Assembly: GCA_965198065.1 (NCBI GenBank)
Contig: CBDAON010000004.1
Location: 1,632,001-1,696,000, forward strand
Direction of reading: 5' to 3'
DNA from: Longimicrobiales bacterium
GTDB taxonomy: Bacteria; Gemmatimonadota; Gemmatimonadetes; Longimicrobiales; Gaopeijiaceae
DNA length: 64,000 nt
The position numbers were made by a program, and so were the translations under genes. The number at the start of each line of letters is the position of its first letter. Position 1 is the stretch's first letter. Below, piece by piece: positions 1 to 64,000 of this stretch. A model generated the notes under the pieces. That model had not been told where the DNA came from, did no database searches, and worked only from the letters and a program-made list of their open reading frames with translations.

Positions 1-1199
1 TCACGCGGTTCGACGCGTCTCCCTTTCGGACGCGGATCGCGGCGGAGGCGAGCACGTTCGAGCCCGAGGCGTTCATGGGGCGCTCCGAGGCCAGGCGCCT
101 GGATCGGTTCGGCCAGCTCACGATCGCGTCGGCGCGTCACGCGGTCGAGGACGCCTGCTTGGACGTGTCCAGCGTTCCGGGAGAGCGGGCCGCGGTGCAG
201 ATGGGCTCGGCCCTCGGCGGGATCGCGCACGCGGAGGGGGAGTTCCAGACGTTCCTGAATCGTGGAATCCGGGCCGTCGATCCGCGCCTGGCGCTGAGCG
301 TCTTCTGCGGGGCGGCGAGCTGCAACATAGCCATCGCGTTCGGATTCCAGGGCCCCAACTCTACGAACGCGATGAGCTGCGCGTCCGGTACGATCGGGAT
401 CGGGGAGGGGTTTCGGCTTATTCGCGAGGGGGTAGTGGACGTGGCCATCACCGGCGGTGTGGAGGCCCCCCTGTCGCCCCTCACCTTCGGAGCCTTCGCG
501 CTCATCCGGGCGATGAGCTCCAGGAACGACGATCCACCCGGTGCCTGCCGTCCCTTCGACCGTGGCAGGGACGGATTCGTCATGGGAGAGGGGGCGGCTG
601 TTCTGGTGCTCGAGGAGGAGGGGCGAGCGCTGGCGAGGGGGGCCCGTGTGTACGCGATGCTCTCCGGGTACGGCACGACGAACGACGCGCACCACATGAC
701 CGCGCCCCGTCCGGACGGGGCGCAGGCGGCCCGCGCCATGCTGGAGGCCTTGAGGAGCGCCGAGGTGGCGCCCTCAGAGGTGGACTACGTGAACGCCCAC
801 GGCTCGTCCACGCCACTGAACGACTCGACCGAATCCTCGGCCATCCGATACGTGTTCGGTGAACATGCCGACAGCCTGCTCGTGAGCGCCACGAAGCCCT
901 ACTACGGGCATGCCCTGGGCGCGTCGGGGGCCATCGAGGCCGCGATCTGCGCGAAGACCGTGCACGAGGGATGGATCCCCCCCACGCTCAACCTGTCCGA
1001 CCCGGGCGAGGGGTGCGATCTGACGTACGTCTCGGGCGAAGGGCGAGCATCCCCTGTGCGGCACGCCTTGAGCAACTCCTTTGGGTTCGGCGGCATCAAC
1101 GCTTGCCTCCTGCTCTCTTCCGCCGATTCGTCGGAGGGGCCCGACGGGGAGCCGCCCCCTCGGCTCGATTGGTCCGAGGACGGAACTCCGGGACGTTGA
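1..1199 (+). CDS. fabF: Beta-ketoacyl-ACP synthase II (5' end lies outside the window)
   Basis: The frame is open from nt 3 (TRFDASPFRTRIAAE). Motifs: catalytic SCASG, DYVNAHGSST, GHALGASG, SNSFGFGG. Confidence 0.92.
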   Translation, partial: TRFDASPFRTRIAAEASTFEPEAFMGRSEARRLDRFGQLTIASARHAVEDACLDVSSVPGERAAVQMGSALGGIAHAEGEFQTFLNRGIRAVDPRLALSVFCGAASCNIAIAFGFQGPNSTNAMSCASGTIGIGEGFRLIREGVVDVAITGGVEAPLSPLTFGAFALIRAMSSRNDDPPGACRPFDRGRDGFVMGEGAAVLVLEEEGRALARGARVYAMLSGYGTTNDAHHMTAPRPDGAQAARAMLEALRSAEVAPSEVDYVNAHGSSTPLNDSTESSAIRYVFGEHADSLLVSATKPYYGHALGASGAIEAAICAKTVHEGWIPPTLNLSDPGEGCDLTYVSGEGRASPVRHALSNSFGFGGINACLLLSSADSSEGPDGEPPPRLDWSEDGTPGR

Positions 1200-2200
1200 C
1201 AGAGGTCGCGTCGCTCCCCGTCTTCCTCCCCGAGTGGGCCCTGCTCCTCCCTCTGTCCGTCTCGCTCGGCGCCTGCCTCTACCTCAGCCTCTTGTGCCTC
1301 TCTGTCCTGCCGCTCGTTCCCGGGTTCGCCGACCTCCCCGGAGATCTGGAGCTCCTCGTCGGTCCGGAAACCACGCTGGTGGCCATGGGCCTCTACTTCG
1401 TGGGTTGGGCCGTGAGGGGGCACCCGCTCGTCGAGCTCTTGTGGGGAGTGGGAAACGTGGGTATCCGGTTCATTGCCGTCGCCCTCCTTGGGCTCCTCGT
1501 CCTCTCCGGCGGGGGTTCATTGGCCTCCGCTCCGTTCCTGCTCCTCGCCGGAGGTATTGCCGCGTACGTGCAGCTCCAGCGGGTCGGCTGGATCGTCATC
1601 GACCACCGGGGGGGCTGGATCCCGGCACGGCGCTGGATTCAGAGGCTCGGCGCCGAGTCGATCGCGCTGGGGCTCCTCTGGCTGGCGCTCCTTCACCCCG
1701 CCGTGGGGGTCGTCGCTTCCGCCGTGGCGCTGTTCGTCGTTACCGTCGCGGGACGCGCGTTCCACCAGGCCGGCCGGCTGGCCGTGGCGGTCGCGGTCGG
1801 GGCCTTCCACGCCGCCTCGGGCCGGTCGGGATGGCGCACGGGGTCGGCTCCACCCGGATGGGTGAGGCGCGCGAGGGAGTTCAACGACGAGGTCGGAGTG
1901 GATTCGGCGCGCGCGACGCGGGCTGCGCTGGTCCGCCCCGGCACACGTCCCGCGCTCGTGTACGGGTGGCTGGTGTCGTTCGCGACCGGGCCGGCGTTCC
2001 TCTTCCGCTCGCTGGATCGACTGTGGGAGATTTCACTCGAGCGGGCGACTCTGGAGAGCTGTGCCCGGCGCTTTCACATGACGGAGATCGGGCTCGAGGA
2101 CGAGGTCGGACGGCTGGCTCTCCTTGTCCCGATCGGCGGCCCGGGGCCTGAGGAGCTGGAGGGCATCTTCTCCGCCGCACCATCCGCTAAAAACCTTTGA
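1196..2200 (+). CDS. Multi-pass membrane protein, possibly divergent DUF4126-like with a C-terminal soluble domain
   Basis: TTG start overlaps the fabF stop (TTGA). Several hydrophobic segments; LPGDLELL..LYFV..LW...IR pattern recalls DUF4126. Confidence 0.55.
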   Translation: MTEVASLPVFLPEWALLLPLSVSLGACLYLSLLCLSVLPLVPGFADLPGDLELLVGPETTLVAMGLYFVGWAVRGHPLVELLWGVGNVGIRFIAVALLGLLVLSGGGSLASAPFLLLAGGIAAYVQLQRVGWIVIDHRGGWIPARRWIQRLGAESIALGLLWLALLHPAVGVVASAVALFVVTVAGRAFHQAGRLAVAVAVGAFHAASGRSGWRTGSAPPGWVRRAREFNDEVGVDSARATRAALVRPGTRPALVYGWLVSFATGPAFLFRSLDRLWEISLERATLESCARRFHMTEIGLEDEVGRLALLVPIGGPGPEELEGIFSAAPSAKNL

Positions 2201-2225
2201 CTCCGGAATCACCTGTTTATAGCTT
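2197..2225 (+). promoter_or_regulatory. Sigma70-type promoter for the first sigma factor gene
   Basis: TTGACT (2197-2202), 17 nt spacer, TAGCTT (2220-2225), in an AT-rich patch. Confidence 0.6.
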
Positions 2226-2365
2226 TGAGGGTTCTCGTTGGACGGATTTCCGGGGTCCCGCCAGGAAGCGTCACGAGCCCTCGAGATCCGGCTCTCCGCG
2301 GGTTTGTCGGCCCAGAACATGTCCACAGTCGCTCCCGAAACCCATTGAGAGGCAGTGTGGAACGG

Positions 2366-3226
2366 ATGTTTACCTCCTCTCGCGGCCTAGATTCCTTCGA
2401 TCAGTATCTGCAGGACGTCGAGAAATACCCCCTCATCCAGGACCCCGCGGAAGAGCGAGCCCTCGCTCGCCGGGCCCGAGCCGGCGACAAGGAGGCCGCA
2501 GAACGCCTGGTTACGGCCAACCTTCGGTTTGTCATTTCGTACGTGAAGAAGTATCAGGGACGGGGGCTGGGGCTGGCGGAGCTGGTGTGCATCGGGAACG
2601 AAGGCCTTCTCAAGGCGGTGAAGAAGTTCGATCCCGACAAGGGAGTCAAGTTCATCTCGTACGCGGTTTGGTGGATCCGACAGACCGTTCTGCAGGCGCT
2701 CGCGGAGCAGACCCGCTCGGTCCGCATCCCTCTGAACCAGAACTCGAACCTGGCCCGCCTCGCGCGGACGAATACGGCTTTGACGCAACAGCTGGGGCGT
2801 CCGCCGACGGACCAGGAGATTGCCGAGGACATGGTGGAGCCCGTCGAGACCGTGAGAGCCCTCCGCCGGGTCGCTGCAAGCGAGCTCTCCCTCGACGCGC
2901 CGATCGATCGGAGCGATCGAGACAGTGCTTCTTTCGGGGAGCGGTTCGCGGGGGTCGACTCCAACGACATCGAGGAGGACGTGGAGGCCACCGCCCGACG
3001 GGACTTCCTGGAGGGCATGTTCGAGAGCTACCTCACGGAGCGCGAGCGGAAGATCCTCTACCTGTACTACGGGCTGGATGACGGTGAGGAGCGAACGCTC
3101 GAGGAGATCGGCTCCCTTCTCGGCGTGACCCGGGAGCGGATCCGTCAGATCCGGAACCGCGCCTTCGAGAAGCTCCGGGAGAGCCCCCACGGGGAGTCCC
3201 TCTCGGGCTTCTGGACCGCCAACTGA
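2366..3226 (+). CDS. RNA polymerase sigma70 factor, short RpoD/SigA-like form lacking region 1.1
   Basis: Region 1.2 DQYLQDV, ANLRFVISYVKKY, KFISYAVWWIRQ, region 4 TLEEIG..LGVTRERIRQI. Confidence 0.93.
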   Translation: MFTSSRGLDSFDQYLQDVEKYPLIQDPAEERALARRARAGDKEAAERLVTANLRFVISYVKKYQGRGLGLAELVCIGNEGLLKAVKKFDPDKGVKFISYAVWWIRQTVLQALAEQTRSVRIPLNQNSNLARLARTNTALTQQLGRPPTDQEIAEDMVEPVETVRALRRVAASELSLDAPIDRSDRDSASFGERFAGVDSNDIEEDVEATARRDFLEGMFESYLTERERKILYLYYGLDDGEERTLEEIGSLLGVTRERIRQIRNRAFEKLRESPHGESLSGFWTAN

Positions 3227-3245
3227 GCGGGGCGCCCCGCCGCGC

Positions 3246-3611
3246 TCAGAGCTCGTCTTCGGCTTCGGTCGCGGAATCCTTCGGTGGCGAGAGCAGCACA
3301 AGCTCCCGGACGGTGATCTCGGCCGTTGGGATCGTCACACCGTCCCGGTCGTAGGAGTCGTAGCTCAGGCGTCCCTCCACGAACACCCGATCTCCCTTCC
3401 TCACGTAATCCTAGGCGAACACCGCGAGGCGGTTCCAGAGCGTGAGCCGGTGCCAGTCCGTCTTCTCGCGCTCCTCGTCGCCATTCGCCCCCATCCGATA
3501 GTTGGTCGCGAGGGAGAGGTGGGCGACCTTGGCGCCGCTCTGCGTCTCCTTGAGCTCGGGATCGCGCCCGACGTTTCCGATCAAGAGGATCTTGTTCACG
3601 GACCGGCTCAT
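3246..3611 (-). pseudogene. ssb: Single-stranded DNA-binding protein interrupted by an in-frame TAG at 3413-3411
   Basis: MSRSVNKILLIGNVGRDPE...TDWHRLTLWNRLAVFA*DYVRKGDRVFVEGRLSYDSYDRDG...AEDEL. The SSB signature continues in frame past the stop. GGAGG RBS lies 8 nt upstream of ATG 3611. Confidence 0.85.
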
Positions 3612-3758
3612 GGCCATCCCCTCCATCTGGCGGAACGACTCGGCCCGATCGAACCGGCACGGCCCGTCGAGCTCGGTGGATGGAAGGAGGATAAGAGGCG
3701 GGCTGGGGCGGTCCGATGGCGTGGGGGGCCTGGGTGAGCCCTGAGGGCAGGGGGCGTA

Positions 3759-6533
3759 TCAGCCGCTGCACTCGAACCACGAACGGCCGACCCCGACATG
3801 CACCTTGAGGGGCACGTTCAGTCGCATCGCGCCCTCCATCTCACGGACGACGAGCTCGCGGAGCTCGGGGACCTCGGCCTCGGGAGCCTCGAAGATCAGC
3901 TCGTCGTGCACCTGGACGATCAGACGGGCCTCCAGGGAGCGCTCCCGGATCCCCGAGTGGATGCGGATCATGGCGAGCTTGATCAGGTCGGCCGCGGTGC
4001 CCTGGAGCGGGGTGTTCTGCGCCACCCGCTCACCGAACTGACGCACGTTCCAGTTGTCGGACTCGAGCTCCGGAACGTAGCGGCGCCTCCCGCTCAGGGT
4101 CTCGACGTATCCCCTCTCCTTCGCGTGTGCCACCTGCTCGTCGAGGAAGGCCCTAACCCCGGAGAAGCGCTCGAAGTACTGGCGGATGAAGCTGGCCGCC
4201 TCCTCGTGGGAAATCCCCAGCTGGCGTGCGAGCGAGAATTCGCCCTGCCCGTACAGGGTCGCGAAGTTGATGGTCTTCGCGCGGGCGCGCTGATCGTCGG
4301 TCACCCGTTCGATGTCCACGTCGAAGATCACCGCCGCGGTCTGCCGGTGCACGTCGATGTCCTTCTCGAACGCCTTGACGAACGCCGTGTCTCCGGAGAA
4401 GTGAGCCAGGATGCGGAGCTCGATCTGGGAGTAGTCGGCTGCCAGGAAGACGTGGCCGGGGTCCACGACGAACCCCTTCCGGATTTCCCGCCCGACTTCG
4501 GTCCGGACGGGGATGTTCTGCAGGTTGGGATCGGACGAGGACACACGGCCCGTGGCCGCCACCGTCTGATTGAACGAGGCGTGGATGCGTCCGGTCTTGC
4601 GATTCACCAGCCGGGGGAGCGCGTCCACGTACGTGGATCGGAGCTTCTCCAGCTGCCGGTACTCGAGGAGATGCTTCGGCAGATCGTGCCCCTGAGCCGC
4701 GAGCTCCTCGAGCACGGAAGCGTCCGTCGAGGGCCCGGTCTTGGTACGGCGGAGCACGGGGAGGCGAAGCCTGTCGAAGAGGATCTCCCGGAGCTGGGGG
4801 TTCGAGTTCACGTTGAACTCTCCTCCGGCAAGCTTGTAGATCTCCTCCCGGATGGCGTCCAGATCACGCTCGAGCCTCTTGCTCATCTCCGCGAATACGT
4901 TCGGGTCGATACGGACGCCGTTCCACTCCATCTCCGCCAGAACTGGGACCAGCGGCATCTCCATGTCCCGGAAGAGGACCTCGAGCCCCTGCTGCTCGAG
5001 CTCTGGACGGAAGCGGTTCCATAGCTGGAGCGCGAGGTCGACGCGCTCGCAGGCGTACGGAGCCGCAGTTTCGATCGGGAGCGCGGAGAAGGGGATCTGG
5101 CTCTTCCCTTTTCCCGTGGCCTCCTCCCGTGACCGGGGGGCGCGGCCGAGGAGGTCGACCGAAAGCGTTTCTAGGGCGTGCGACCGGCGTCCCGGATCGA
5201 GGACGTAGGAAGCCACCATCGTGTCGGCGCTTCCGCCGCGGATCTCGACGCCGCTCCGGCGCAGGAGCAGGAGGTCGGTCTTCAGGTCCCGGCTGACCTT
5301 GGGCACGGTCCGGTCCTGGAGGAGCTCGACGAGCGGGCTCAACTCGTCGCTCGTGAGCGGGGGGAGGTTCCCCGGGGGCCCGCTTCCCTCCTCTCCTTCG
5401 AGAAGCGAGGCGGGCGGCGACTCGTGGCCGAAGGGAAGGTAGATCGCGGAGTCGGCCTTCCAGGCCAGGGAGATGCCGACGAGGCTGGCCCTCATTGGGT
5501 CGGGGGTCGTCGCCTCGGTGGCCACGGCGACGACTTCCGACTCGCGGGCGGCCCGGATTAGCCGCGCCAGCTCGGGCGGGTCCATGAGCGCCCGGTACCG
5601 GGGCTCGGACCCTTCACGCCGGGAGGGGCCGCCCGCGGCCGCGCCGAGCTTCTCGATCAGGGTTCGGAACTCGAGCTCGACGCAGATGTGGTAGAGGCGC
5701 TTCAGGTCGGGCTCGCGTACGCGCAGTCTCCCGAGATCGAGGGTCAGGGGCAGGTCCGTCTTGATCTTGACGAGCCGTCTGGCCTGCCGGATCTGCTCCA
5801 CGTGCCCGGCGACAGCGTCCCGCTTCCCGTTCCAGGGGATTCGCTCGGGGTCGGCAAGGAGCTCGTCCAGGGAGCCAACCTCGGTGAGGAGTCGCCGGGC
5901 CCACCCCTCGCCGATCCCGGGAGCACCCGGGATGTTGTCGGACGCGTCGCCCACCAGGGCGAGGAAGTCCACGACCTGCTCTGGCGGGACCCCGAACCGC
6001 TCCGACGCGTTCGACTCGTCCAACCATTCTTCGGCAACGCCGGTGGGTCCCCCGCGGCCGGGGTTCAGAAGGTGGACGCGGGGTCCGACCAGCTGGTGGA
6101 AATCCTTGTCGCCCGAGACGATCACGGCTTCGAGCCCCGCGTCGCTCGCTTGCCGAGCGAGCGTCCCGATGACGTCGTCCGCCTCGTAGCCGTCGAGCTC
6201 CACGACCTCGTCGTGGAACGCTGCGACCAGCTCCCGGATCCTCGGCAACGATGCCGTGAGCTCGTCCGGCATCTTTTCGCGCGTCCCCTTGTACTCGGGA
6301 AACTCCTTCTCCCGGTCGCTCGATCCCGCGTCGAAGACGACGGCGAGGTAGTCGGGGGCGTGCTCCTCCCGGATCCGGAGAAGGAAGTTCACGAACCCCC
6401 AGGCGGCTGACGTATTCTCTCCCCGGGAGCTCGTCAGCGGCCGATTCACCAACGCGAAGTACGAGCGGTATATGAGCGCGTACGCGTCGATCAGGAAGAG
6501 CCGCTCGGCCGTCTTGGGAGGGACGCGGGCCAT
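3759..6533 (-). CDS. polA: DNA polymerase I
   Basis: 5'-3' exonuclease motifs (LIDAYALIYRSY, EADDVIGTL, GDASDNIPG). Polymerase motifs: TGRVSSSDPNLQNIP, ADYSQIELR, AKTINF, QVHDEL. Confidence 0.97.
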   Translation of the reverse strand: MARVPPKTAERLFLIDAYALIYRSYFALVNRPLTSSRGENTSAAWGFVNFLLRIREEHAPDYLAVVFDAGSSDREKEFPEYKGTREKMPDELTASLPRIRELVAAFHDEVVELDGYEADDVIGTLARQASDAGLEAVIVSGDKDFHQLVGPRVHLLNPGRGGPTGVAEEWLDESNASERFGVPPEQVVDFLALVGDASDNIPGAPGIGEGWARRLLTEVGSLDELLADPERIPWNGKRDAVAGHVEQIRQARRLVKIKTDLPLTLDLGRLRVREPDLKRLYHICVELEFRTLIEKLGAAAGGPSRREGSEPRYRALMDPPELARLIRAARESEVVAVATEATTPDPMRASLVGISLAWKADSAIYLPFGHESPPASLLEGEEGSGPPGNLPPLTSDELSPLVELLQDRTVPKVSRDLKTDLLLLRRSGVEIRGGSADTMVASYVLDPGRRSHALETLSVDLLGRAPRSREEATGKGKSQIPFSALPIETAAPYACERVDLALQLWNRFRPELEQQGLEVLFRDMEMPLVPVLAEMEWNGVRIDPNVFAEMSKRLERDLDAIREEIYKLAGGEFNVNSNPQLREILFDRLRLPVLRRTKTGPSTDASVLEELAAQGHDLPKHLLEYRQLEKLRSTYVDALPRLVNRKTGRIHASFNQTVAATGRVSSSDPNLQNIPVRTEVGREIRKGFVVDPGHVFLAADYSQIELRILAHFSGDTAFVKAFEKDIDVHRQTAAVIFDVDIERVTDDQRARAKTINFATLYGQGEFSLARQLGISHEEAASFIRQYFERFSGVRAFLDEQVAHAKERGYVETLSGRRRYVPELESDNWNVRQFGERVAQNTPLQGTAADLIKLAMIRIHSGIRERSLEARLIVQVHDELIFEAPEAEVPELRELVVREMEGAMRLNVPLKVHVGVGRSWFECSG

Positions 6534-6551
6534 GGCCTGAGCCGCCTGGCG

Positions 6552-7250
6552 TCAGGCCTCCGTGCCCTCCACGGCATGGAGGGTGTCGATCACTTTCTGG
6601 GCCGACTCCTCCATGTCCACAACCAGGGAGTCGATCCGGGACACGAAGAAGTTGTTCATGATGCTCACGGGGATCGCGATGACTAGCCCCATGGCGGTCG
6701 TCACTAACGCGACCCTGATCCCGCGGGCGACCAGGATGGCCTCGACCTCCCCCGCGGCCTCGATGGTCTGGAAGGCGATGATCATCCCAATGACCGTCCC
6801 GAGGAATCCGAGGAGGGGCGCGATCGTCGTGAGCGTCGCGAGGATCACTAGCCCCCTCTCCAGCCTCGAGAGCTCCAGGAGCCCCTGGTTCTCGATGGCC
6901 TTGGTGACGCGCTCCGTGCCCTCTCGCCGGCGCTCGAGCCCCGCGTACAGGATATTGGCCCCGGGCGACGAGGAGGCCTCGCACACCTTCATGGCCTCGT
7001 CGATCCGATGCTCACCGAGGAGAGCGTTGACCTCGCGAAGCAGCTTTTTGGTCGTGGACCCCTTCGACGTGAGCTCTACGAACTTCCAGATGATGACAAC
7101 CAGACCCGTGACTGTGCAGATGGCAAGCGGCCATTGCATCACCCCGGCGTTCACCCATACGTATTCGAATTGCTCCCGAAGCGTGAGGTCGGCGACCGGG
7201 ACGCCCGGAAGCTGAAGAAGCGTCGTGTAGAGGTGCGTTGGCCCGCCCAA
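6552..7250 (-). CDS. MotA/TolQ/ExbB proton channel family protein (start uncertain)
   Basis: APLLGFLGTVIGMI and GIRVALVTTAMGLVIAIP motifs. Confidence 0.9.
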   Translation of the reverse strand: MGGPTHLYTTLLQLPGVPVADLTLREQFEYVWVNAGVMQWPLAICTVTGLVVIIWKFVELTSKGSTTKKLLREVNALLGEHRIDEAMKVCEASSSPGANILYAGLERRREGTERVTKAIENQGLLELSRLERGLVILATLTTIAPLLGFLGTVIGMIIAFQTIEAAGEVEAILVARGIRVALVTTAMGLVIAIPVSIMNNFFVSRIDSLVVDMEESAQKVIDTLHAVEGTEA

Positions 7251-7336
7251 GAGAACGTCCCGCCGCGTGGTGGATGGGGCTGGAGTCCGCCCGCCGGGGA
7301 ACTCGGGACGGAAACCCCGCAAGGTTGGAAGATGCC

Positions 7337-7365
7337 ATAATGGACGCGGGCACCAGGCGTGTCAA
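7337..7365 (-). promoter_or_regulatory. Sigma70-type promoter for the exbB-like/polA unit
   Basis: Minus strand TTGACA (7365-7360), 17 nt spacer, CATTAT (7342-7337). Confidence 0.65.
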
Positions 7366-9434
7366 GTTGCGGTGGGGGGCTCCCCCTCCCGCACCTCGTA
7401 ACATGCCGCCCGGTGCCCCTCCCGGTGCTCCTCGAGCGGGGGGTGGACCGCGCTGCGGCAATAGTCCGTGGCCACTGGACACCGGTCGAGGAAGAGGCAC
7501 GTGAGCTCGGCCCTCGAGCCGCCCGCCCCGCCCGATCCGATGGCAGGATCCGGCCTCCGGTAGGTGGGATCGGGGACGGGCACGGCCGCGATCAGCGCCC
7601 GCGTGTACGGGTGGAGCGGGCGCTGAAGGACCTCCTCGGTGCCGCCCAGCTCGACGATCTTTCCCCGATACATCACCCCGATCCGATCGCAGAGGTACCG
7701 GGCGACGGCCAGGTCGTGCGTGACGTACAGGTAGGTGACGTTCATGTCCCGCTTCAGCTCCGCGAGGAGCTCCAGGATTCCCGCGCGGACGGAGACGTCC
7801 AGCATCGAGGTGGGCTCGTCGGCCACCACGAAGCGCGGCCGAACGATCATGGCCCTGGCGATCGCGACCCGCTGGCGCTGCCCACCGGAGAGCTCGTGCG
7901 GGTACCGGGGGAGGAAAGTCCCCGGAGCGAGCCCGACCCGGTCCAAGATCTCTGCCACGCACCGATCCCGCCCGTCGCCCTCCTCCAGCCGGAGGACCCT
8001 GAGGGGCTCCGCGACGATCTGGCCAATTGTCATTCGGGGGTTGAGCGACTCGTACGGATCCTGGAAGATCATTTGCACGTTTCGCCGAAGCTCTGTCCGT
8101 TCGATCGCGCCGAGCTCGACGGGGGCGCCGTTCACCCGAACCCGAATCCCTCCCTCGGTCGGCTCTTCGAGCCGGACGAGCAGTCGCCCGAGCGTCGTTT
8201 TCCCCGACCCCGACTCTCCGACGAGCCCGAACGTCTCGCCCTCGCGAATGTCGAGGCTCACCTCGTCCACGGCCCGGACGACGCCCCGGGGGGCGAAGAA
8301 GAGCGTCTGACCCACGGGGAAGTGCTTCCGCACCTCGTCAATCTGGACGAGGGTCGGCCTGGACGGGGGCGGATGGGACCCGCCCGGTTCGTCCGGGCCC
8401 CCGCCCCCCCGGGTCCCCGCCGTGTCCGGGGGGCCCTCCGGCACCCTGGCACGGGCCGCCGCCTCCGACAGGTGGTCCCACGGGAGCTGATGCCAGCAAG
8501 CGGCGGCGAGACCGTCACGACGTGGCTCGAAGGTGGGATCGTCCGTGGCGCACTCGGCCGTAGCCCTGGGACAGCGCGGGTGGAATCGACATCCGGCCGG
8601 CGGGCGGGCGAGGTTGGGCGGGGCCCCCGGGAGCGACTCGATCCTCCGGAGCAGCCCGCGGAGCGACGGGGACGACGCCATCAGCGCTGCCGTGTACGGA
8701 TGGACCGGACCGGCGAAGATCTGCGCGGTGGGTCCCATCTCCACGATCCGGCCGGCGTACATCACGGCCACCACGTCGGCCATCTCGGCGATGACCGCCA
8801 TGTCGTGGGAGATGTAGAGCATGCTCAGCTGCCGCTCGCTCTGGATCCGCCTGAGCTCCCGAAGGATCCGGTCCTGGACGATGACGTCCAGCGCCGTCGT
8901 GGGCTCGTCCGCGATCACGAGCTTCGGATTACAAGCCAGCGCCATCGCGATCACGGCGCGCTGCTTCATCCCCCCGCTGTACTGGTGGGGGTACTGGTCT
9001 CGTCGATCCGGAGCGAGACCCACCGCCTCGTACAGCTCCGCGACCCGCGCCCGGGCGTCCCGCTCCCGGAGGTGCGGCTCATGTGTTAGGATCGCCTCGA
9101 CGATCTGCTCGCCCACCGTATAGACGGGGTTCAGGGCGTTCATGGCCCCCTGGAAGATCATCGAGATCTCGCTCCACCGGACCCGCCGGAGCTCCCGCGC
9201 CGGGAGCCGAGCGAGATCTCGTCCAGAGAAATGGATCTCCCCCTCGACCTGCGCCGTGTCGGGAAGGAGGCCCATGAGCGCGAGGGCCAGCGTCGTCTTC
9301 CCGCACCCCGACTCCCCCACGACCCCGAGCACCTCGCCGCTCTGGAGCGTGAGGGAGACCCGATCCACGGCGCCCACCGCTCCGCCGCGCGTGGGGTAGC
9401 GCACCGCGAGATCGCGGACGTCCAGGAGGTCCAT
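7362..9434 (-). CDS. Peptide/nickel ABC transporter ATPase, fused double domain (DppD-DppF-like)
   Basis: Two Walker A motifs ([16 protein letters not shown]), signatures YSGGMKQR and LSGGQRQR, two DEPT Walker B motifs, C-terminal CRFHPRC. Confidence 0.93.
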
Positions 9435-9442
9435 GGCCCCAG

Positions 9443-10402
9443 TTACCGCCTGCGGAGCCGCGGGTTCACGACCTCGTCCAGGCCGCGCCCTACCAGGTAG
9501 AAGGCGGCGCAGAGAAGGGTGATCGCGAGGCCGGGAGGGACCCAGAGGTACCAGTAGCTGGCCAGGAGCGGCCCGCCCAGGTACCCGGCCGTGTACGCCT
9601 CGTTGATCATGAGCCCTAGGCTCATCCGCACCTGCGGGAGAAGGCCGAAGAAGCTCAGGGCCGCCTCCGCGAAGATCGCGCTCGTGACGGTGAACATCAT
9701 GTAGAGGAAGCTCAGGGGCAGGACGTTGGGGATGACGTGCCGGAGGATGATGTGCACGTCGGATCCGCCGGCCACCCGCGCAGCGTCCAGGAAGGGCTTC
9801 ACGACCACGCCGAGCGCGCGGGACTTGAGGACGACCGTAATGCTCCCGAGCCCGACGAACACCCCTATGATGAGCGCCAGCCTAGGTAGGTCGAGCACCA
9901 TCACGCCCGTGAGCGCGACCAGGAGGGTGAAGATAGGGAAGATCATGAGGAAGTTCGCGAGCCGCATGAAGAGCGTGTCCACGATCGTGTTCCGGTAGTA
10001 GGCGGCCAGGCAGCCGACCACGGTTCCGAGGATCACGCTCACCGTGGCCGCGAGGATCCCCAGGACGAAGGCGACTCGCACCGAATACATGAGCTGGCTC
10101 AGGACATCCCGTCCAAAGCGGCTCACGCCGAGCGGGTGCTCCCAGCTGGGAGGCACGGGAAACGACTCGAGGCGGGTGAACCCCTGGATCGGGTGGTAGA
10201 CCTCAGGGTCCCAGACCGTGGCGAGGAGGACCGGGTGCGCCAGCGCGAGCAACCCGATGACCGTGATGATGCCGAGACCGATCGGCCCGATCCGGCCCTC
10301 GACGAAGACCTGCCAGCTTGTTCTCCACTCGCGGCGGAGCCGGTCCCACCGGCCGCGGGGAGCAGGCGGGAGACGCGGCTCCGCCGCCGCCGCCTCAGGC
10401 AT
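9443..10402 (-). CDS. Peptide ABC transporter permease (DppC/OppC-like)
   Basis: HPLG...GRDVLSQL, AARVAGGS...IILRHVIPN, EAALSFFGL. Confidence 0.92.
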   Translation of the reverse strand: MPEAAAAEPRLPPAPRGRWDRLRREWRTSWQVFVEGRIGPIGLGIITVIGLLALAHPVLLATVWDPEVYHPIQGFTRLESFPVPPSWEHPLGVSRFGRDVLSQLMYSVRVAFVLGILAATVSVILGTVVGCLAAYYRNTIVDTLFMRLANFLMIFPIFTLLVALTGVMVLDLPRLALIIGVFVGLGSITVVLKSRALGVVVKPFLDAARVAGGSDVHIILRHVIPNVLPLSFLYMMFTVTSAIFAEAALSFFGLLPQVRMSLGLMINEAYTAGYLGGPLLASYWYLWVPPGLAITLLCAAFYLVGRGLDEVVNPRLRRR

Positions 10403-10432
10403 GAGCGTCAGGCCTCGGGCGGGGCATCCGCC

Positions 10433-11605
10433 TCAGGCAAGGCGGATCCGGGGGTCCAGGAGCGCGTAGAGCACGTCCACCACGAGGTGGGCGAGGAGCA
10501 CCGACACGGCCAGGACCAGCACCGAGGCCATCGTCACGGGGAAGTTCTGCTCTAGGACGGAGCGAAGGAGGGCGTGGCCCATCCCGGGCCAGGAGAAGAT
10601 CGTTTCGGTGATGAGCGCACCGTCCACCACGAGGGCCACTGCGAGCGCGAACGACGTGGCGATCGGCAGGAGCGCCGTTCGGGCCGCGTGCCGATCCCGG
10701 ACGTCACGCTCCTCCAGGCCCTTTGCCCGGGCCGTCAGCACGAAGTCCTCCCGCATTGTCTCGAGCATCGAGTCGCGCATGATGAGCATCGGCGCAGCGA
10801 AGCCGATCGTGACCAGCGTCAGGACGGGGAGCGTCATGTGGTGCGCTACGTCCACGGCCAACCGGCCCAGCCCGGCCCGCTGCCACCAGAGAGCGGCCCC
10901 CACGGCGTAAACGCCTACCCCGGCGAAACGGGCGACCGTCCGGCCCCTGCGATGATCGATCCCCCGAGTGGCACCGAAGGTCAGGAGGGTCCACGCGACG
11001 AGGAGAATTCCCGTCGCGAGCATCGGGACGAGCACATCGTTCGACGTGAGCCCGAGCTCGATATGCGGCCTCCAGATCGCGAAGTCCTGCCAGCCGCCGA
11101 AGGGGAACAGGCCGAACCGGAGGGCGAAGAGCCAGAGGAAGAAGAGCGCCGCGACCGGAGTGAAGACGTTGAGCAGCACCACGCCCGCCACGGTGCCCGC
11201 GTACTCGGTCCATTTTCCCCGGCTCCATGCGATCAGCTTTCCCAGCGTGAAGCCGAGCGTGTAGCTCGTCACGACGACGACCAGGAACAGGAGGACCGTG
11301 CGGGGCAGCCGCTCCGCAATGATCTCGGTCACCGGCCGCCCGCCGCGAAAGCTGGGGGTTGGGAAGGCGGCGCCCAGATCTCCGCGGGCGAGCCCCGCCA
11401 TGTAGGCCAGGTAGCGCTCGTGCGCCGGGCGGTCCAGGCCCAGGCGCGCGATCATCGCCTCCCTGGCCTCAGCGGGGATGTTGGGCTGAATGAAGATGAC
11501 GGTGATGTCTCCCGGCATCACCTGGAACATGAAGAAGACGGAGGTGACGACGAAGAAAAGGAGAACTGCGCTCTGGGCGAGGCGATTTACGATGTATCGG
11601 GTCAT
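10433..11605 (-). CDS. Peptide ABC transporter permease (DppB/OppB-like)
   Basis: MPGD, GLDRP, EDFVLTARAKGL, ETIFSWPGMG, LYALLDPRIR. Confidence 0.92.
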   Translation of the reverse strand: MTRYIVNRLAQSAVLLFFVVTSVFFMFQVMPGDITVIFIQPNIPAEAREAMIARLGLDRPAHERYLAYMAGLARGDLGAAFPTPSFRGGRPVTEIIAERLPRTVLLFLVVVVTSYTLGFTLGKLIAWSRGKWTEYAGTVAGVVLLNVFTPVAALFFLWLFALRFGLFPFGGWQDFAIWRPHIELGLTSNDVLVPMLATGILLVAWTLLTFGATRGIDHRRGRTVARFAGVGVYAVGAALWWQRAGLGRLAVDVAHHMTLPVLTLVTIGFAAPMLIMRDSMLETMREDFVLTARAKGLEERDVRDRHAARTALLPIATSFALAVALVVDGALITETIFSWPGMGHALLRSVLEQNFPVTMASVLVLAVSVLLAHLVVDVLYALLDPRIRLA

Positions 11606-13509
11606 CGCCGCAGCTGGACGGCGTGGATGAAGCCGGCGGTCTCCCGGCTCCGGATCCCCTGGAGCCCTCCGAGCCCGCTCGTGGTCGGGTAGGTCACTCG
11701 ATCCGATCGATACGCCTCGACGAGCGGTGTATCGAAGAGGACGACGTAGGGCACGTCGCGCGCCAGGTACGCCTGGAGCTGACCTGCCAGCTGGGCCGCG
11801 CGGTCCATGTCGTCGGCCTCGCGCAGAAACTCGTCCACGAGCCGGTCGTACTCAGGGTTCTCGTAGCCCTGGGCGTTCAGGCCGCGAAGCTCCGTGTACC
11901 GCGAGTGGAAGAAGGCCTCCAAATAGGAAGGGTAGACCGTGAGGCTCCACCCCAGGATCCACATGTCGAAGTCCTGGAGATCGAAGACGCGTTCCGTAAC
12001 GACATTGAATGCCGTGAGATTCGGCCGGACCGGGATCCCAACCTCGGTGAGCCACCGCTCGATCCAGTTCGCGAACGTCGCGCGAAGCGGATCGTACGCC
12101 TCGCCGGGGCCGAGGAGCTCCAGCTCTTCCATCGGCTCCCCGCTCGGGAGCCGGAGCCCGCTCCCTGGCTGGGTCAGGTTCCCCTCGGCGTCCAGCACCG
12201 GCTGCTCGTCCCAGGTGAAACCCGCCGACTCGAGAAGGCCCACCGCTTCCCGGATCCGTTCCGCACGGGACATCCCCGTGCCGTAGACCTGGACCTCGGG
12301 GCTGTGCCAGAAGACGTTCGCGGGCGGGACGATGCTGTAAATAGGATACGCGACTCCCTGTAGCACCCGATCCGTCACGAACTCCCGGTCGATCAGCACC
12401 GCCACCGCCTGGCGAAACGCGAGCAGGTTCATTGGCTCGCGGCGGAGGTTGAACGAGAGATATCGGATGCCGTTGTTCGGGTTCTCGATCAGCGTCACCC
12501 CGGGAACGTCCCTGAGCTGATCCTGGAAGCCGCGCTCGAGGCCTAGCGGGTTAAAGAGGAAGTCGGCTTCACCGGCCTGAAGGGCCAGCACTCCCGTGGC
12601 CTGCGCTCCGAAAACGCGGTAGTGGATGTCGTCGACGTAGGGGCCCGTGACAACCTCGAGCTCGGGGTCCCCGACGGGCTCCCCGTAACCAGTCCAATCG
12701 TAGAGATCCTCTGTGGAGAGCCGCACCGCGCCGTTCGGATAGAGCACCTCCCGCTCCCCACGGGACGAGAATCCGGGATTGGCAGGCCGGTTGACGAAGG
12801 AGCCTCGCTCCCAAATCCCGTAGAGGAACGAGCCGGCCACGGGCTCGTTCGTAACCTCCACGTCGAAGATCGCTCCGAGGGGGTCGTCGGCCGCGAGGGC
12901 GGCTTCCAGGTGCGGCTCCCAGAAGGCGCGCTGGAAGGTCGGCGCCATGAGAATCCCGAAGTTGTAGCGGCCGTCCGGGCGCGTCAGGTAGAACTCTACC
13001 GTGTAGTCGTCCACGGCCTCGGCGCGCACCAGCAGATCCTCGGGAGCGATCGAGGGGAAGTTCCCCCCGAGCTCGTTGGCTCCGAGCGTCGTGATGGCGT
13101 GGAACGTGAACGCCACGTCGTGCGCCATCACGGGAGTACCGTCACTCCAGAGAAACCCCTCTCTGACGCGCACGGTGGAACGCCAGAGCTCCGCATCCGG
13201 CTCGAGGGGCGTCGGCATCCCGTCGGCCAGCATCGGCACCCAGTCGTACCGCTCGACAGTGTAGCGATAGAGGGAAGGGTGGATGTGCGCGGTGACGTAC
13301 GCGTTCCAGATCGTGGTCTGGGGCCCGTAGTACGCCCACGGATTTCGAGCCGTGACGTCCTCGAAGATCCCTGTTACGTAGCTGCCGCCCTCGGGGACGA
13401 CGGCGCCCGAGGGCCCCGCGCCGCTCGGAGAGCGCAGCAGCAGGAAGACTCCCGCCAGGGCGACGACCACCAGGCCAACGATCGCTCCGAGGCTTCCGCG
13501 AGGCTTCAT
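11602..13509 (-). CDS. ABC transporter substrate-binding protein, family 5
   Basis: N-terminal hydrophobic anchor; VREGFLWSDGTPVMAHDVAFTF; FRQAVAVLIDRE. Confidence 0.9.
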   Translation of the reverse strand: MKPRGSLGAIVGLVVVALAGVFLLLRSPSGAGPSGAVVPEGGSYVTGIFEDVTARNPWAYYGPQTTIWNAYVTAHIHPSLYRYTVERYDWVPMLADGMPTPLEPDAELWRSTVRVREGFLWSDGTPVMAHDVAFTFHAITTLGANELGGNFPSIAPEDLLVRAEAVDDYTVEFYLTRPDGRYNFGILMAPTFQRAFWEPHLEAALAADDPLGAIFDVEVTNEPVAGSFLYGIWERGSFVNRPANPGFSSRGEREVLYPNGAVRLSTEDLYDWTGYGEPVGDPELEVVTGPYVDDIHYRVFGAQATGVLALQAGEADFLFNPLGLERGFQDQLRDVPGVTLIENPNNGIRYLSFNLRREPMNLLAFRQAVAVLIDREFVTDRVLQGVAYPIYSIVPPANVFWHSPEVQVYGTGMSRAERIREAVGLLESAGFTWDEQPVLDAEGNLTQPGSGLRLPSGEPMEELELLGPGEAYDPLRATFANWIERWLTEVGIPVRPNLTAFNVVTERVFDLQDFDMWILGWSLTVYPSYLEAFFHSRYTELRGLNAQGYENPEYDRLVDEFLREADDMDRAAQLAGQLQAYLARDVPYVVLFDTPLVEAYRSDRVTYPTTSGLGGLQGIRSRETAGFIHAVQLRR

Positions 13510-13557
13510 CCCGTCAGCTCCTCTCCTCGAGGGAATTCCGGTGCGAGGCGCGGGCGA

Positions 13558-14361
13558 CTACTTGCGCCAGGTCCACGACACCGATTCATAGTGGGGAAGG
13601 AGGGCCGCCGCCACCTCCTGCTCGCGTGCGCTCGCCTCCCCCCGAGCCCACTCTCCGCCCAGGGTCGCCGCTAAGCCGGCCTCGACCGCCGCGGCCACGA
13701 CGGGGAATCCGGGCTCGCAGGAGAGGAGCTCCGCGAGGGTGATCGCTCCATCCGACGTGTTTGCGACCGCCGGCGCCCAGCGAGCGGCCCCGGCGAGCGC
13801 GGCCATCGGGACCGACGGGCGCCCGAGGAGAAGCGAGCCGTGTTGGAGGAGCACCTTCCCGAAGCGGGCCTGTGCGCTCCCCACGAGCTTCCGCCCACGC
13901 ACCACCACCTCTCCCTCCGCTGGACACCCGAAACAGGGGCCGGCTCCGGGATCGGGGGGCCGCTCCCCCCGGCCAGCCCGCTCGGCCGCGACCCCGAGCG
14001 ACCGGAGGGCGGCCAGGAGTGCGTCGTTCACCGTTCGATACGCCTCCCTGAGCCCGCCGAGCGCCGCCAGCGGAGCCACTACCGCATAGGTGAGCTCACG
14101 GTCGTGCATCACTTCGCGGCCCCCGGTGGGTCGCCGCACGATCTCGGCGCCGAGCCGAGAGGCGGCCATCGGATCGTATCGATCCCGCGCGGGCTGGTTC
14201 CGTCCGAGTGAGAGGGTGGGCCGGGACCACCGATAGATCCGGAGGACCCCTTCGCCGTCCCTGGCCACGCGGGCAAGCGCGACGTCCAGGGCCATGTTCC
14301 AGGAACCGGACGCGGGCGGGTCCCGAAGGATCCTCCAGCGGCGGAAGTCGGCCCGCCTCAA
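13558..14361 (-). CDS. Lipoate-protein ligase / octanoyltransferase (LipM-like)
   Basis: NMALD, LSLGRNQ, RRPTGG, KLVGSAQ, QHGS motifs; lies downstream of gcvHP. Confidence 0.88.
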   Translation of the reverse strand: MRRADFRRWRILRDPPASGSWNMALDVALARVARDGEGVLRIYRWSRPTLSLGRNQPARDRYDPMAASRLGAEIVRRPTGGREVMHDRELTYAVVAPLAALGGLREAYRTVNDALLAALRSLGVAAERAGRGERPPDPGAGPCFGCPAEGEVVVRGRKLVGSAQARFGKVLLQHGSLLLGRPSVPMAALAGAARWAPAVANTSDGAITLAELLSCEPGFPVVAAAVEAGLAATLGGEWARGEASAREQEVAAALLPHYESVSWTWRK

Positions 14362-15044
14362 GGGTACGCCAGGGTCTCCCCGGGCTCGAGAGCCTCGACC
14401 CGGGCTCGGCTGCCAACCATCTCACGGAACGCCTCGGGGTCCTGTTGGATCACGTCGAAGGTGTTGTAGTGCATGGGGACCACGACCTTCGGACGGATGA
14501 AGTTTACCGCTCGGGCCGCGTCCTCAGGGCCCATCGTGTAGTTGTCTCCGATGGGGAGGAGCGCCACGTCCACCTGGCCCTCGAGGAGCTGCATGTCCGT
14601 GATGAGAGCCGTGTCGCCAGCGTGGTAGAGGCGGCAGTCCGGGAGGGAGAAGAGGAACCCGGCGGCAATCGTCGTGAAGCGCCCCGACTCGTCCCCGTCC
14701 ACCATCCCGCCGTGGAGCGCCGGCGTCATCTTGACCCGTCCGAACGGGAACGCGAAGCCTCCGCCGATACTCATCCCGTGCGCGGTCTGGATGCCCTTCG
14801 AGGCGGCGAACTGCTCGATCTCGTGCGAGGAGACGAGCGTCGCCCCCGTGCGCTTGGTCAGGGAGAGCGCGTCCGCGAAGTGATCTCCGTGGCCGTGCGT
14901 GCAGAAGATGAAGTCAAGCTTCGAGAAGCTCGTGCTCTTCACGTCGGCTCGCGGGTTCCCGTCGAACCAGGGGTCGATCACGATGCGCGCCCCGTCCGAC
15001 GTCACGAAGGAGAAGGTCGAGTGTCCATGGTACGTAAGCTTCAC
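14358..15044 (-). CDS. Metal-dependent hydrolase, metallo-beta-lactamase fold (UPF0173)
   Basis: GHSTF, IDPW, THGHGDH, YHAGDT, LPIGDNYTMG, PMHYNTF. GTG start with GGAGG RBS. Confidence 0.92.
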   Translation of the reverse strand: MKLTYHGHSTFSFVTSDGARIVIDPWFDGNPRADVKSTSFSKLDFIFCTHGHGDHFADALSLTKRTGATLVSSHEIEQFAASKGIQTAHGMSIGGGFAFPFGRVKMTPALHGGMVDGDESGRFTTIAAGFLFSLPDCRLYHAGDTALITDMQLLEGQVDVALLPIGDNYTMGPEDAARAVNFIRPKVVVPMHYNTFDVIQQDPEAFREMVGSRARVEALEPGETLAYP

Positions 15045-15058
15045 GACAGTTTCCTCCG

Positions 15059-18013
15059 TCAGCCGACGACACCGGGGGCCGCCGCGTAGGACTCGATGGG
15101 AGGGCACGTGCAGACCAGGTTCCGGTCGCCGTACGCGTTGTCCACCCTCCCTACCGAGGGCCAGCACTTGTGGTCCCGCGTCCAGGGAGCGGGAAAGCCC
15201 GCCCGCTCACGGGAGTACGGATGACCCCACGTCTCGGCGAGGAGGGACCCCAGCGTGTGCGGGGCGTTCTTCAGCGGGTTGTCCGAGCGATCCATGAGGC
15301 CAGCCTCGATCTGGCGAATCTCCTCGCGAATGGCAACGAGTGCGTCACAGAACCGGTCCAGCTCTTCAAGCGACTCGGACTCGGTGGGCTCCACCATGAT
15401 CGTGCCTGGTACCGGAAACGCCATCGTCGGCGCGTGGAAGCCGTAATCCATGAGGCGCTTCGCGACATCCTCCTCCGTGACCCCCGACGATTTCTTGAAG
15501 GGACGGAGGTCAAGGATAAACTCGTGTGCCACCCACCCTCCCTTTCCCCGATAGAGGACGGGGAAGTGCCCCTCCAGTCGCTTGGCCATGTAGTTCGCGT
15601 TCAGGATCGCCGTCTCTGTGGCCCTCCGGAGGCCCTCTCGTCCGAGAAGCGCGATGTACGCCCACGAGATGACGAGCACCGACGCGCTTCCCCACGGGGC
15701 GGCAGACACCGCTCCGATCCCACGATCACCGCCCACCGCCACCACGGGGTGGTGGGGGAGGAACGGAGCGAGGTGCTCGGCCACGCAGATCGGGCCCATT
15801 CCGGGCCCTCCCCCCCCGTGCGGGATCGCGAAGGTTTTGTGCAGGTTGATATGGCAGACGTCGGCGCCGTAGTCGCCCGGCCGGCAGATGCCCACCTGGG
15901 CGTTCAGGTTCGCTCCGTCCAGGTAGACCTGCCCCCCCCGTTCGTGCACGATCTCCGCAACTCTCCGGATCCCCTCTTCGAAGACGCCGTGGGTCGAGGG
16001 ATAGGTGATCATGAGGGCGGCGAGCTCGCCTGCGTGTGTGTCCGCCTTGGCCCGGAGATCCTCCAGATCGACGCTCCCGCTCGCGTCGCAGCGGACCACG
16101 ACGACCCGCATCCCGGCCATCATGGCCGAGGCCGGGTTCGTGCCGTGGGCCGACGAGGGGATGAGGCAGATGTTTCGGGCGCTCTCGCCCCTCTCCCGGT
16201 GATAGGCGCGGATCACGAGGAGCCCCGTGTACTCTCCCTGTGCGCCCGAGTTAGGCTGGAGCGACACGGCCGGAAGGCCAGTGATCGCGGCGAGCCAGCG
16301 CTCCAGGTCCCGGATGGTCGAGTGGTATCCCGCGGCCTGGTCGGCCGGCGCGAACGGGTGCATGCGCGAGAACGCGGGCCAACTGAGCGGGATCATTTCG
16401 GCCGCCGCGTTCAGCTTCATCGTGCACGAGCCCAGCGGTATCATGCTCGTCGTGAGCGAGAGGTCGCGGCTCTCGAGCCGATGGAGGTACCGGAGAAGGT
16501 CGGTCTCGGAGTGGTAGCGGTTGAATACCGGGTGCTCGAGATACGGGGTCGTCCGCCTGAGGGACGGTGGGAGGGCTTCGGGACCGGGGCCCTGGGCCTC
16601 CGAGACCTCGAGGAAGAGGTCTCTGGCATCGGGCACGAGGAGCTCGGGCCCGGCCGGTTCCCCGGGGTCGGTCGCGACACCGACCCCCGCCGAGGTCCCG
16701 AAAACAGCGAGGAGATCCCGGACGTCCCCGGTCTCGACGGTCTCGTCCAGAGCTATGCCGATCGTTCCGTCCCCGAAGTCCCTCAAGTTGATCTCGGCCT
16801 CCCTCGCATCCGCCAGAATTATTGGTGCCGGAGCGCCCCGAGCTCGCACTCTGAGCGTGTCGAAGTAGTGGGCGTTCAGGACTACGTGCCCGAGCTTTTC
16901 GAGGCCGTGGGCGAGCACGCGCGTCAGGTCGTGGATGCGGAGCGCGATGCGCCGGAGACCCTCGGGGCCGTGATAGACGGCGTACATAGACGCCATGACC
17001 GCCAGGAGAACCTGTGCCGTGCAGATGTTCGAGGTTGCCTTTTCCCGCCGGATGTGCTGCTCGCGGGTCTGGAGGGCCATGCGGAGCGCCGGATTCCCGT
17101 GCACGTCTCGGGACACGCCGACGATGCGGCCAGGGAGCGCGCGCTTCAGCGCCTCGGTCACCGCCATATAGGCCGCGTGCGGCCCCCCGTATCCCATCGG
17201 CACCCCGAAACGCTGGGTGGTTCCCACCGACAGGTCTGCCCCGAGCTCGCCCGGGGCTGCCACGAGCGTCAGCGCGAGAAGATCCGCCACGATGCCGGCC
17301 AGAGCTCCTGCTTCGTGCGTGCGGCGGATGGCCGCCCTCGGATCCCTCACCTCGCCGTCGGTGGCCGGGAGCGCAAAGAGCGCTCCGAAGAAGGCGTCAT
17401 CGATTTCGCAGTCGTCGGGGCTGCCGACCACCACCTCCACTCCCAACGGGTGCGCGCGCGTGCGCACGACCTCGATTGTCTGTGGGTGACATCCGCGGTC
17501 CATCAAGAGGCGCCGGCGGTCGCCCGTCGACTCCGAGAGGAAGAGCGACATGGCCTCCGCCGCGGCCGTACTCTCGTCAAGAAGGGATGCGTTCGCGACC
17601 GGGAGCCCCGTGAGGTCGGCCACGACGGTCTGGAAGTTCAGGAGCGCTTCCAACCGACCCTGTGAGATCTCCGCCTGGTACGGCGTGTACTGGGTGTACC
17701 AGCCAGGGTTCTCGAGGATGTTGCGGAGGATGACCGGGGGCGTGACCGTGCCCTGGTATGCCATGCCTAGGTAGGAGCGGGACACGCGGTTCTCCGCGGC
17801 CACTGACCTGAGCCTCTCGAGCAAGGCGACTTCGGTGAGCCCCTCGCCGATTCCCGGGAGCGCCTCGTTTCGGATCGACGGTGGCACCGCGTCGGCGATC
17901 AGGCCTTCGATGGACTCGTATCCGAGGAGCGCGAGCATCCGAGCCGCCTCCTCGGAATCGGGCCCGACATGCCGATCCACGAAGCGGTCGGTGCGCTCCA
18001 GCGTTCGAGTCAT
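15059..18013 (-). CDS. gcvP: Glycine dehydrogenase (glycine cleavage P protein), single chain
   Basis: [48 protein letters not shown] site NLHKTF. ATG 18013 overlaps the gcvH stop. Confidence 0.97.
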
Positions 18014-18399
18014 TTTCCCACGAGCGTTCGATACGCCTCCGCGTCTAGCAGGTCGTCCAGCTCGGACAGGTCTGAGGCCTTGAGCCGCACCATCCACCCG
18101 TCGCCGTACGGATCGGCGTTCACCAGGGCGGGATCGTCTTCCAGCGAAACGTTCACGGCCACGATCTCGCCACCGACGGGGCAATAGATGTCGCTTACCG
18201 CCTTCACGGCCTCGATCGTGCCGACGACGTCGGACGCGTTGAAGGTCTCCCCGATGGCGGGAAGCTCCAGAAACACTACGTCCCCGAGCTCTCCCTGCGC
18301 ATAGTCCGTGATCCCGATGGTGAACACGCCCGACTCGTTCGTGGGCCTCACGTACTCGTGCTCTTCGGTGTAGTAGAGGTCGGCGGGAGTGTCGGACAT
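18010..18399 (-). CDS. gcvH: Glycine cleavage H protein
   Basis: [23 protein letters not shown], lipoyl-Lys motif [10 protein letters not shown]. Confidence 0.97.
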
Positions 18400-18517
18400 C
18401 AACAGGGCTCCAGGTGGGGTGACCGTAACGACGCCCCGCCAATAGATGAGCTACCCATAGAGGCGTCAAGCGCGTCCGGGACGCGCGACGCGAGCGCCCC
18501 GGGAGCCCGCTCGGGGG

Positions 18518-18546
18518 TTGGCGCCGGACACGCCGGAGGGTACCCT
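18518..18546 (+). promoter_or_regulatory. Possible sigma70-type promoter for tatA
   Basis: TTGGCG, 17 nt spacer, TACCCT. Confidence 0.4.
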
Positions 18547-18643
18547 TGAGCGACCTGCCGAGGCAGGTTAGGCCTCGCCGGCCGCTGCCGACCCAAAGGG
18601 AGCTCCCGCCGGCAGATGGGCCACAATCGGAAGGAGGATAACC

Positions 18644-18841
18644 ATGTTTCCGAGGCTGGGTGTAATGGAGATCGTCCTGATTCTCGCGGTCGTGGTATTG
18701 TTCTTCGGAGCGAAGCGAATCCCTCAGATTGCACGGGGGCTCGGCGAGGGGATCAGGAATTTCAAGGCGGGGGTGAAGGAGCCTGAGCGCCTGGAGAAAG
18801 GGGACGCCCCCGGGCGCCCGGACGACGGGCAGAACGCCTGA
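18644..18841 (+). CDS. tatA: Twin-arginine translocase subunit TatA/E
   Basis: [37 protein letters not shown]; strong AAGGAGG RBS. Confidence 0.95.
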
Positions 18842-18863
18842 GAGCCGCCCGGTCCCGGTCCGC

Positions 18864-20123
18864 CTACGGCTCGCGGTCCTATTCCTCACTGTCTTCGTCG
18901 ACCTCGTGGGGTTCGGGATTGTCCTTCCGCTCCTCCCCCTTTACGCGGATCGATTCGGAGCGACGGGGACCTGGATCGGAGTCCTGGTCCTCTCGTACTC
19001 CGCCGCTCAACTTCTCATGGCCCCTGTGTGGGGGCGCCTCTCCGACCGCCTGGGTCGGAGGCCGATCCTCATTGTAGGGCTCCTCGGGTCGGCAGCCTCC
19101 TATGTGATCTTCGCGTACGCTGGGTCCATCTCGATGCTCCTCCTTTCCCGCATCATGGCTGGGGTGGGAGGTGCGAACATCCCTGTCGCCCAGGCATATG
19201 TAGCGGATGTCACGCCCCCGGACCGCCGGGCGGGGAACCTCGGGCTCATTGGCGCCGCCTTCGGTCTCGGATTCATCTTCGGACCCGCGATCGGGGGCGT
19301 GCTGGCACCGGTCGCGCCAGAGCTTCCGGGCCTCGCGGCCGCTGCCCTCTGCGCGGGGAACGCCCTGCTCGCCGTGTTCCTGCTTCCCGAGTCGTTGCCG
19401 CCGGACGAGCGGAAGCGGAGGGCCGAGCGGATGAGAGACGTGGACGCGCTTTCCCCGGGACTGCCCGAGAGAGCTCCGGCCAGGGGGATCCGCGACCTCC
19501 GGGCTGTGCTCGAGGCCCCGGACTTCCGCCGGGTCCTCGTGCTCTCGTTCCTCTTCATCACGGCCTTCTCGGCGATGCACCCCACGTTTCCCCTCTATGC
19601 GGTAGAGCGCTTCGGCTTGGCCGAGGCGGCCGTGGGATCGCTCTTCGCCTTCATGGGGGTGGTGTCGGCCGTGATGCAGGGCGGCGTGGTCCGCGTCCTC
19701 GCGGCTCGCCTCGGCGAGGTCGCACTCATCCGGATCTGTGCGATTCCGTTCGTCTTGGGCTTTGTCACGATCGGGCTGGCCACCTCCGTGCCGGTGCTTC
19801 TCGTCGGCCTCGCGCTCCTGGCGGCGGGCTTCGGAGGCACGTTCCCGTCGCTCACAAGCCTCCTCTCGCGCTCCGCCCCCGAGACGCTGCAGGGGAGCTC
19901 GCTCGGGATCGCCCAGAGCGCCGGAGCGCTCGCCCGGATCCTGGGGCCGCTCCTGGGCGGCGTCGTCTGGGACGCGATGGGAGCCGAGTGGCCTTACTTC
20001 GTCGCCGCCGGGATCGGGGTGACAGCTGCGATCTGGAGCGCGACGCTCCGGCAGCCGGGCGCGGCGTCCACGTCGGCGACCATCGAGCCCGCGGGATCTG
20101 TCGGGAAAACAAGGCCGACGTGA
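18864..20123 (+). CDS. MFS transporter, TetA/DHA1-like (true start unclear)
   Basis: [17 protein letters not shown], motif [29 protein letters not shown]. Confidence 0.9.
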
Positions 20124-20884
20124 ACTACCGCGCGCTCGCGAACGTCGTTGTGGTGCTGGACCGGCCGCAGGATCTGGTGAACATCGCGGGGGTCGTCCGG
20201 GCCATGAAGAACATGGGCCTTCGGCGGCTGCGACTCGTCGAGCCAGCCGAGTTCGACCGCTGGCGGATCACGGGGATCGCGCATCGATCGGAGGACGTAG
20301 TCGAATCCGCGGAAATCCCGGACAGTCTCGAGGAGGCCGTCCAGGACTGCGTCCTCGTCGTGGGCACCACGGCCAGGGCCCGAACGGCGCGGCGGAACTA
20401 CGGGCGTCCGAGGGAGTGGGCTGGGCGTATCGTCGAGCGCGCGAGGCAGGGCCGAGTGGCCGTGGTCTTCGGGAGGGAGGACAAGGGCCTGTCGAACGCC
20501 GCGTTGGACCGATGCGACGGCGCGATCGTGATTCCCACGGATCCGGGGTACCAGAGCCTGAACCTCGCGCACGCGTGCCTCGTGGTGGCTTATGAGATCC
20601 TCCTGGCCGCGGAGGGCGGTACACGACCCCTCCCCAGAGGAAAGCGTTCCACCAGGCTCGCCACTCGTGGGGAGATGGAAGAGATGCTTCAGGCGCTCTC
20701 CGGGGGGCTCGGGCGCATCGACTTCTTCAAGTCTCGCTCCCCCGAGACCGTGATGCGCACGTTCCGGACGCTCCTCGCCCGGGCGGATCCGGACAGCCAG
20801 GAGGCGGGCCTCGTAAAAGCACTCGGGTTCGAGATCGCCCACTATATCGATCGAGGTGGTCGGGAGGAGGGGGCGGGCGACTAA
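20120..20884 (+). CDS. trmJ: SPOUT RNA methyltransferase, TrmJ/LasT family
   Basis: NIAGVVRAMKNMG, GTTAR, VFGREDKGLSN, SLNLAHA. GTGA overlap with the MFS stop. Confidence 0.85.
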   Translation: MNYRALANVVVVLDRPQDLVNIAGVVRAMKNMGLRRLRLVEPAEFDRWRITGIAHRSEDVVESAEIPDSLEEAVQDCVLVVGTTARARTARRNYGRPREWAGRIVERARQGRVAVVFGREDKGLSNAALDRCDGAIVIPTDPGYQSLNLAHACLVVAYEILLAAEGGTRPLPRGKRSTRLATRGEMEEMLQALSGGLGRIDFFKSRSPETVMRTFRTLLARADPDSQEAGLVKALGFEIAHYIDRGGREEGAGD

Positions 20885-21024
20885 GCCGGGGCCGCAGGCC
20901 TGGTTGTAGCCGTCGCCCGGGGACCTCTATCTTGTCGGACCGGCCAGGCGGGTCGCCGTAAGGGGATGGGGGGATGCGACGCGAAACTGCCAGCTCGCGG
21001 GTTCCTTCGGCTCGAGGGACCGGG

Positions 21025-22516
21025 ATGTCTACCGTCGAGAAGGCTTCGGCGCCGGCGTCCGTGTCCGAGCGCTACCAGGTTCTGCTCGAGATCGGGCGAA
21101 CGCTTACGGGCGTGCTGAACGACGACGAGCTCTACGCTTCCATCTATCGGGAGACGGCCCGGGTCATCGAGGCCGACGGCTTCTACATCTCCCTCTACGA
21201 CAGCGGGTCGGACGAGGCGACTGTCGTGTTCTGGGCGGACGCGGGAAAGGGGCGCCGCGCCCAGATCGTCTATCCGGGCTCGGAGAGTGAGGTGATCCGC
21301 GCGGGCCTCCCCGTGATGGTGTCGGATCGGTTGAAGGATCAATCGCTGTTGGTCCTGGGAGAGGAGGGAGATCGCGTCACCCGCTCCTCAATCTCCGCGC
21401 CGCTGATCGTGCGAGGTCAGGTCCTCGGGGTAATCAGCGCTCAGAGTTACCGCGCGAACGCGTACACCCAGGCCGACCTCGAGCTTCTGGAAGGGATCTC
21501 CGGGCTTGCCGCCGTGGCCAGCCAGAACTTCCCACGTGGAGGCGCTCGACCGCAGGCGGAGGGAGGCCGAGAACATGGAGGAGATCGTCCGGGCGCTCGT
21601 CAGCTCCCTGGACATGGAGGAGGTCCTCGTGAGAGTGGCGGACGCGGCCCTGGACCTGCTCGAGGCCGACGGTGCGACCGTGTGGCTCTTCGAGCTCGAC
21701 CTCGCGCGCGCGGCCGCGAGCCGCGGACCGATCGCCGTCGAGGTGGGGACGGCCATTCCCCTGGAGGGAGGGCTCATCGAGGCGCTCCAGGAGGAGCGAC
21801 GGGCCATGGTGCTCGAGGATGTCCGCAGCTCGAGGCTCCTCACCGAGGGGCAGCAGGCCCTGCTCCGCTCACGGTGCGCTCTCTTCGTTCCCCTGGCTCA
21901 CGGGGAGCGGGCGACCGGCGCGCTCTCGGTCGAAATGGCGAGGGCCCGGCCGTTCCGTCGGGAGGACGAGCAGCTGCTCGAGCGGCTGGCCGGGCACGCG
22001 ACCGTGGCCCTTCAGAACGCGCGCCTGCACGAGGGCCTCCAGGCGGCGTCCCTCACCGATCCGCTCACCAGGCTCCCGAACCGCCGCCACCTCGAAGTCC
22101 ACCTAGAGCGGGAGATCGCCGCCGCGCAGCGCGGGCGGAAGCTCTCGGTCGTGCTCTTCGACCTGGACAATTTCAAGCAGTACAACGACACGTTCGGACA
22201 CCTGGCCGGGGACGAGGTGCTTGAGGCGATGGGCGAGGTCCTGGCGGCGGAGACCCGGGCCATGAACCTGGTCGCGAGGTACGGCGGCGATGAGTTTGTG
22301 GCCGTCCTGTCGGACACGCCGCTCGAGGGAGCCCGGCTGCAGGCCAGACGCGTCGCGGATCGGGTCGCCCGGCACCCGGCCCTGGGCCCCCACGGCATCG
22401 GCCTGAGCGCAGGAGTAGCGGAATACAGCGAGAACGAGCACACCGTCAAGGACTTGCTTAGGGCGGCCGACGAGGACATGTACCGTTCGAAGGCGGAGAA
22501 ACAGTCGCCGGCATGA
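21025..22516 (+). pseudogene. GAF-GAF-GGDEF diguanylate cyclase split by a frameshift near 21530
   Basis: First GAF domain in one frame (…GVISAQSY…AVASQN). It continues in the +1 frame (HVEALDRRRREAE…second GAF…TDPLTRLPNRR…FKQYNDTFGH…RYGGDEF). Confidence 0.85.
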
Positions 22517-23349
22517 CTGCCCTCGGGTCGGCGGGCGATCCGGCCGACGCAACTCGCTCGTTCCTCTCCATCGCCATCGACATTGCGGTTGGGGCCGGCG
22601 CGCTCACGCTAGACCACTTCGGCAAGGTCTGCTCCGCCGACACGAAGGCGGACGGGAGTCCCGTCACGGTAGCGGACCGCGAGACCGAGGCCTTCCTCCG
22701 GGAGGGCATTCGAGAGCGCTTTCCCGGCCATGGGATCCTCGGCGAAGAGTTCGGCGAAGACCCGGGGTCCGAGCCGATCCGGTGGATCGTGGACCCGATC
22801 GACGGCACAAGGTCGTTCGTGCAGGGCGTGCCTCTCTACGCCGTGCTCGTGGGGGTTGAGGTGGAGGGGGTACCGATGGTCGGGGTCGCCCACTTTCCGG
22901 CGCTCGCGGAGACAGTCGCGGCGGGGAGGGGGCTCGGCTGCAGCTGGGTGGGCGGGAACGGTGGTGAGCTGATGAGCGCCCGGGTGTCGGACACCGCGGA
23001 CCTCACCGCCGCGCTGGCGCTCACATCGGATCCGGGGTCGATCCTGTCGTCGGCGATCGGTCAGGGGTGGGCCGACCTCTGCCGGCGCGTGCGGGTCGTG
23101 CGAGGGTGGGGCGACGCTTACGGGCACGCGCTGGTGGCCACCGGGCGAGCGGACATCATGGTCGACCCGGTGCTGTCTCCATGGGACGCCGCCGCGCTGA
23201 TCCCGATCCTCTCGGAGGCGGGAGGGCGCTTCACCGACCTCCGGGGCGTGGAGACGCCCGACGGTGCGTCGGGCGTCTCCACCAACGGCCGCTTCCACGA
23301 CCGAGTGTTGGAGATCCTGAACGCGGGCGGGTCAGCCGCGCCTCACTGA
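22513..23349 (+). CDS. hisN: Inositol monophosphatase family, histidinol-phosphatase HisN-like
   Basis: SPVTVADRETE, GEEFG, WIVDPIDGT, WGDAYG, WDAAA. Confidence 0.82.
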   Translation: MTALGSAGDPADATRSFLSIAIDIAVGAGALTLDHFGKVCSADTKADGSPVTVADRETEAFLREGIRERFPGHGILGEEFGEDPGSEPIRWIVDPIDGTRSFVQGVPLYAVLVGVEVEGVPMVGVAHFPALAETVAAGRGLGCSWVGGNGGELMSARVSDTADLTAALALTSDPGSILSSAIGQGWADLCRRVRVVRGWGDAYGHALVATGRADIMVDPVLSPWDAAALIPILSEAGGRFTDLRGVETPDGASGVSTNGRFHDRVLEILNAGGSAAPH

Positions 23350-23377
23350 ACCGACGAGGCACGTGCGCGCCTGGGGG

Positions 23378-24679
23378 TCAGAGCGATCCCACGGGCAGCT
23401 CGGCCTCGGTCATCTCCGGCTGTGCGCTCGGTTGCCAGATCTGAACGAAGGGGAACGTGACGAGGAACCAGCGCACCGCGGTCCCGAGCAGACCCAGGAA
23501 TCCCAGCCCGATGAGCGGCTCCCAGAACGTAATCGTCGGCTCGCCGGCCACGTGGAGCGACGGGGCCACGAGGAGGAAGCGCTCGAGCCAGAGCCCGCCC
23601 AGGATGAGGGCGCAGACCGAGCCCAGCCAGGCCGGACGCATCTTGGGCGCCGCCCCGAGGAGGGAGGCGAACGGGATCACGAAGCAGAGTAGGATCACCG
23701 CGATCGAGAGCGGCCCCCACTCCGGTCCCGAGCGGTGGACGATCCACTCCTGCTCCCACGGAAGCTTGCCGTACCAGATGACCAGGTACTGCGACCAGAA
23801 CAAGTAGGTCCAGAAGACCGAGAAGGCGAAGGACAGCTTCCCGAGATCGTGAAGCTGCTGCGCCCCGATGTGCTCGTCGGCATACGGCTCGGTCCGCTTG
23901 AGGAGCACGGACCCCAGCGCGGTCGCCACGATCCCTCCCCAAAAGGCCCCCATGAAGAACCAGGCCGGGAAGAGGGTCGAGAACCAGTGGGGCTCGAGGC
24001 TCATGGCCCAGTCGATGGCGAAGAGGCTCATCACGACTGCGTAAGCGAGGACGAGTGCTGGCGCCAGGACAGTGAGCCTGGCCCAGCTCCGCTCCTCTTC
24101 GCGCTCCTGGCCGAGCCAGTCCTGCGACAGCCGCAGCCTCCAGCGTGCCCGGCCTGCGTCCCCCCCCTCGTCCGCCTCCCGCTCCGGGCCCAGGTCGGGG
24201 CGCATCGAGAGGTAGATGAAGATCAGGCTCATCGTGAAGAGGAGGAGCGCGCCCCCCACCTGTCGGGCCATTAGGAACGGGATGTTCAAGTACGCGGCCT
24301 TTCTCTGGACCACCTCATCCTCGGCCATGAGCTCGATCCACGGGAAGTAGTTCTCGCGAAGGCCCAGCATGGGGAGGAGGAGGAGGAACGCAAGTGGGAG
24401 GAACGCACCGAGGGCGAGCGAGACTCGGCGCACGGACCAGTTCCACTTCGCCTTGGTGATCGTCGTGGCCGCCGCGAGGATCATCGCGCCCAGCGCGATG
24501 CTCGTGAAGAAGAGCCAGTTCGAGACATACGCTTGCCACGCCCGGTCCGGGTTCGTGGCGAGGAGCGTGAAGAAGGAGATCGCGCCGACCGCCACGAGCC
24601 CGCCCAAGACGAGGGGGGCGCCCTTCCCACGTTCGAGGTATCGGGCCTCGACCCGCGCCGGAATCGGAATGTCGTGCAT
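23378..24679 (-). CDS. actF: Alternative Complex III subunit F (membrane protein)
   Basis: DWAMSLEPHWFST, HDLGKL, WTYLFWSQYLVIWYG; last gene of the act operon. Confidence 0.88.
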   Translation of the reverse strand: MHDIPIPARVEARYLERGKGAPLVLGGLVAVGAISFFTLLATNPDRAWQAYVSNWLFFTSIALGAMILAAATTITKAKWNWSVRRVSLALGAFLPLAFLLLLPMLGLRENYFPWIELMAEDEVVQRKAAYLNIPFLMARQVGGALLLFTMSLIFIYLSMRPDLGPEREADEGGDAGRARWRLRLSQDWLGQEREEERSWARLTVLAPALVLAYAVVMSLFAIDWAMSLEPHWFSTLFPAWFFMGAFWGGIVATALGSVLLKRTEPYADEHIGAQQLHDLGKLSFAFSVFWTYLFWSQYLVIWYGKLPWEQEWIVHRSGPEWGPLSIAVILLCFVIPFASLLGAAPKMRPAWLGSVCALILGGLWLERFLLVAPSLHVAGEPTITFWEPLIGLGFLGLLGTAVRWFLVTFPFVQIWQPSAQPEMTEAELPVGSL

Positions 24680-24705
24680 GGTCCCTGGCCTGACCTGGCG
24701 ACCCG

Positions 24706-25371
24706 CTAGAGTCCCTGGAGCCGGCGCACGTAATTCACGACGTGCCACCGGTCGAAGTGCGTGATCTGGTGCCCGTAGGGCGGCATGATGCCACGGCCCA
24801 CCCGGACGATCGAGTAGATGTAGCCGTCCGTGAGCCCCCGCGCTTCGGGGGTGAGGAGCGGACGCGTGAACGCCGCGCCGCCGGGGGCCTGGGTGACCGG
24901 ACCGTCGCCCGCGCCCGTCGTGCTGTGGCACGGCGAGCACGCCCGGTTGAAGACCTCCTCCCCGCGAGCCAGCGACTCCGGCGTGGCCTCCGCGGGATTC
25001 TCGAGGCCGTTGATCTGGGGGAAGTCGTCTGGATTCAGGAGCGCTTGGGCCACCTCGATGGCGGTCACTGGCGGCGGGACCGGGGCTCCCTCCGGCTGGC
25101 CGAGGTTCACGACCCCGGGGGCGGCCGGAAAGTTGCCCGACGCGAACGGCACGGAGCCTTCCGGGGGCAGCCGCGGGTCCTCGTACGAGCCGATGGAGGG
25201 CTGCTCCCGCATGCTCCGGCCGAAGATCGCGACCATGGCATTGTCGAGGGGCGTGCACCCGGAGGCTCCGAGCGCCACAGCGGCCACGAGAGCGCGTCGG
25301 GCCGCACGGCGCGCCGGTCCGCCGCCCACCGATCGTGCCCTGCCTCGCGGTCCCGGCGCCCACCTATCCAT
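24706..25371 (-). CDS. actE: Alternative Complex III subunit E, monoheme cytochrome c lipoprotein
   Basis: Lipobox ASGC, heme motif CSPCH, distal MPPY, DRWHVVNYVR. Confidence 0.88.
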   Translation of the reverse strand: MDRWAPGPRGRARSVGGGPARRAARRALVAAVALGASGCTPLDNAMVAIFGRSMREQPSIGSYEDPRLPPEGSVPFASGNFPAAPGVVNLGQPEGAPVPPPVTAIEVAQALLNPDDFPQINGLENPAEATPESLARGEEVFNRACSPCHSTTGAGDGPVTQAPGGAAFTRPLLTPEARGLTDGYIYSIVRVGRGIMPPYGHQITHFDRWHVVNYVRRLQGL

Positions 25372-25894
25372 GGGCTCTCCCGTCCGAGTCCTCCTCCATC
25401 CTCGCCGGACGACTGGACTCCAGGATCCGACGCGCGGCCGCGATCCGATCGGGACCGGCGGTGACGTAAACTCCGAACCGCCCCGCGGAGAGCTCCGGAT
25501 CGTACACCACGTCCGACTTGAGCGAGGGAATGCGCATGTTCCAGAGCACCCCGATCACGGTCGCGAAGACCCCGAAGAGAATCGCGAGCTCGAACGAGAT
25601 CACCACGTAGGCCGGGATTGAGACGATCGGCTTTCCGCCGGTGACAAGCGGCCAGTCCACCGCCGAGAACACCGTGAAGGCGAATCCCGTGGCTGCGCCC
25701 GTCAACCCTCCGATCAGCGTGAAGAGTCGTACCGGGCTCGACCCGTACCCGAGCGCGTCCTCGATGTGGTGCTCGGGGAACGGCGCGAAGGCCGTGATCT
25801 CCTCGAAGCCCTCCTTTCGGAGCGCCTTGATGGCCTCGACCGTTGAGTCGAGGAAGTCGTAGGAGGCGAGCACCCCCTGGTGCGACCCGCTCAT
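25364..25894 (-). CDS. actD: Alternative Complex III subunit D (DUF3341)
   Basis: APFP, DWPLVTGGKP, PAYVVISFELAILF. Confidence 0.9.
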   Translation of the reverse strand: MSGSHQGVLASYDFLDSTVEAIKALRKEGFEEITAFAPFPEHHIEDALGYGSSPVRLFTLIGGLTGAATGFAFTVFSAVDWPLVTGGKPIVSIPAYVVISFELAILFGVFATVIGVLWNMRIPSLKSDVVYDPELSAGRFGVYVTAGPDRIAAARRILESSRPARMEEDSDGRAHG

Positions 25895-25961
25895 CGGGCG
25901 CCCTCCGGTGTGCCGGGTCGGGCCTCCGCCGGGCCCGCCGAGCCGCGGCCGACCGCGGGCC

Positions 25962-27398
25962 TCATCCCTGCCCCTCCGCGGGCGCCTTCCTCCGAAGCGG
26001 TGCCGGGAGAACCTCCTTGATCTCCTGGATTGCCATTGGTGGCAGGAGGCGGGAAAAGAGGAGGAACCAGAAGAAGAACCAGGCGAAGCTCCCGGCGACG
26101 ATCCCCATCTCGGTCACGGACGGCCGGTAGTTCCCCCACGCGAACGGGACGAACTCGTGCGAAAGCGACACCACGATGATCACGAAGCGCTCGAACCACA
26201 TTCCGATGTTGATGAAGATCGAGATGACGAAGAGCGCGGGAATAGAGTGGCGCACGCGTTTGAACCAGAGGAGGATCGGGATGACGCCGTTACAGGTGAG
26301 CATCGTCCACCCCGCCCACCAGTAGCTCCCGAAGGCCCGGTTCCAGAACGCGTTCCGCTCGGGATCCTCACCCGAATACCACGACATGAAGAACTCGGTC
26401 AGGTACGCGTAGAGTACAATGAGCCCCGTCACGAGGCAGAGCTTCGCCATCGCGTCGAAGTGTTTGACCGTGAGGTATTTTTCTAGCCCGAACGCCTTCC
26501 GCATGGGGACCAGGATGGTGATTACCATCGCCACCCCCGAGAAGATCGCCCCGGCCACGAAGTACGGTGCGAAGATGGTGGCGTGCCACCCCGGCACGAT
26601 CGCCATCGCGAAGTCCCAGGACACGACCGAGTGCACGGAGAGCACGAGGGGCGTGGCCAGGGCGGCCAGGTAGAGGTAGGCCTTTGCGAAGTGGTGCCAC
26701 TGCCGGTCGGTTCCTCTCCAGCCGAAGGAGAGGAGTCTGTAGAAGCGCTGCCGAAAGCCCGGAGCCGCCTGGTCCCGTGCGGCAGCAATGTCCGGGATCA
26801 GCCCGAGCAGGAAGAAGAGCGACGACACCGTGAAGTAGGTCGAGACCGCGAACACGTCCCAGACGAGGGGCGAGCGGAAGTTCGGCCAGAGCAGCCGCTC
26901 GTTGGGATACGGGAAGAGCCAATACGCGTGCCACACCCGCCCGAGGTGGATCAGCGGGAAGAGGCCGGCCGTCATGACCGCGAACACCGTCATGGCCTCG
27001 GCGGCCCGATAGATCGACTGGCGCCACGGCGCCCGGAACAGGAACAGGATCGCCGAGATGAGCGTGCCGGAGTGGGCGATACCGACCCAGAACACGAAGG
27101 AGGTGATGTACACGCCCCATCCCACGGGTGAGTTCAGGCCCGAGAGGCCGATCCCGTTGATGATCTGGTTTCCCCAGGAGAAGGCGAGGACCCCCACGCC
27201 CGCGACCGCGAGCCCGAAGAGGAGCCACCACCCCTTCCCGGGACGTGAGAGGATCTTGAGGATGTCGACGTTGACTTCCCCGTACGTGCCGACGTCCGGG
27301 TGGGTCACCGCTCCCCGGGCACGCTCCCGATCCAGTGTCGCCGATCCCGTCACGGTCCCCGCCAGCCCACTTCCCACCTCACCGCCGGCGCTAGACAT
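25962..27398 (-). CDS. actC: Alternative Complex III subunit C (NrfD/PsrC-like quinol oxidase)
   Basis: FVFWVGIAHSGTLISA, HLGR, NFRSPLVWD, SVHSVVSWDFA, GMWFERF. Confidence 0.93.
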   Translation of the reverse strand: MSSAGGEVGSGLAGTVTGSATLDRERARGAVTHPDVGTYGEVNVDILKILSRPGKGWWLLFGLAVAGVGVLAFSWGNQIINGIGLSGLNSPVGWGVYITSFVFWVGIAHSGTLISAILFLFRAPWRQSIYRAAEAMTVFAVMTAGLFPLIHLGRVWHAYWLFPYPNERLLWPNFRSPLVWDVFAVSTYFTVSSLFFLLGLIPDIAAARDQAAPGFRQRFYRLLSFGWRGTDRQWHHFAKAYLYLAALATPLVLSVHSVVSWDFAMAIVPGWHATIFAPYFVAGAIFSGVAMVITILVPMRKAFGLEKYLTVKHFDAMAKLCLVTGLIVLYAYLTEFFMSWYSGEDPERNAFWNRAFGSYWWAGWTMLTCNGVIPILLWFKRVRHSIPALFVISIFINIGMWFERFVIIVVSLSHEFVPFAWGNYRPSVTEMGIVAGSFAWFFFWFLLFSRLLPPMAIQEIKEVLPAPLRRKAPAEGQG

Positions 27399-30300
27399 GG
27401 ATCTCTTCCACGGGGTGGAAGGTCACCTTTCGGAGATAGCTGATGGCCGGCTGCGTGTTGATCAGGACGTCGAGCACCCGATAGGTCCGCTCGTTCGCGG
27501 TCACCTGCGCCACCTGGGAGCCGGGATCCCGGATGTTCCCGAAGACGATGGCCTCGGCAGGGCAGCTCTGCTGGCACGCCGGAACGACATCTCCGTCCGC
27601 GACCCCCCTCCCCTCGAGAGCGGCCCTGTGCTCGGCCTGCCGGATCCTCTGCACGCAGAAGGTGCACTTCTCCATGACGCCTTCACCCCGTACGGTGACG
27701 TCGGGGTTGTAGGCCCAGTTCATGGGCTCGGGGATGTCCGAGAACTCGAACCAGTTGAAGACCCGCACCTTGTAGGGGCAGTTGTTCGCGCAGTACCGGG
27801 TGCCCACGCAGCGGTTGTAGACCTGAGCGTTCAGGCCGTCGGGGGTGTGGTACGCGGCGTAGACCGGGCAGACCGGCTCGCACGGGGCGTTCCCACAGTG
27901 CTGGCAGAGCATCGGGAGGAAGCGGACGTCTAGCGGTCCCGGCTCGTCCGCGTTGATCTCCCCGTAGTACCGCTCGAGCCGGATCCACTGAAGGTCTCGG
28001 CCCATCGTCATCATGTTCTCGCCGACCCAGGCCACGTTGTTCTCGGACTGGCACGCCGTCACGCACGCGGAGCAGCCCGTGCACTTGTCCAGATCGATGG
28101 CCATGGCCCAGCGGGGGAACGCCTCGGGGTCGTACTCGCCGTGGCGCGCGCCCTCCAGGGGGAACTCCCCCGCCGCCCCATCCGTCTCGGTCGGGACGAA
28201 CCCGCCGACCGCCTGAAGCTCGTGGAACTCCCTGGGCTCGGGAGCCTCAAACTCCCCGGACTGGAGGACCGCGAGTTCCACGGCCGGCGCGATCGGCCGG
28301 TCGCGGTGGTCTTCACTTCCCGCGACTGTGGCAAGGCGCCGCCACTCCCCGGTCGGCTCGATCGTAACCCGAGTGGCCAGATGGACTAGGGTGCCCGAGG
28401 GCTGCTCGATCTCGCCGGGAAGGAGGACCATCGGGTTCGCGCCTCTCGCATCCGCGAAGCGACCGAATCCGGCGTGTCCTCCGCCCATCGCCAGGGCGGC
28501 GGTGTTACGGCGGATGCCCGCGTAGGGATAGACGGGGGCCTCGACATCTCCGTGCGGCGAGACCACCCGCACGATGTCGCCCCGCTGCACGCCCAGCTCC
28601 GCGGCCGTCTCGGGGTGGACTTCCACCCAGGAGTGCCAGGAGATCTTGGACACCGGGTCCGGCAGCTCCTGGAGCCACGGGCGGTTCGCTGCCTGGCCGT
28701 CGCCCAGCCGGGGGGACGGATAGACGATGAGCGCGAGGCCGTCGCCATCCAGGGCGGGAGGCTCGAAGACGAGCGCGCGGTCGGGGGCCTGAAGTGCGGG
28801 TACCTCCGCGGGCGGCACGGGAAGCTCCGCGATCCCGGTCCGCAGCGCCTCCCGCCAGAACGCGTCGAACGTACCGCCGGGGCTCCCCGCGGCGGCGTGC
28901 ATCTCACCCCAGCGGGCCCGCAGGTAGTCGTAGAAGGTCTCGGCTCCCAGATCCTGCCCAGTGCCGCGCGCCGCGGCGAGAAGGATGTCCCCGGCCGGCC
29001 GCGAGTCGAAGTGCGGGACGGGGCGCATGGCGGGCTGCTGCACTGTGGAGACCCCGGGTCGCGGGTTCGCGTCGCCCCAGCCCTCCAGCCAGTGTCGCTC
29101 CGGCAGCACGAAGTCCGCGAGCCTCGCCGTCTCGTCCAGCCGGTCGCTGATCGCGACGGTCGTCGAGACCCCCCCCATCGCCTCCACGAACCCCGAGCCG
29201 GGCGGGAGGCTGTAGGCGGGGTTCACGCCGTGGATCACCAGCAGGCTCGCCCCACCCCCGAGCGAGGCGACGGCGGGGACGACCCCACCCGTCGGCTGGG
29301 AAGCTGCGCTCAGGTGTCCGCGGCCGGGGTGTACGGTGGCGCCCACGGCCCCGCCGACGGCGTTCAACAGGAGGACCGCGAGGCTGGCCGCCGTGGCGTT
29401 ACGACCCTGGCCCGCGATCCCGGGGCCGACGGCGAGCCCCGGGCCCTCGTCGCGGAATCGCAGAGCCAACTCATTGAGCGTCTCGACGGAGAGGCCCACC
29501 TGTCCCGCCACCGAGGCCGGGTCATAGGCCTGGAGGACCGCCGCGTATGGGCCGGCGTCCGCACCCTCCCGGGCGAGGATGTTTGCCATCGCGAGCGCAA
29601 CCAGCGCCTCGGAACCCGCGTCCACCGGGATCCACTCGTCGGCATTCTGTCCCGTCAGGGACAGCCGCGGCCCGATCACTACGAGCCGCCCCTTTTCGCG
29701 CGCTTCGCTCGCGCCGCTCATCCGCGCGAAGCCCCGCGCGTGCTCGACGGGAGATAGCCAGGTCTCGAGGAAGTCGGCGCCGAACGAGTAGACGGTCTTG
29801 GCCGCCTCGAAGTCGTAGGTCGGGATCTGATCGGTCCCGAAGGCCATGCGGCAGGCTTCGCGGAGCGGCGCGTGCGAGAGCGGCTCGTATTCGACTCGCG
29901 TGCCCCCGAAGGCAGCCGCCCACTCGGTTTCCAGACCGGTGAGGGTCGGACCCTGCCGTCCGCTAAGGAGGAGCACGTTGCCGCCGGCCGCACCGAGCAA
30001 ACCAGCGAACGTCGTCTCGGCCTCCTCCCAGGTCATGGGTTCGAAGCTGCCGTCAGCGTTCCTGCGGACGGGGGTGGCGAGGCGGTCCGGATCGTAGAGA
30101 CCCTGGAGCGCCGAGTGCCCGCGCGAGCACAGCGCGCCGCCCGAGACGGGGTGTGTAGGGTTCCCCTCGAGCTTGATCGCGCGCCCCTCGCGGGTCTTTA
30201 CCCAGGCCCCACAGCCGGCCGGGCATTCGCCGCAGGCCGTCGCGTACCAGGTCGCCACCCCGGGCGTGACGTCCTCGGGCGGCACCACGTAAGGGATCAG

Positions 30301-30399
30301 CTGTTCCACCCGGTCGGTGGAGCACCCCACCAGCCCGGCGCCCGCTCCGGTCACGCCGAGGACCTTCAGGAAGTCCCGTCGCCTGATCCCGTCGCTCAT
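27391..30399 (-). CDS. actB: Alternative Complex III subunit B (molybdopterin-oxidoreductase-like domain fused to an Fe-S domain)
   Basis: Tat signal IRRRDFLK plus lipobox LVGC. Fe-S motifs CTGCSACVTAC, CQHCGNAPCEPVCP, CVGTRYCANNCP, KCTFC, PACQQSCP. Confidence 0.93.
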   Translation of the reverse strand: MSDGIRRRDFLKVLGVTGAGAGLVGCSTDRVEQLIPYVVPPEDVTPGVATWYATACGECPAGCGAWVKTREGRAIKLEGNPTHPVSGGALCSRGHSALQGLYDPDRLATPVRRNADGSFEPMTWEEAETTFAGLLGAAGGNVLLLSGRQGPTLTGLETEWAAAFGGTRVEYEPLSHAPLREACRMAFGTDQIPTYDFEAAKTVYSFGADFLETWLSPVEHARGFARMSGASEAREKGRLVVIGPRLSLTGQNADEWIPVDAGSEALVALAMANILAREGADAGPYAAVLQAYDPASVAGQVGLSVETLNELALRFRDEGPGLAVGPGIAGQGRNATAASLAVLLLNAVGGAVGATVHPGRGHLSAASQPTGGVVPAVASLGGGASLLVIHGVNPAYSLPPGSGFVEAMGGVSTTVAISDRLDETARLADFVLPERHWLEGWGDANPRPGVSTVQQPAMRPVPHFDSRPAGDILLAAARGTGQDLGAETFYDYLRARWGEMHAAAGSPGGTFDAFWREALRTGIAELPVPPAEVPALQAPDRALVFEPPALDGDGLALIVYPSPRLGDGQAANRPWLQELPDPVSKISWHSWVEVHPETAAELGVQRGDIVRVVSPHGDVEAPVYPYAGIRRNTAALAMGGGHAGFGRFADARGANPMVLLPGEIEQPSGTLVHLATRVTIEPTGEWRRLATVAGSEDHRDRPIAPAVELAVLQSGEFEAPEPREFHELQAVGGFVPTETDGAAGEFPLEGARHGEYDPEAFPRWAMAIDLDKCTGCSACVTACQSENNVAWVGENMMTMGRDLQWIRLERYYGEINADEPGPLDVRFLPMLCQHCGNAPCEPVCPVYAAYHTPDGLNAQVYNRCVGTRYCANNCPYKVRVFNWFEFSDIPEPMNWAYNPDVTVRGEGVMEKCTFCVQRIRQAEHRAALEGRGVADGDVVPACQQSCPAEAIVFGNIRDPGSQVAQVTANERTYRVLDVLINTQPAISYLRKVTFHPVEEIHV

Positions 30400-30400
30400 A

Positions 30401-30946
30401 TCAGTAATGACAGACCGTGCAGTCTCTCGAGGCCTCCTGCTCCAGGTGGCACCCCACGCACCAGCCCATCGTGAGCGGCTGGTTCACCTCCTGGATTACT
30501 CCGATCTCCGCCACGTTCCCGTGGCACGTCGCGCAGTCGACTCCCGCGGAGATGTGCCTCATGTGCGGAAACTGAACGTGGTCCGGAACCCAATAGATCC
30601 GGTTCCAGGGAATCGGCTCCTGACGCGTCGAGTAGCCCCTCAGGATCTCGATCTGATCCGGGCTCTGCGTGCCCGACACGAACGCGTGGCAACCCATGCA
30701 GGTAGCCACGGGAGGGATCCCGGCATTCTGCGAACGCTCCGCCGAGAAGTGGCAGTACATGCAATCGATCTGGAGATCGCCCGCGTGACGGCTGTGCGGA
30801 AACGCGATCGGCTGGCCCGAAAACAAGATCGGTCCTGTAGTCGCGCTCTCGGCAGGGGGGGTCTGAGGTTCCTGAGTCCGCGCGAAGGCGAGGGACGACG
30901 CGAGCGCAATCCCCGCGACCATCGCAGCGAACCAGTGCATCTTCAT
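30401..30946 (-). CDS. actA: Alternative Complex III subunit A, pentaheme cytochrome c
   Basis: Five CxxCH motifs (CMYCH, CMGCH, CATCH, CVGCH, CTVCH); QPIAFPH; MGWC. Confidence 0.92.
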   Translation of the reverse strand: MKMHWFAAMVAGIALASSLAFARTQEPQTPPAESATTGPILFSGQPIAFPHSRHAGDLQIDCMYCHFSAERSQNAGIPPVATCMGCHAFVSGTQSPDQIEILRGYSTRQEPIPWNRIYWVPDHVQFPHMRHISAGVDCATCHGNVAEIGVIQEVNQPLTMGWCVGCHLEQEASRDCTVCHY

Positions 30947-31009
30947 CGCGACTCGAGCGTGACCGGGAAGGGAGGGATCTGGGGCTCGCCGCACCAAAAC
31001 AGCGGCCGG

Positions 31010-31038
31010 AAGTTAGAGGGCCCTCAACGGGGCGTCAA
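31010..31038 (-). promoter_or_regulatory. Sigma70-type promoter of the act operon
   Basis: Minus strand TTGACG (31038-31033), 17 nt spacer, TAACTT (31015-31010). Confidence 0.6.
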
Positions 31039-31143
31039 CGTGAGCTCGCGGGCGCTCCGACGTTCGCGATCCGAGCTGCCAGACCGCCTGTCCAGGACAG
31101 TGCTCCGGTTGCCCGGTGACCGCCGGGGAGGGCAGATTCCGAC

Positions 31144-31443
31144 ATGCTTGACGAGCCGATCTCATCCCTCGGGGGTGCTCGACCCTCCCCCAGCCGGCAC
31201 CTGGCCACGATCAGTCACGACGGGCGGTTCTGGGACGTGTACCTCGAGTTCGAGGACGACCCCGGCCGACCGGACGCGGGCCGCGCGTTTCTCTTGTACT
31301 CTCCGGCGGATCAAGCGGACGGCGAGACACCGCTCCGCACGACTGCCGTGATCGTCGAGCCGTCGTACGAAGAGGCGGTCCGGAAGGCTCGGGAGATGGA
31401 GGACCATCAGTTGGTAGCCTTCCTCCGGTCCCTTCTCCCCTGA
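31144..31443 (+). CDS. Hypothetical protein (99 aa)
   Basis: Protein-like composition (HLATISHDGRFWDVYLEF…LRSLLP); fills the gap between operons. Confidence 0.7.
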   Translation: MLDEPISSLGGARPSPSRHLATISHDGRFWDVYLEFEDDPGRPDAGRAFLLYSPADQADGETPLRTTAVIVEPSYEEAVRKAREMEDHQLVAFLRSLLP

Positions 31444-31576
31444 CCTTCCTCCCCGACCGTCTCGCCCCCGGGAGGGATCTCCCGACCGGATTCGGGGGTT
31501 TCATGTGTTCGCACCTATTTTTGCCGTCACTCGCCCTGTTCCACCTCCTGCGACAACAAGCCGAAGAGGAGCCCGG

Positions 31577-31768
31577 ATGGCCATCTTTCGGACCCGCTAC
31601 TACAGCGACGTAACGGTCGGTGTCGGTGGAAGGATCACCATCCCGCAGGACATGAGGGACGACCTCGGGATCGAGGAAGGAGACATCCTGACCGTACGGG
31701 TGGAGGAGAACTCGCTGGGGACCCGACAAATGGTGATGTGGCGCTCCGAGCAGCAGCCCGAGGACTGA
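31577..31768 (+). CDS. AbrB/MazE/SpoVT-family DNA-binding protein
   Basis: VGVGGRITIPQDMRDDLGIEEGDIL swapped-hairpin signature; GAGGAG RBS. Confidence 0.88.
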   Translation: MAIFRTRYYSDVTVGVGGRITIPQDMRDDLGIEEGDILTVRVEENSLGTRQMVMWRSEQQPED

Positions 31769-31781
31769 CCCCCGCCACGAC

Positions 31782-33200
31782 CTACGATTCGATCCCGGTC
31801 CAGCGAACGAGGGAAAGGAGCGGGCCCGTTCCGTCGTGGCGCCACCACGGCGGGGGCCAGGGCTGGTCTACGAAAGTTGTGATCCTCGTAACTCCCGATG
31901 CGACAAGACTTTCTGCTATCCGGTCTACAGTTCTTTCTCCTCCTGCGACGGCGAAGGTCTGAAGCAGGGGCTGGAAGGCCGGGAGGATGTGTTCGAGCCG
32001 CTCCAGGCTCGAGAGCGGCCGCACCCGAACCGTCCGGCCCAGGCAGGGGGGGAAAGGGCCGGGGTCCGTGTCGAAGAGCACCGTGCACCGGGCCCCGTCC
32101 TCGGTGATGAGCTCGTCTTCTGTTCCCGAGGCGCGCCGGAGCTCGGCGGTTCCGCGGAGCTGATGGATTCGGGAGGCGATGGCCGGGTCGGGTGGCCCCT
32201 GCGGGAGGGTCCGCTCGAGCTCCGCCAGCGCCTTCGCCAGTGCCCTCGCCCAGGCCCGTGGCGTCACGCTTCCCCCCTCCTCGACCCAGACGACCTGCGG
32301 GGACACGCAGCCTCGCTGGTCGAACATGGCCACGGCCCGGGCCGCTTCTTCCGCGACGAGGAGCGTTCCAGCCTCCGTGCTGAGCGCCTCCCGACCCACG
32401 GCGCCCATGGACATCCGGTGAGGATAGACCAGGAGCGGTGTGGCCGCTGGAACACACTGCTGGAGTCGGGCCAGAGCGTCCGGCCCGCCGTACGCGACGA
32501 CCTGCTCGGCCGCGCGAAGTGCGGCCTCCTCAAGAGCTGACCCGACGCCTCCGGGCCAGTAGACCACAGCCACTGCGGCCGCGAGCGTCTCGTCTGCCTC
32601 TGCGACCGCACGCGCGAGGAGGCACGAGAGGACCACGTCACCCAATCCCGGCTTGAGGAGCACTGGGGTCTTCACGAGAAGGGAGCGGAGGAGAGAGGTT
32701 GCGCCTACCCCGGGCACGTTTCCCGCGCCGATGTGAGAGGCCAGCCGGAAGCCTACGGCGCGGACGCGGCCGCCCGCCGGCGCTGGGCGGAAGCCGTCGA
32801 GAACGGCCGGATCCGGGAAATCGGCCGTGAGGAGGGAGGCCAGCCGCCCGGGGGTCCAATCCCGGGCCATCCCCCGGATCACCTCGTGGGCCATCGCCTC
32901 AGAGAGCCGCGCCTCCGTCGGGAGCCTGGACCTCGCCTCTCGGGTCAGAGGATCGCCGTCGTCCAGAAACCTCTCCCCGGCGCGTCCGAGAAGCTCCACC
33001 AGCTGCCGGACCGGCCTCGAGCGCAGCCCCCGAGCCGCGGCCCTGAGGGATCGCAACAGATCGTCCGCACGTCCGGCGGAAAAGTCCGCTATTTGAAGCC
33101 GATCGCCGTCGACGCCCGAGCTCACCCCGGCCTCCGGGTGCTCGTACGTGCGCTCTGGGGCAAAGCCCGGCGGCAGCTGGTACGCCGGGAAAGCGCTCAC
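31782..33200 (-). CDS. LuxC-like acyl-CoA / acyl-protein reductase
   Basis: HIGAGNVPG, LLKPG, VAYGG, catalytic FDQRGCVSPQ. Confidence 0.85.
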   Translation of the reverse strand: MSAFPAYQLPPGFAPERTYEHPEAGVSSGVDGDRLQIADFSAGRADDLLRSLRAAARGLRSRPVRQLVELLGRAGERFLDDGDPLTREARSRLPTEARLSEAMAHEVIRGMARDWTPGRLASLLTADFPDPAVLDGFRPAPAGGRVRAVGFRLASHIGAGNVPGVGATSLLRSLLVKTPVLLKPGLGDVVLSCLLARAVAEADETLAAAVAVVYWPGGVGSALEEAALRAAEQVVAYGGPDALARLQQCVPAATPLLVYPHRMSMGAVGREALSTEAGTLLVAEEAARAVAMFDQRGCVSPQVVWVEEGGSVTPRAWARALAKALAELERTLPQGPPDPAIASRIHQLRGTAELRRASGTEDELITEDGARCTVLFDTDPGPFPPCLGRTVRVRPLSSLERLEHILPAFQPLLQTFAVAGGERTVDRIAESLVASGVTRITTFVDQPWPPPWWRHDGTGPLLSLVRWTGIES

Positions 33201-34408
33201 CGGACCCCGCCGGAGTCCGCCTCGCTGGCCGTCAGGAGCTCCTCGACAGCGAGGGAGCAGCCCCGCGGCTCTGCCCCCTGGAGGCGGCCCAGGACGCGGA
33301 AGCCTCCCGGCACGACCATCCCCTCATCCTCGGTGAGGAGCGCCGACACGGAATCCAGGTTGGCGAGGTCCATGTGACAGAGGAGGCCCGGCTCACCGGC
33401 CGAGACATCGTCCAGTGTGACCGGATCGAGCACTCGGGTGCGGACCCAGGGGGGCCCCTGGAAGGCCCGGGGCGGGGCGGGGATCCGGTCCACGCCCGAG
33501 TTCGCGTGTGCCGGAGCCGGCTCGGCCCGGGGGGCGGCCGCCCCTTCCCTCAGGACTGCCTCGTAGAACTGGGAGAGCATTTCCGTCATCCCGTACTCCG
33601 ACACGACCCGATGTAAAGGCACACCGATTGCGGCCTCGACGGCCGCATAGAGCTCTCCCTTCGCGACCGATCGGATCCGCCCCTTGTACCCGCCCGTCTC
33701 CATTACGAGAGAGCCCTCGGGAAGAGGGGGGAGGGTCGGAGCCGAATTCCGGTCCAGCCACTCGAGGAGGGAGAAGGCGGTGGCGAGCACGAGGACCGGA
33801 GCGTCCCCCCTCGAGGCCTCGACGAGGGCGCGCACCCAGGCCTCGGTACGAACCGACCAGCTCGCGTCGGCGAAGAACCCTCCCGATCCGTCGTCCCACT
33901 TGTCCATAAGCACGCCGGCCATGTGACAGAGCGACGAATCGGAAAGCTCCTCCGGAGACGGCAGCAGGGCGAGCACGCGGATCGCGCGACGGGGGGGAGG
34001 CGCCCCACCCTCCACCGCGTCGAGCTCGGGTCTCAGGTACCACGCTGCGGTGGCAAGAAGGGAGGCGCGATAGAGGGAGAGGTCGCGGACGCGGAGCTCG
34101 CCCCGGCGGTCGGCTCGAGTCGTGCCGCTCGTTCGAAACACGGCCTCGACGGGGCCCGGCGAGACGAGGTTCTCCGGCATCTCCTCGAACGCGCGTACGG
34201 GCACCGGCGGAACGTCCTGCCAGTCGAGGAGGTTCGCCGGATCGAGCCCTCGACCCCGCACGAAGCGGCTGTACACCGGGTTCGCTTGCTCTTGGTACCG
34301 GAACACCTCGAGGGCAAGACGGTTGAACTCTCCTTCCTCCCACCGCCGTCCGGCTCCGAGCCGGAACGCTCGGAGAAGAGCGTCCCGGAGGTGGGGGCGG
34401 TCCGTCAC
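33197..34408 (-). CDS. LuxE-like acyl-protein synthetase
   Basis: FRTSGTT, METGGYKG, EYGMTEMLSQFY, DLAN, C-terminal VLGR…EPRGCS. Confidence 0.87.
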   Translation of the reverse strand: MTDRPHLRDALLRAFRLGAGRRWEEGEFNRLALEVFRYQEQANPVYSRFVRGRGLDPANLLDWQDVPPVPVRAFEEMPENLVSPGPVEAVFRTSGTTRADRRGELRVRDLSLYRASLLATAAWYLRPELDAVEGGAPPPRRAIRVLALLPSPEELSDSSLCHMAGVLMDKWDDGSGGFFADASWSVRTEAWVRALVEASRGDAPVLVLATAFSLLEWLDRNSAPTLPPLPEGSLVMETGGYKGRIRSVAKGELYAAVEAAIGVPLHRVVSEYGMTEMLSQFYEAVLREGAAAPRAEPAPAHANSGVDRIPAPPRAFQGPPWVRTRVLDPVTLDDVSAGEPGLLCHMDLANLDSVSALLTEDEGMVVPGGFRVLGRLQGAEPRGCSLAVEELLTASEADSGGVR

Positions 34409-34671
34409 CCCGACGAGGAGCGACGCACCCGTCCCGGCTCCAGCCCTCCGGCGGTCAGGATCTTGTCCTCGAGGCGGCGTCCCTCAGAGTCGGCGAAGTC
34501 GATGAGCGCCTGGAGCAACGCCTCCGACGCGGCATACTCGTCGCCCGGAAAGTCGCCTCCCTCGGCGTGGCGGATCGCGCCAGCGAGGAGCTCGAGCTCG
34601 CGTGCGCTCTTCTCGAGAGCTCGCCTGAGGCGGGCGAGCGCTCGTCGCACTTCGGATTCCGGGGTGCTCAA
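34405..34671 (-). CDS. Small helical hypothetical protein, first gene of the luxE/luxC-like operon
   Basis: Its stop overlaps the luxE-like GTG start (GTGA). Helical sequence ESEVRRALARLRRALEKS. TTG 34671 or ATG 34728 are possible starts. Confidence 0.7.
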   Translation of the reverse strand: MSTPESEVRRALARLRRALEKSARELELLAGAIRHAEGGDFPGDEYAASEALLQALIDFADSEGRRLEDKILTAGGLEPGRVRRSSSG

Positions 34672-34906
34672 TCTCTCTCGTTTGGTTGGGGCTCGTCCCC
34701 TTGGGGCGCGTCTGTGTCGAGTTTCCATTTGGCGCCGCCTGCGCGTCGAGCGTCCTCCGGGCCCGCTGCGGCACTACGTGGAAGGGTGCCGCGGCAGGAC
34801 GTGCGGAGCAATGGGTGGGTGATCACGGTCGGGCGGTCATATCGGTTGGACCCGCGCAGATCCGGCCGCGGGAACCGGTGGTGCGGTCCGGGGTGACGGA
34901 AAGCCC

Positions 34907-35965
34907 ATGTCCGATCCCACTCCCGAAACCGATTCGACGGTGTCCGGCACGGATGAGCCGCTCGACATCGCGATCGTGGGAGCCGGTCCGTGCGGACTGG
35001 CCGTCGGAGCGGCCGCCAGGAAGGCCGGTCTCCGCGCCGTCCTCTTCGACAAAGGGCCGCTCTGTGCCTCGCTGGTCGGTTACCCTCCGTTCACGACGTT
35101 CTTCTCGACCGCCGAAAAGCTCGAGGTCGAGGGGCTTCCGTTCGTCTCCAACGCGAACAACCCTACGCGAAGGGAGGCGCTCACCTATTACCGCGGGGTC
35201 GCGCGGTACTTCGAGCTGTCCGTGCGACAATACGAAGCGGTTGAACGGGTGGAGCGGAAGGGGAGAGGGTTCACGATCCACACACGGCAGCGGGACGCTA
35301 GTGCGCGAGCAACGCGAGAGGCTCGGGCCGTGGCCGTGGCTACGGGCGGATTCCACGAGCCGAACCTCCTGGGTGTGCCCGGCGAGGACCTCCCCAAGGT
35401 CTCGCACTATTACCGGGAAGCCCACCCCTATTGGAACGAGAACGTCGTGATCGTCGGCGGGGGCAACTCCGCGGTCGAGGCCGGCCTGGAGCTGTTTCGG
35501 GTCGGAGCGAGGGTCACGCTCGTCCACTTCGGGGAGGGTCTGGACGCCGGCGTGAAGCCGTGGCTCCTGCCCGACATCCGGAACCGAGTCGAAAACGGCG
35601 AGATCGCGGTCCGATGGCGGACGCGCGTGGCCGAGATCCGCCCTGGGTCGGTGGTCCTCCGGCAGGAGGGCGAGGCCGGGCCCGACGAGATCCAGAACGA
35701 CTGGGTGCTGGCCCTGACCGGCTGGAAGCCGGACCACTCCCTGCTCCTCTCCGCGGGTGTTCCGGTGGAGCCTGAGACCGGCGTGCCAGAACACGACCCC
35801 GAGACGATGGAGACGCCCGTTCCGGGCATCTTCATTGCCGGCGTGCTGGCGGCGGGCTACGACGCGAACAAGATCTTCATCGAGAACGGCCGGTTCCACG
35901 GGGGAAGAATCGTGGAGCGGATCCGGGCGCGCTCCACTCAGGGCAGGGGTGGGGCGACGCCCTGA
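34907..35965 (+). CDS. ypdA: YpdA-family FAD/NADPH disulfide reductase (bacillithiol-disulfide reductase-like)
   Basis: GAGPCGL, FFSTAEKLE, EALTYYR, GGGNSA, IFIENGRFHG. Confidence 0.9.
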   Translation: MSDPTPETDSTVSGTDEPLDIAIVGAGPCGLAVGAAARKAGLRAVLFDKGPLCASLVGYPPFTTFFSTAEKLEVEGLPFVSNANNPTRREALTYYRGVARYFELSVRQYEAVERVERKGRGFTIHTRQRDASARATREARAVAVATGGFHEPNLLGVPGEDLPKVSHYYREAHPYWNENVVIVGGGNSAVEAGLELFRVGARVTLVHFGEGLDAGVKPWLLPDIRNRVENGEIAVRWRTRVAEIRPGSVVLRQEGEAGPDEIQNDWVLALTGWKPDHSLLLSAGVPVEPETGVPEHDPETMETPVPGIFIAGVLAAGYDANKIFIENGRFHGGRIVERIRARSTQGRGGATP

Positions 35966-37290
35966 CCCTCCAGGAGCGGACCAAGGATCCAGATCACGAC
36001 CTGGAAGTAGATGATGAGCCCGAGCACGTCCATCACAGTCGTGATCCCGGGAGACGATGCGAGCGCCGGATCGAAGCCGAGCCTCCGGAGGAGGAAGGGC
36101 ATGCTGGCCCCCACCAGGTTAGCGGTGAGGGAAATGAGGACCATGGTGACGCCGAGGGCCACCGCGATGCGCGGCTCCTCGGTGTGGAAGACGAGCACGT
36201 ATGCCGTGATGAAGGCTCCGAACGCAGCGCCGAGCAGGATGCCCGTGCGGAGCTCCTTCCAGAACACGCGGACGTAGTCTGCCAGCTCCAGCTCCCGGGT
36301 GGCGAGCGCGCGAACGACGAGCGTCGCCACCTGGGCTCCGACGTTCCCGCCGGTTCCGATGAGGAGGGGGATGAAGGCCGCGAGAATCACGACCTCCTCG
36401 ATGATCTGATCGTAACGGGAGATGACGTTGTAGGTGAGCGTCATCGAGACGACCAGGAGGATGAGCCAGGACGCGCGCTTGCGGAAGAGCACCCACGGAT
36501 TCGCGTGCACGTAATCGATGTCCACCGGGGCCGCGCCCAGGCGGTGGATGTCCTCCGTGGCCTCCTCCTCCACGACGTCCAGCACGTCGTCTACCGTGAC
36601 GATCCCCTTGAGCTGCCCTTCCGCTCCGAGGACGGGGAGCACGGAGAAGTCGTAGTCCGCCATCGTGCGGGCGACTTTCTCCTGATCCGTGTCGGTGCTG
36701 ACGCTCACGACGTCCGGATTCATGATCTCCTCCACCCGCACATCCGGTGGGCACACGATGAGCTCCCGGAGCGAGATCACCCCCCGCAGCCGATCCGACA
36801 CGTCCACCACGTACAGGTAGTAGATCGTCTCTGCGTCGGGGGCGGCTTTTCGGAGAAAGGCCAGCACCTGCTCCGCCGTCATGGACGCTCTCACGGAGAT
36901 GAACTCGGGCGTCATGATTCCGCCCGCTTCCTTCCCGTGGTATCTGGAGAGCGAGGCGGCCACGGCCAGCGTCTCGGGGTCCAGGACCGCGTCGGCGAGG
37001 TCGTCGGGGCTCAGCTCCTCGAGGACGTCGCCTAGCCGGGGCACCGGAAGCGATTGGACCACGATCGGCTGCTCGTCCGGGGACAGGTTCGAGAAGACCT
37101 CGGCCGCCTTGTCGGGACTGAGGGCGCGGAAGACGGCCTTCCTCTGCTCGAGGAGCAGTTCCGACCAGACGTCCAGGAGCTCCTGCGCGCGCACGTCCTG
37201 GAGCAGGCTTCCGAGAACCACGGGGTCGGCGCTCCCGAGAGCGCCCCGGAGATCCTCTGGGAGATCTGGGGTCGCGGCGGACGGAGCCAT
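35938..37290 (-). CDS. mgtE: Magnesium transporter MgtE
   Basis: MgtE N domain, CBS pair (AGGIMT, GIVTVDD), GTGGNVGAQ, DPALASSP…MD. Confidence 0.93.
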   Translation of the reverse strand: MAPSAATPDLPEDLRGALGSADPVVLGSLLQDVRAQELLDVWSELLLEQRKAVFRALSPDKAAEVFSNLSPDEQPIVVQSLPVPRLGDVLEELSPDDLADAVLDPETLAVAASLSRYHGKEAGGIMTPEFISVRASMTAEQVLAFLRKAAPDAETIYYLYVVDVSDRLRGVISLRELIVCPPDVRVEEIMNPDVVSVSTDTDQEKVARTMADYDFSVLPVLGAEGQLKGIVTVDDVLDVVEEEATEDIHRLGAAPVDIDYVHANPWVLFRKRASWLILLVVSMTLTYNVISRYDQIIEEVVILAAFIPLLIGTGGNVGAQVATLVVRALATRELELADYVRVFWKELRTGILLGAAFGAFITAYVLVFHTEEPRIAVALGVTMVLISLTANLVGASMPFLLRRLGFDPALASSPGITTVMDVLGLIIYFQVVIWILGPLLEGQGVAPPLP

Positions 37291-37373
37291 CTGAGTGGCC
37301 TGGAAGCCTCGGCGTGGTCGGGCGGCGACGACCGCGGAGGGGCCTTGAGAAGCGGCGGCGTGCTACGGACGGG

Positions 37374-38441
37374 TCAAGGATAGAAGGACGGATCGCCCTC
37401 CACCAGCACCCACCCGGAGCCGTCGATCGCCCTGAGCCCCACGTCGGGGCCGCCCGGCGACCCCGCGCGGAGCGTGGCCCGTGGCCCGACCTCTCGCCGC
37501 ACGTATCCAAGCCCGATCGCCTGGCCGAACCCGGGTGATCGGACGGCCGAGCGGACCTCCCCCGCCGGCTGCTCGCCTTCGTGATGGTACAGCGGCGTGC
37601 CCCGCGGGGGCGGCGGACCGGCGCCGAACAGGAGGCCCCGTAGATGGCGGTTCACGTGCCCGCGATCGCGGATGCGAACGAGGACTTCCTGGCCCGTGAA
37701 GCACCCCTTTTCGTAGTCGACGGTGCGGGCCTCGATCCCCGCCTCCCGCGGGAGCGTGTCTCCATCCATCTCCACCCCGAACGCGGGTCTCCCTCTTTCG
37801 ACCCGGAGGATCTCCCAAAGGTCGGCCGAGCCTTCGGGCACTCCCAGGCCGCGGACCGTCGCCACGAGAGAAGCGAGCCGGGTCCCGCCGCCGATGAGAT
37901 CGAAGGCCGGCGGCGTGACCTCTCCGCTTCGCACGACGAGGAGGTCCGGGGGCCCGTCTCCACCATGCCACAAGGCGTCTCCCTCCTCCATGTCGTCGAG
38001 TTCCGCAACCGTCGCCCACGGCAGCGTGGCGGCGAGAAGCTCGGCGGAGGCCGGGCCCACGACCGAGACGGCGGCGAGAGGCTCCTCGGGTGGGACGACC
38101 CTCGCGAGGCGGGGGGGGAGGTATCGGCGGAAGTGGTCGAGCGCGGCCTCTGCCCCCGCCTCCGGCAACTCGAGGAGAAGCGCTCCCTCCTCCGTTTGCT
38201 CGAGTCGGGCGACTCTCGAATCACTCAGGAAACGGCCCTTCGGGGTGAGGATCCCGGACGAGGGCATGCGGCCACGTCGGCCGCCCCCCGGGGTGGGGCG
38301 GCCGGCCGGGGGCATGGATCCCGACAGGATTCCAGTGAGCATCGCCTCTGGCGATCGTCCCACGACCTCGTAAAAGCGCAGCCCCGGACGGCGGATCAGG
38401 GCGACGCTTCCCGCTGCCGCTTCGTAACTGTCAGGAGCCAC
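37374..38441 (-). CDS. ygfZ: YgfZ/GcvT-family folate-binding protein
   Basis: LTPKGR and the KGCFTGQE signature. Confidence 0.85.
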   Translation of the reverse strand: MAPDSYEAAAGSVALIRRPGLRFYEVVGRSPEAMLTGILSGSMPPAGRPTPGGGRRGRMPSSGILTPKGRFLSDSRVARLEQTEEGALLLELPEAGAEAALDHFRRYLPPRLARVVPPEEPLAAVSVVGPASAELLAATLPWATVAELDDMEEGDALWHGGDGPPDLLVVRSGEVTPPAFDLIGGGTRLASLVATVRGLGVPEGSADLWEILRVERGRPAFGVEMDGDTLPREAGIEARTVDYEKGCFTGQEVLVRIRDRGHVNRHLRGLLFGAGPPPPRGTPLYHHEGEQPAGEVRSAVRSPGFGQAIGLGYVRREVGPRATLRAGSPGGPDVGLRAIDGSGWVLVEGDPSFYP

Positions 38442-39276
38442 GATCCTCCTCGGTGCCCCGGAGCGTGGCTACGAGTGTCCGGATCCGATCCGCGTCCGGT
38501 GCCTCGGGCGCGTAGCCCAGGTACCACTCGAGCTGCTGGATCGCCTCCTCAGCCCGGCCGAGCCTGGCGAGTAGCGTTCCCCGATCGCGGATCTCCCCGG
38601 CCGCCGTGGGATGGATGAGCAGGATGCGCTCGACGGCCGCGAGGGCTCGGGCGTGATCGTGCACGTTCAGGAAGATGCCCTTCAGGTTAGTGAGGAGCCG
38701 TACTAGAATGTCCCGCTTTCCGGCGGCTCTGAGAAAAGAGGGCCGGAGTCCCACCATGCCCCCGTACACGCGGTCGAGCAGCTCTTGCGCGTCGCCCTCG
38801 AATCGGATCCTTCCACCGTCGAAGGGATCCACGAGAAGGCGGGCCTCCTCACCCACGAAACGCACGAGGAAATGCCCCGGGAAGCTCACACCCTCGAGGG
38901 AGAGCCCGAGCCGCCAACCGACTTCGAGGAGCACGATCCCGAGCGTGAGCGGGATGCCCGTCCGACGGTCTAGAACGTCGGACAGATAGGAGTTTCGGGG
39001 GTCGTAGTACGCATCCCGATTCCCTCGGAATCCGTTGCGACCGCAGACCGTGGCCAGAAGCTCCTCGAGGACCACGAGCGGCGCGTTCTCGCTACCCAGA
39101 AGGTTCCTGACTTCCTCGGCGAGCTGATCGAGCCGCGTCAGGTATCGGTCCACGGGAAGCTGCACGTACTCCTCCCGCGCGATCAGTAGGGCGGCCCTGG
39201 CGAGGTCCAGGCTCCCCTCCGGCCGCGAAGCCTCGCGACCGAACTCGAACCTCGGAGACGGAATCGGAAGGCTCAC
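38431..39276 (-). CDS. SirB1/transglutaminase-like protein with C-terminal TPR
   Basis: FRGNRDAYYDPRNSYL, GIPLTL, FPGHFLV, DPFDGG, RDRG TPR. Confidence 0.88.
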   Translation of the reverse strand: MSLPIPSPRFEFGREASRPEGSLDLARAALLIAREEYVQLPVDRYLTRLDQLAEEVRNLLGSENAPLVVLEELLATVCGRNGFRGNRDAYYDPRNSYLSDVLDRRTGIPLTLGIVLLEVGWRLGLSLEGVSFPGHFLVRFVGEEARLLVDPFDGGRIRFEGDAQELLDRVYGGMVGLRPSFLRAAGKRDILVRLLTNLKGIFLNVHDHARALAAVERILLIHPTAAGEIRDRGTLLARLGRAEEAIQQLEWYLGYAPEAPDADRIRTLVATLRGTEEDRGS

Positions 39277-39400
39277 GGTAACTCGTCCCGGCGGTGTCTG
39301 GCGCTGCGTCGATCGACCCATAGGTACACGGGGGTCGCCATCCCTGTTTCCCCTGGGGGAGGTACGAAGCTGTTGCCAAGCGCGCGGGCGGCAACATAAG

Positions 39401-39505
39401 CTTTCTCGCCTGAGCCACGGAATGTCGAGTTGGGTGCACGAGGGCCGGCAGCACGTTGTCGTGCAGACGGGGAGGGGGCTCGTGGCGTACGCCCTTCCCA
39501 ACTGA
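39401..39505 (+). pseudogene. Probable 3' remnant of a PQQ-dependent dehydrogenase (beta-propeller) gene
   Basis: HGMSSWVHEGRQHVVVQTGRGLVAYALPN* resembles the terminal blade motif (M.Y..dGrQyivv…lvayalp). There is no upstream body. Confidence 0.5.
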
Positions 39506-39534
39506 CGCGGGTCTGACGCGTCGGTAGCGGGCAA

Positions 39535-39573
39535 ACGCGGCCCCTGGGATTCCCGGGGGCCGCGTCGTCTTTT
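39535..39573 (+). terminator. Intrinsic terminator-like hairpin
   Basis: ACGCGGCCCC…GGGGCCGCGT stem followed by CGTCTTTT. Confidence 0.6.
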
Positions 39574-39580
39574 CGCGGCA

Positions 39581-39609
39581 TTGCTCCCCCCCCGGGCCAG
39601 GGGTACACT
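39581..39609 (+). promoter_or_regulatory. Sigma70-type promoter, probably giving a leaderless mRNA
   Basis: TTGCTC, 17 nt spacer, TACACT, then 6 nt to the ATG at 39616. No SD sequence. Confidence 0.6.
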
Positions 39610-39615
39610 CCGGCG

Positions 39616-40917
39616 ATGCCCCGCCCCTCCCGCTATCGCACGGTTCGCGATCCGCTCTGGGACACGATCCGACTCGATCCCGTGGCGGCGGGAATCGTGG
39701 ACACCGCCGCCTTCCAGCGGCTCCGATACATCCGTCAGCTCGGCTTCGCGCACCTCGTCTATCCGGGCGCCACGCACACGCGGTTCGATCACGCGCTAGG
39801 CGTCTATCATCTCGCGGGAAAGGCTCTCCAGCTGCTGGAGGAACAGGACGATGCGGCCCCGGGATCCCGGGAGGGGGCGGAGCTGATCCCGTACGCGGCG
39901 CTCCTCCACGACATCGGCCACTACGCGTTCTCGCACGCCCTCGAGGAGCTCGAGGAGGACCGCTTCCCCGGAGATCACGAGGCCGTCGCCTCTCGCTTCT
40001 TCGAGTCCGACGAGCTCGGCGGGATCCTCCAGTCGCTCGGAGACCGGGCGCCGGATAGGATCTATGCCCTCATCCGCGGCCAGAGCGCGGAACCGCTCGG
40101 GGGGCTCGTCAGCGGAAGCCTGGACCTCGACAAGATGGAGTACCTGCGCCGCGACGCCCGCTTCTGCGGCGTGCCGTACGGGGAGGTGGACGTCGATCGC
40201 CTCCTCCAGGGGCTCGTGCTTCTCGGGGACCCCGAGACCGGGAGGGCCGAGGTGGGGGTCCGGGAGAAGGCGGTGAGCGCCCTGGAGTCTCTTCTCTTCG
40301 CGAAGTACCAGATGTTCAGAAACGTGTACTGGCATCACGCGGTGCGCTCGGCGACCGCTCTCTACCGCAGGATCGTGGACGAGTCGGTCCGGGTGGGCCT
40401 CCTCCACTCCGATGAGCTGGTGGGCCCGACCGACGAGGAGCTCCTCTATCGAATCCAGGAAAAGGCCCGGTCGTCGGCCGACCCTCACGCGAGGCGGATC
40501 GGCGAGCGCTGGGTTTCGAACTTGAAGAACCGACGTCTTCCCAAGAGGGCGTGCGAGGTCACCGCCGCTGAGCTGGAGGAGGCCATCCTTCCGCCCTGGG
40601 TCCCGCGCGACTCACCCGCCCGGCGTGCCGCGGAAGACGCCATGGCCGATGAGCTCGGGCTCGAGCCCGGAGAGGTCATGATCGACTATCCGACGAAGGA
40701 GAGGATGCTCGATCTGAACCTCCTCGTGCTCCGTCGGAGCGGCGCGGTGGAGCGCCTGCAGGAGGGGGGCCTTCGTGGTCTGATCGACCTTCCGACCCTC
40801 GCCGACGAACTCTATCGGACGTCCCGTGTTCTCCGGATCTTCACTCTGGAAAGACGGGAGCTGGATCCCGACGACGCGATCGCGTTCCTCCGGGACCGGG
40901 ATCTCCGGGATCTATAG
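39616..40917 (+). CDS. HD-domain phosphohydrolase (SAMHD1/dNTPase-like)
   Basis: FQRLRYIRQLG, ATHTRFDHALG, LLHDIGH, LDLDKMEYL, VYWH. Confidence 0.92.
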   Translation: MPRPSRYRTVRDPLWDTIRLDPVAAGIVDTAAFQRLRYIRQLGFAHLVYPGATHTRFDHALGVYHLAGKALQLLEEQDDAAPGSREGAELIPYAALLHDIGHYAFSHALEELEEDRFPGDHEAVASRFFESDELGGILQSLGDRAPDRIYALIRGQSAEPLGGLVSGSLDLDKMEYLRRDARFCGVPYGEVDVDRLLQGLVLLGDPETGRAEVGVREKAVSALESLLFAKYQMFRNVYWHHAVRSATALYRRIVDESVRVGLLHSDELVGPTDEELLYRIQEKARSSADPHARRIGERWVSNLKNRRLPKRACEVTAAELEEAILPPWVPRDSPARRAAEDAMADELGLEPGEVMIDYPTKERMLDLNLLVLRRSGAVERLQEGGLRGLIDLPTLADELYRTSRVLRIFTLERRELDPDDAIAFLRDRDLRDL

Positions 40918-40960
40918 GGTGGGTGCGAGTGCCCCGTCAGGGTGGGTGCGGTGCCCCGTC
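40916..40960 (+). repeat. Tandem direct repeat of 23/22 bp
   Basis: AGGGTGGGTGCGAGTGCCCCGTC followed immediately by AGGGTGGGTGCG-GTGCCCCGTC. Confidence 0.85.
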
Positions 40961-41139
40961 CGGCGCGCCATTGCCAGAATGCGCCCGAGCTCCGGCCGGA
41001 ACCCTAGAACGGGCGGGGTTTACGAGCTTCCAGGCGAGCGAGAGGGCCCCAGCCGCCCCACATCTTGGGCGCGGGGGGGCCGGCACCGGGCACCGGGGGC
41101 GGCCATGGAGCACAGCCGCACACCGTTGCGACGCGCCCG

Positions 41140-41168
41140 TAGACATTCTGATCCGTCTTTCGTACCTT
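41140..41168 (+). promoter_or_regulatory. Sigma70-type promoter for the second sigma factor gene
   Basis: TAGACA, 17 nt spacer, TACCTT. Confidence 0.55.
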
Positions 41169-41296
41169 GTATGGCTATGGACCTTCCGGGGCCTCGGGAG
41201 GGTAGATCCCCGGTATCAGGCCTCCTGGATGTCGGAGGACCGAGCGAGAAGCCGCCCAGTCCACGAGACTCGTGGATTCGAAGGAGATAGATCGGA

Positions 41297-42208
41297 ATGG
41301 CTACGACCGCGACCAAGGGCCGGGGAGCGCGCAAGAAGCGGAGATCCAGAGGCTCGCTGAGCGCATTCGATACGGCGCTCGACGAGCAGACTGCTCTCGA
41401 TCAGTACCTGCGCGACGTCAGCCGTCACGAGCTTATCACTCCCGCTCGGGAAAAAGAGTTGGGGGCGCTCGCGCAGAATGGGGACGAGGAGGCGGTCCAG
41501 GAGCTGGCTCGTGCGAACCTCCGGTTTGTGATCAGCGTCGCCAAGAAGTACCAAAACCGCGGCGTGTCGCTCACCGACCTCATTCAGGAGGGGAACGTCG
41601 GGCTCGTTACCGCGGCTCGGAAGTTCGATCCCGAGCAGGGGGTGAAGTTCATCTCGTACGCGGTGTGGTGGATCCGACAGGCGATCCTCGCCGCGCTGGC
41701 CAACCACGGCCGCTCCGTGCGGGTGCCCCTCAATCGGGCCTCCGACCTGGCTCGGATCTTTCGGGAGAAGGAGCGGCTCAAGCAGGAGCTGGGTCGCGAT
41801 CCCAACCCGGAGGAGCTGAGCGCGGCCACGGAGCTGACGTCGGAGCTGATCGAGTCGCTCCAGACCCTGAACGCCGCGGAGATTCGGCTGGACGCTCCCA
41901 TCGGCGACAGCGAGGACTCGCAGCTCGTGGAGCGCTTCATCAACGAGGAGGCTGCGGAGCCCGAGCAGGAAGTCGAGACCCGCCTGCTCTCCGAGGCCGT
42001 GTCGGGAGCCCTGTGTTGCCTCGAGGCCCGGGATGGGAGGGTGCTCAGGCTCTACTTCGGCCTGGACGGGGAGCGCGAGCACACACTCGAGGAGATCGGC
42101 AACATGCTGGGGGTGACGCGCGAGCGGATCCGCCAGCTCCGGGACCGAGCTCTGCGCCGGCTCAGGGAAGGGGAAAAGGGCTCTGCCCTGGAGTCCTTCG
42201 CAGCCTGA
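41297..42208 (+). CDS. RNA polymerase sigma70 factor, short RpoD/SigA-like, with a basic N-terminal tail
   Basis: DQYLRDV, ANLRFVISVAKKYQNRG, DLIQEGN, KFISYAVWWIRQ, TLEEIG…TRERIRQ; AAGGAG RBS. Confidence 0.95.
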   Translation: MATTATKGRGARKKRRSRGSLSAFDTALDEQTALDQYLRDVSRHELITPAREKELGALAQNGDEEAVQELARANLRFVISVAKKYQNRGVSLTDLIQEGNVGLVTAARKFDPEQGVKFISYAVWWIRQAILAALANHGRSVRVPLNRASDLARIFREKERLKQELGRDPNPEELSAATELTSELIESLQTLNAAEIRLDAPIGDSEDSQLVERFINEEAAEPEQEVETRLLSEAVSGALCCLEARDGRVLRLYFGLDGEREHTLEEIGNMLGVTRERIRQLRDRALRRLREGEKGSALESFAA

Positions 42209-42236
42209 TCTCCGGGCCTCCGGAGAGGGCTTCGCC

Positions 42237-43151
42237 GGGACGGTCCTGGAGACCGCTGGCGGCATCTATCGCGTTCGGGCGGAGAATGGCGGGGATGTCG
42301 AAGCGGTCCTGAGGGGCCGGCTCAAGCGAGAAGCCCGCACCGGCAGCCGGGTGGTTACCGGCGATCGGGTGCTGGTTTTTCCTTCCGGTGAGCGCGGCGA
42401 TCACACGATCGAGGACGTCTTCCCGCGCCAGAACGAGCTCGTCCGCGCCGGGCCGGGCGGCAGGCGGCCCAAGGTGGTCGTGGCGAACGTGGACCGCTCG
42501 GTCGTGGTGACGGCAGCCCTGGAGCCCCCCTTCCGGCGCGAGATCGCCGACCGCTTTCTGGCGCTCGCTGAGAGCTGCGGCATCCCCCCTCTGCTGGTTC
42601 TGAACAAGGTGGACCTTCCAGGAGCCCGTGACCTGATCCGGGCGGAAGCCGCGGTCTATCGGGGCATCGGGTACACCGTGCTCACTACTTCCGCCGTCAC
42701 CGGAGAGGGCACGGACGAGCTCGCCCGGTTCCTCGCGACGGGCGTGTCCACCATGGTCGGACCCTCCGGGGTGGGTAAGTCGTCGCTTCTGAACGTGCTC
42801 GCTCCGGGATACGACCTTCGCACGCAGCCGGTGAGCCGGCGGGGCGGCCGCGGGCGACAGACGACAGTGGGTGCGCGGCTCGTTCAGCTCGCGTCTGGAG
42901 GCTGGGTGGCGGACACGCCAGGGTTCTCCGACGTTGCGCTCTGGGGGATCGACCGTCGGCGCCTCTCGGGCTCCTTCCCGGAGTTCTTGGAGCCCGCGCA
43001 GTCGTGCCGGTTCTCGGGCTGTAGCCACCTGCACGAGCCGGCCTGCGGCGTCCGCGCCGCGCTGGAGGAGGGGCGGATCCCCGGGAGTCGCTACGAGAGC
43101 TACCGGACGTTGTGGGAGGAGATCGAGAGAAGGGCGCCCCCGCACGACTAG
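42237..43151 (+). CDS. rsgA: Ribosome small subunit-dependent GTPase A (start unclear)
   Basis: OB fold GTVLETAGGIYRV…LRGRLK; NKVD; GPSGVGKSS; DTPG; zinc finger CRFSGCSHLHEPAC. Confidence 0.93.
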   Translation, partial: GTVLETAGGIYRVRAENGGDVEAVLRGRLKREARTGSRVVTGDRVLVFPSGERGDHTIEDVFPRQNELVRAGPGGRRPKVVVANVDRSVVVTAALEPPFRREIADRFLALAESCGIPPLLVLNKVDLPGARDLIRAEAAVYRGIGYTVLTTSAVTGEGTDELARFLATGVSTMVGPSGVGKSSLLNVLAPGYDLRTQPVSRRGGRGRQTTVGARLVQLASGGWVADTPGFSDVALWGIDRRRLSGSFPEFLEPAQSCRFSGCSHLHEPACGVRAALEEGRIPGSRYESYRTLWEEIERRAPPHD

Positions 43152-43221
43152 GGGAGCGCGTGGACGTCGGCTAAGCGGGCGGTGCGCGTGCGGTCGCCCC
43201 GCGAGGGCCAGGCGCGACGGG

Positions 43222-44010
43222 TCACCCCACGGGTGAGTCGAGGAGGGACACCCGAGGGCGGCCGGTCGGCGGATCCGGTCCGACCGTGAGCTTCCATCGG
43301 TAGACGCGCTCCAGGAGCTCCCTGGTGAAGACGTCGAGCACGGCCCCTTCCGCGGCAACGCCTCCTCCGTCGAGGATCAGGAGCCGGTCCGCGAACCTCG
43401 CGGCGACGTTCAAGCGATGGGTGATCAGCACGACGGTGGTACCCCCGTCCGCCCGGTGCCGTAGGAGTCGGAGGATCTCCATCTCGTGCCGGATATCGAG
43501 GTTGGCCGTGGGCTCGTCCAGGACCAGCGCCCGCGGCGCCTGGGCGAGGGCTCGCGCGATCCGGACCCGCTGCGCCTCTCCGCCCGAGAGCGCTCCCACG
43601 TCCCGCTCCTCCAACGACTCGACGTCGCACTCGCGGAGCGCCTCCACGACCGAGCGGCGGTCCTCGGCCGTTTCCCTGCGGAGCGGTCCGAGGTGCGGAT
43701 AGCGGCCCATGCCGACCATCTCTCGAACCGTGATGGGGAACGGGGTCGACTCGGTCTGAGGCACGGCCCCGACGGCGCGCGCCAGCTCGGAGCGCGGCCA
43801 GTCGGGGAGCGCTCTCCCGTCTACGGAAGTGACGCCCGCCTCCAGGGGAACCGTTCCGAGGAGGGCACGCATGAGCGTGGACTTTCCGGACCCGTTCGGT
43901 CCCAGCACTGCGTAGAGGCAGCCCGTGGGCACCCGAAGGGACACTCCGTTCAGGGCTGGAGCGTCTCCCCGGCGGTAGCGCACGACCACGTCCCGGGCCT
44001 CGAACGTCAT
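43222..44010 (-). CDS. Iron/cobalamin ABC transporter ATPase (BtuD/FecE-like)
   Basis: GPNGSGKST, MGRYPH, LSGGEAQR, LDEPT. Confidence 0.9.
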   Translation of the reverse strand: MTFEARDVVVRYRRGDAPALNGVSLRVPTGCLYAVLGPNGSGKSTLMRALLGTVPLEAGVTSVDGRALPDWPRSELARAVGAVPQTESTPFPITVREMVGMGRYPHLGPLRRETAEDRRSVVEALRECDVESLEERDVGALSGGEAQRVRIARALAQAPRALVLDEPTANLDIRHEMEILRLLRHRADGGTTVVLITHRLNVAARFADRLLILDGGGVAAEGAVLDVFTRELLERVYRWKLTVGPDPPTGRPRVSLLDSPVG

Positions 44011-45014
44011 GGCCGGAGGTTCCGGCGGAGCAGGACGAGGAACATCGGGACGCCGATGAAGGCGGTCACCACTCCGATCGGAATCTCGGTCGGGGCCAGC
44101 GCGGTGCGAGCGACTACGTCCGCGAGCGTGAGGAACCCCGCCCCCGCCAGAAAGGCGAGCGGGAGGAGGGTCCGATTGTCGGCGCCCACGGCCAGCCGCA
44201 CAGCGTGGGGGACGATGAGGCCGACGAAGCCGATGACTCCCGCGAAGGCGACGCCCGCCGCGGCGATGAACGACGCCGTCCCGTAGGCGACTCGCTTCGC
44301 CCTCTCCACGTTCGTTCCCAGGTAGGCGGCGGTCTCCTCGCCGATGGACATCAGGTTCAGCGGGCGGGAGAGCGCGAAGAGGGTCAGCGCGAGGGGGAGC
44401 GTGTATGCGGCGACGACCCCGACGCTTCTCCACGACGCGCCCGAGAGGCTGCCCATCATCCAGAGTAGGGCGGACCGGGTGGTCGGGGCGTCGGAGAGGG
44501 CCAGGATGAGGGCGACGGCAGCCGTGAAGAACGATCCGACCACGACGCCGGACAGGAGCAGAACCCGTACGTCCATTCGACGGCTCGCCGAGAGCGCGAC
44601 GCCGAAGACCAGGAGGATGGACGTGGCGGCGCCCGAGAACGCGACGAGGGGGAGCACCCAGGAGGTCTCCGCGACCCACCCGAGCGCCAGGGCGAGGAGC
44701 GCTCCCGCCGCGGCGCCCCCGGAGATCCCGAGGATGTAGGGCTCCGCGAGCGGGTTACGGAGAAGTGCCTGGAACACGGCCCCCGAGACCGCGAGTCCGC
44801 CCCCCACGAGGAGCCCCATGGCCGCTCGGGGCAGCCGAAGGTCCAGCACGATGAATCGCTCGGTCTCGGACCCGCCGCCTCCCAGGACCCGGAGGATCTG
44901 GGCGGCGGACAGCTCGACCGCGCCGAGACGCACGCCGAGAAAGAGAGCGCCCAGGGTGACGCCGGTGAGGACTATGAAGGGAAGGAGTCCGCGCGCCCCC
45001 GCGCGACCGGTCAC
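44007..45014 (-). CDS. FecCD/BtuC-family permease
   Basis: LRLPR, RNPLAEPYILGISGGA, IGFVGLIVPH, EIPIGVVTA. Confidence 0.92.
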   Translation of the reverse strand: MTGRAGARGLLPFIVLTGVTLGALFLGVRLGAVELSAAQILRVLGGGGSETERFIVLDLRLPRAAMGLLVGGGLAVSGAVFQALLRNPLAEPYILGISGGAAAGALLALALGWVAETSWVLPLVAFSGAATSILLVFGVALSASRRMDVRVLLLSGVVVGSFFTAAVALILALSDAPTTRSALLWMMGSLSGASWRSVGVVAAYTLPLALTLFALSRPLNLMSIGEETAAYLGTNVERAKRVAYGTASFIAAAGVAFAGVIGFVGLIVPHAVRLAVGADNRTLLPLAFLAGAGFLTLADVVARTALAPTEIPIGVVTAFIGVPMFLVLLRRNLRP

Positions 45015-45964
45015 AGGGACCCGTCCGGGTGGAGGGCTCTCGCCATCTGGCGCGCCGAATCCGCAAGCCCGAGGCCCGGCACTTCGACCTCGGGCGGGAG
45101 GCGGACGAGCGGCAGGCCCGAAAGGGCTCCGGGGATCGAAGCCCCTTCCCTCGCGAGCAGGTAGCGCGGAGCGCGACGGATCACCTCTTCCAGGTTCACG
45201 GGTGCGTAAAGGGTGCCGAGATCGGCGAACACGTTGTCGCCTCCGGCGACCTCGATGAGCTCGTGGAGGAAGGTGCCGCCCCCGGCGACGAGGGGTGGGT
45301 CACCACCGAGGAGGTACGCGACCCGGGGCCGCTCGAGTCCCGCTACGCTCCGCTCCACCTCCGCGACGCGGGTCGCCAAATCTTGCGCGATCGAGTCGGC
45401 GGCGTCGGGCCGTCCTACGGCCCGGCCGAGGAGCCGGATGATCCGCTCCACGTCCCGGGTGCCGTCCGGACGAATCGCGAGGTGCGGGATGCCTGCCTCG
45501 TCGAGCTGCCTGGGCGTGGCGAGGTCCGAGTCCGCCCGAAATCGGACGACGAGGTCCGGCCGGAGGGCCACGATTCGCTCCATCGAGGGCTGGAGTCCGC
45601 CCCCGACGGACGGGAGCCCCTGCACGCGCGGGTCTTGGTCGAAGTCAGTCCGCCCCACCAGACGATCCACCTGTCCCAGCTCGAGGAGGATGTCGGTCGC
45701 GGACGGGACGAGGGAGAGGAGGCGGCTCGGGGCACGCTCGAGGCTGACTACGCGCCCAGCGTCGTCCTCCACGAGCGCCGGTAAGCCGGGGCGCGCGACG
45801 AAGGAGCCCGTGGCAGGCCTAGGGTTGGGCCCCGGCTCGGCGTCGGCCGCCCCCTCCGCCGCGCGCTCCGGGTTGTCAGGGGGAGACGGAGCGCACGCCC
45901 ACGGCACCCAGCCGAGCATCCAGGCGAGCAGAACGGACCGGATCGGGCCGATCGCCCGGCGCAT
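45011..45964 (-). CDS. Helical-backbone metal/cobalamin-binding protein (BtuF-like)
   Basis: DDAGRVV…PSRLLSLVPSATD, ERIVALRPDLV, AGGDNVF; probable lipobox WAC. Confidence 0.85.
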   Translation of the reverse strand: MRRAIGPIRSVLLAWMLGWVPWACAPSPPDNPERAAEGAADAEPGPNPRPATGSFVARPGLPALVEDDAGRVVSLERAPSRLLSLVPSATDILLELGQVDRLVGRTDFDQDPRVQGLPSVGGGLQPSMERIVALRPDLVVRFRADSDLATPRQLDEAGIPHLAIRPDGTRDVERIIRLLGRAVGRPDAADSIAQDLATRVAEVERSVAGLERPRVAYLLGGDPPLVAGGGTFLHELIEVAGGDNVFADLGTLYAPVNLEEVIRRAPRYLLAREGASIPGALSGLPLVRLPPEVEVPGLGLADSARQMARALHPDGSL

Positions 45965-45977
45965 GGACAACGATCCT

Positions 45978-47039
45978 TCAGGGGAACGTGCGAAAACCGG
46001 CGGTCGCCGCGGGAATCCCGCAGTCGTCCTCGTAGAGCACGCCCCAGCGGCCCTCCCGCGGCCCGACGATCGCCAGCCAGCGGGCGGACTCGCCGAACAC
46101 CTCGACCACGATGTCGGGCGCTCCGATCCCGTGGGCATCGTGAACGGCGAGGAACCTTGGGAACGCCTTGCCGTCCCCGTCGTAGCGCTGGTGCCATCCG
46201 AAGACCGGCTCGTACTGGGGTTCCGCGGCCTCCGCCAGAATGAAGAGGCTGTACGCGAGGGACCGCCGGGTCGGTCCCACTACGAGGCTGTCACCGTAGA
46301 CGTACGACACGGCCAGCCCCGTGGCCCGACCACGCCGGAGGACCACTTCCTGGAGATCCCGACGAGTGTCGGGGATGGCGGGGGGCCAGAGGACGCCCAT
46401 GTCCGGGATCAGGCGCTGGGCGAGGTTCAGGGCGGCATCCCGGAGCCCCGCGTCCTCGCCGAGGCCGGACACCAGCGCGTCCGCGGGAGGGGGCAAGAAC
46501 GCTCCGCCCCCGGACCCCTCGGCGGCGGGCGCGGCCTCTCCCAGCGCGAGGAACCACCGGTTCGCCATCACCTCGGGACGCACCTCCACCCGTCCCGATG
46601 CGCTGGGGCGCGTGCGGCAGGTCGAGGCATCTGGGTCGAGCCCTCCATCGGAAACGAACGTCCCGGTGCGGACGCCCTGGGCGAAGAGGGTGAACTCCGC
46701 CCCCGGGTCCCACCGTCCCAGCGGGAAGCGCTCGAGGAGCCCGGGCACCTCGATGGAATCGGGGAGGGCGCGGTATCCGCCGTCGGCGAGCTCGGCCACC
46801 GGGACGATGTTTGCCTCCGACCCGTCCAGGCGTTCGACCAGATAGAGGACGGGGCCTAGCTCGAGAGGAACCAGGGCCGCTTCGGCCGCGAGCGGTTGCC
46901 GCTGTACGGTCTGGCTCCCCGCCGGGAGGGACGGAGGGATCAGCTCCACTTGGACCCCGCCGAAAGCCACGTTGTCGCACCCCGCGGCCGCGGTTATCAT
47001 CACGAGCCCGACGAGAGAGCGGAATCCCTTCTCGCGCAT
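45978..47039 (-). CDS. Hypothetical lipoprotein
   Basis: Signal peptide MREKGFRSLVGLVMITAAAG-C; first gene of the transporter operon. Confidence 0.75.
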   Translation of the reverse strand: MREKGFRSLVGLVMITAAAGCDNVAFGGVQVELIPPSLPAGSQTVQRQPLAAEAALVPLELGPVLYLVERLDGSEANIVPVAELADGGYRALPDSIEVPGLLERFPLGRWDPGAEFTLFAQGVRTGTFVSDGGLDPDASTCRTRPSASGRVEVRPEVMANRWFLALGEAAPAAEGSGGGAFLPPPADALVSGLGEDAGLRDAALNLAQRLIPDMGVLWPPAIPDTRRDLQEVVLRRGRATGLAVSYVYGDSLVVGPTRRSLAYSLFILAEAAEPQYEPVFGWHQRYDGDGKAFPRFLAVHDAHGIGAPDIVVEVFGESARWLAIVGPREGRWGVLYEDDCGIPAATAGFRTFP

Positions 47040-47115
47040 TGCGTTCAGGGGGGTTGGGGCAGGGCACCCAGCCTCACGTTCGGGCCCATTCGTGCCCGAG
47101 GCGGCCCAAAGATCC

Positions 47116-47144
47116 AAGCTATCCGGGGGCCGGCGAGAGCGCAA
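47116..47144 (-). promoter_or_regulatory. Sigma70-type promoter of the lipoprotein-btuFCD-like operon
   Basis: Minus strand TTGCGC, 17 nt spacer, TAGCTT. Confidence 0.5.
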
Positions 47145-47216
47145 AGAAGAACCGGAGCGCCACGGAGGTCGGGCTCCGCGTCTCCAAGGGGCCCGCGGTG
47201 CTGGGCCGGGAGGCTG

Positions 47217-47705
47217 ATGAGCGAAGACAAGGACCGATTCCGCAGCGTGATGTCCCACTTCGCGACCGGCGTGACGATCGTGACGGGGGTGGAGCCGGAG
47301 GGCGGACCGGTCGGGCTCACGGCCAACGCGGTGGCGTCCGTCTCCCTCGAGCCCCCCCTTCTTCTAGTGTGTATGGAGCGACGCTCGTCTTCTCTCGACG
47401 TAGTGCTTCGCACCGGCCGGTTCGGACTCTCTATCCTTCGTCGAGGGGACGAGGAGCTCGCGCGGCGCTTCTCGGAAGACCGCCCCGCCGAGCGCTTCCG
47501 GGGCCTCACGCTCACGACGGCGGCGTCCGGCATGCCCGTGCTCGCCGAGTGTCTCGCGTGGGTGGACTGCAAGATGTGGCGGGGGTTCGAGGCCGGGGAC
47601 CATCGCATCGTCGTGGGGGAGGTGCTGGAGTGCCACGTCTCCAGCGGGGATCCGCTCGTTTTCTTTAAGGGAGAGTACGGCACGGTCGCGCTCTCGCGGG
47701 AGTGA
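47217..47705 (+). CDS. Flavin reductase family protein (HpaC/RutF-like)
   Basis: FRSVMSHFATGVTIVT, SVSLEPP, AGDHRIVVGEV, PLVFFKG. Confidence 0.92.
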   Translation: MSEDKDRFRSVMSHFATGVTIVTGVEPEGGPVGLTANAVASVSLEPPLLLVCMERRSSSLDVVLRTGRFGLSILRRGDEELARRFSEDRPAERFRGLTLTTAASGMPVLAECLAWVDCKMWRGFEAGDHRIVVGEVLECHVSSGDPLVFFKGEYGTVALSRE

Positions 47706-47711
47706 GCCGAT

Positions 47712-50006
47712 TTGCGGCTCGTACACCTCACCGATCTGCACCTCGGGTTCAGGGGGTTCCCCGGCGTCGAGCGGGAGTCGTCGAACGTCCGCGAGTCGGA
47801 CCTCGCACGGGCGTTTCGCCTGGCGATCCGTGAGATCGTTCGCCTCGGGCCCGAGCTGATCCTCATCACCGGAGACGTCTTCGACTATCCGGATCCGCCG
47901 AGCTCAGCGGTCCTGACGCTCTTCCGCGGCCTACGTCTGCTTCGCTCGAAGCTGCCGCAGGCGCCGGTGCTGGTGATTGCGGGAGCGCGGGACACGCCTC
48001 GCAATCCGGGGATTCCCGGCCCGGTCTCCGTGCTCGATACGCTCCCGGGAATCGAGGCGGCAGCCGGGGCTCCCCGAGCCGTGCGCTTCGCCGACACGGG
48101 CCTCCACGCGCTCCTCGTGCCTCACCGGGCCGCCGTAAGGCCTCCCTTTCCCGAGCTCGGGCCCGATCCCAACGCGCGGTGGAACGTGCTCCTCGTGCGA
48201 GGGGATCCGGAGTCGGGCGGGCGCGGGATGGAGGTGGACCCCGCGGCCTGGGACTACGTGGCCGTGGGGGGCCCGCATCGGAGCCGCGCCTGGAGACCGA
48301 ACGTTCGGACCCCTGGCTCGCTCGAGCGTCCGGGTCCAGACCCCTGGTCCCGCGCCACGGAGGAGCGGGGCTTCCTCTCGTTCGACTTCGCGACGGGGGA
48401 GGCCGAGCTCCATCCGGTCGCGGGTCGCCCCGTGGTGGATCTCGCACCGATCCGCATCACGCCCGAGGACCGCGAGGCGGGCACCCGGCGCTTCCGCGAG
48501 CTGCTGGAGGGCGTTCCGGGTGGGGTAGACGGGAAGCTCGTGCGGGCGCGCTTCGAGGGGGACGTCCTCACGCCGGACGAGGGCGTGTCTCCCGGCCTTC
48601 TCGGCGCGGTGCGGCGACGCGCAACCCACCTCGAGATCCGTCTGTCCGGCGGCCGCGCCGATCCGGCGGGGCGACCCGAGGGGCCCGAGGAGCTGCCCAC
48701 GGCAATCGAGCTGCTCGATCGCGGCGGAGAGGTGCGGGCGACCCACCCCCTCGGGCGAGGGATCGTCCTCGTCACCGCGGCGACGGACGAGCTGAGGGCG
48801 CGCGTGTCGGCGGATCTGCGAGAAAGCGGTGCCACTCCCAGCGGCGAGGCGCCGCATCCACGGTGGCGGATCCGCCTGGCCGCGCCGCCGCCGGCGGGCC
48901 GCGGCCTGTCGTGGATGGGACGGGACGACTGGGGGGACTTCATAGCGGACTGGCTGGACGAGGCAAGGCGGGCCGGGGTGGTAGGCGCTGCGACCCAGGC
49001 CGCTGAACGGGTGGCCGATGGTCCCGTGGCCGGCGACAGCATCGAGACCCGGGAGGTCGCCCTCCAGAGTCTTAGGGCAGATGCCGTGGAGGCCTCGGGC
49101 GACCTCGAGGCCAAGGCGCTCGAGTGGGCCCGGGAGCGCCAGGACGCGGAGTCCCACCTGCACGCCTACCGCTCGCGCGCGCTCGAGCTGAGGAAGCGGC
49201 TCCGGACCCTGGAGGAGCAAGGTGAGGCGTCGGCGTGTCCCACGTGCGGTCGCACCCTAGGGGCGGACCTGCCGCAGCTCCTCCGGGCGCTCCGGGAGGA
49301 GTGGGACTCCGTGGTGCAAGACGGACAGTGGTGGGCGCGTCGTCGCGAGCAACTCGAGGAGAAGCCGGAGGAGCTGCGGCGGATGGAGGAGACCGCGCTC
49401 CGCCTGCACGCCGGTGTGGAGGAGGAGGCGGAAGCCCTGGAAGGCCTCCGGGAACGGGCGCGGCACCGACCCCCAGGCGACGGAGCCTCCCAGCGGCGGG
49501 ACTTGCTCGGGGACCGGTCTGCCGTGGGTCGGCTGGACCGATGGGGCCCTGCTAGGGACCTGCTCCGGAGGACCGGGAGCCTCGTCGGCCTGATCACCGA
49601 GGGAAGGACACTCGGCGTGAGAGTTGGACCCAAGGAAGAGCTCCGAGTCGTCGGGCCGACCGGGGAAGAGAGGGAGCCGGAGGGTGGAGAGAGCGCCTCG
49701 ATCCTGGGGGCGCTCCATTTGGCGCACTGGATCGCGGAACGGGAGCGACTCGGCCCGGGTCGGGGCCTCCTGCTCTGGGAGCTCCACGCGGCGGGTGCCG
49801 CGGAGCTGGCCACTCACGCCGTAGAGATTCTCGGGGCCCTGGAGACGGAAGACGATCTCGTGGTCGCGGTTGTTCCTCCAGCTGTCCTGGAGCGCGTTCC
49901 CGAGGGTTACAGCGTGGCGCTCGAGCTCACGGAGGAGGAAGCCGGCCGCTCGGGCCTCAGGCGCTACGAGTCCGGAACCCCGGCCCTCACGATTCGGCCC
50001 GCGTGA
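47712..50006 (+). CDS. Degenerate SbcD(Mre11)-SbcC(Rad50) fusion protein with zinc hook
   Basis: N-terminal TDLHLG and GDVFD phosphoesterase motifs; central coiled coil with CPTC; degenerate ABC signature EGGE and Walker B LLLWE. Confidence 0.75.
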   Translation: MRLVHLTDLHLGFRGFPGVERESSNVRESDLARAFRLAIREIVRLGPELILITGDVFDYPDPPSSAVLTLFRGLRLLRSKLPQAPVLVIAGARDTPRNPGIPGPVSVLDTLPGIEAAAGAPRAVRFADTGLHALLVPHRAAVRPPFPELGPDPNARWNVLLVRGDPESGGRGMEVDPAAWDYVAVGGPHRSRAWRPNVRTPGSLERPGPDPWSRATEERGFLSFDFATGEAELHPVAGRPVVDLAPIRITPEDREAGTRRFRELLEGVPGGVDGKLVRARFEGDVLTPDEGVSPGLLGAVRRRATHLEIRLSGGRADPAGRPEGPEELPTAIELLDRGGEVRATHPLGRGIVLVTAATDELRARVSADLRESGATPSGEAPHPRWRIRLAAPPPAGRGLSWMGRDDWGDFIADWLDEARRAGVVGAATQAAERVADGPVAGDSIETREVALQSLRADAVEASGDLEAKALEWARERQDAESHLHAYRSRALELRKRLRTLEEQGEASACPTCGRTLGADLPQLLRALREEWDSVVQDGQWWARRREQLEEKPEELRRMEETALRLHAGVEEEAEALEGLRERARHRPPGDGASQRRDLLGDRSAVGRLDRWGPARDLLRRTGSLVGLITEGRTLGVRVGPKEELRVVGPTGEEREPEGGESASILGALHLAHWIAERERLGPGRGLLLWELHAAGAAELATHAVEILGALETEDDLVVAVVPPAVLERVPEGYSVALELTEEEAGRSGLRRYESGTPALTIRPA

Positions 50007-52017
50007 GCCGAAGGACCCCGCTCTCCTCACGCTCGATCCGCCATGCCGGGGGGCACCAGGTCGTCGCGCTGTACTCGACGACCACGGCAGGACCGTCGAT
50101 CGGGGGGCCGGGGGCCAGCTCCTCGCGGTACAGAACACGGGCGTCGAGGGTTCGCCCCCGCCACGTCACGCGGGAGCTCATCGGAGATCGATCCTTCCCA
50201 GGGGCGGGCGCGCCGCCGGGATCTGAGTCGAGCGGTCGGGCCGCGAGTCCGGCCGGTAAGGACGCCCCCGGGGCTTCCGCTCGGAGCCTGAGTGTCACGG
50301 CGTCGACCGGCACGCCGCCGCGCCGGTAACCAAATCGCTCCTCGTGGGCTCGGTGGAACCGCTCCACCCACCGGTCCACGGGCACGACCAGCTCAAAGCT
50401 CTGATCCCGGTACCTGGCGTCGATCGACCGGGTGATCGTGACGGACCCGTTCTGCACACCCTCCGACGCCATCTCCTCCCGGGCAACAAACTCGAGTTCG
50501 TCGAAGACGCTTGACATGCGGTCGGGGTGCTCCGGATCGTCGGAGGAGAGGAAGACAGTTCTTGAGCGATTCCTCACGACGGGCGCAACCAGCATTCCGA
50601 AGGCCGAGAGGAGCCCCGGGTCGGGCGGGATCAATGCCCCGGCCAGCCGGAGCCTCTCAGTGAGCTCGGCGGCGTGGAGCCCGGCCGCGCCGCCGAAGGC
50701 GACTAGGTGGAGGTCCGCCGGATCGATCCCGCGCTCCACGGACATCACCCGAAGCGCCCGCTCCATGGCCGCGTTCGCGATGTTGAGAATCCCCTCCGCC
50801 GCACGGTCCGGCGAGGTTCCGGCCCTTCCGGCGAGCGCCTCGAGCGGGCCCCGGATCGCCTCCCGATCCAGGCACAGCTCACCCCCCAGCACGGCGGTCT
50901 CGGGCAGTCGGCCCAGCCACACGTGGGCATCGGTCACGGTCACGTCCCCCCCTCCCTTCCCGTACGCCACGGGCCCCGGCACCGCGCCGGCGCTCTCGGG
51001 CCCCACCCGGAGCGCGCCCCCCGGATCGACGCGCGCGATCGAGCCGCCTCCGGCCCCGACCGTGTGGATGTCGAGGAGCGGCACGGCGACGGGGACGTCG
51101 CCGACCCTCCCCTCCCGCGTGTAGCGGAGCTCCCTCGAGACGAGCGCGACGTCGGTGGAGGTTCCGCCCATGTCGAGCGAGAGCAGATCGGCCAGGCCCG
51201 AGCGACGGCCCCATTCGAGCGCACCCACGACGCCCCCCGCGGGGCCCGAGAGCACGGCCTGGACCGGCTCCTCGATCGCGCGCTCGAGGGAGATCGCGCT
51301 CCCGCTCGAGCCCATCACCCGGACCTGACTGACTTCCAGACCCGCCGCGAGGCCCCCCAGGTACCGGGAAACCGCTGGTGCGACGTAGGCGTTCGCGACC
51401 GTGGTCGAGGTCCGCTCGAACTCGCGGAACTCTGGAAGGAGGCGGCTCGAGATCGAGAGGGGAACGGAAGTCCCGGCGAGGGCTTTCGCCACGGTTTCCT
51501 CGTGCTCCGGCGCGGCGTAGCTGTGGAGGAGGACCACGGCCACCGCGCCGGCCTCGCGGACGCGCCCCGCGAGGGACTGGAGCTCGGCCGGGTCGAGCGG
51601 ATCGAGATCGGCTCCGTCCGGGCCCGTGCGGCCGCGGATCCCGAGCCGGTCGGAGCGGGCCACGAGGGGCGGCGGTCGGTGGCCCACGAGGGCGTAGAGC
51701 TGGGGCCGGTCCTGGCGGCCAATCTCGATCACGTCCTCGAACCCCGCGTTCGTGATCAGGAACACCCGTGTCCCCTTCCGCTCGAGGATCGTGTTGGTGG
51801 CCACGGTGGAGCCGTGAACGATCGCGAGCCCAGGGGAGGACCCGCTCCCGAGGATCCGAGCGATCCCTCGCAGCACGGGCCCGGCAGGATCGAGCGGGTC
51901 CGAGGGCACCTTGAGCGCGGTGAGCTCGCCATCCCGGAGGAGCACCAGATCGGTGAATGTGCCCCCCGTGTCCACGGCCAGGAGCGGCGTTGACTTTCGT
52001 GACTCACCCCGGGACAT
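49987..52017 (-). CDS. Hydantoinase A / 5-oxoprolinase ATP-binding subunit
   Basis: DTGGTFTD, HGSTVATN, SGPAGG, DMGGTSTD, GAGGGS, FGGAAGLH. Confidence 0.92.
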   Translation of the reverse strand: MSRGESRKSTPLLAVDTGGTFTDLVLLRDGELTALKVPSDPLDPAGPVLRGIARILGSGSSPGLAIVHGSTVATNTILERKGTRVFLITNAGFEDVIEIGRQDRPQLYALVGHRPPPLVARSDRLGIRGRTGPDGADLDPLDPAELQSLAGRVREAGAVAVVLLHSYAAPEHEETVAKALAGTSVPLSISSRLLPEFREFERTSTTVANAYVAPAVSRYLGGLAAGLEVSQVRVMGSSGSAISLERAIEEPVQAVLSGPAGGVVGALEWGRRSGLADLLSLDMGGTSTDVALVSRELRYTREGRVGDVPVAVPLLDIHTVGAGGGSIARVDPGGALRVGPESAGAVPGPVAYGKGGGDVTVTDAHVWLGRLPETAVLGGELCLDREAIRGPLEALAGRAGTSPDRAAEGILNIANAAMERALRVMSVERGIDPADLHLVAFGGAAGLHAAELTERLRLAGALIPPDPGLLSAFGMLVAPVVRNRSRTVFLSSDDPEHPDRMSSVFDELEFVAREEMASEGVQNGSVTITRSIDARYRDQSFELVVPVDRWVERFHRAHEERFGYRRGGVPVDAVTLRLRAEAPGASLPAGLAARPLDSDPGGAPAPGKDRSPMSSRVTWRGRTLDARVLYREELAPGPPIDGPAVVVEYSATTWCPPAWRIEREESGVLRLTRAES

Positions 52018-52070
52018 TGCCGCGCTCCGATCCACCCGTCCCATCCCGGCTCCCGATCGCTGAACGGTCC

Positions 52071-53567
52071 ATGGAACTGACCCCCTCCTTCGAGGTCTTC
52101 GCGGAGCTCGCCGAGGGAGCGAGCGTGGTGCCCGTCCGGTCCGAGTTCCTCTTCGACACCGAGACGGCCGTCACCGCGTACCAGAAGCTCCGTCGTCCCC
52201 CGTTCGGGTTTCTTCTGGAGTCGGTGGTGGGCGGCGAGAAATGGGCCCGCTACACCTTCCTCGGAACCGAGCCCAGGGGGGCCTGGCGACTCGTCGGCGG
52301 AGCCGTGTCGCTGTGGTCACCGGAACGGGGTTGGGAGCCTATCTCCACCGACGATCCGCTGGCCGACCTGGACCGGCGCCTGCGTGCCTGGGCGCCCGCC
52401 CCGGTTCCGGGGTTGCCCCGCTTCTGGGGCGGGGCCGTAGGGTACTTCGGATACGACGTCGCGCGCCAGATCGAGCGGCTTCCCGACATCGCCCGGGACG
52501 ACCTGGGCCTCCCCGACGCTCTCGTCATCTTCACCGACGTGGTCCTCGCGATCGACAACTTGCTCGGCAGGGCGATGGCGATCCGGGCCGTCCCTGTGGA
52601 GCGGGGGCTCTCGCGGGAAGCGATCGAGGCGCGCTACCAGGGCGCGGGCGCGGCCATCCGGGCCCTCACGTCTCGCCTGGAGTCCGAGGCGGCACTTCCC
52701 CCGCTGGCCCTTCGAGCCGAGCCTCCGGAGGACCCGCCGTTCAAGAGCACCATGTCGCGCGAGGAGTACGAGAACGGGGTCCGGCGCGTTCGCGACTACA
52801 TCCTAGCAGGAGATGCGTTCCAGGTGGTTCTGAGCCAACGGCTAGGTATCTCCCTCGAGGGCTCGCCCTTCGATCTCTATCGGGCGATCCGGTCCCTGAA
52901 CCCGTCTCCTTACCTGTACTTCCTCGAGCTGGACGGGGTAACCCTGGTGGGCTCCTCGCCCGAAGTCCTGACGCGGCTGGAGGAGGGGACGGTCACGGTC
53001 CGCCCGATCGCCGGCACGCGGCCCAGGGGTCGAAACGAGGACGAGGACCGGCGGCTCGCGGAGGACCTGCTCTCGGACGAGAAGGAGCTCGCCGAGCACC
53101 GCATGCTCGTGGACCTGGGGCGAAACGACGTGGGTCGGGTGGCCACGTACGGGAGCGTGCACGTGCCCGAGCTCATGGTCGTGGAGCGATACTCCCACGT
53201 GATGCACCTCTGCTCCCAGGTGGAGGGGGAGCTGCGGGGAGGCCTGGGCGCGATGGACGTGCTCCAGGCCTGCTTTCCTGCGGGGACGGTGTCGGGTGCA
53301 CCCAAGATTCGCGCGATGGAGATCATCGAGGAGCTGGAGCCCACCCGGCGGGGGCCCTACGCCGGGGCCGTCGGGTACCTGGGATACGGCGGGATGTCGA
53401 TGGACACCGCGATCGCGATCCGAACCGTGCTGGTGCTCGGCGACCGCGCCTTCATGCAGGTCGGAGCCGGGATCGTGGCGGACTCGGACCCCGGCGCGGA
53501 ATACGAGGAAACCCTGAACAAGGCGAGGGCGCTTCTTCGCGCCGGGGTCATGACGGGTCCTCCCTGA
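52071..53567 (+). CDS. trpE: Anthranilate synthase component I
   Basis: FLLES, NPSPY, GSSPE, PIAGT, EHRMLVDLGRND, PAGTVSGAPK, IAIRT, GAGIVADS. Confidence 0.92.
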   Translation: MELTPSFEVFAELAEGASVVPVRSEFLFDTETAVTAYQKLRRPPFGFLLESVVGGEKWARYTFLGTEPRGAWRLVGGAVSLWSPERGWEPISTDDPLADLDRRLRAWAPAPVPGLPRFWGGAVGYFGYDVARQIERLPDIARDDLGLPDALVIFTDVVLAIDNLLGRAMAIRAVPVERGLSREAIEARYQGAGAAIRALTSRLESEAALPPLALRAEPPEDPPFKSTMSREEYENGVRRVRDYILAGDAFQVVLSQRLGISLEGSPFDLYRAIRSLNPSPYLYFLELDGVTLVGSSPEVLTRLEEGTVTVRPIAGTRPRGRNEDEDRRLAEDLLSDEKELAEHRMLVDLGRNDVGRVATYGSVHVPELMVVERYSHVMHLCSQVEGELRGGLGAMDVLQACFPAGTVSGAPKIRAMEIIEELEPTRRGPYAGAVGYLGYGGMSMDTAIAIRTVLVLGDRAFMQVGAGIVADSDPGAEYEETLNKARALLRAGVMTGPP

Positions 53568-53649
53568 GGCCCGTGCCCCCTACTGTCCTCCACGTCGTAC
53601 GAGCGTGATCCTCGTCGCCGTTGGAACCGCACGAACAGCCCCAGAGCGC

Positions 53650-53693
53650 GATATATCTTGACCTATCGCGAGACCTATCGTACGATATATCGT
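53650..53693 (+). promoter_or_regulatory. padR promoter with two palindromic operators
   Basis: TTGACC (53658-63), 17 nt spacer, TACGAT (53681-86). GATATATC at 53650-57 and a perfect ACGATATATCGT at 53682-93. Confidence 0.8.
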
Positions 53694-53747
53694 GACCGGA
53701 CGCCGCGCTCGAGCCGCGTGACGCTGGCACGATGAATCCAGAGGCCG

Positions 53748-54380
53748 ATGCGCACGCCGGCGCAAGAGCCGAAACCCCAAGACCTGCCTATGCGCGCGCG
53801 ACGCGACGACTGGTTCAGCGACCTCTTCGGTGGGTTTGATCCCGATCGGTGGGCCCGCCGATGGCATCGCGAATGGGGACCGCGTCGTCGTCGGGGGTCG
53901 CTGTTCGAGTCGGGCGAGATCAAGTACCTGGTGCTCGAGCTCCTCCGGGAGAAGCCGCGGCACGGGTACGAGATCATCAAGGAGATCGAAGAACGCTTCC
54001 AGGGCTGGTACAGTCCCTCCCCCGGCACCGTCTACCCGACCCTCCAGCTGCTCGAGGACCAGGGCCATGTCCGAGCCGTAGAGGCGGATGGGAAGAAGGT
54101 CTGCGAGATCACGCCGGAGGGGCTCGCGTTCCTCGAGGACCACCGGGACACCATCGACGAGATCTTCGACCGGCTCCGTGACACGATGAGGGATTTCGCG
54201 GGAGGCGCGATCGCGGATCTGACTCAGGCGTTCGCAAAACTCGCCCGGCTCAGCTACAGGCAGGCGTGGCAACACGGCCCGAACGACCCCGAGACCCGAC
54301 GGATCGTGGAGGTCCTCGAGCGGGCCGCGACCGAGATCCAGGGGAACGGTGGCCACCGCAGCGCCCGACGAGGGCGGTGA
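53748..54380 (+). CDS. PadR-family transcriptional regulator (alternative start ATG 53790)
   Basis: GEIKYLVLELLREKPRHGYEIIK, YSPSPGTVYPTLQLLED. Confidence 0.93.
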   Translation: MRTPAQEPKPQDLPMRARRDDWFSDLFGGFDPDRWARRWHREWGPRRRRGSLFESGEIKYLVLELLREKPRHGYEIIKEIEERFQGWYSPSPGTVYPTLQLLEDQGHVRAVEADGKKVCEITPEGLAFLEDHRDTIDEIFDRLRDTMRDFAGGAIADLTQAFAKLARLSYRQAWQHGPNDPETRRIVEVLERAATEIQGNGGHRSARRGR

Positions 54381-54637
54381 TGTCCTGGATCGGCCTCGCG
54401 GTCCTCACGTGCTTCGTGCTCGTGGCGCTGCGCCACCGCCGGGGTTGGGACCACCCACATCGCTCGAGGCGGGTGGGCCGCGCTGGGGCCGCAGACGCGC
54501 GGATCCGGGCGTTCGAGTCCGCGCTGGCTTCGCGGGACGAGGCGATCTCGCTCCTTGAGACGCGGGTCGCCGAGCTCGAGGCGCGCGCCGACTTCATGGA
54601 GCGGCTTCTCGAGTCGCACTCGGCGGCGCGCTCGTGA
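54380..54637 (+). CDS. Small membrane-anchored coiled-coil protein (PspB-like architecture)
   Basis: TGATG coupling to padR; N-terminal TM segment, then LETRVAELEARADFMERLL. Confidence 0.75.
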   Translation: MSWIGLAVLTCFVLVALRHRRGWDHPHRSRRVGRAGAADARIRAFESALASRDEAISLLETRVAELEARADFMERLLESHSAARS

Positions 54638-54888
54638 GCACCCCCCCTTTGCAATAGCTCCGTCTTTGCACGGGCCGTGACCGTCGCTCAAGAGGCCGCG
54701 GCTCGAAGCCGTGATCGTAGACGTAGCATTTGACTCGGACGAACAGGTGGGGCCGCCGGTCGTAGCGGTCGATCAGAAGCACCACGACGGGCCTCGAAAG
54801 GAGCTGGTCGGGCGATCAGTAGGCCGACTCGTACCCCACCTCCAGGGCGACGGATGGGTGGGAACGGCCAGTGCGGATGCGGGCTCGC

Positions 54889-56259
54889 TCACAGTCGGCG
54901 GTAGAAGGCCACGAGCGTGTCGATCCCCCTCTCCAGATGATCTTCGGGGAACCACTCGTCCGGCGCATGCATGTTCGCGCCCGGCAGGGCGAAGCCCATC
55001 AGGATGGCTCGCGCCCCGAGGAGCCGCTCGAGCTCGGCGACGATCGGGATGGACCCTCCATCCCCGGTGAGCACGGGCTCCGTTTGGAACACTTCGCTGA
55101 GCGCACTGCGCGCGGCCTCGAAGAACGGGCCCGCCGGCTCGGCCCGCCACGGCCTTCCGCCGGGGAGCCCGAGCACCTCGACCTCGACGGCCGGGATCGC
55201 TACGCGGCGCACATGCTCCCGGAAGAGGGCGCTGACTTCGTCCGGGTCCTGGTCGGGCACCAGCCGGAAGCTCACCTTCGCCATCGCCTCGGCGGGGAGC
55301 ACGGTTTTCGCGCCCTCCCCCGTGTAGCCGGCGAGAAGCCCGTTCACCTCGCACGTGGGACGGCTCCAGAGGCGTTCGAACGTCGAATAGCCGGACTCCC
55401 CGCGGAGTTCCCGGGCCCCGGCCTCTTCGAGAAACGCGCCGTCGTCGAACGGTAGGCTCCTCACCGCCTGCCGTCCCGCATCGTCAAGCTCACGGACGCG
55501 GTCGTAGAACCCCTCGATCGCCACGCGCCGGCGCTCATCGTGCAGCGTGGCCAGGATAGCGGCCAGCTCCCCCGCGGCGTTCGGGACGGCTCCCCCGTAG
55601 CCTCCGGAGTGCAGGTCCCCCCGGGTCCCGCGAACCCTGAGCTCGAAGTATGCCAGCCCCCGGAGCGAGTACAAAAGGGACGGCCGTCCGGGGGCGAACA
55701 TCGTGGAGTCCGAGATGAGGACCGCATCGGCGGCCAGACGCTCCCGATACTCCTCGACGAACGGGAGGAGGTTCGGCGAAGCGATCTCCTCCTCGCCCTC
55801 CACGAGGACAACGACGTTCACCGGCAGGGACCCGCCGTCCCAAAGGATGCGCTCCAGGGCCTTCAGGTGGAGGAACACCTGGCCCTTGTCGTCCGCGGCC
55901 CCGCGCGCGTAAATGCGGCCCCCCCTTGTGGTGGGCTCGAACGGCGGGGAGGTCCAGAGCTCGAGGGGCTCCGGAGGCTGAACGTCGTAATGACCGTACA
56001 CGAGGAGGGTCGGCCGATTCGGTCCCGCTCCACGCCACTCGCCGAGGGCAACCGGATGCCCGGCCGTATCGATCAGCTCCGCGTCGAGCCCCGCTCGCCG
56101 GAGGGCATCGACGACCCACGCTCCCGCGCGCCGCGTGTCCGGCTCGAGCTCGGAGCGGGCGCTGACGGACGGGATTCGCAGGAACTCGTAGAGCTCCTCA
56201 CGGAGGTGCGACGCGCCCTCGCGGGAAATCCGGCTGTCTCCATCTCGGGTCCGTGCCAC
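54889..56259 (-). CDS. M20 family dipeptidase (start uncertain)
   Basis: LRIPSVS, YGHYDVQP, RGAADDKGQ, EGEEE, DLHSG, GGSIP, HAPDE. Confidence 0.92.
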   Translation of the reverse strand: MARTRDGDSRISREGASHLREELYEFLRIPSVSARSELEPDTRRAGAWVVDALRRAGLDAELIDTAGHPVALGEWRGAGPNRPTLLVYGHYDVQPPEPLELWTSPPFEPTTRGGRIYARGAADDKGQVFLHLKALERILWDGGSLPVNVVVLVEGEEEIASPNLLPFVEEYRERLAADAVLISDSTMFAPGRPSLLYSLRGLAYFELRVRGTRGDLHSGGYGGAVPNAAGELAAILATLHDERRRVAIEGFYDRVRELDDAGRQAVRSLPFDDGAFLEEAGARELRGESGYSTFERLWSRPTCEVNGLLAGYTGEGAKTVLPAEAMAKVSFRLVPDQDPDEVSALFREHVRRVAIPAVEVEVLGLPGGRPWRAEPAGPFFEAARSALSEVFQTEPVLTGDGGSIPIVAELERLLGARAILMGFALPGANMHAPDEWFPEDHLERGIDTLVAFYRRL

Positions 56260-56303
56260 GGCGAAGTCCTGGCGCTTCGGGCGGCCAGAGCGCCGCGCAT
56301 CGG

Positions 56304-56582
56304 TCAGATCAGGGCGCGCGTCCCCCAGCGGTAGACCCATGACAGGAGCGCGCTCAGGGCGAAGGCCCCCGCCATCCCTCCGGCGCTGAGCGATCGGGGG
56401 TCTTCGAAGTGGAAATACCCCACCCCCAGCATCCCCCCGATGAGGGCGCCGAACGCACCGAAGATCGCGAGCAGCACGACGTGCCCCGGCTGCTCGTCGG
56501 GCAGACGAACGATCAGCTTCATCGTGAGGCCCACGAAAGCGCCGAGCACGATCCAGATCCCCACGCCGATCCAGTTTTCCAT
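56304..56582 (-). CDS. Small membrane protein, GlsB/YeaQ/YmgE stress-response-like
   Basis: Three TM segments, WIVLGAFVGL…GAFGALIGG. Confidence 0.72.
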   Translation of the reverse strand: MENWIGVGIWIVLGAFVGLTMKLIVRLPDEQPGHVVLLAIFGAFGALIGGMLGVGYFHFEDPRSLSAGGMAGAFALSALLSWVYRWGTRALI

Positions 56583-56702
56583 GCTCGCGCGAAGGCCAGG
56601 GTTGCCAGGGGGTCGGGTCCCGCGAAATCTAGGCGCCCCCGGGGCGCTAGGCCACCTTGCCAAAGGGCCCCCGAGAGTGCCCGTTCGCCCGCAGAACGTT
56701 CC

Positions 56703-57110
56703 CTACCCCTGAACCGCCTTGCCCAGGCCGGCCCGCATATCGTCGAGGTCCCGCTTCCGCTCCTCGACCTCCCGCTCAAGAAGCTCGCCTTTCTCAACGA
56801 AGAGATCCCGGCGCCGCAGGTGGCGACTGCGGAACTCTGCGGCTACCCGCGCGGTCTCGCCGTCTCCGATCCCGCGGGCCATCTCGAAGCGCCGTGCGCA
56901 AACGTCTGCCTCGCGCGCCTCACGCTCGGCCTCGAGAGCCACCGCCCTCCGTTCGGCCTCGAGGGCTGCCACGCGGGCGGCGACGCCCGCGATCTCTCGT
57001 GCCAAGGCTCGGAGTCCCGGATCCGTCGGCTCCGCGGGCTCGCCACACTGGAGCTCGGTCCGGAAGTTCACGACGGCTTGCCGAAAGGCTCGAACGAGCG
57101 ACCCGAACAT
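56703..57110 (-). CDS. Short PspA/IM30-like coiled-coil protein
   Basis: Amphipathic N-terminus MFGSLVRAF; helical hairpin RRFEMARGIGDGETARVA resembles the PspA 'A..A...GdedLAr.A' turn. Confidence 0.55.
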   Translation of the reverse strand: MFGSLVRAFRQAVVNFRTELQCGEPAEPTDPGLRALAREIAGVAARVAALEAERRAVALEAEREAREADVCARRFEMARGIGDGETARVAAEFRSRHLRRRDLFVEKGELLEREVEERKRDLDDMRAGLGKAVQG

Positions 57111-57185
57111 CAGAAGTGGCTGGGCTCCCCCGGCATGGCCCCCTCGCGAGAGGTCCGGCGGAGCACGGAGAAGCCTCCTGGTTCC

Positions 57186-57821
57186 CTAGTTCAGGACGTG
57201 TTCGATCCGTTGGGCGAACGAATTCCGTGCCCGGTGCAGCCGGCTCTTCACCGTCCCCAGGTTCACGCCCGTGATCTCGGCGATCTCCTCGTAGCTCTTC
57301 CCCTCGAGCTCCCGCAAGCGGAAGACGAGTCGATGGTGCTCTGGGAGCTCCTCGACCGTGTCCTCCACGATGCGCTGGAGAAATCGCTTCCGATACAGGT
57401 CGTCCGGCCGCATGCTCGCGTCCTCGAACTGCAGCGGCCGATGGTCCTCATCCCAGTTGCTGGTCAGCTTCTGGAACAGGACGAGGGGGCTGCGGGATCG
57501 GTTCCGCAGCTCGTTCTTCGAGAGATTGCTCGCGATCGTGTAGACCCAGGTCGAGAACTTCTTGCTCGTGTCGAACCGGTGAAGGTGGCGCGTCACGCGG
57601 ATGAACGCCTCCTGCACCAGATCCTGCGCCCGGTCGGGGTCGCCCGTCTTCCGGGTGATGAAATGGACGAGCCGATCCCGGTAGCGGTTGAACAGCTCTT
57701 GAAAGGCACCGGCCCGGCCGCTCAGATGAGCCGTGACCAGCTCCTCATCGGTCATTGCCTCGAGATCGCGAGACTCGTCCGAGAGAGATAGCTCCCGAGG
57801 GCCCGCGGAACGGTCGGCCAT
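57186..57821 (-). CDS. ECF sigma factor (RpoE/SigW-like)
   Basis: DEELV, AQDLVQEAF, FSTWVYTIASN, SYEEIAEITGVNLGTVKSRLHRAR. Confidence 0.95.
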   Translation of the reverse strand: MADRSAGPRELSLSDESRDLEAMTDEELVTAHLSGRAGAFQELFNRYRDRLVHFITRKTGDPDRAQDLVQEAFIRVTRHLHRFDTSKKFSTWVYTIASNLSKNELRNRSRSPLVLFQKLTSNWDEDHRPLQFEDASMRPDDLYRKRFLQRIVEDTVEELPEHHRLVFRLRELEGKSYEEIAEITGVNLGTVKSRLHRARNSFAQRIEHVLN

Positions 57822-57869
57822 GTCGAAGTGGCTCCCTGGCCCGGGTAAACGGGACGGGTCCGAGGGGAC

Positions 57870-57958
57870 AAAAAGGGGCGCCGTACCTTTCTGGTCACGG
57901 GCCCCTTCCGACTAGTCACCCCGAACAGCTAAGGGGTCACACACCCGACTAGCGAACG
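57870..57958 (-). ncRNA. Candidate cis-regulatory leader (attenuator/riboswitch-like) or sRNA ending in an intrinsic terminator
   Basis: Two hairpins on the minus strand; the second is AAGGGGC-CCGT-GACC…GGT-ACGG-CGCCCC-TTTTT, about 50 nt before the ECF ATG. Confidence 0.55.
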
Positions 57959-57964
57959 TATGCC

Positions 57965-57993
57965 AATATGGGACACATAGCCCTCCGCTTCAA
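57965..57993 (-). promoter_or_regulatory. Sigma70-type promoter upstream of the leader and ECF gene
   Basis: Minus strand TTGAAG, 17 nt spacer, CATATT. Confidence 0.5.
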
Positions 57994-58111
57994 GGTCCGG
58001 CGCCCCAGAAGGCACCCCCGCGGGACCGGGCGGCGAAGAGGAGGTACGTCGTTGCCCGCGTCCGTCCAGGCCACGAGATTAGGCATTCCGAATCCGTCAT
58101 CGGGTTACGCC

Positions 58112-58822
58112 ATGCAATCTGAGAACAGCTCCACCCGGCGCGTCGAGACGCACGGGTTGGGCGTCACGGTACAAGCGCGAGTGGCGCTGGCGCTGCTTCA
58201 GGCGGTGAGGGACAACGACCGGCCCGGCGAGGTTCTGAACGACGAGGATCTGGCGGCCACGCTGCCGCGTCGCCTCGGGCTCTCCGAGGTCGTGGACTCA
58301 CAGATCCGGCGATACGAGCAGGACGCGCGCCGCCGTCGGAGGGTGCCCGGGGCCGAGGTTAGGGATCTCATCCGGCTCGTTACGCGCCGCCCGGACTCGG
58401 AAGACCTCTTCCATAGCGTGGGACGCTCTCTGGGGGTGAGCGGTGGTGGGGCGGGCGTATTGCGTGTGGTTCCGCGGGTCGCCGGGTTCGCCCTCGGCCG
58501 CCGCGCGATCGTGAAGCGGCTCCGTACGCTCTTCGGGCAGGCCTTTGTGGCTTCCGTGAGGGCTCCGTTCGAGCTGGAGGCCAAGAACAACGTGATCATC
58601 GAAGGCGATCCGGGAGGCGAGGCGTGCGCCCTCGTCACGGGGATCTCTCAGGCGATTCTGGATCGGTCGGTCCGACCGGGCGTCGTGGTGGAGCATCCCT
58701 TATGCCGTGCCCGTGGCCACCACCGATGCGTCTGGCAGGCCCGTGAAGGCTCTGCTCCTGCCGCGTCCGGCGCGGTTACGACGTCGTCCACGGAGAATGG
58801 CCATGTTGACCGAAGGCGATGA
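58112..58822 (+). CDS. Hypothetical protein with a V4R (4-vinyl reductase)-like C-terminal domain
   Basis: ACALVTG…VEHPLCRARGHHRCVW cysteine pattern. Confidence 0.65.
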   Translation: MQSENSSTRRVETHGLGVTVQARVALALLQAVRDNDRPGEVLNDEDLAATLPRRLGLSEVVDSQIRRYEQDARRRRRVPGAEVRDLIRLVTRRPDSEDLFHSVGRSLGVSGGGAGVLRVVPRVAGFALGRRAIVKRLRTLFGQAFVASVRAPFELEAKNNVIIEGDPGGEACALVTGISQAILDRSVRPGVVVEHPLCRARGHHRCVWQAREGSAPAASGAVTTSSTENGHVDRRR

Positions 58823-59255
58823 GGCCCCCGCCTTCAACCTGCCGGCGGACGACGGATCGCGCGTCCGCCTGGTCGATCTTCGCGGAAGAAAAGTGATCCT
58901 GTACTTCTATCCGAAGGACGATACGCCCGGGTGCATGACGGAGGCATGTGACTTTCGCGACTCGATTTCCCGCGTGGAGGAGGCGGGCGCCGTGGTGCTC
59001 GGCGTCTCGCCGGACCCGATTCGCTCGCACGAGCGGTTCAAGCGCAAGTACGATCTGAATTTTCCGCTCCTGGCCGACGAGGACCACTCTGTGGCCGAGG
59101 CGTACGGGGCGTGGAAGGAGAAGTCGATGTTCGGGAGGAAATACTGGGGGATCGAGCGAAGCACGTTCCTGATCGACGGCGAGGGGGTGATCGAGCGGGC
59201 GTGGCGGCGGGTCAGCGCCCGAGGTCACGCGGACGACGTGATCCAGGCCCTTTAG
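58803..59255 (+). CDS. bcp: Thioredoxin-dependent peroxiredoxin Bcp/PrxQ
   Basis: YFYPKDDTPGCMTEACDFRD, GVSPD, RSTFLID. Confidence 0.95.
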   Translation: MLTEGDEAPAFNLPADDGSRVRLVDLRGRKVILYFYPKDDTPGCMTEACDFRDSISRVEEAGAVVLGVSPDPIRSHERFKRKYDLNFPLLADEDHSVAEAYGAWKEKSMFGRKYWGIERSTFLIDGEGVIERAWRRVSARGHADDVIQAL

Positions 59256-59366
59256 GGGACCGGGGGCGCTTTAGGGTGATCCGGGCCGGATCGCGGATCC
59301 GGGAGCCATGAGTGATCCGGGCGCTAAAGCTGATCCCGGGTGCGAAGGCGGCTCCGGGCGCCATGG
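59238..59366 (+). repeat. Degenerate tandem repeat of about 18 bp, roughly 7 units
   Basis: GATCC(A/G/C)GG-like cores at 59240, 59258, 59278, 59296, 59314, 59332 and 59351. Confidence 0.75.
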
Positions 59367-59378
59367 CGGGTTTGAACG

Positions 59379-59882
59379 CTATCGTGGGTTCCGGTGCGGT
59401 AGTGCGTCTGGTGCTGTGAGCTCGGCTTCGACGGCACGGTGCGCCTTGAAGATGCAGAGGTCCTGAACGACATCAGACCTTAGAGACCTGGCCTCCGCGG
59501 CCTCGCGGTTGGCTCGAATTCCCTCTTGGAGCCAGATGACCGGCGCCTCGGGGCGGGCGGCCGCGGCACGCACGACGGCTCCCGCCTCGGCCGATGGCCG
59601 GAAGACGAGCACGAGGTCCACTGGATCCGTCACGAGGTCCAATCGAGCCAGAGCCCGGCGCCCGAAGATCTGATCCGCGTTGGGATTCACGGGGATCACG
59701 TCGTAGCCCTTGGCGGCGAGGTAGGACGGCACGCGCCTCGCGGCTTTGGCGGGGTCGCGGGAGAGACCCACGACCGCGATTCTACGGACCCGGGCCAGGG
59801 CCTCGACGATCCGCTCCGCGGAGGGATTGGCGGGGTCCTCGCTCCGGGAGAGCAGACGCGTGACGTGGGCGAGCCCGTACAT
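59379..59882 (-). CDS. CoA-binding protein (YccU-like; start uncertain)
   Basis: IAVVGLS, GYDVIPVNP, VDLVLVFRP, IWLQEG, VVQDLC. Confidence 0.88.
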   Translation of the reverse strand: MYGLAHVTRLLSRSEDPANPSAERIVEALARVRRIAVVGLSRDPAKAARRVPSYLAAKGYDVIPVNPNADQIFGRRALARLDLVTDPVDLVLVFRPSAEAGAVVRAAAARPEAPVIWLQEGIRANREAAEARSLRSDVVQDLCIFKAHRAVEAELTAPDALPHRNPR

Positions 59883-59980
59883 CGGGTTAGGATACGGACT
59901 CGCGCTGACAGTCGGCAAACCGGGCCGATGGACCCGTATTCGCGCCGTGAGCCGCGGCGCGAGCTTCCAGGAGGGGTGCG

Positions 59981-60816
59981 ATTCAGATCCTTCCCTTCAT
60001 TCCCTGGCTCCTGGCTGCCGCGTTCGCCGGTCTGGCGGTCTACCTGGTGCTCCGCCGTTGGAAAAACCCCCATCCCGAGGCGATCGAGCGGTTGACCGCC
60101 GAGGTCGAGGAAGGGGTGAAGCTCGGTGACTCCGGACCCGGAGACCCGCCCGAGGTGCTGAGCCTCCGGCTGGCGCTCGGTCGTGGGTGGCGGCCGGTCT
60201 CCCAATCAGGGGACGATCCTGGCGAGCAGGCGCTCCACGGGCTCTTTCGGTTCGTGGGGGAGAGGGTCCTTCCGCCCCTGAGCTCGGCGCTGGCCGACGG
60301 CGACTTTCGACCCCGTGTCGAGGACGCGGCGAACGCGCTCCGGGATCTCGCCTTCTTCGCTAGGGCCGAGCGGACGGAGAAAGAGAGGACTGCGAACCTG
60401 TCCGACCTCGTCCAGTCGGTCACGCGTGAGAGTTCACGGTAGACACTGGAGTTCCGGTTCGGTTCACCGGTCCCTCGGCGGCGGTGCCCGTCAGCCTGCG
60501 TCCAGAGGGCTTCAAGGACGCCGTCTATCTCGTTCTCGCGAATGCGGGACGGTTCGGCGGCGGGCAGACGATCGACGTGATCGCCGAGGACGACGAGCGA
60601 GACGTCCGGCTTCGGGTCCGAGACCGCGGTCCGGGGTTCACTCGTGAGGCGTTGGATCAAGCGTTCGAGCCATTCTGGAGCTCGGACTCGGATGCGCTGG
60701 GCCTGGGGCTGACCCACGCGCAGAGGGTCGTCGAGTCACAAGGCGGAAGGATCAGGCTCGAGAACGGGGAGGAGGGCGGGGCCGAGGTCGAGATCGTTTT
60801 CCCGCGAGCGCGGTGA
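59981..60816 (+). pseudogene. Membrane-anchored HATPase_c (histidine kinase-like) gene with an ATT start and a frameshift at about 60430
   Basis: AGGAGG-N6-ATT, then a TM segment (PFIPWLLAAAFAGLAVYLVL). After the frameshift: N box LANA, DRGPG, AFEPF, LGLGL. Confidence 0.7.
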
Positions 60817-60862
60817 CGCGCCGGACGGCCAGGTAGCGGAACTCCACAATCGGCGGTGGGGG

Positions 60863-62776
60863 CTAGCCTTCCGCGCCCTGTTCTTCGGCTTCGCTTGGGA
60901 GGCCCCGGGGACGGAGGTCGAGGGCGTGGGCCACTCCCTCCGTCAGCCATGCGTACCGTCCATTCATCGCTGCCCGTGCGATCCCGTAGAGAGCGCGGTC
61001 ATCGTTCCGGAAGAGGCTCCGGAAACGCGCTTCGACCCGTCGCCGCGACGCGCGGCAGAAGCCGTCGGCCAGCTCCTCCGGGCTCCGGTCCGAAGGCATC
61101 TCCCGGACCCGACCGGCCGCGCGGATGCACGTGGCCGTCATCATGAAACACTCCGCGCCGATCTCGACGAGCCTTCCCAGGACGGCCTGGCGCCTTTCCA
61201 GGCCGGGCCCGAAGCGAACGATGCTGTGGAAGAGGGCTCGGGCGAGTCGCCGGGACGAGCGTTCCACGTACCTCAGGTGCCGCGCGAGACGTCCGAATTT
61301 CCGATACTTCGGCCACCAGCCCCATCCCCACCAGCGGCTCGGGTACCACCAGAGGTAATGGAGCGCGCTCCTCGCGGCGGCGGCGAGGCGCCTCCCGATG
61401 GGCGCGCGCGGGTCCACGAGGTCTCCGGCCACCTTCAGGTGCAGGTCCACGGCTTCCCTCGCGATGAAGAGCCGCATGATCTCGGACGAGCTCTCGAAGA
61501 TGAGGTTGATCCTCAGATCGCGGAGGGCACGCTCGATCGGGTACGCCACCTCTCCTCGCGCGGCGAGCGAGTGGGCGGTCTCGTAGCCCCGACCGCCCCG
61601 GACCTGGAGCGCTTCGTTCATGAGCTCAAACGCGGTCTCCGAGTGCCACATCTTGGCCAGCGCAGCCTCGAGCCGGATGTCGAACGTCTTCGCGTCGGCC
61701 ATCGCCGAGGTGAGCTCGACGGCGGCGTCCATCGCGAACGTATCCGTGGCCATCCGGGCGATCTTCTGGGCCACGGCGTCGTGCCGACCCACCGGCTGAC
61801 CCCACTGCACCCGCTCCGCGCCCCATCGTCTCGACCACTCGAGAGCGGCCTTCCCAGCGGTGGCGCAGAAGGCCGGCAGAGCGAGGCGGCCGGTGTTCAG
61901 CGTGATCAGGGCCAGCTTGAGCCCCTGGCCCTCGCGCCAGACGAGGTTCTCAGCCGGCACACGGACGTCGCGGAACCGGATCACACCGTTCGAGATCCCC
62001 CGAAGTCCCATGAAGCTGCAGCGGTGGACGACCTCCACCCCCTCCCAGGCCCTTTCGACGATAAACGCGGTGATGGGACGCCGTGAACGGACGCCTTCGC
62101 GCGGCGGCGTCCTCGCCATGACGACCATGATCTCGGCCCTGGGACCGTTGGTGCACCAGAGCTTCTCCCCGTTCAGGATCCAGGCGGATCCGTCCTCCGT
62201 GAGCTCCGCGGTCGTGGACATGTGCGCGGGGTCGGAGCCGACCTCGGGCTCGGTGAGCGCGAAGGCGGAGAGAGCGCCGCGGGCGAGGCGGGGCAGGTAC
62301 TTCCGCTTCTGTTCCTCGGTGCCGAACAAGCTGAGCGGCTGGGGCACCCCGATGGACTGGTGTGCGGAGAGGAACGCCCCCGTGGACGCGCAGCGCGCCG
62401 CGACGATGCCGAGCGTGCGGCCGTACGTTACCTGGGAGAGACCCATCCCGCCGTACTCGCGCGGGATCTTGATCCCGAAGGCGCCGAGCTCCGCCAGACC
62501 CCGGAGAACGTGGTCCGGGACCCATTCGTCACGATCGATCGCGTTACCGTCGATCCTTTCGCTCGCGAACCGCTCGAGGCGGCCGAGGAAGTCTCGGGCA
62601 CGGGCTGCCTCGTCCGGATCCTGCTCGGGAGGCGGATGAACGAGCCCGAGACGGAAGCGGCCGTCGAAGAGCTCGCGCATGAAGCTCGCGCGCTCCCACC
62701 CCTCCTCTCGGGCCGCTTCGGCCACCTGCCGGGAGTCCTGGGCGGTCGTCGGGGTCCGGACGCGCGGGTCAGTCAA
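60863..62776 (-). CDS. Acyl-CoA dehydrogenase (long-chain/ACAD9-like)
   Basis: SAHQSIG, FALTEPEVGSD, LNGEKLWCTNG, LNTGR, GGRGYE, RDLRINLIFE. TTG start with GGAGG RBS. Confidence 0.93.
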   Translation of the reverse strand: MTDPRVRTPTTAQDSRQVAEAAREEGWERASFMRELFDGRFRLGLVHPPPEQDPDEAARARDFLGRLERFASERIDGNAIDRDEWVPDHVLRGLAELGAFGIKIPREYGGMGLSQVTYGRTLGIVAARCASTGAFLSAHQSIGVPQPLSLFGTEEQKRKYLPRLARGALSAFALTEPEVGSDPAHMSTTAELTEDGSAWILNGEKLWCTNGPRAEIMVVMARTPPREGVRSRRPITAFIVERAWEGVEVVHRCSFMGLRGISNGVIRFRDVRVPAENLVWREGQGLKLALITLNTGRLALPAFCATAGKAALEWSRRWGAERVQWGQPVGRHDAVAQKIARMATDTFAMDAAVELTSAMADAKTFDIRLEAALAKMWHSETAFELMNEALQVRGGRGYETAHSLAARGEVAYPIERALRDLRINLIFESSSEIMRLFIAREAVDLHLKVAGDLVDPRAPIGRRLAAAARSALHYLWWYPSRWWGWGWWPKYRKFGRLARHLRYVERSSRRLARALFHSIVRFGPGLERRQAVLGRLVEIGAECFMMTATCIRAAGRVREMPSDRSPEELADGFCRASRRRVEARFRSLFRNDDRALYGIARAAMNGRYAWLTEGVAHALDLRPRGLPSEAEEQGAEG

Positions 62777-64000
62777 GGGAACCCTCCAACTCTTCGTCGC
62801 CGAGTGGCGTGGCCAACGTATGCGGTGCGGCCGCCGGCGAGCTGAGTAGCGCCTCGAACTCACCCAAACGGGCCTCCCCGTCCCGCTGGCCGATCTCCAT
62901 CAGGAGGCGGAGGTACTCCTCATGAAAGAGGAGGAACGAGAGGATATCCGGGCTCTCCGTCTCTCTCGTTCCGAGCCCGCGGATCAGGAACCGAAAGACG
63001 CGGGGAAGCCCCGCCTCGAACTGCCTGGTGAGACGCCCCAGGTCACGGGACGGGCGAAGCGTGAGCAGGCGCACGATCCGAAGCCTGTCACGGTCCTCGA
63101 CCCGAATCTTCCGGAGGAGAGAGTTCACGGTCTCCACCCTCCAGGCGTCCTGGTCGAGCATGTCGAGGAAGATCGAGTTCATGAGCGCCCCGATCACCTG
63201 CGCCGGGGGCGGATAGGTCCGAATCACCGGTCGGTCGGCCTCGCGGGATAGGGGATCGAAGCGCGTCGAAATGGCCAACACGCGCTCGGCTCCCAGGTTG
63301 AGGGCCGGAGCGAGTGGGGCAGACAGGCGGAGCCCACCGTCGCTGTACCACTCGTTCCCGATCCGCACAGCGGGGAAGAAGAGAGGGATCGAGGCGGAGG
63401 CCATGACGTGCTCGAGCCGGATCGTCGTGAGCCGGCCGCGTCGCCGCGGTCGCGACCATCCCGAGACCCCCTCGCCCTGCACCCACGTAATCGACTGCCC
63501 GGTCGAGTAGGAGGAGGTGCTCACGGCCACCGCCCTGAGGCGCCCGGAGCGGATGTTGTCCTGGATGCCGGGAATGGCCCCGGTCCCGTCGGTGAGGGTC
63601 CTAGTGAGAAAGCGGTGCAGCGGCGTCGTGTCCACGAGGCTTCGGATGCGCGGCGTACCCGTCAGGCCCCCCGAGATCAGCTGGAGCCCCCAACGCAGCA
63701 CGTTCAGGAGCAACGGGCGGCCATGGACCTCGAGCACCTGATCGAGCGTGAGCGAGCTCCAGAGCTCGGCCAGATCCTCGACCGCTTCCGCGAACGTGCC
63801 CGGGTGGGCCGCGAGGTGGACCGCGTTGATGGCACCGGCCGAGACTCCCGTGATGATTGGGATCTCGAGTCGGGGCTGGGCGCGAGCCAACGCGCGGAGG
63901 AACCCCACCTGATACGCAGCTCGCGCGCCCCCGCCCCCCATCACAAGAGCGAGCGGGCCTCCGCCGGGCTGTCCGGCGGTCGGCGCCTCCGCGCCCGGAT
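62769..64000 (-). CDS. Patatin-like phospholipase (5' end beyond the window)
   Basis: LALVMGGGGARAAYQVG, nucleophile GVSAG, ASASIP, DGG. The frame is open to the window edge. Confidence 0.9.
   Translation of the reverse strand, partial: PGAEAPTAGQPGGGPLALVMGGGGARAAYQVGFLRALARAQPRLEIPIITGVSAGAINAVHLAAHPGTFAEAVEDLAELWSSLTLDQVLEVHGRPLLLNVLRWGLQLISGGLTGTPRIRSLVDTTPLHRFLTRTLTDGTGAIPGIQDNIRSGRLRAVAVSTSSYSTGQSITWVQGEGVSGWSRPRRRGRLTTIRLEHVMASASIPLFFPAVRIGNEWYSDGGLRLSAPLAPALNLGAERVLAISTRFDPLSREADRPVIRTYPPPAQVIGALMNSIFLDMLDQDAWRVETVNSLLRKIRVEDRDRLRIVRLLTLRPSRDLGRLTRQFEAGLPRVFRFLIRGLGTRETESPDILSFLLFHEEYLRLLMEIGQRDGEARLGEFEALLSSPAAAPHTLATPLGDEELEGSLD

Follow-up and report, generated by a model that had tools for sequence, protein, structure and literature searches.

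A degenerate single-chain SbcD-SbcC protein that keeps its zinc hook is the native, selected Mre11-Rad50 ortholog of a Longimicrobiales family

The fused gene at 47712..50006 on the plus strand of a 64,000-nucleotide stretch of Longimicrobiales DNA (the window) is the native sbcD-sbcC pair of its lineage, degenerate, joined into one 764-residue chain, and held under purifying selection. With moderate confidence, we propose that its product is likely an ATP-independent DNA-end scaffold that would dimerize by its zinc hook. Selection persists despite the loss of the ATP motifs and of three of seven metal ligands, and some relatives retain the hook hairpin alone; a nonenzymatic, zinc-linked scaffold is therefore likely, rather than a DNA cutter. 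Few repair machines are as conserved as Mre11-Rad50. Whether its hook and distal coil do anything beyond linking the heads is a long-standing question, and laboratory mutants are confounded by ATPase defects.

RESULTS

The assignment as a single-chain SbcD-SbcC gene draws on the open reading frame (ORF), motifs, homologs, a structural model, and indel-free contigs. The frame is stop-free for 764 codons, from TTG 47712 to TGA 50006, and starts 6 nt after the stop of a flavin reductase gene (47217..47705, +; domain match and synteny). Frame reading thus confirmed the uninterrupted SbcD-SbcC ORF of the original prediction. Single contigs from three studies, one possibly the source of the DNA itself, span the ORF without indels, so the fusion is not a misassembly, an artifact named in that prediction. 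A fourth sequencing run covers the ORF in pieces, and there were no RNA runs among the listed runs holding the region. The neighboring genes encode flavin reductase, hydantoinase/oxoprolinase, and anthranilate synthase. A functional link to flavin reductase was rejected: it is an old neighbor of this slot, lies upstream of the intact sbcDC at two loci of sister families as well, and is often missing or separated from sbcD by another gene. A defense system was likewise rejected, as there were no effector neighbors and PADLOC returned a weak coil match only (E 2e-4).

The SbcD identity of the N-terminal half held up. Residues 1 to 235 (47712..48416, +) gave a Pfam Metallophos match above the cutoff, and residues 236 to 312 (48417..48647, +) form the Mre11 capping domain by alignment, column counts, and fold match. 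The model of nuclease plus cap matched Mre11 (4tug_A) with a Z score of 26.8 and an rmsd of 4.2 over 289 aligned residues. In alignment to an intact sister-family ortholog, the nuclease motifs (all on the plus strand) read as first reported: DLHLG in motif I (47733-47747), GDVFD in motif II (47871-47885), GARD in motif III (47982-47993), Arg163 in motif IV (48198-48200), and GGPH in motif V (48267-48278). With ligands assigned to metals by transfer from LpxH (PMC5016852, available in part), the metal-1 ligands D8, H10, D55, and H189 are all kept, while the metal-2 positions N92, H163, and H187 read A92, R163, and G187, leaving four of the seven. The catalytic His of motif III is R93, and the motif II His is D58.

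The same pattern ran through 130 degenerate sequences. D8 and H10 were present in all of them and D55 and H189 in 129, while Asn92 was found in none, His187 in 2, and His163 in 57. Arg93 filled the catalytic position in 124; His stood there in 1/130 degenerate sequences versus 19/19 intact ones. Nuclease loss is selective, with metal 1 kept, metal 2 largely lost, and His changed to Arg. The claim that every catalytic site has decayed was right for the ATPase motifs described below but overstated for the nuclease, since all four metal-1 ligands are present.

This retention of metal-1 ligands and Arg93, together with the motif IV His in some sequences, is what an Mre11 domain that is still catalytic might show: a one-metal or His163-assisted two-metal phosphoesterase of changed specificity, no longer controlled by ATP, in which Arg93 binds the phosphate of the substrate. 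LpxH, an active enzyme of the same calcineurin-like fold whose substrate is a lipid A precursor, has Arg at the catalytic His position, and this Arg binds phosphate. However, LpxH keeps all seven ligands, two of which are almost never found here, and as described in the available part of the same source (PMC5016852) it is without cap, coil, and hook. The fold match of our model was also weaker to LpxH (Z 12.8) than to Mre11 (Z 25.6). In Escherichia coli, His84Gln alone leaves SbcD nuclease-deficient (PMC6265447, in part), and the nuclease site has been dropped by one relative (G346), which lost the nuclease motifs and kept the hook coil, and by the hairpin-only genomes described below. An altered enzyme is thus a rather unlikely reading.

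In Mre11, DNA contact involves the His of motif II as well as the cap (PMC7260605, in part). Of the 130 degenerate sequences, 115 carry Asp instead of this His and none keeps the Arg that follows it, and five basic cap residues conserved in intact orthologs are gone. The Rad50-binding helices that follow the cap in intact SbcD appear deleted in both alignment and model. Net charge of the nuclease and cap domains is the same in intact and dead forms, so charge cannot decide DNA binding. The predicted role as a DNA-end tether is possible, with several DNA-contact residues lost.

A Rad50-like fold in the C-terminal half, which the original prediction had proposed as a check, was found. Model range 327-753 matched the Rad50 head 3qku_A (Z 12.4, rmsd 4.9, 239 residues aligned). 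Residues 326 to 420 (48687..48971, +) are a remnant N-lobe of the SbcC ABC head by 3qku fold match, and residues 603 to 761 (49518..49994, +) are its C-lobe by profile match to the Pyrococcus furiosus Rad50 C-lobe (3qkr_B, E 2.7e-8). Profile comparison aligned the signature, Walker B, and H-loop positions (probability 99.8, E 9e-30), which read EGGE (49680-49691, +), GLLLWE with Asp changed to Trp (49764-49781, +), and Pro for the H-loop His. Placement of the dead Walker A position, GIVLVTAATDELRA (48759..48800, +), was weaker, with E 0.003 under one of two alignment settings and no match under the other. The reported ATPase motif loss (no GKT, EGGE, LLLWE) was otherwise confirmed. Among 116 fused homologs, none had a Walker A GxxxxGK[ST], 2 had SGG[EQ], and 2 had hhhDE; Walker A, signature, and Walker B were all present in 19/19 intact loci.

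Between the lobes, the coil consists of two helices (AlphaFold2 mean pLDDT 91; column conservation), one ascending at residues 443 to 506 (49038..49229, +) and one descending at residues 517 to 584 (49260..49463, +), with the CPTC zinc hook at the apex (residues 509 to 512; 49236..49247, +). The hook region gave weak matches to PF04423 and to the Rad50 hook structures 1l8d and 6zff, and CxxC was conserved in 116/116 fused homologs. As originally proposed, then, the hook is kept on a much-shortened coil. Walker A to hook spans 155 residues versus 359 to 375 in intact orthologs, and hook to signature spans 147 versus 298. E460, W472, Q477, L483, and R487 are invariant in the ascending helix (R476 and Y486 at 97 to 99%), as are Q536, D537, G538, W540, W541, R544, and Q547 in the descending helix. 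The hook coil is acidic, with a mean net charge of −6.5. A predicted complex of two copies of residues 326 to 764 with zinc scored 0.01, which decides neither way. In the ESM Atlas, residues 440 to 590 matched clusters without a name and one named Rad50_zn_hook (0.92), which we take as a lead only.

The degenerate form, fused or split, was present in 172 of 201 genomes of the host Longimicrobiales family, and the frames are open in 60 of 66 genera. The search of relatives suggested with the prediction thus found fused homologs, and the same substitutions are common across the family. The genes that flank the fused gene also flank the intact sbcDC of sister families f2 and f3. Because it occupies the same chromosomal slot, it is the lineage's own native sbcDC ortholog and not a spare copy. 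A tree placed 40 degenerate sequences on one side of a branch with 100/100 support and 18 intact sequences on the other. Fusion is secondary, since split pairs that are just as dead also occur and the tree requires 4 to 5 split/fused changes.

The locus forms a series from intact, through dead split or fused, to the hook hairpin alone. Three genomes in two genera (G330, G338, and G370) carry only a hairpin of about 190 residues in the same slot, with no evident DNA-binding domain, and 9 further proteins of 185 to 201 residues resemble it. Support bearing on one versus several hairpin-only origins was 57/54. A fold search with the hairpin-only model returned no match at E ≤ 0.001, with generic coiled coils only.

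Pooled across 10 disjoint pairs of congeners, all from genera other than the host's, dN/dS was 0.12 for the nuclease, 0.09 for the cap, 0.29 for the N-lobe (the highest in the gene), 0.16 for the hook coil, and 0.17 for the C-lobe. The overall value was 0.19; six intact gene pairs gave about 0.09 to 0.33. One hairpin-only pair had a dN of 0.20 and a dS of 1.7, which is near saturation. Across 116 proteins, 36 to 51% identical to the query, 45 columns were invariant. Identity to sister-family orthologs, for intact versus degenerate forms, was 63% versus 21% in the C-lobe, 46% versus 34% in nuclease plus cap, and 33% versus 34% in the hook coil. Only the hook-proximal coil is without acceleration in the degenerate lineage. 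In the host species, constraint looks looser: strains differed at 10 synonymous and 10 nonsynonymous sites (pN/pS 0.39, P 0.03 versus neutrality), and one difference alters the conserved H132.

Such looser constraint would suit a pseudogene or decaying relic that no longer functions, as would the loss of all ATPase motifs, the 29/201 genomes without a match, and a congener without the gene (G339, 92% complete and the sole congener searched). However, dN/dS of 0.09 to 0.29 by region refutes a relic at the family level, and the open frames, the invariant columns, and the family-wide common substitutions also stand against it. We consider a relic very improbable. With 257 homologs in the full-length range, the gene is a conserved pseudo-enzyme, as the original prediction had it.

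The prediction also suggested that the protein might regulate a canonical SbcCD or act as its decoy. More broadly, it could assist, regulate, or act as a decoy for an active SMC-nuclease of its own cell, either canonical SbcCD or a hookless SbcE-SbcF-like pair to which it lends a hook. In Bacillus subtilis, SbcE-SbcF (YhaN-YhaO) pairs an SMC-like ATPase with an SbcD-like nuclease in break repair, and SbcE is without CxxC in the part of the source available (PMC2811018). An SbcE-like ATPase was found in 80/121 genomes of the family versus 0/144 of families f2 to f5, a contrast that amounts to one evolutionary event. Such genes are largely limited to the family with dead SbcCD. The look-alike pair is a separate locus without CxxC, and the adjoining nuclease had intact motifs in 8/8 loci examined. 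All three hairpin-only genomes carry an SbcE-like gene. Our fused protein, by comparison with SbcE, a hookless AAA_27 ATPase, has CPTC and no AAA family match.

The distribution nevertheless argues against such a partner. The degenerate gene is itself the native sbcDC, and neither intact SbcCD nor SbcEF was found in the host genome (88% complete), which speaks against a decoy: 13 AAA_23 matches included none to intact SbcC/SbcE queries at E < 1e-8, and SbcE was absent from its usual slot and from a genome-wide search with an SbcE-like query. At least 16 listed carriers of the degenerate gene lack an SbcE match, G339 has SbcE without the degenerate gene, and a strong full-length SbcD match is absent from 153/172 carriers in the family. 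We regard an accessory role as improbable. The host genome does contain an AddAB-like pair.

An imported, intact foreign SbcD was present in 21/29 genomes without the degenerate gene versus 19/172 carriers, although these genomes are kin and not independent; 13 of the 21 belong to one genus (g2), and 8 genomes lack both genes. Where the degenerate gene and imported SbcCD coexist (genera g3 and g13), the degenerate sequences sit on a long branch and their CPTC drifts into different CxxC forms. Gene loss that tracks SbcCD import and hook drift upon coexistence would link the gene to DNA-end handling.

A HerA-NurA scaffold was rejected. Thirteen of the fetched intact loci have a HerA-like gene ahead of sbcDC, and all inspected ones were from f4/f5. 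Among 121 family genomes there was no close HerA-like ortholog, and 9 had a distant copy beside imported sbcD; a close ortholog was also absent in 4/5 sister-family genomes with intact SbcCD, and NurA was absent in the host genome.

DISCUSSION

In the DNA-end scaffold that we favor, two CxxC motifs would jointly hold one zinc, zipping arms of about 65 residues into a short rod. Situated 20 to 40 residues below the hook, the invariant Trp/Gln/Asp/Arg patch would serve as the surface that engages a partner or the sister arm, with a noncatalytic job presumably inherited from intact SbcC; alternatively, the patch may do no more than zip the rod. Holding one metal and carrying Arg93 where the catalytic His should be, the Mre11 head would grasp a phosphate, probably at a DNA end, without cutting. 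The dead ABC head could act as a rigid connector, and fusion could stand in for the deleted Rad50-binding helices. The AddAB-like pair would do the cutting in the host, joined in most relatives by the SbcE-SbcF-like pair.

Counting against a DNA-end scaffold are the lost motif II His, adjacent Arg, and cap basic residues, the acidic hook coil, a loss/import link that rests on related genera, and the looser constraint in the host species. The protein could instead be a noncatalytic hook scaffold outside DNA repair, whose rod binds a protein partner or serves as a zinc-dependent adaptor or sensor, with the heads as structural leftovers. The lost DNA contacts and acidic coil fit this, as do the two genera in which a hairpin-only gene is enough, and Rad50 hook fragments fold upon zinc binding (PMC9569753, in part). 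However, gene loss and hook drift follow import of intact SbcCD, and the nuclease and cap have the lowest dN/dS in fused genes, beyond what a leftover would need. We judge a role outside repair unlikely.

A more tentative proposal is that the locus is a natural dissection of Mre11-Rad50: with both enzymes off, the hook coil would show a function of its own, independent of ATP and nuclease, as a docking surface for a DNA repair or replication partner that the phylum's intact SbcC also uses. An SbcC-primase interaction was not found in PMC1533848.

With SbcCD/Mre11-Rad50, archaeal-like and intact in sister Gemmatimonadota families, the fused protein shares the nuclease and cap fold, the Rad50 head fold, the CxxC hook, gene order, and slot. 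It differs in lacking Walker A, signature, Walker B, and H-loop, in its reduced metal ligands and short coil arms, and in being a single chain. Our literature search found no description of a degenerate, hook-keeping SbcDC. The Mimivirus R555-type Mre11/Rad50 fusions are likewise one chain with the nuclease N-terminal to the SbcC part, and R555 retains Walker A, Walker B, the D-loop, and almost every nuclease residue (Yoshida et al. 2011, PMC3175470, in part). According to the available part of that source, these fusions occur sporadically, are frequently mobile, and did not arise from the pair of their host, cellular hosts mostly keep their own pair, and two fusions without one P-loop segment offer a partial precedent. 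Unlike them, our gene is a vertical chromosomal ortholog with a dead ATPase, spread through most of its family. Lamassu LmuB is an SbcC descendant with shortened coils, often hooked, that was repurposed via staged reduction; it keeps and needs Walker A, has the partners LmuA/LmuC, and has lost the hook in some cases (PMC12663957, in part). In contrast, the fused protein has no Gx4GK[ST], keeps the hook, and sits among housekeeping genes with no lmuA or lmuC adjacent.

Evolution has thus provided a graded series at a single locus (intact, dead split, dead fused, and hairpin alone), all under selection, and a natural minimal protein of 190 residues opens the noncatalytic function to direct testing. 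The locus is also a clean example of a pseudo-enzyme that arose without gene duplication. In their sources, the degenerate genes are named as active SbcD or SbcCD subunits, which is a misannotation.

Fold and active sites

Rereading the sequence reproduced the 764-aa frame at window 47712..50006 (+), its motifs, and its 6-nt spacing from the flavin reductase gene as first described. Contigs from three studies (one possibly the source DNA) cross this ORF unbroken and without indels, which argues against misassembly. Of 257 homologs found, 120 were listed; dropping four that were partial left 116 to align, and the AlphaFold2 model built on them had a mean pLDDT of 91. In structure comparisons, modeled residues 1-321 resembled Mre11 (Z 26.8); for residues 327-753, the resemblance was to the head of Rad50 (Z 12.4, rmsd 4.9). 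The fusion profile also matched the C-lobe of P. furiosus Rad50 (E 2.7e-8), whereas its matches to hook structures were weak. These data support the Mre11 and Rad50 folds proposed for the two halves.

The original prediction held that every catalytic site had decayed. This was borne out for the ATPase: among the 116 fused homologs, Walker A is found in none, SGG[EQ] in 2, and hhhDE in 2. Intermediates such as GLTAVIGGGGRARR mark a route of decay starting from GLTGIIGPNGAGKS. The coil arms, once 359-375 and 298 residues long, now measure 155 and 147.

The nuclease site does not fit that claim. We compared 116 fused and 14 split degenerate sequences. In these 130, D8 and H10 are kept in all and D55 and H189 in 129 each, while N92 survives in 0, H163 in 57, and H187 in 2. 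Arg replaces the catalytic His in 124/130, and Asp replaces the motif II His in 115/130. For LpxH, the available portion of PMC5016852 assigns the four kept ligands to metal 1 and the three lost ones to metal 2, with an equivalent Arg binding phosphate; shared motifs suggest that these roles carry over to Mre11. The selective pattern points to a site remodeled one time rather than randomly eroded. We consider an altered phosphoesterase improbable.

Orthology and selection

Among 80 shown of 305 loci, named relatives were nearly all Gemmatimonadota, many labeled Longimicrobiales and two UBA6960; the exceptions were two labeled as other phyla and one merely as bacterium. In 301 genomes of the phylum, matches occurred in 35/48 of the family with the degenerate gene (f1, probably UBA6960) and in sister families f2 (4/6), f3 (2/4), f4 (124/125), and f5 (70/70), the last two tallies including unpublished G055, G155, and G180. 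All 19 high-scoring f2-f5 loci retrieved were intact, with separate sbcD and sbcC, GNHD, Walker A, signature, Walker B, and CPTC; all f1 copies examined were degenerate. The fusion and substitutions sought in relatives were indeed present. In a sample of 201 family genomes, 172 (60/66 genera) hold the degenerate gene, fused or split. By hand count, about 90 among 150 matches listed were stop-free and full length.

The degenerate gene and the intact sister-family sbcDC occupy one shared chromosomal slot. Ahead of sbcD, sister-family loci L041 and L043 have the lipoprotein-like gene and the flavin reductase seen in the window; after sbcC, L040 and L043 have anthranilate synthase, again as in the window. 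A tree of 58 sequences places all 40 degenerate ones together on the same side of a branch with 100/100 support. Fused and split forms require 4-5 changes on this tree, at least 2 of them forced; thus, fusion is recurrent and secondary. In f3, sbcD and sbcC share one frame with a stop between them, and one in-frame stop is the sole difference between several f1 split pairs and fusions. The gene descends from SbcCD, yet does not qualify as an active SbcCD.

Neutral evolution, as of a decaying pseudogene, was not observed. Pooled dN/dS was 0.19 overall and 0.09-0.29 by region (Nei-Gojobori, own script), from 49 loci gathered, 48 yielding an ORF, and 10 disjoint congeneric pairs in 5 genera with unsaturated synonymous distance. 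Intact pairs gave similar values. Strains of the window's species differ at 10 synonymous and 10 nonsynonymous sites (pN/pS 0.39, P 0.03), and the single congener searched had no match; because of both, selection on the gene may be less strict within the window's genus. Even so, a relic is very improbable.

The zinc hook coil

Compared with sister-family orthologs, identity is 21% for the degenerate C-lobe versus 63% for the intact form, and 34% versus 46% for the nuclease. The hook coil shows no extra divergence (34% versus 33%). The zinc hook is retained as claimed, with CxxC in 116/116 fused homologs, and W472, Q477, R487, Q536-D537-G538, W540, W541, R544, and Q547 are invariant among them.

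In G330, G338, and G370 (genera g157 and g165; 91-100% complete), the same slot encodes the hook hairpin alone. These CPTC genes of 185-200 aa (L241:1459-2052, L239:1099-2016, and L240:1465-2400, respectively) are the whole sbcDC remnant, with no nuclease or ABC remnant within 18 kb. A protein search returned 17 matches, several on short contigs, of which 10 were hairpin-only sequences of 185-201 aa, including the G330 protein itself. P0122-P0132 resemble the hairpin-only proteins. In G346, the fusion at L242:1285-3699 lacks nuclease motifs I-III with the hook coil intact.

We believe that this is probably a functional non-ATPase centered on the hook. An ATP-independent scaffold, dimerized by the hook and acting in DNA-end handling, is the leading reading, with about an even chance of being correct. 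Its working surface would be a hook-proximal patch, and the Mre11 head, with one metal and the Arg, would hold without cutting. Its least secure part is a role at DNA ends, because DNA-contact residues (roles from the available portion of PMC7260605) are lost and hairpin-only forms are headless. A scaffold acting outside repair is fairly unlikely.

Mre11/Rad50 fusions are already known. As far as the available portion of PMC3175470 goes, R555 keeps the ATP motifs lost here, and fusions of its kind occur sporadically and do not derive from the host pair, whereas ours is the ortholog of the lineage's own pair. In Lamassu, SbcC is likewise shrunken and repurposed but keeps Walker A (PMC12663957, available portion). 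Our literature search, which covered main texts mostly from outside subscription journals, returned no paper on a dead SbcCD, a stand-alone Rad50 hook hairpin, or this Gemmatimonadota locus. Where the papers listed were checked for the lineage, none named it.

Repair context

The canonical SbcCD sought elsewhere did not turn up in the window's genome, G000 (87.6% complete; main contig 2.87 Mb): no further SbcD matched, and intact native or imported SbcC and SbcE queries matched nothing besides the fusion. NurA was not found there, and the SbcEF slot (C4 about 1705400-1706000) is empty. Two neighboring frames of 1017 and 1069 aa, both with PD-(D/E)XK domains, make up an AddAB-like pair at G000:C4:1109579-1115825 (L211, L212).

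In 40/201 family genomes, there is a strong match, full in length, to SbcD of another type; it adjoins intact SbcC in 4/4 loci examined. This imported SbcD is present in 21/29 genomes without the degenerate gene versus 19/172 with it; since 13 of the 21 belong to one genus, we take the link between loss and import as a lead rather than a test. In genera g3 and g13, where the two occur together, the hook drifts away from CPTC on a long branch. With neither intact SbcCD nor SbcEF found in G000, an accessory or decoy role is improbable, if anything slightly more so than the phosphoesterase. Imported intact sbcDC in f1 is of at least two kinds (L202, L203, L205, and L204 in G062, G122, G318, and G130), one adjoining a distant HerA-like gene.

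An SbcE-like ATPase occurs in 80/121 family genomes versus 0/144 in f2-f5; the contrast is one event that possibly freed the native enzymes. SbcE-SbcF (YhaN-YhaO)-like pairs with intact motifs are often separated from the dead locus by tens of kb (L194-L198, L200, L201, L268). In f4/f5, a HerA-like gene with a weak HAS-barrel match lies upstream of intact archaeal-type sbcDC (L046:6530-8509, L048:1-2061, L055:18-2126); no ortholog was found in 121 f1 genomes.

Neighboring genes

The 353-aa protein at window 45978-47039 (-) belongs to no Pfam family and carries a lipobox-like CDNV; its gene is divergent from the locus in most f1 loci and two sister-family loci. Within its start is a sigma-70-like TTGTCG-17-TATCAT (window 46972-47000, +). 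G338 and G370 have these hexamers too, ahead of their hairpin-only genes; opposite-strand coding constraint could be their source. In many relatives, an about 430-aa protein without a Pfam family lies between flavin reductase and sbcD (L073:4669-5967); it was not found in G000. A terminator-like hairpin with a T run (window 47643-47660, +; 2 overlapping calls, 0.6 expected) sits 50 nt ahead of the fusion ORF, where the flavin reductase gene ends. The 3' end of the fusion overlaps that of a convergent hydantoinase/oxoprolinase gene by 20 nt (window 49987-50006), and many relatives have TMEM260-like and ornithine cyclodeaminase-like genes on this side.
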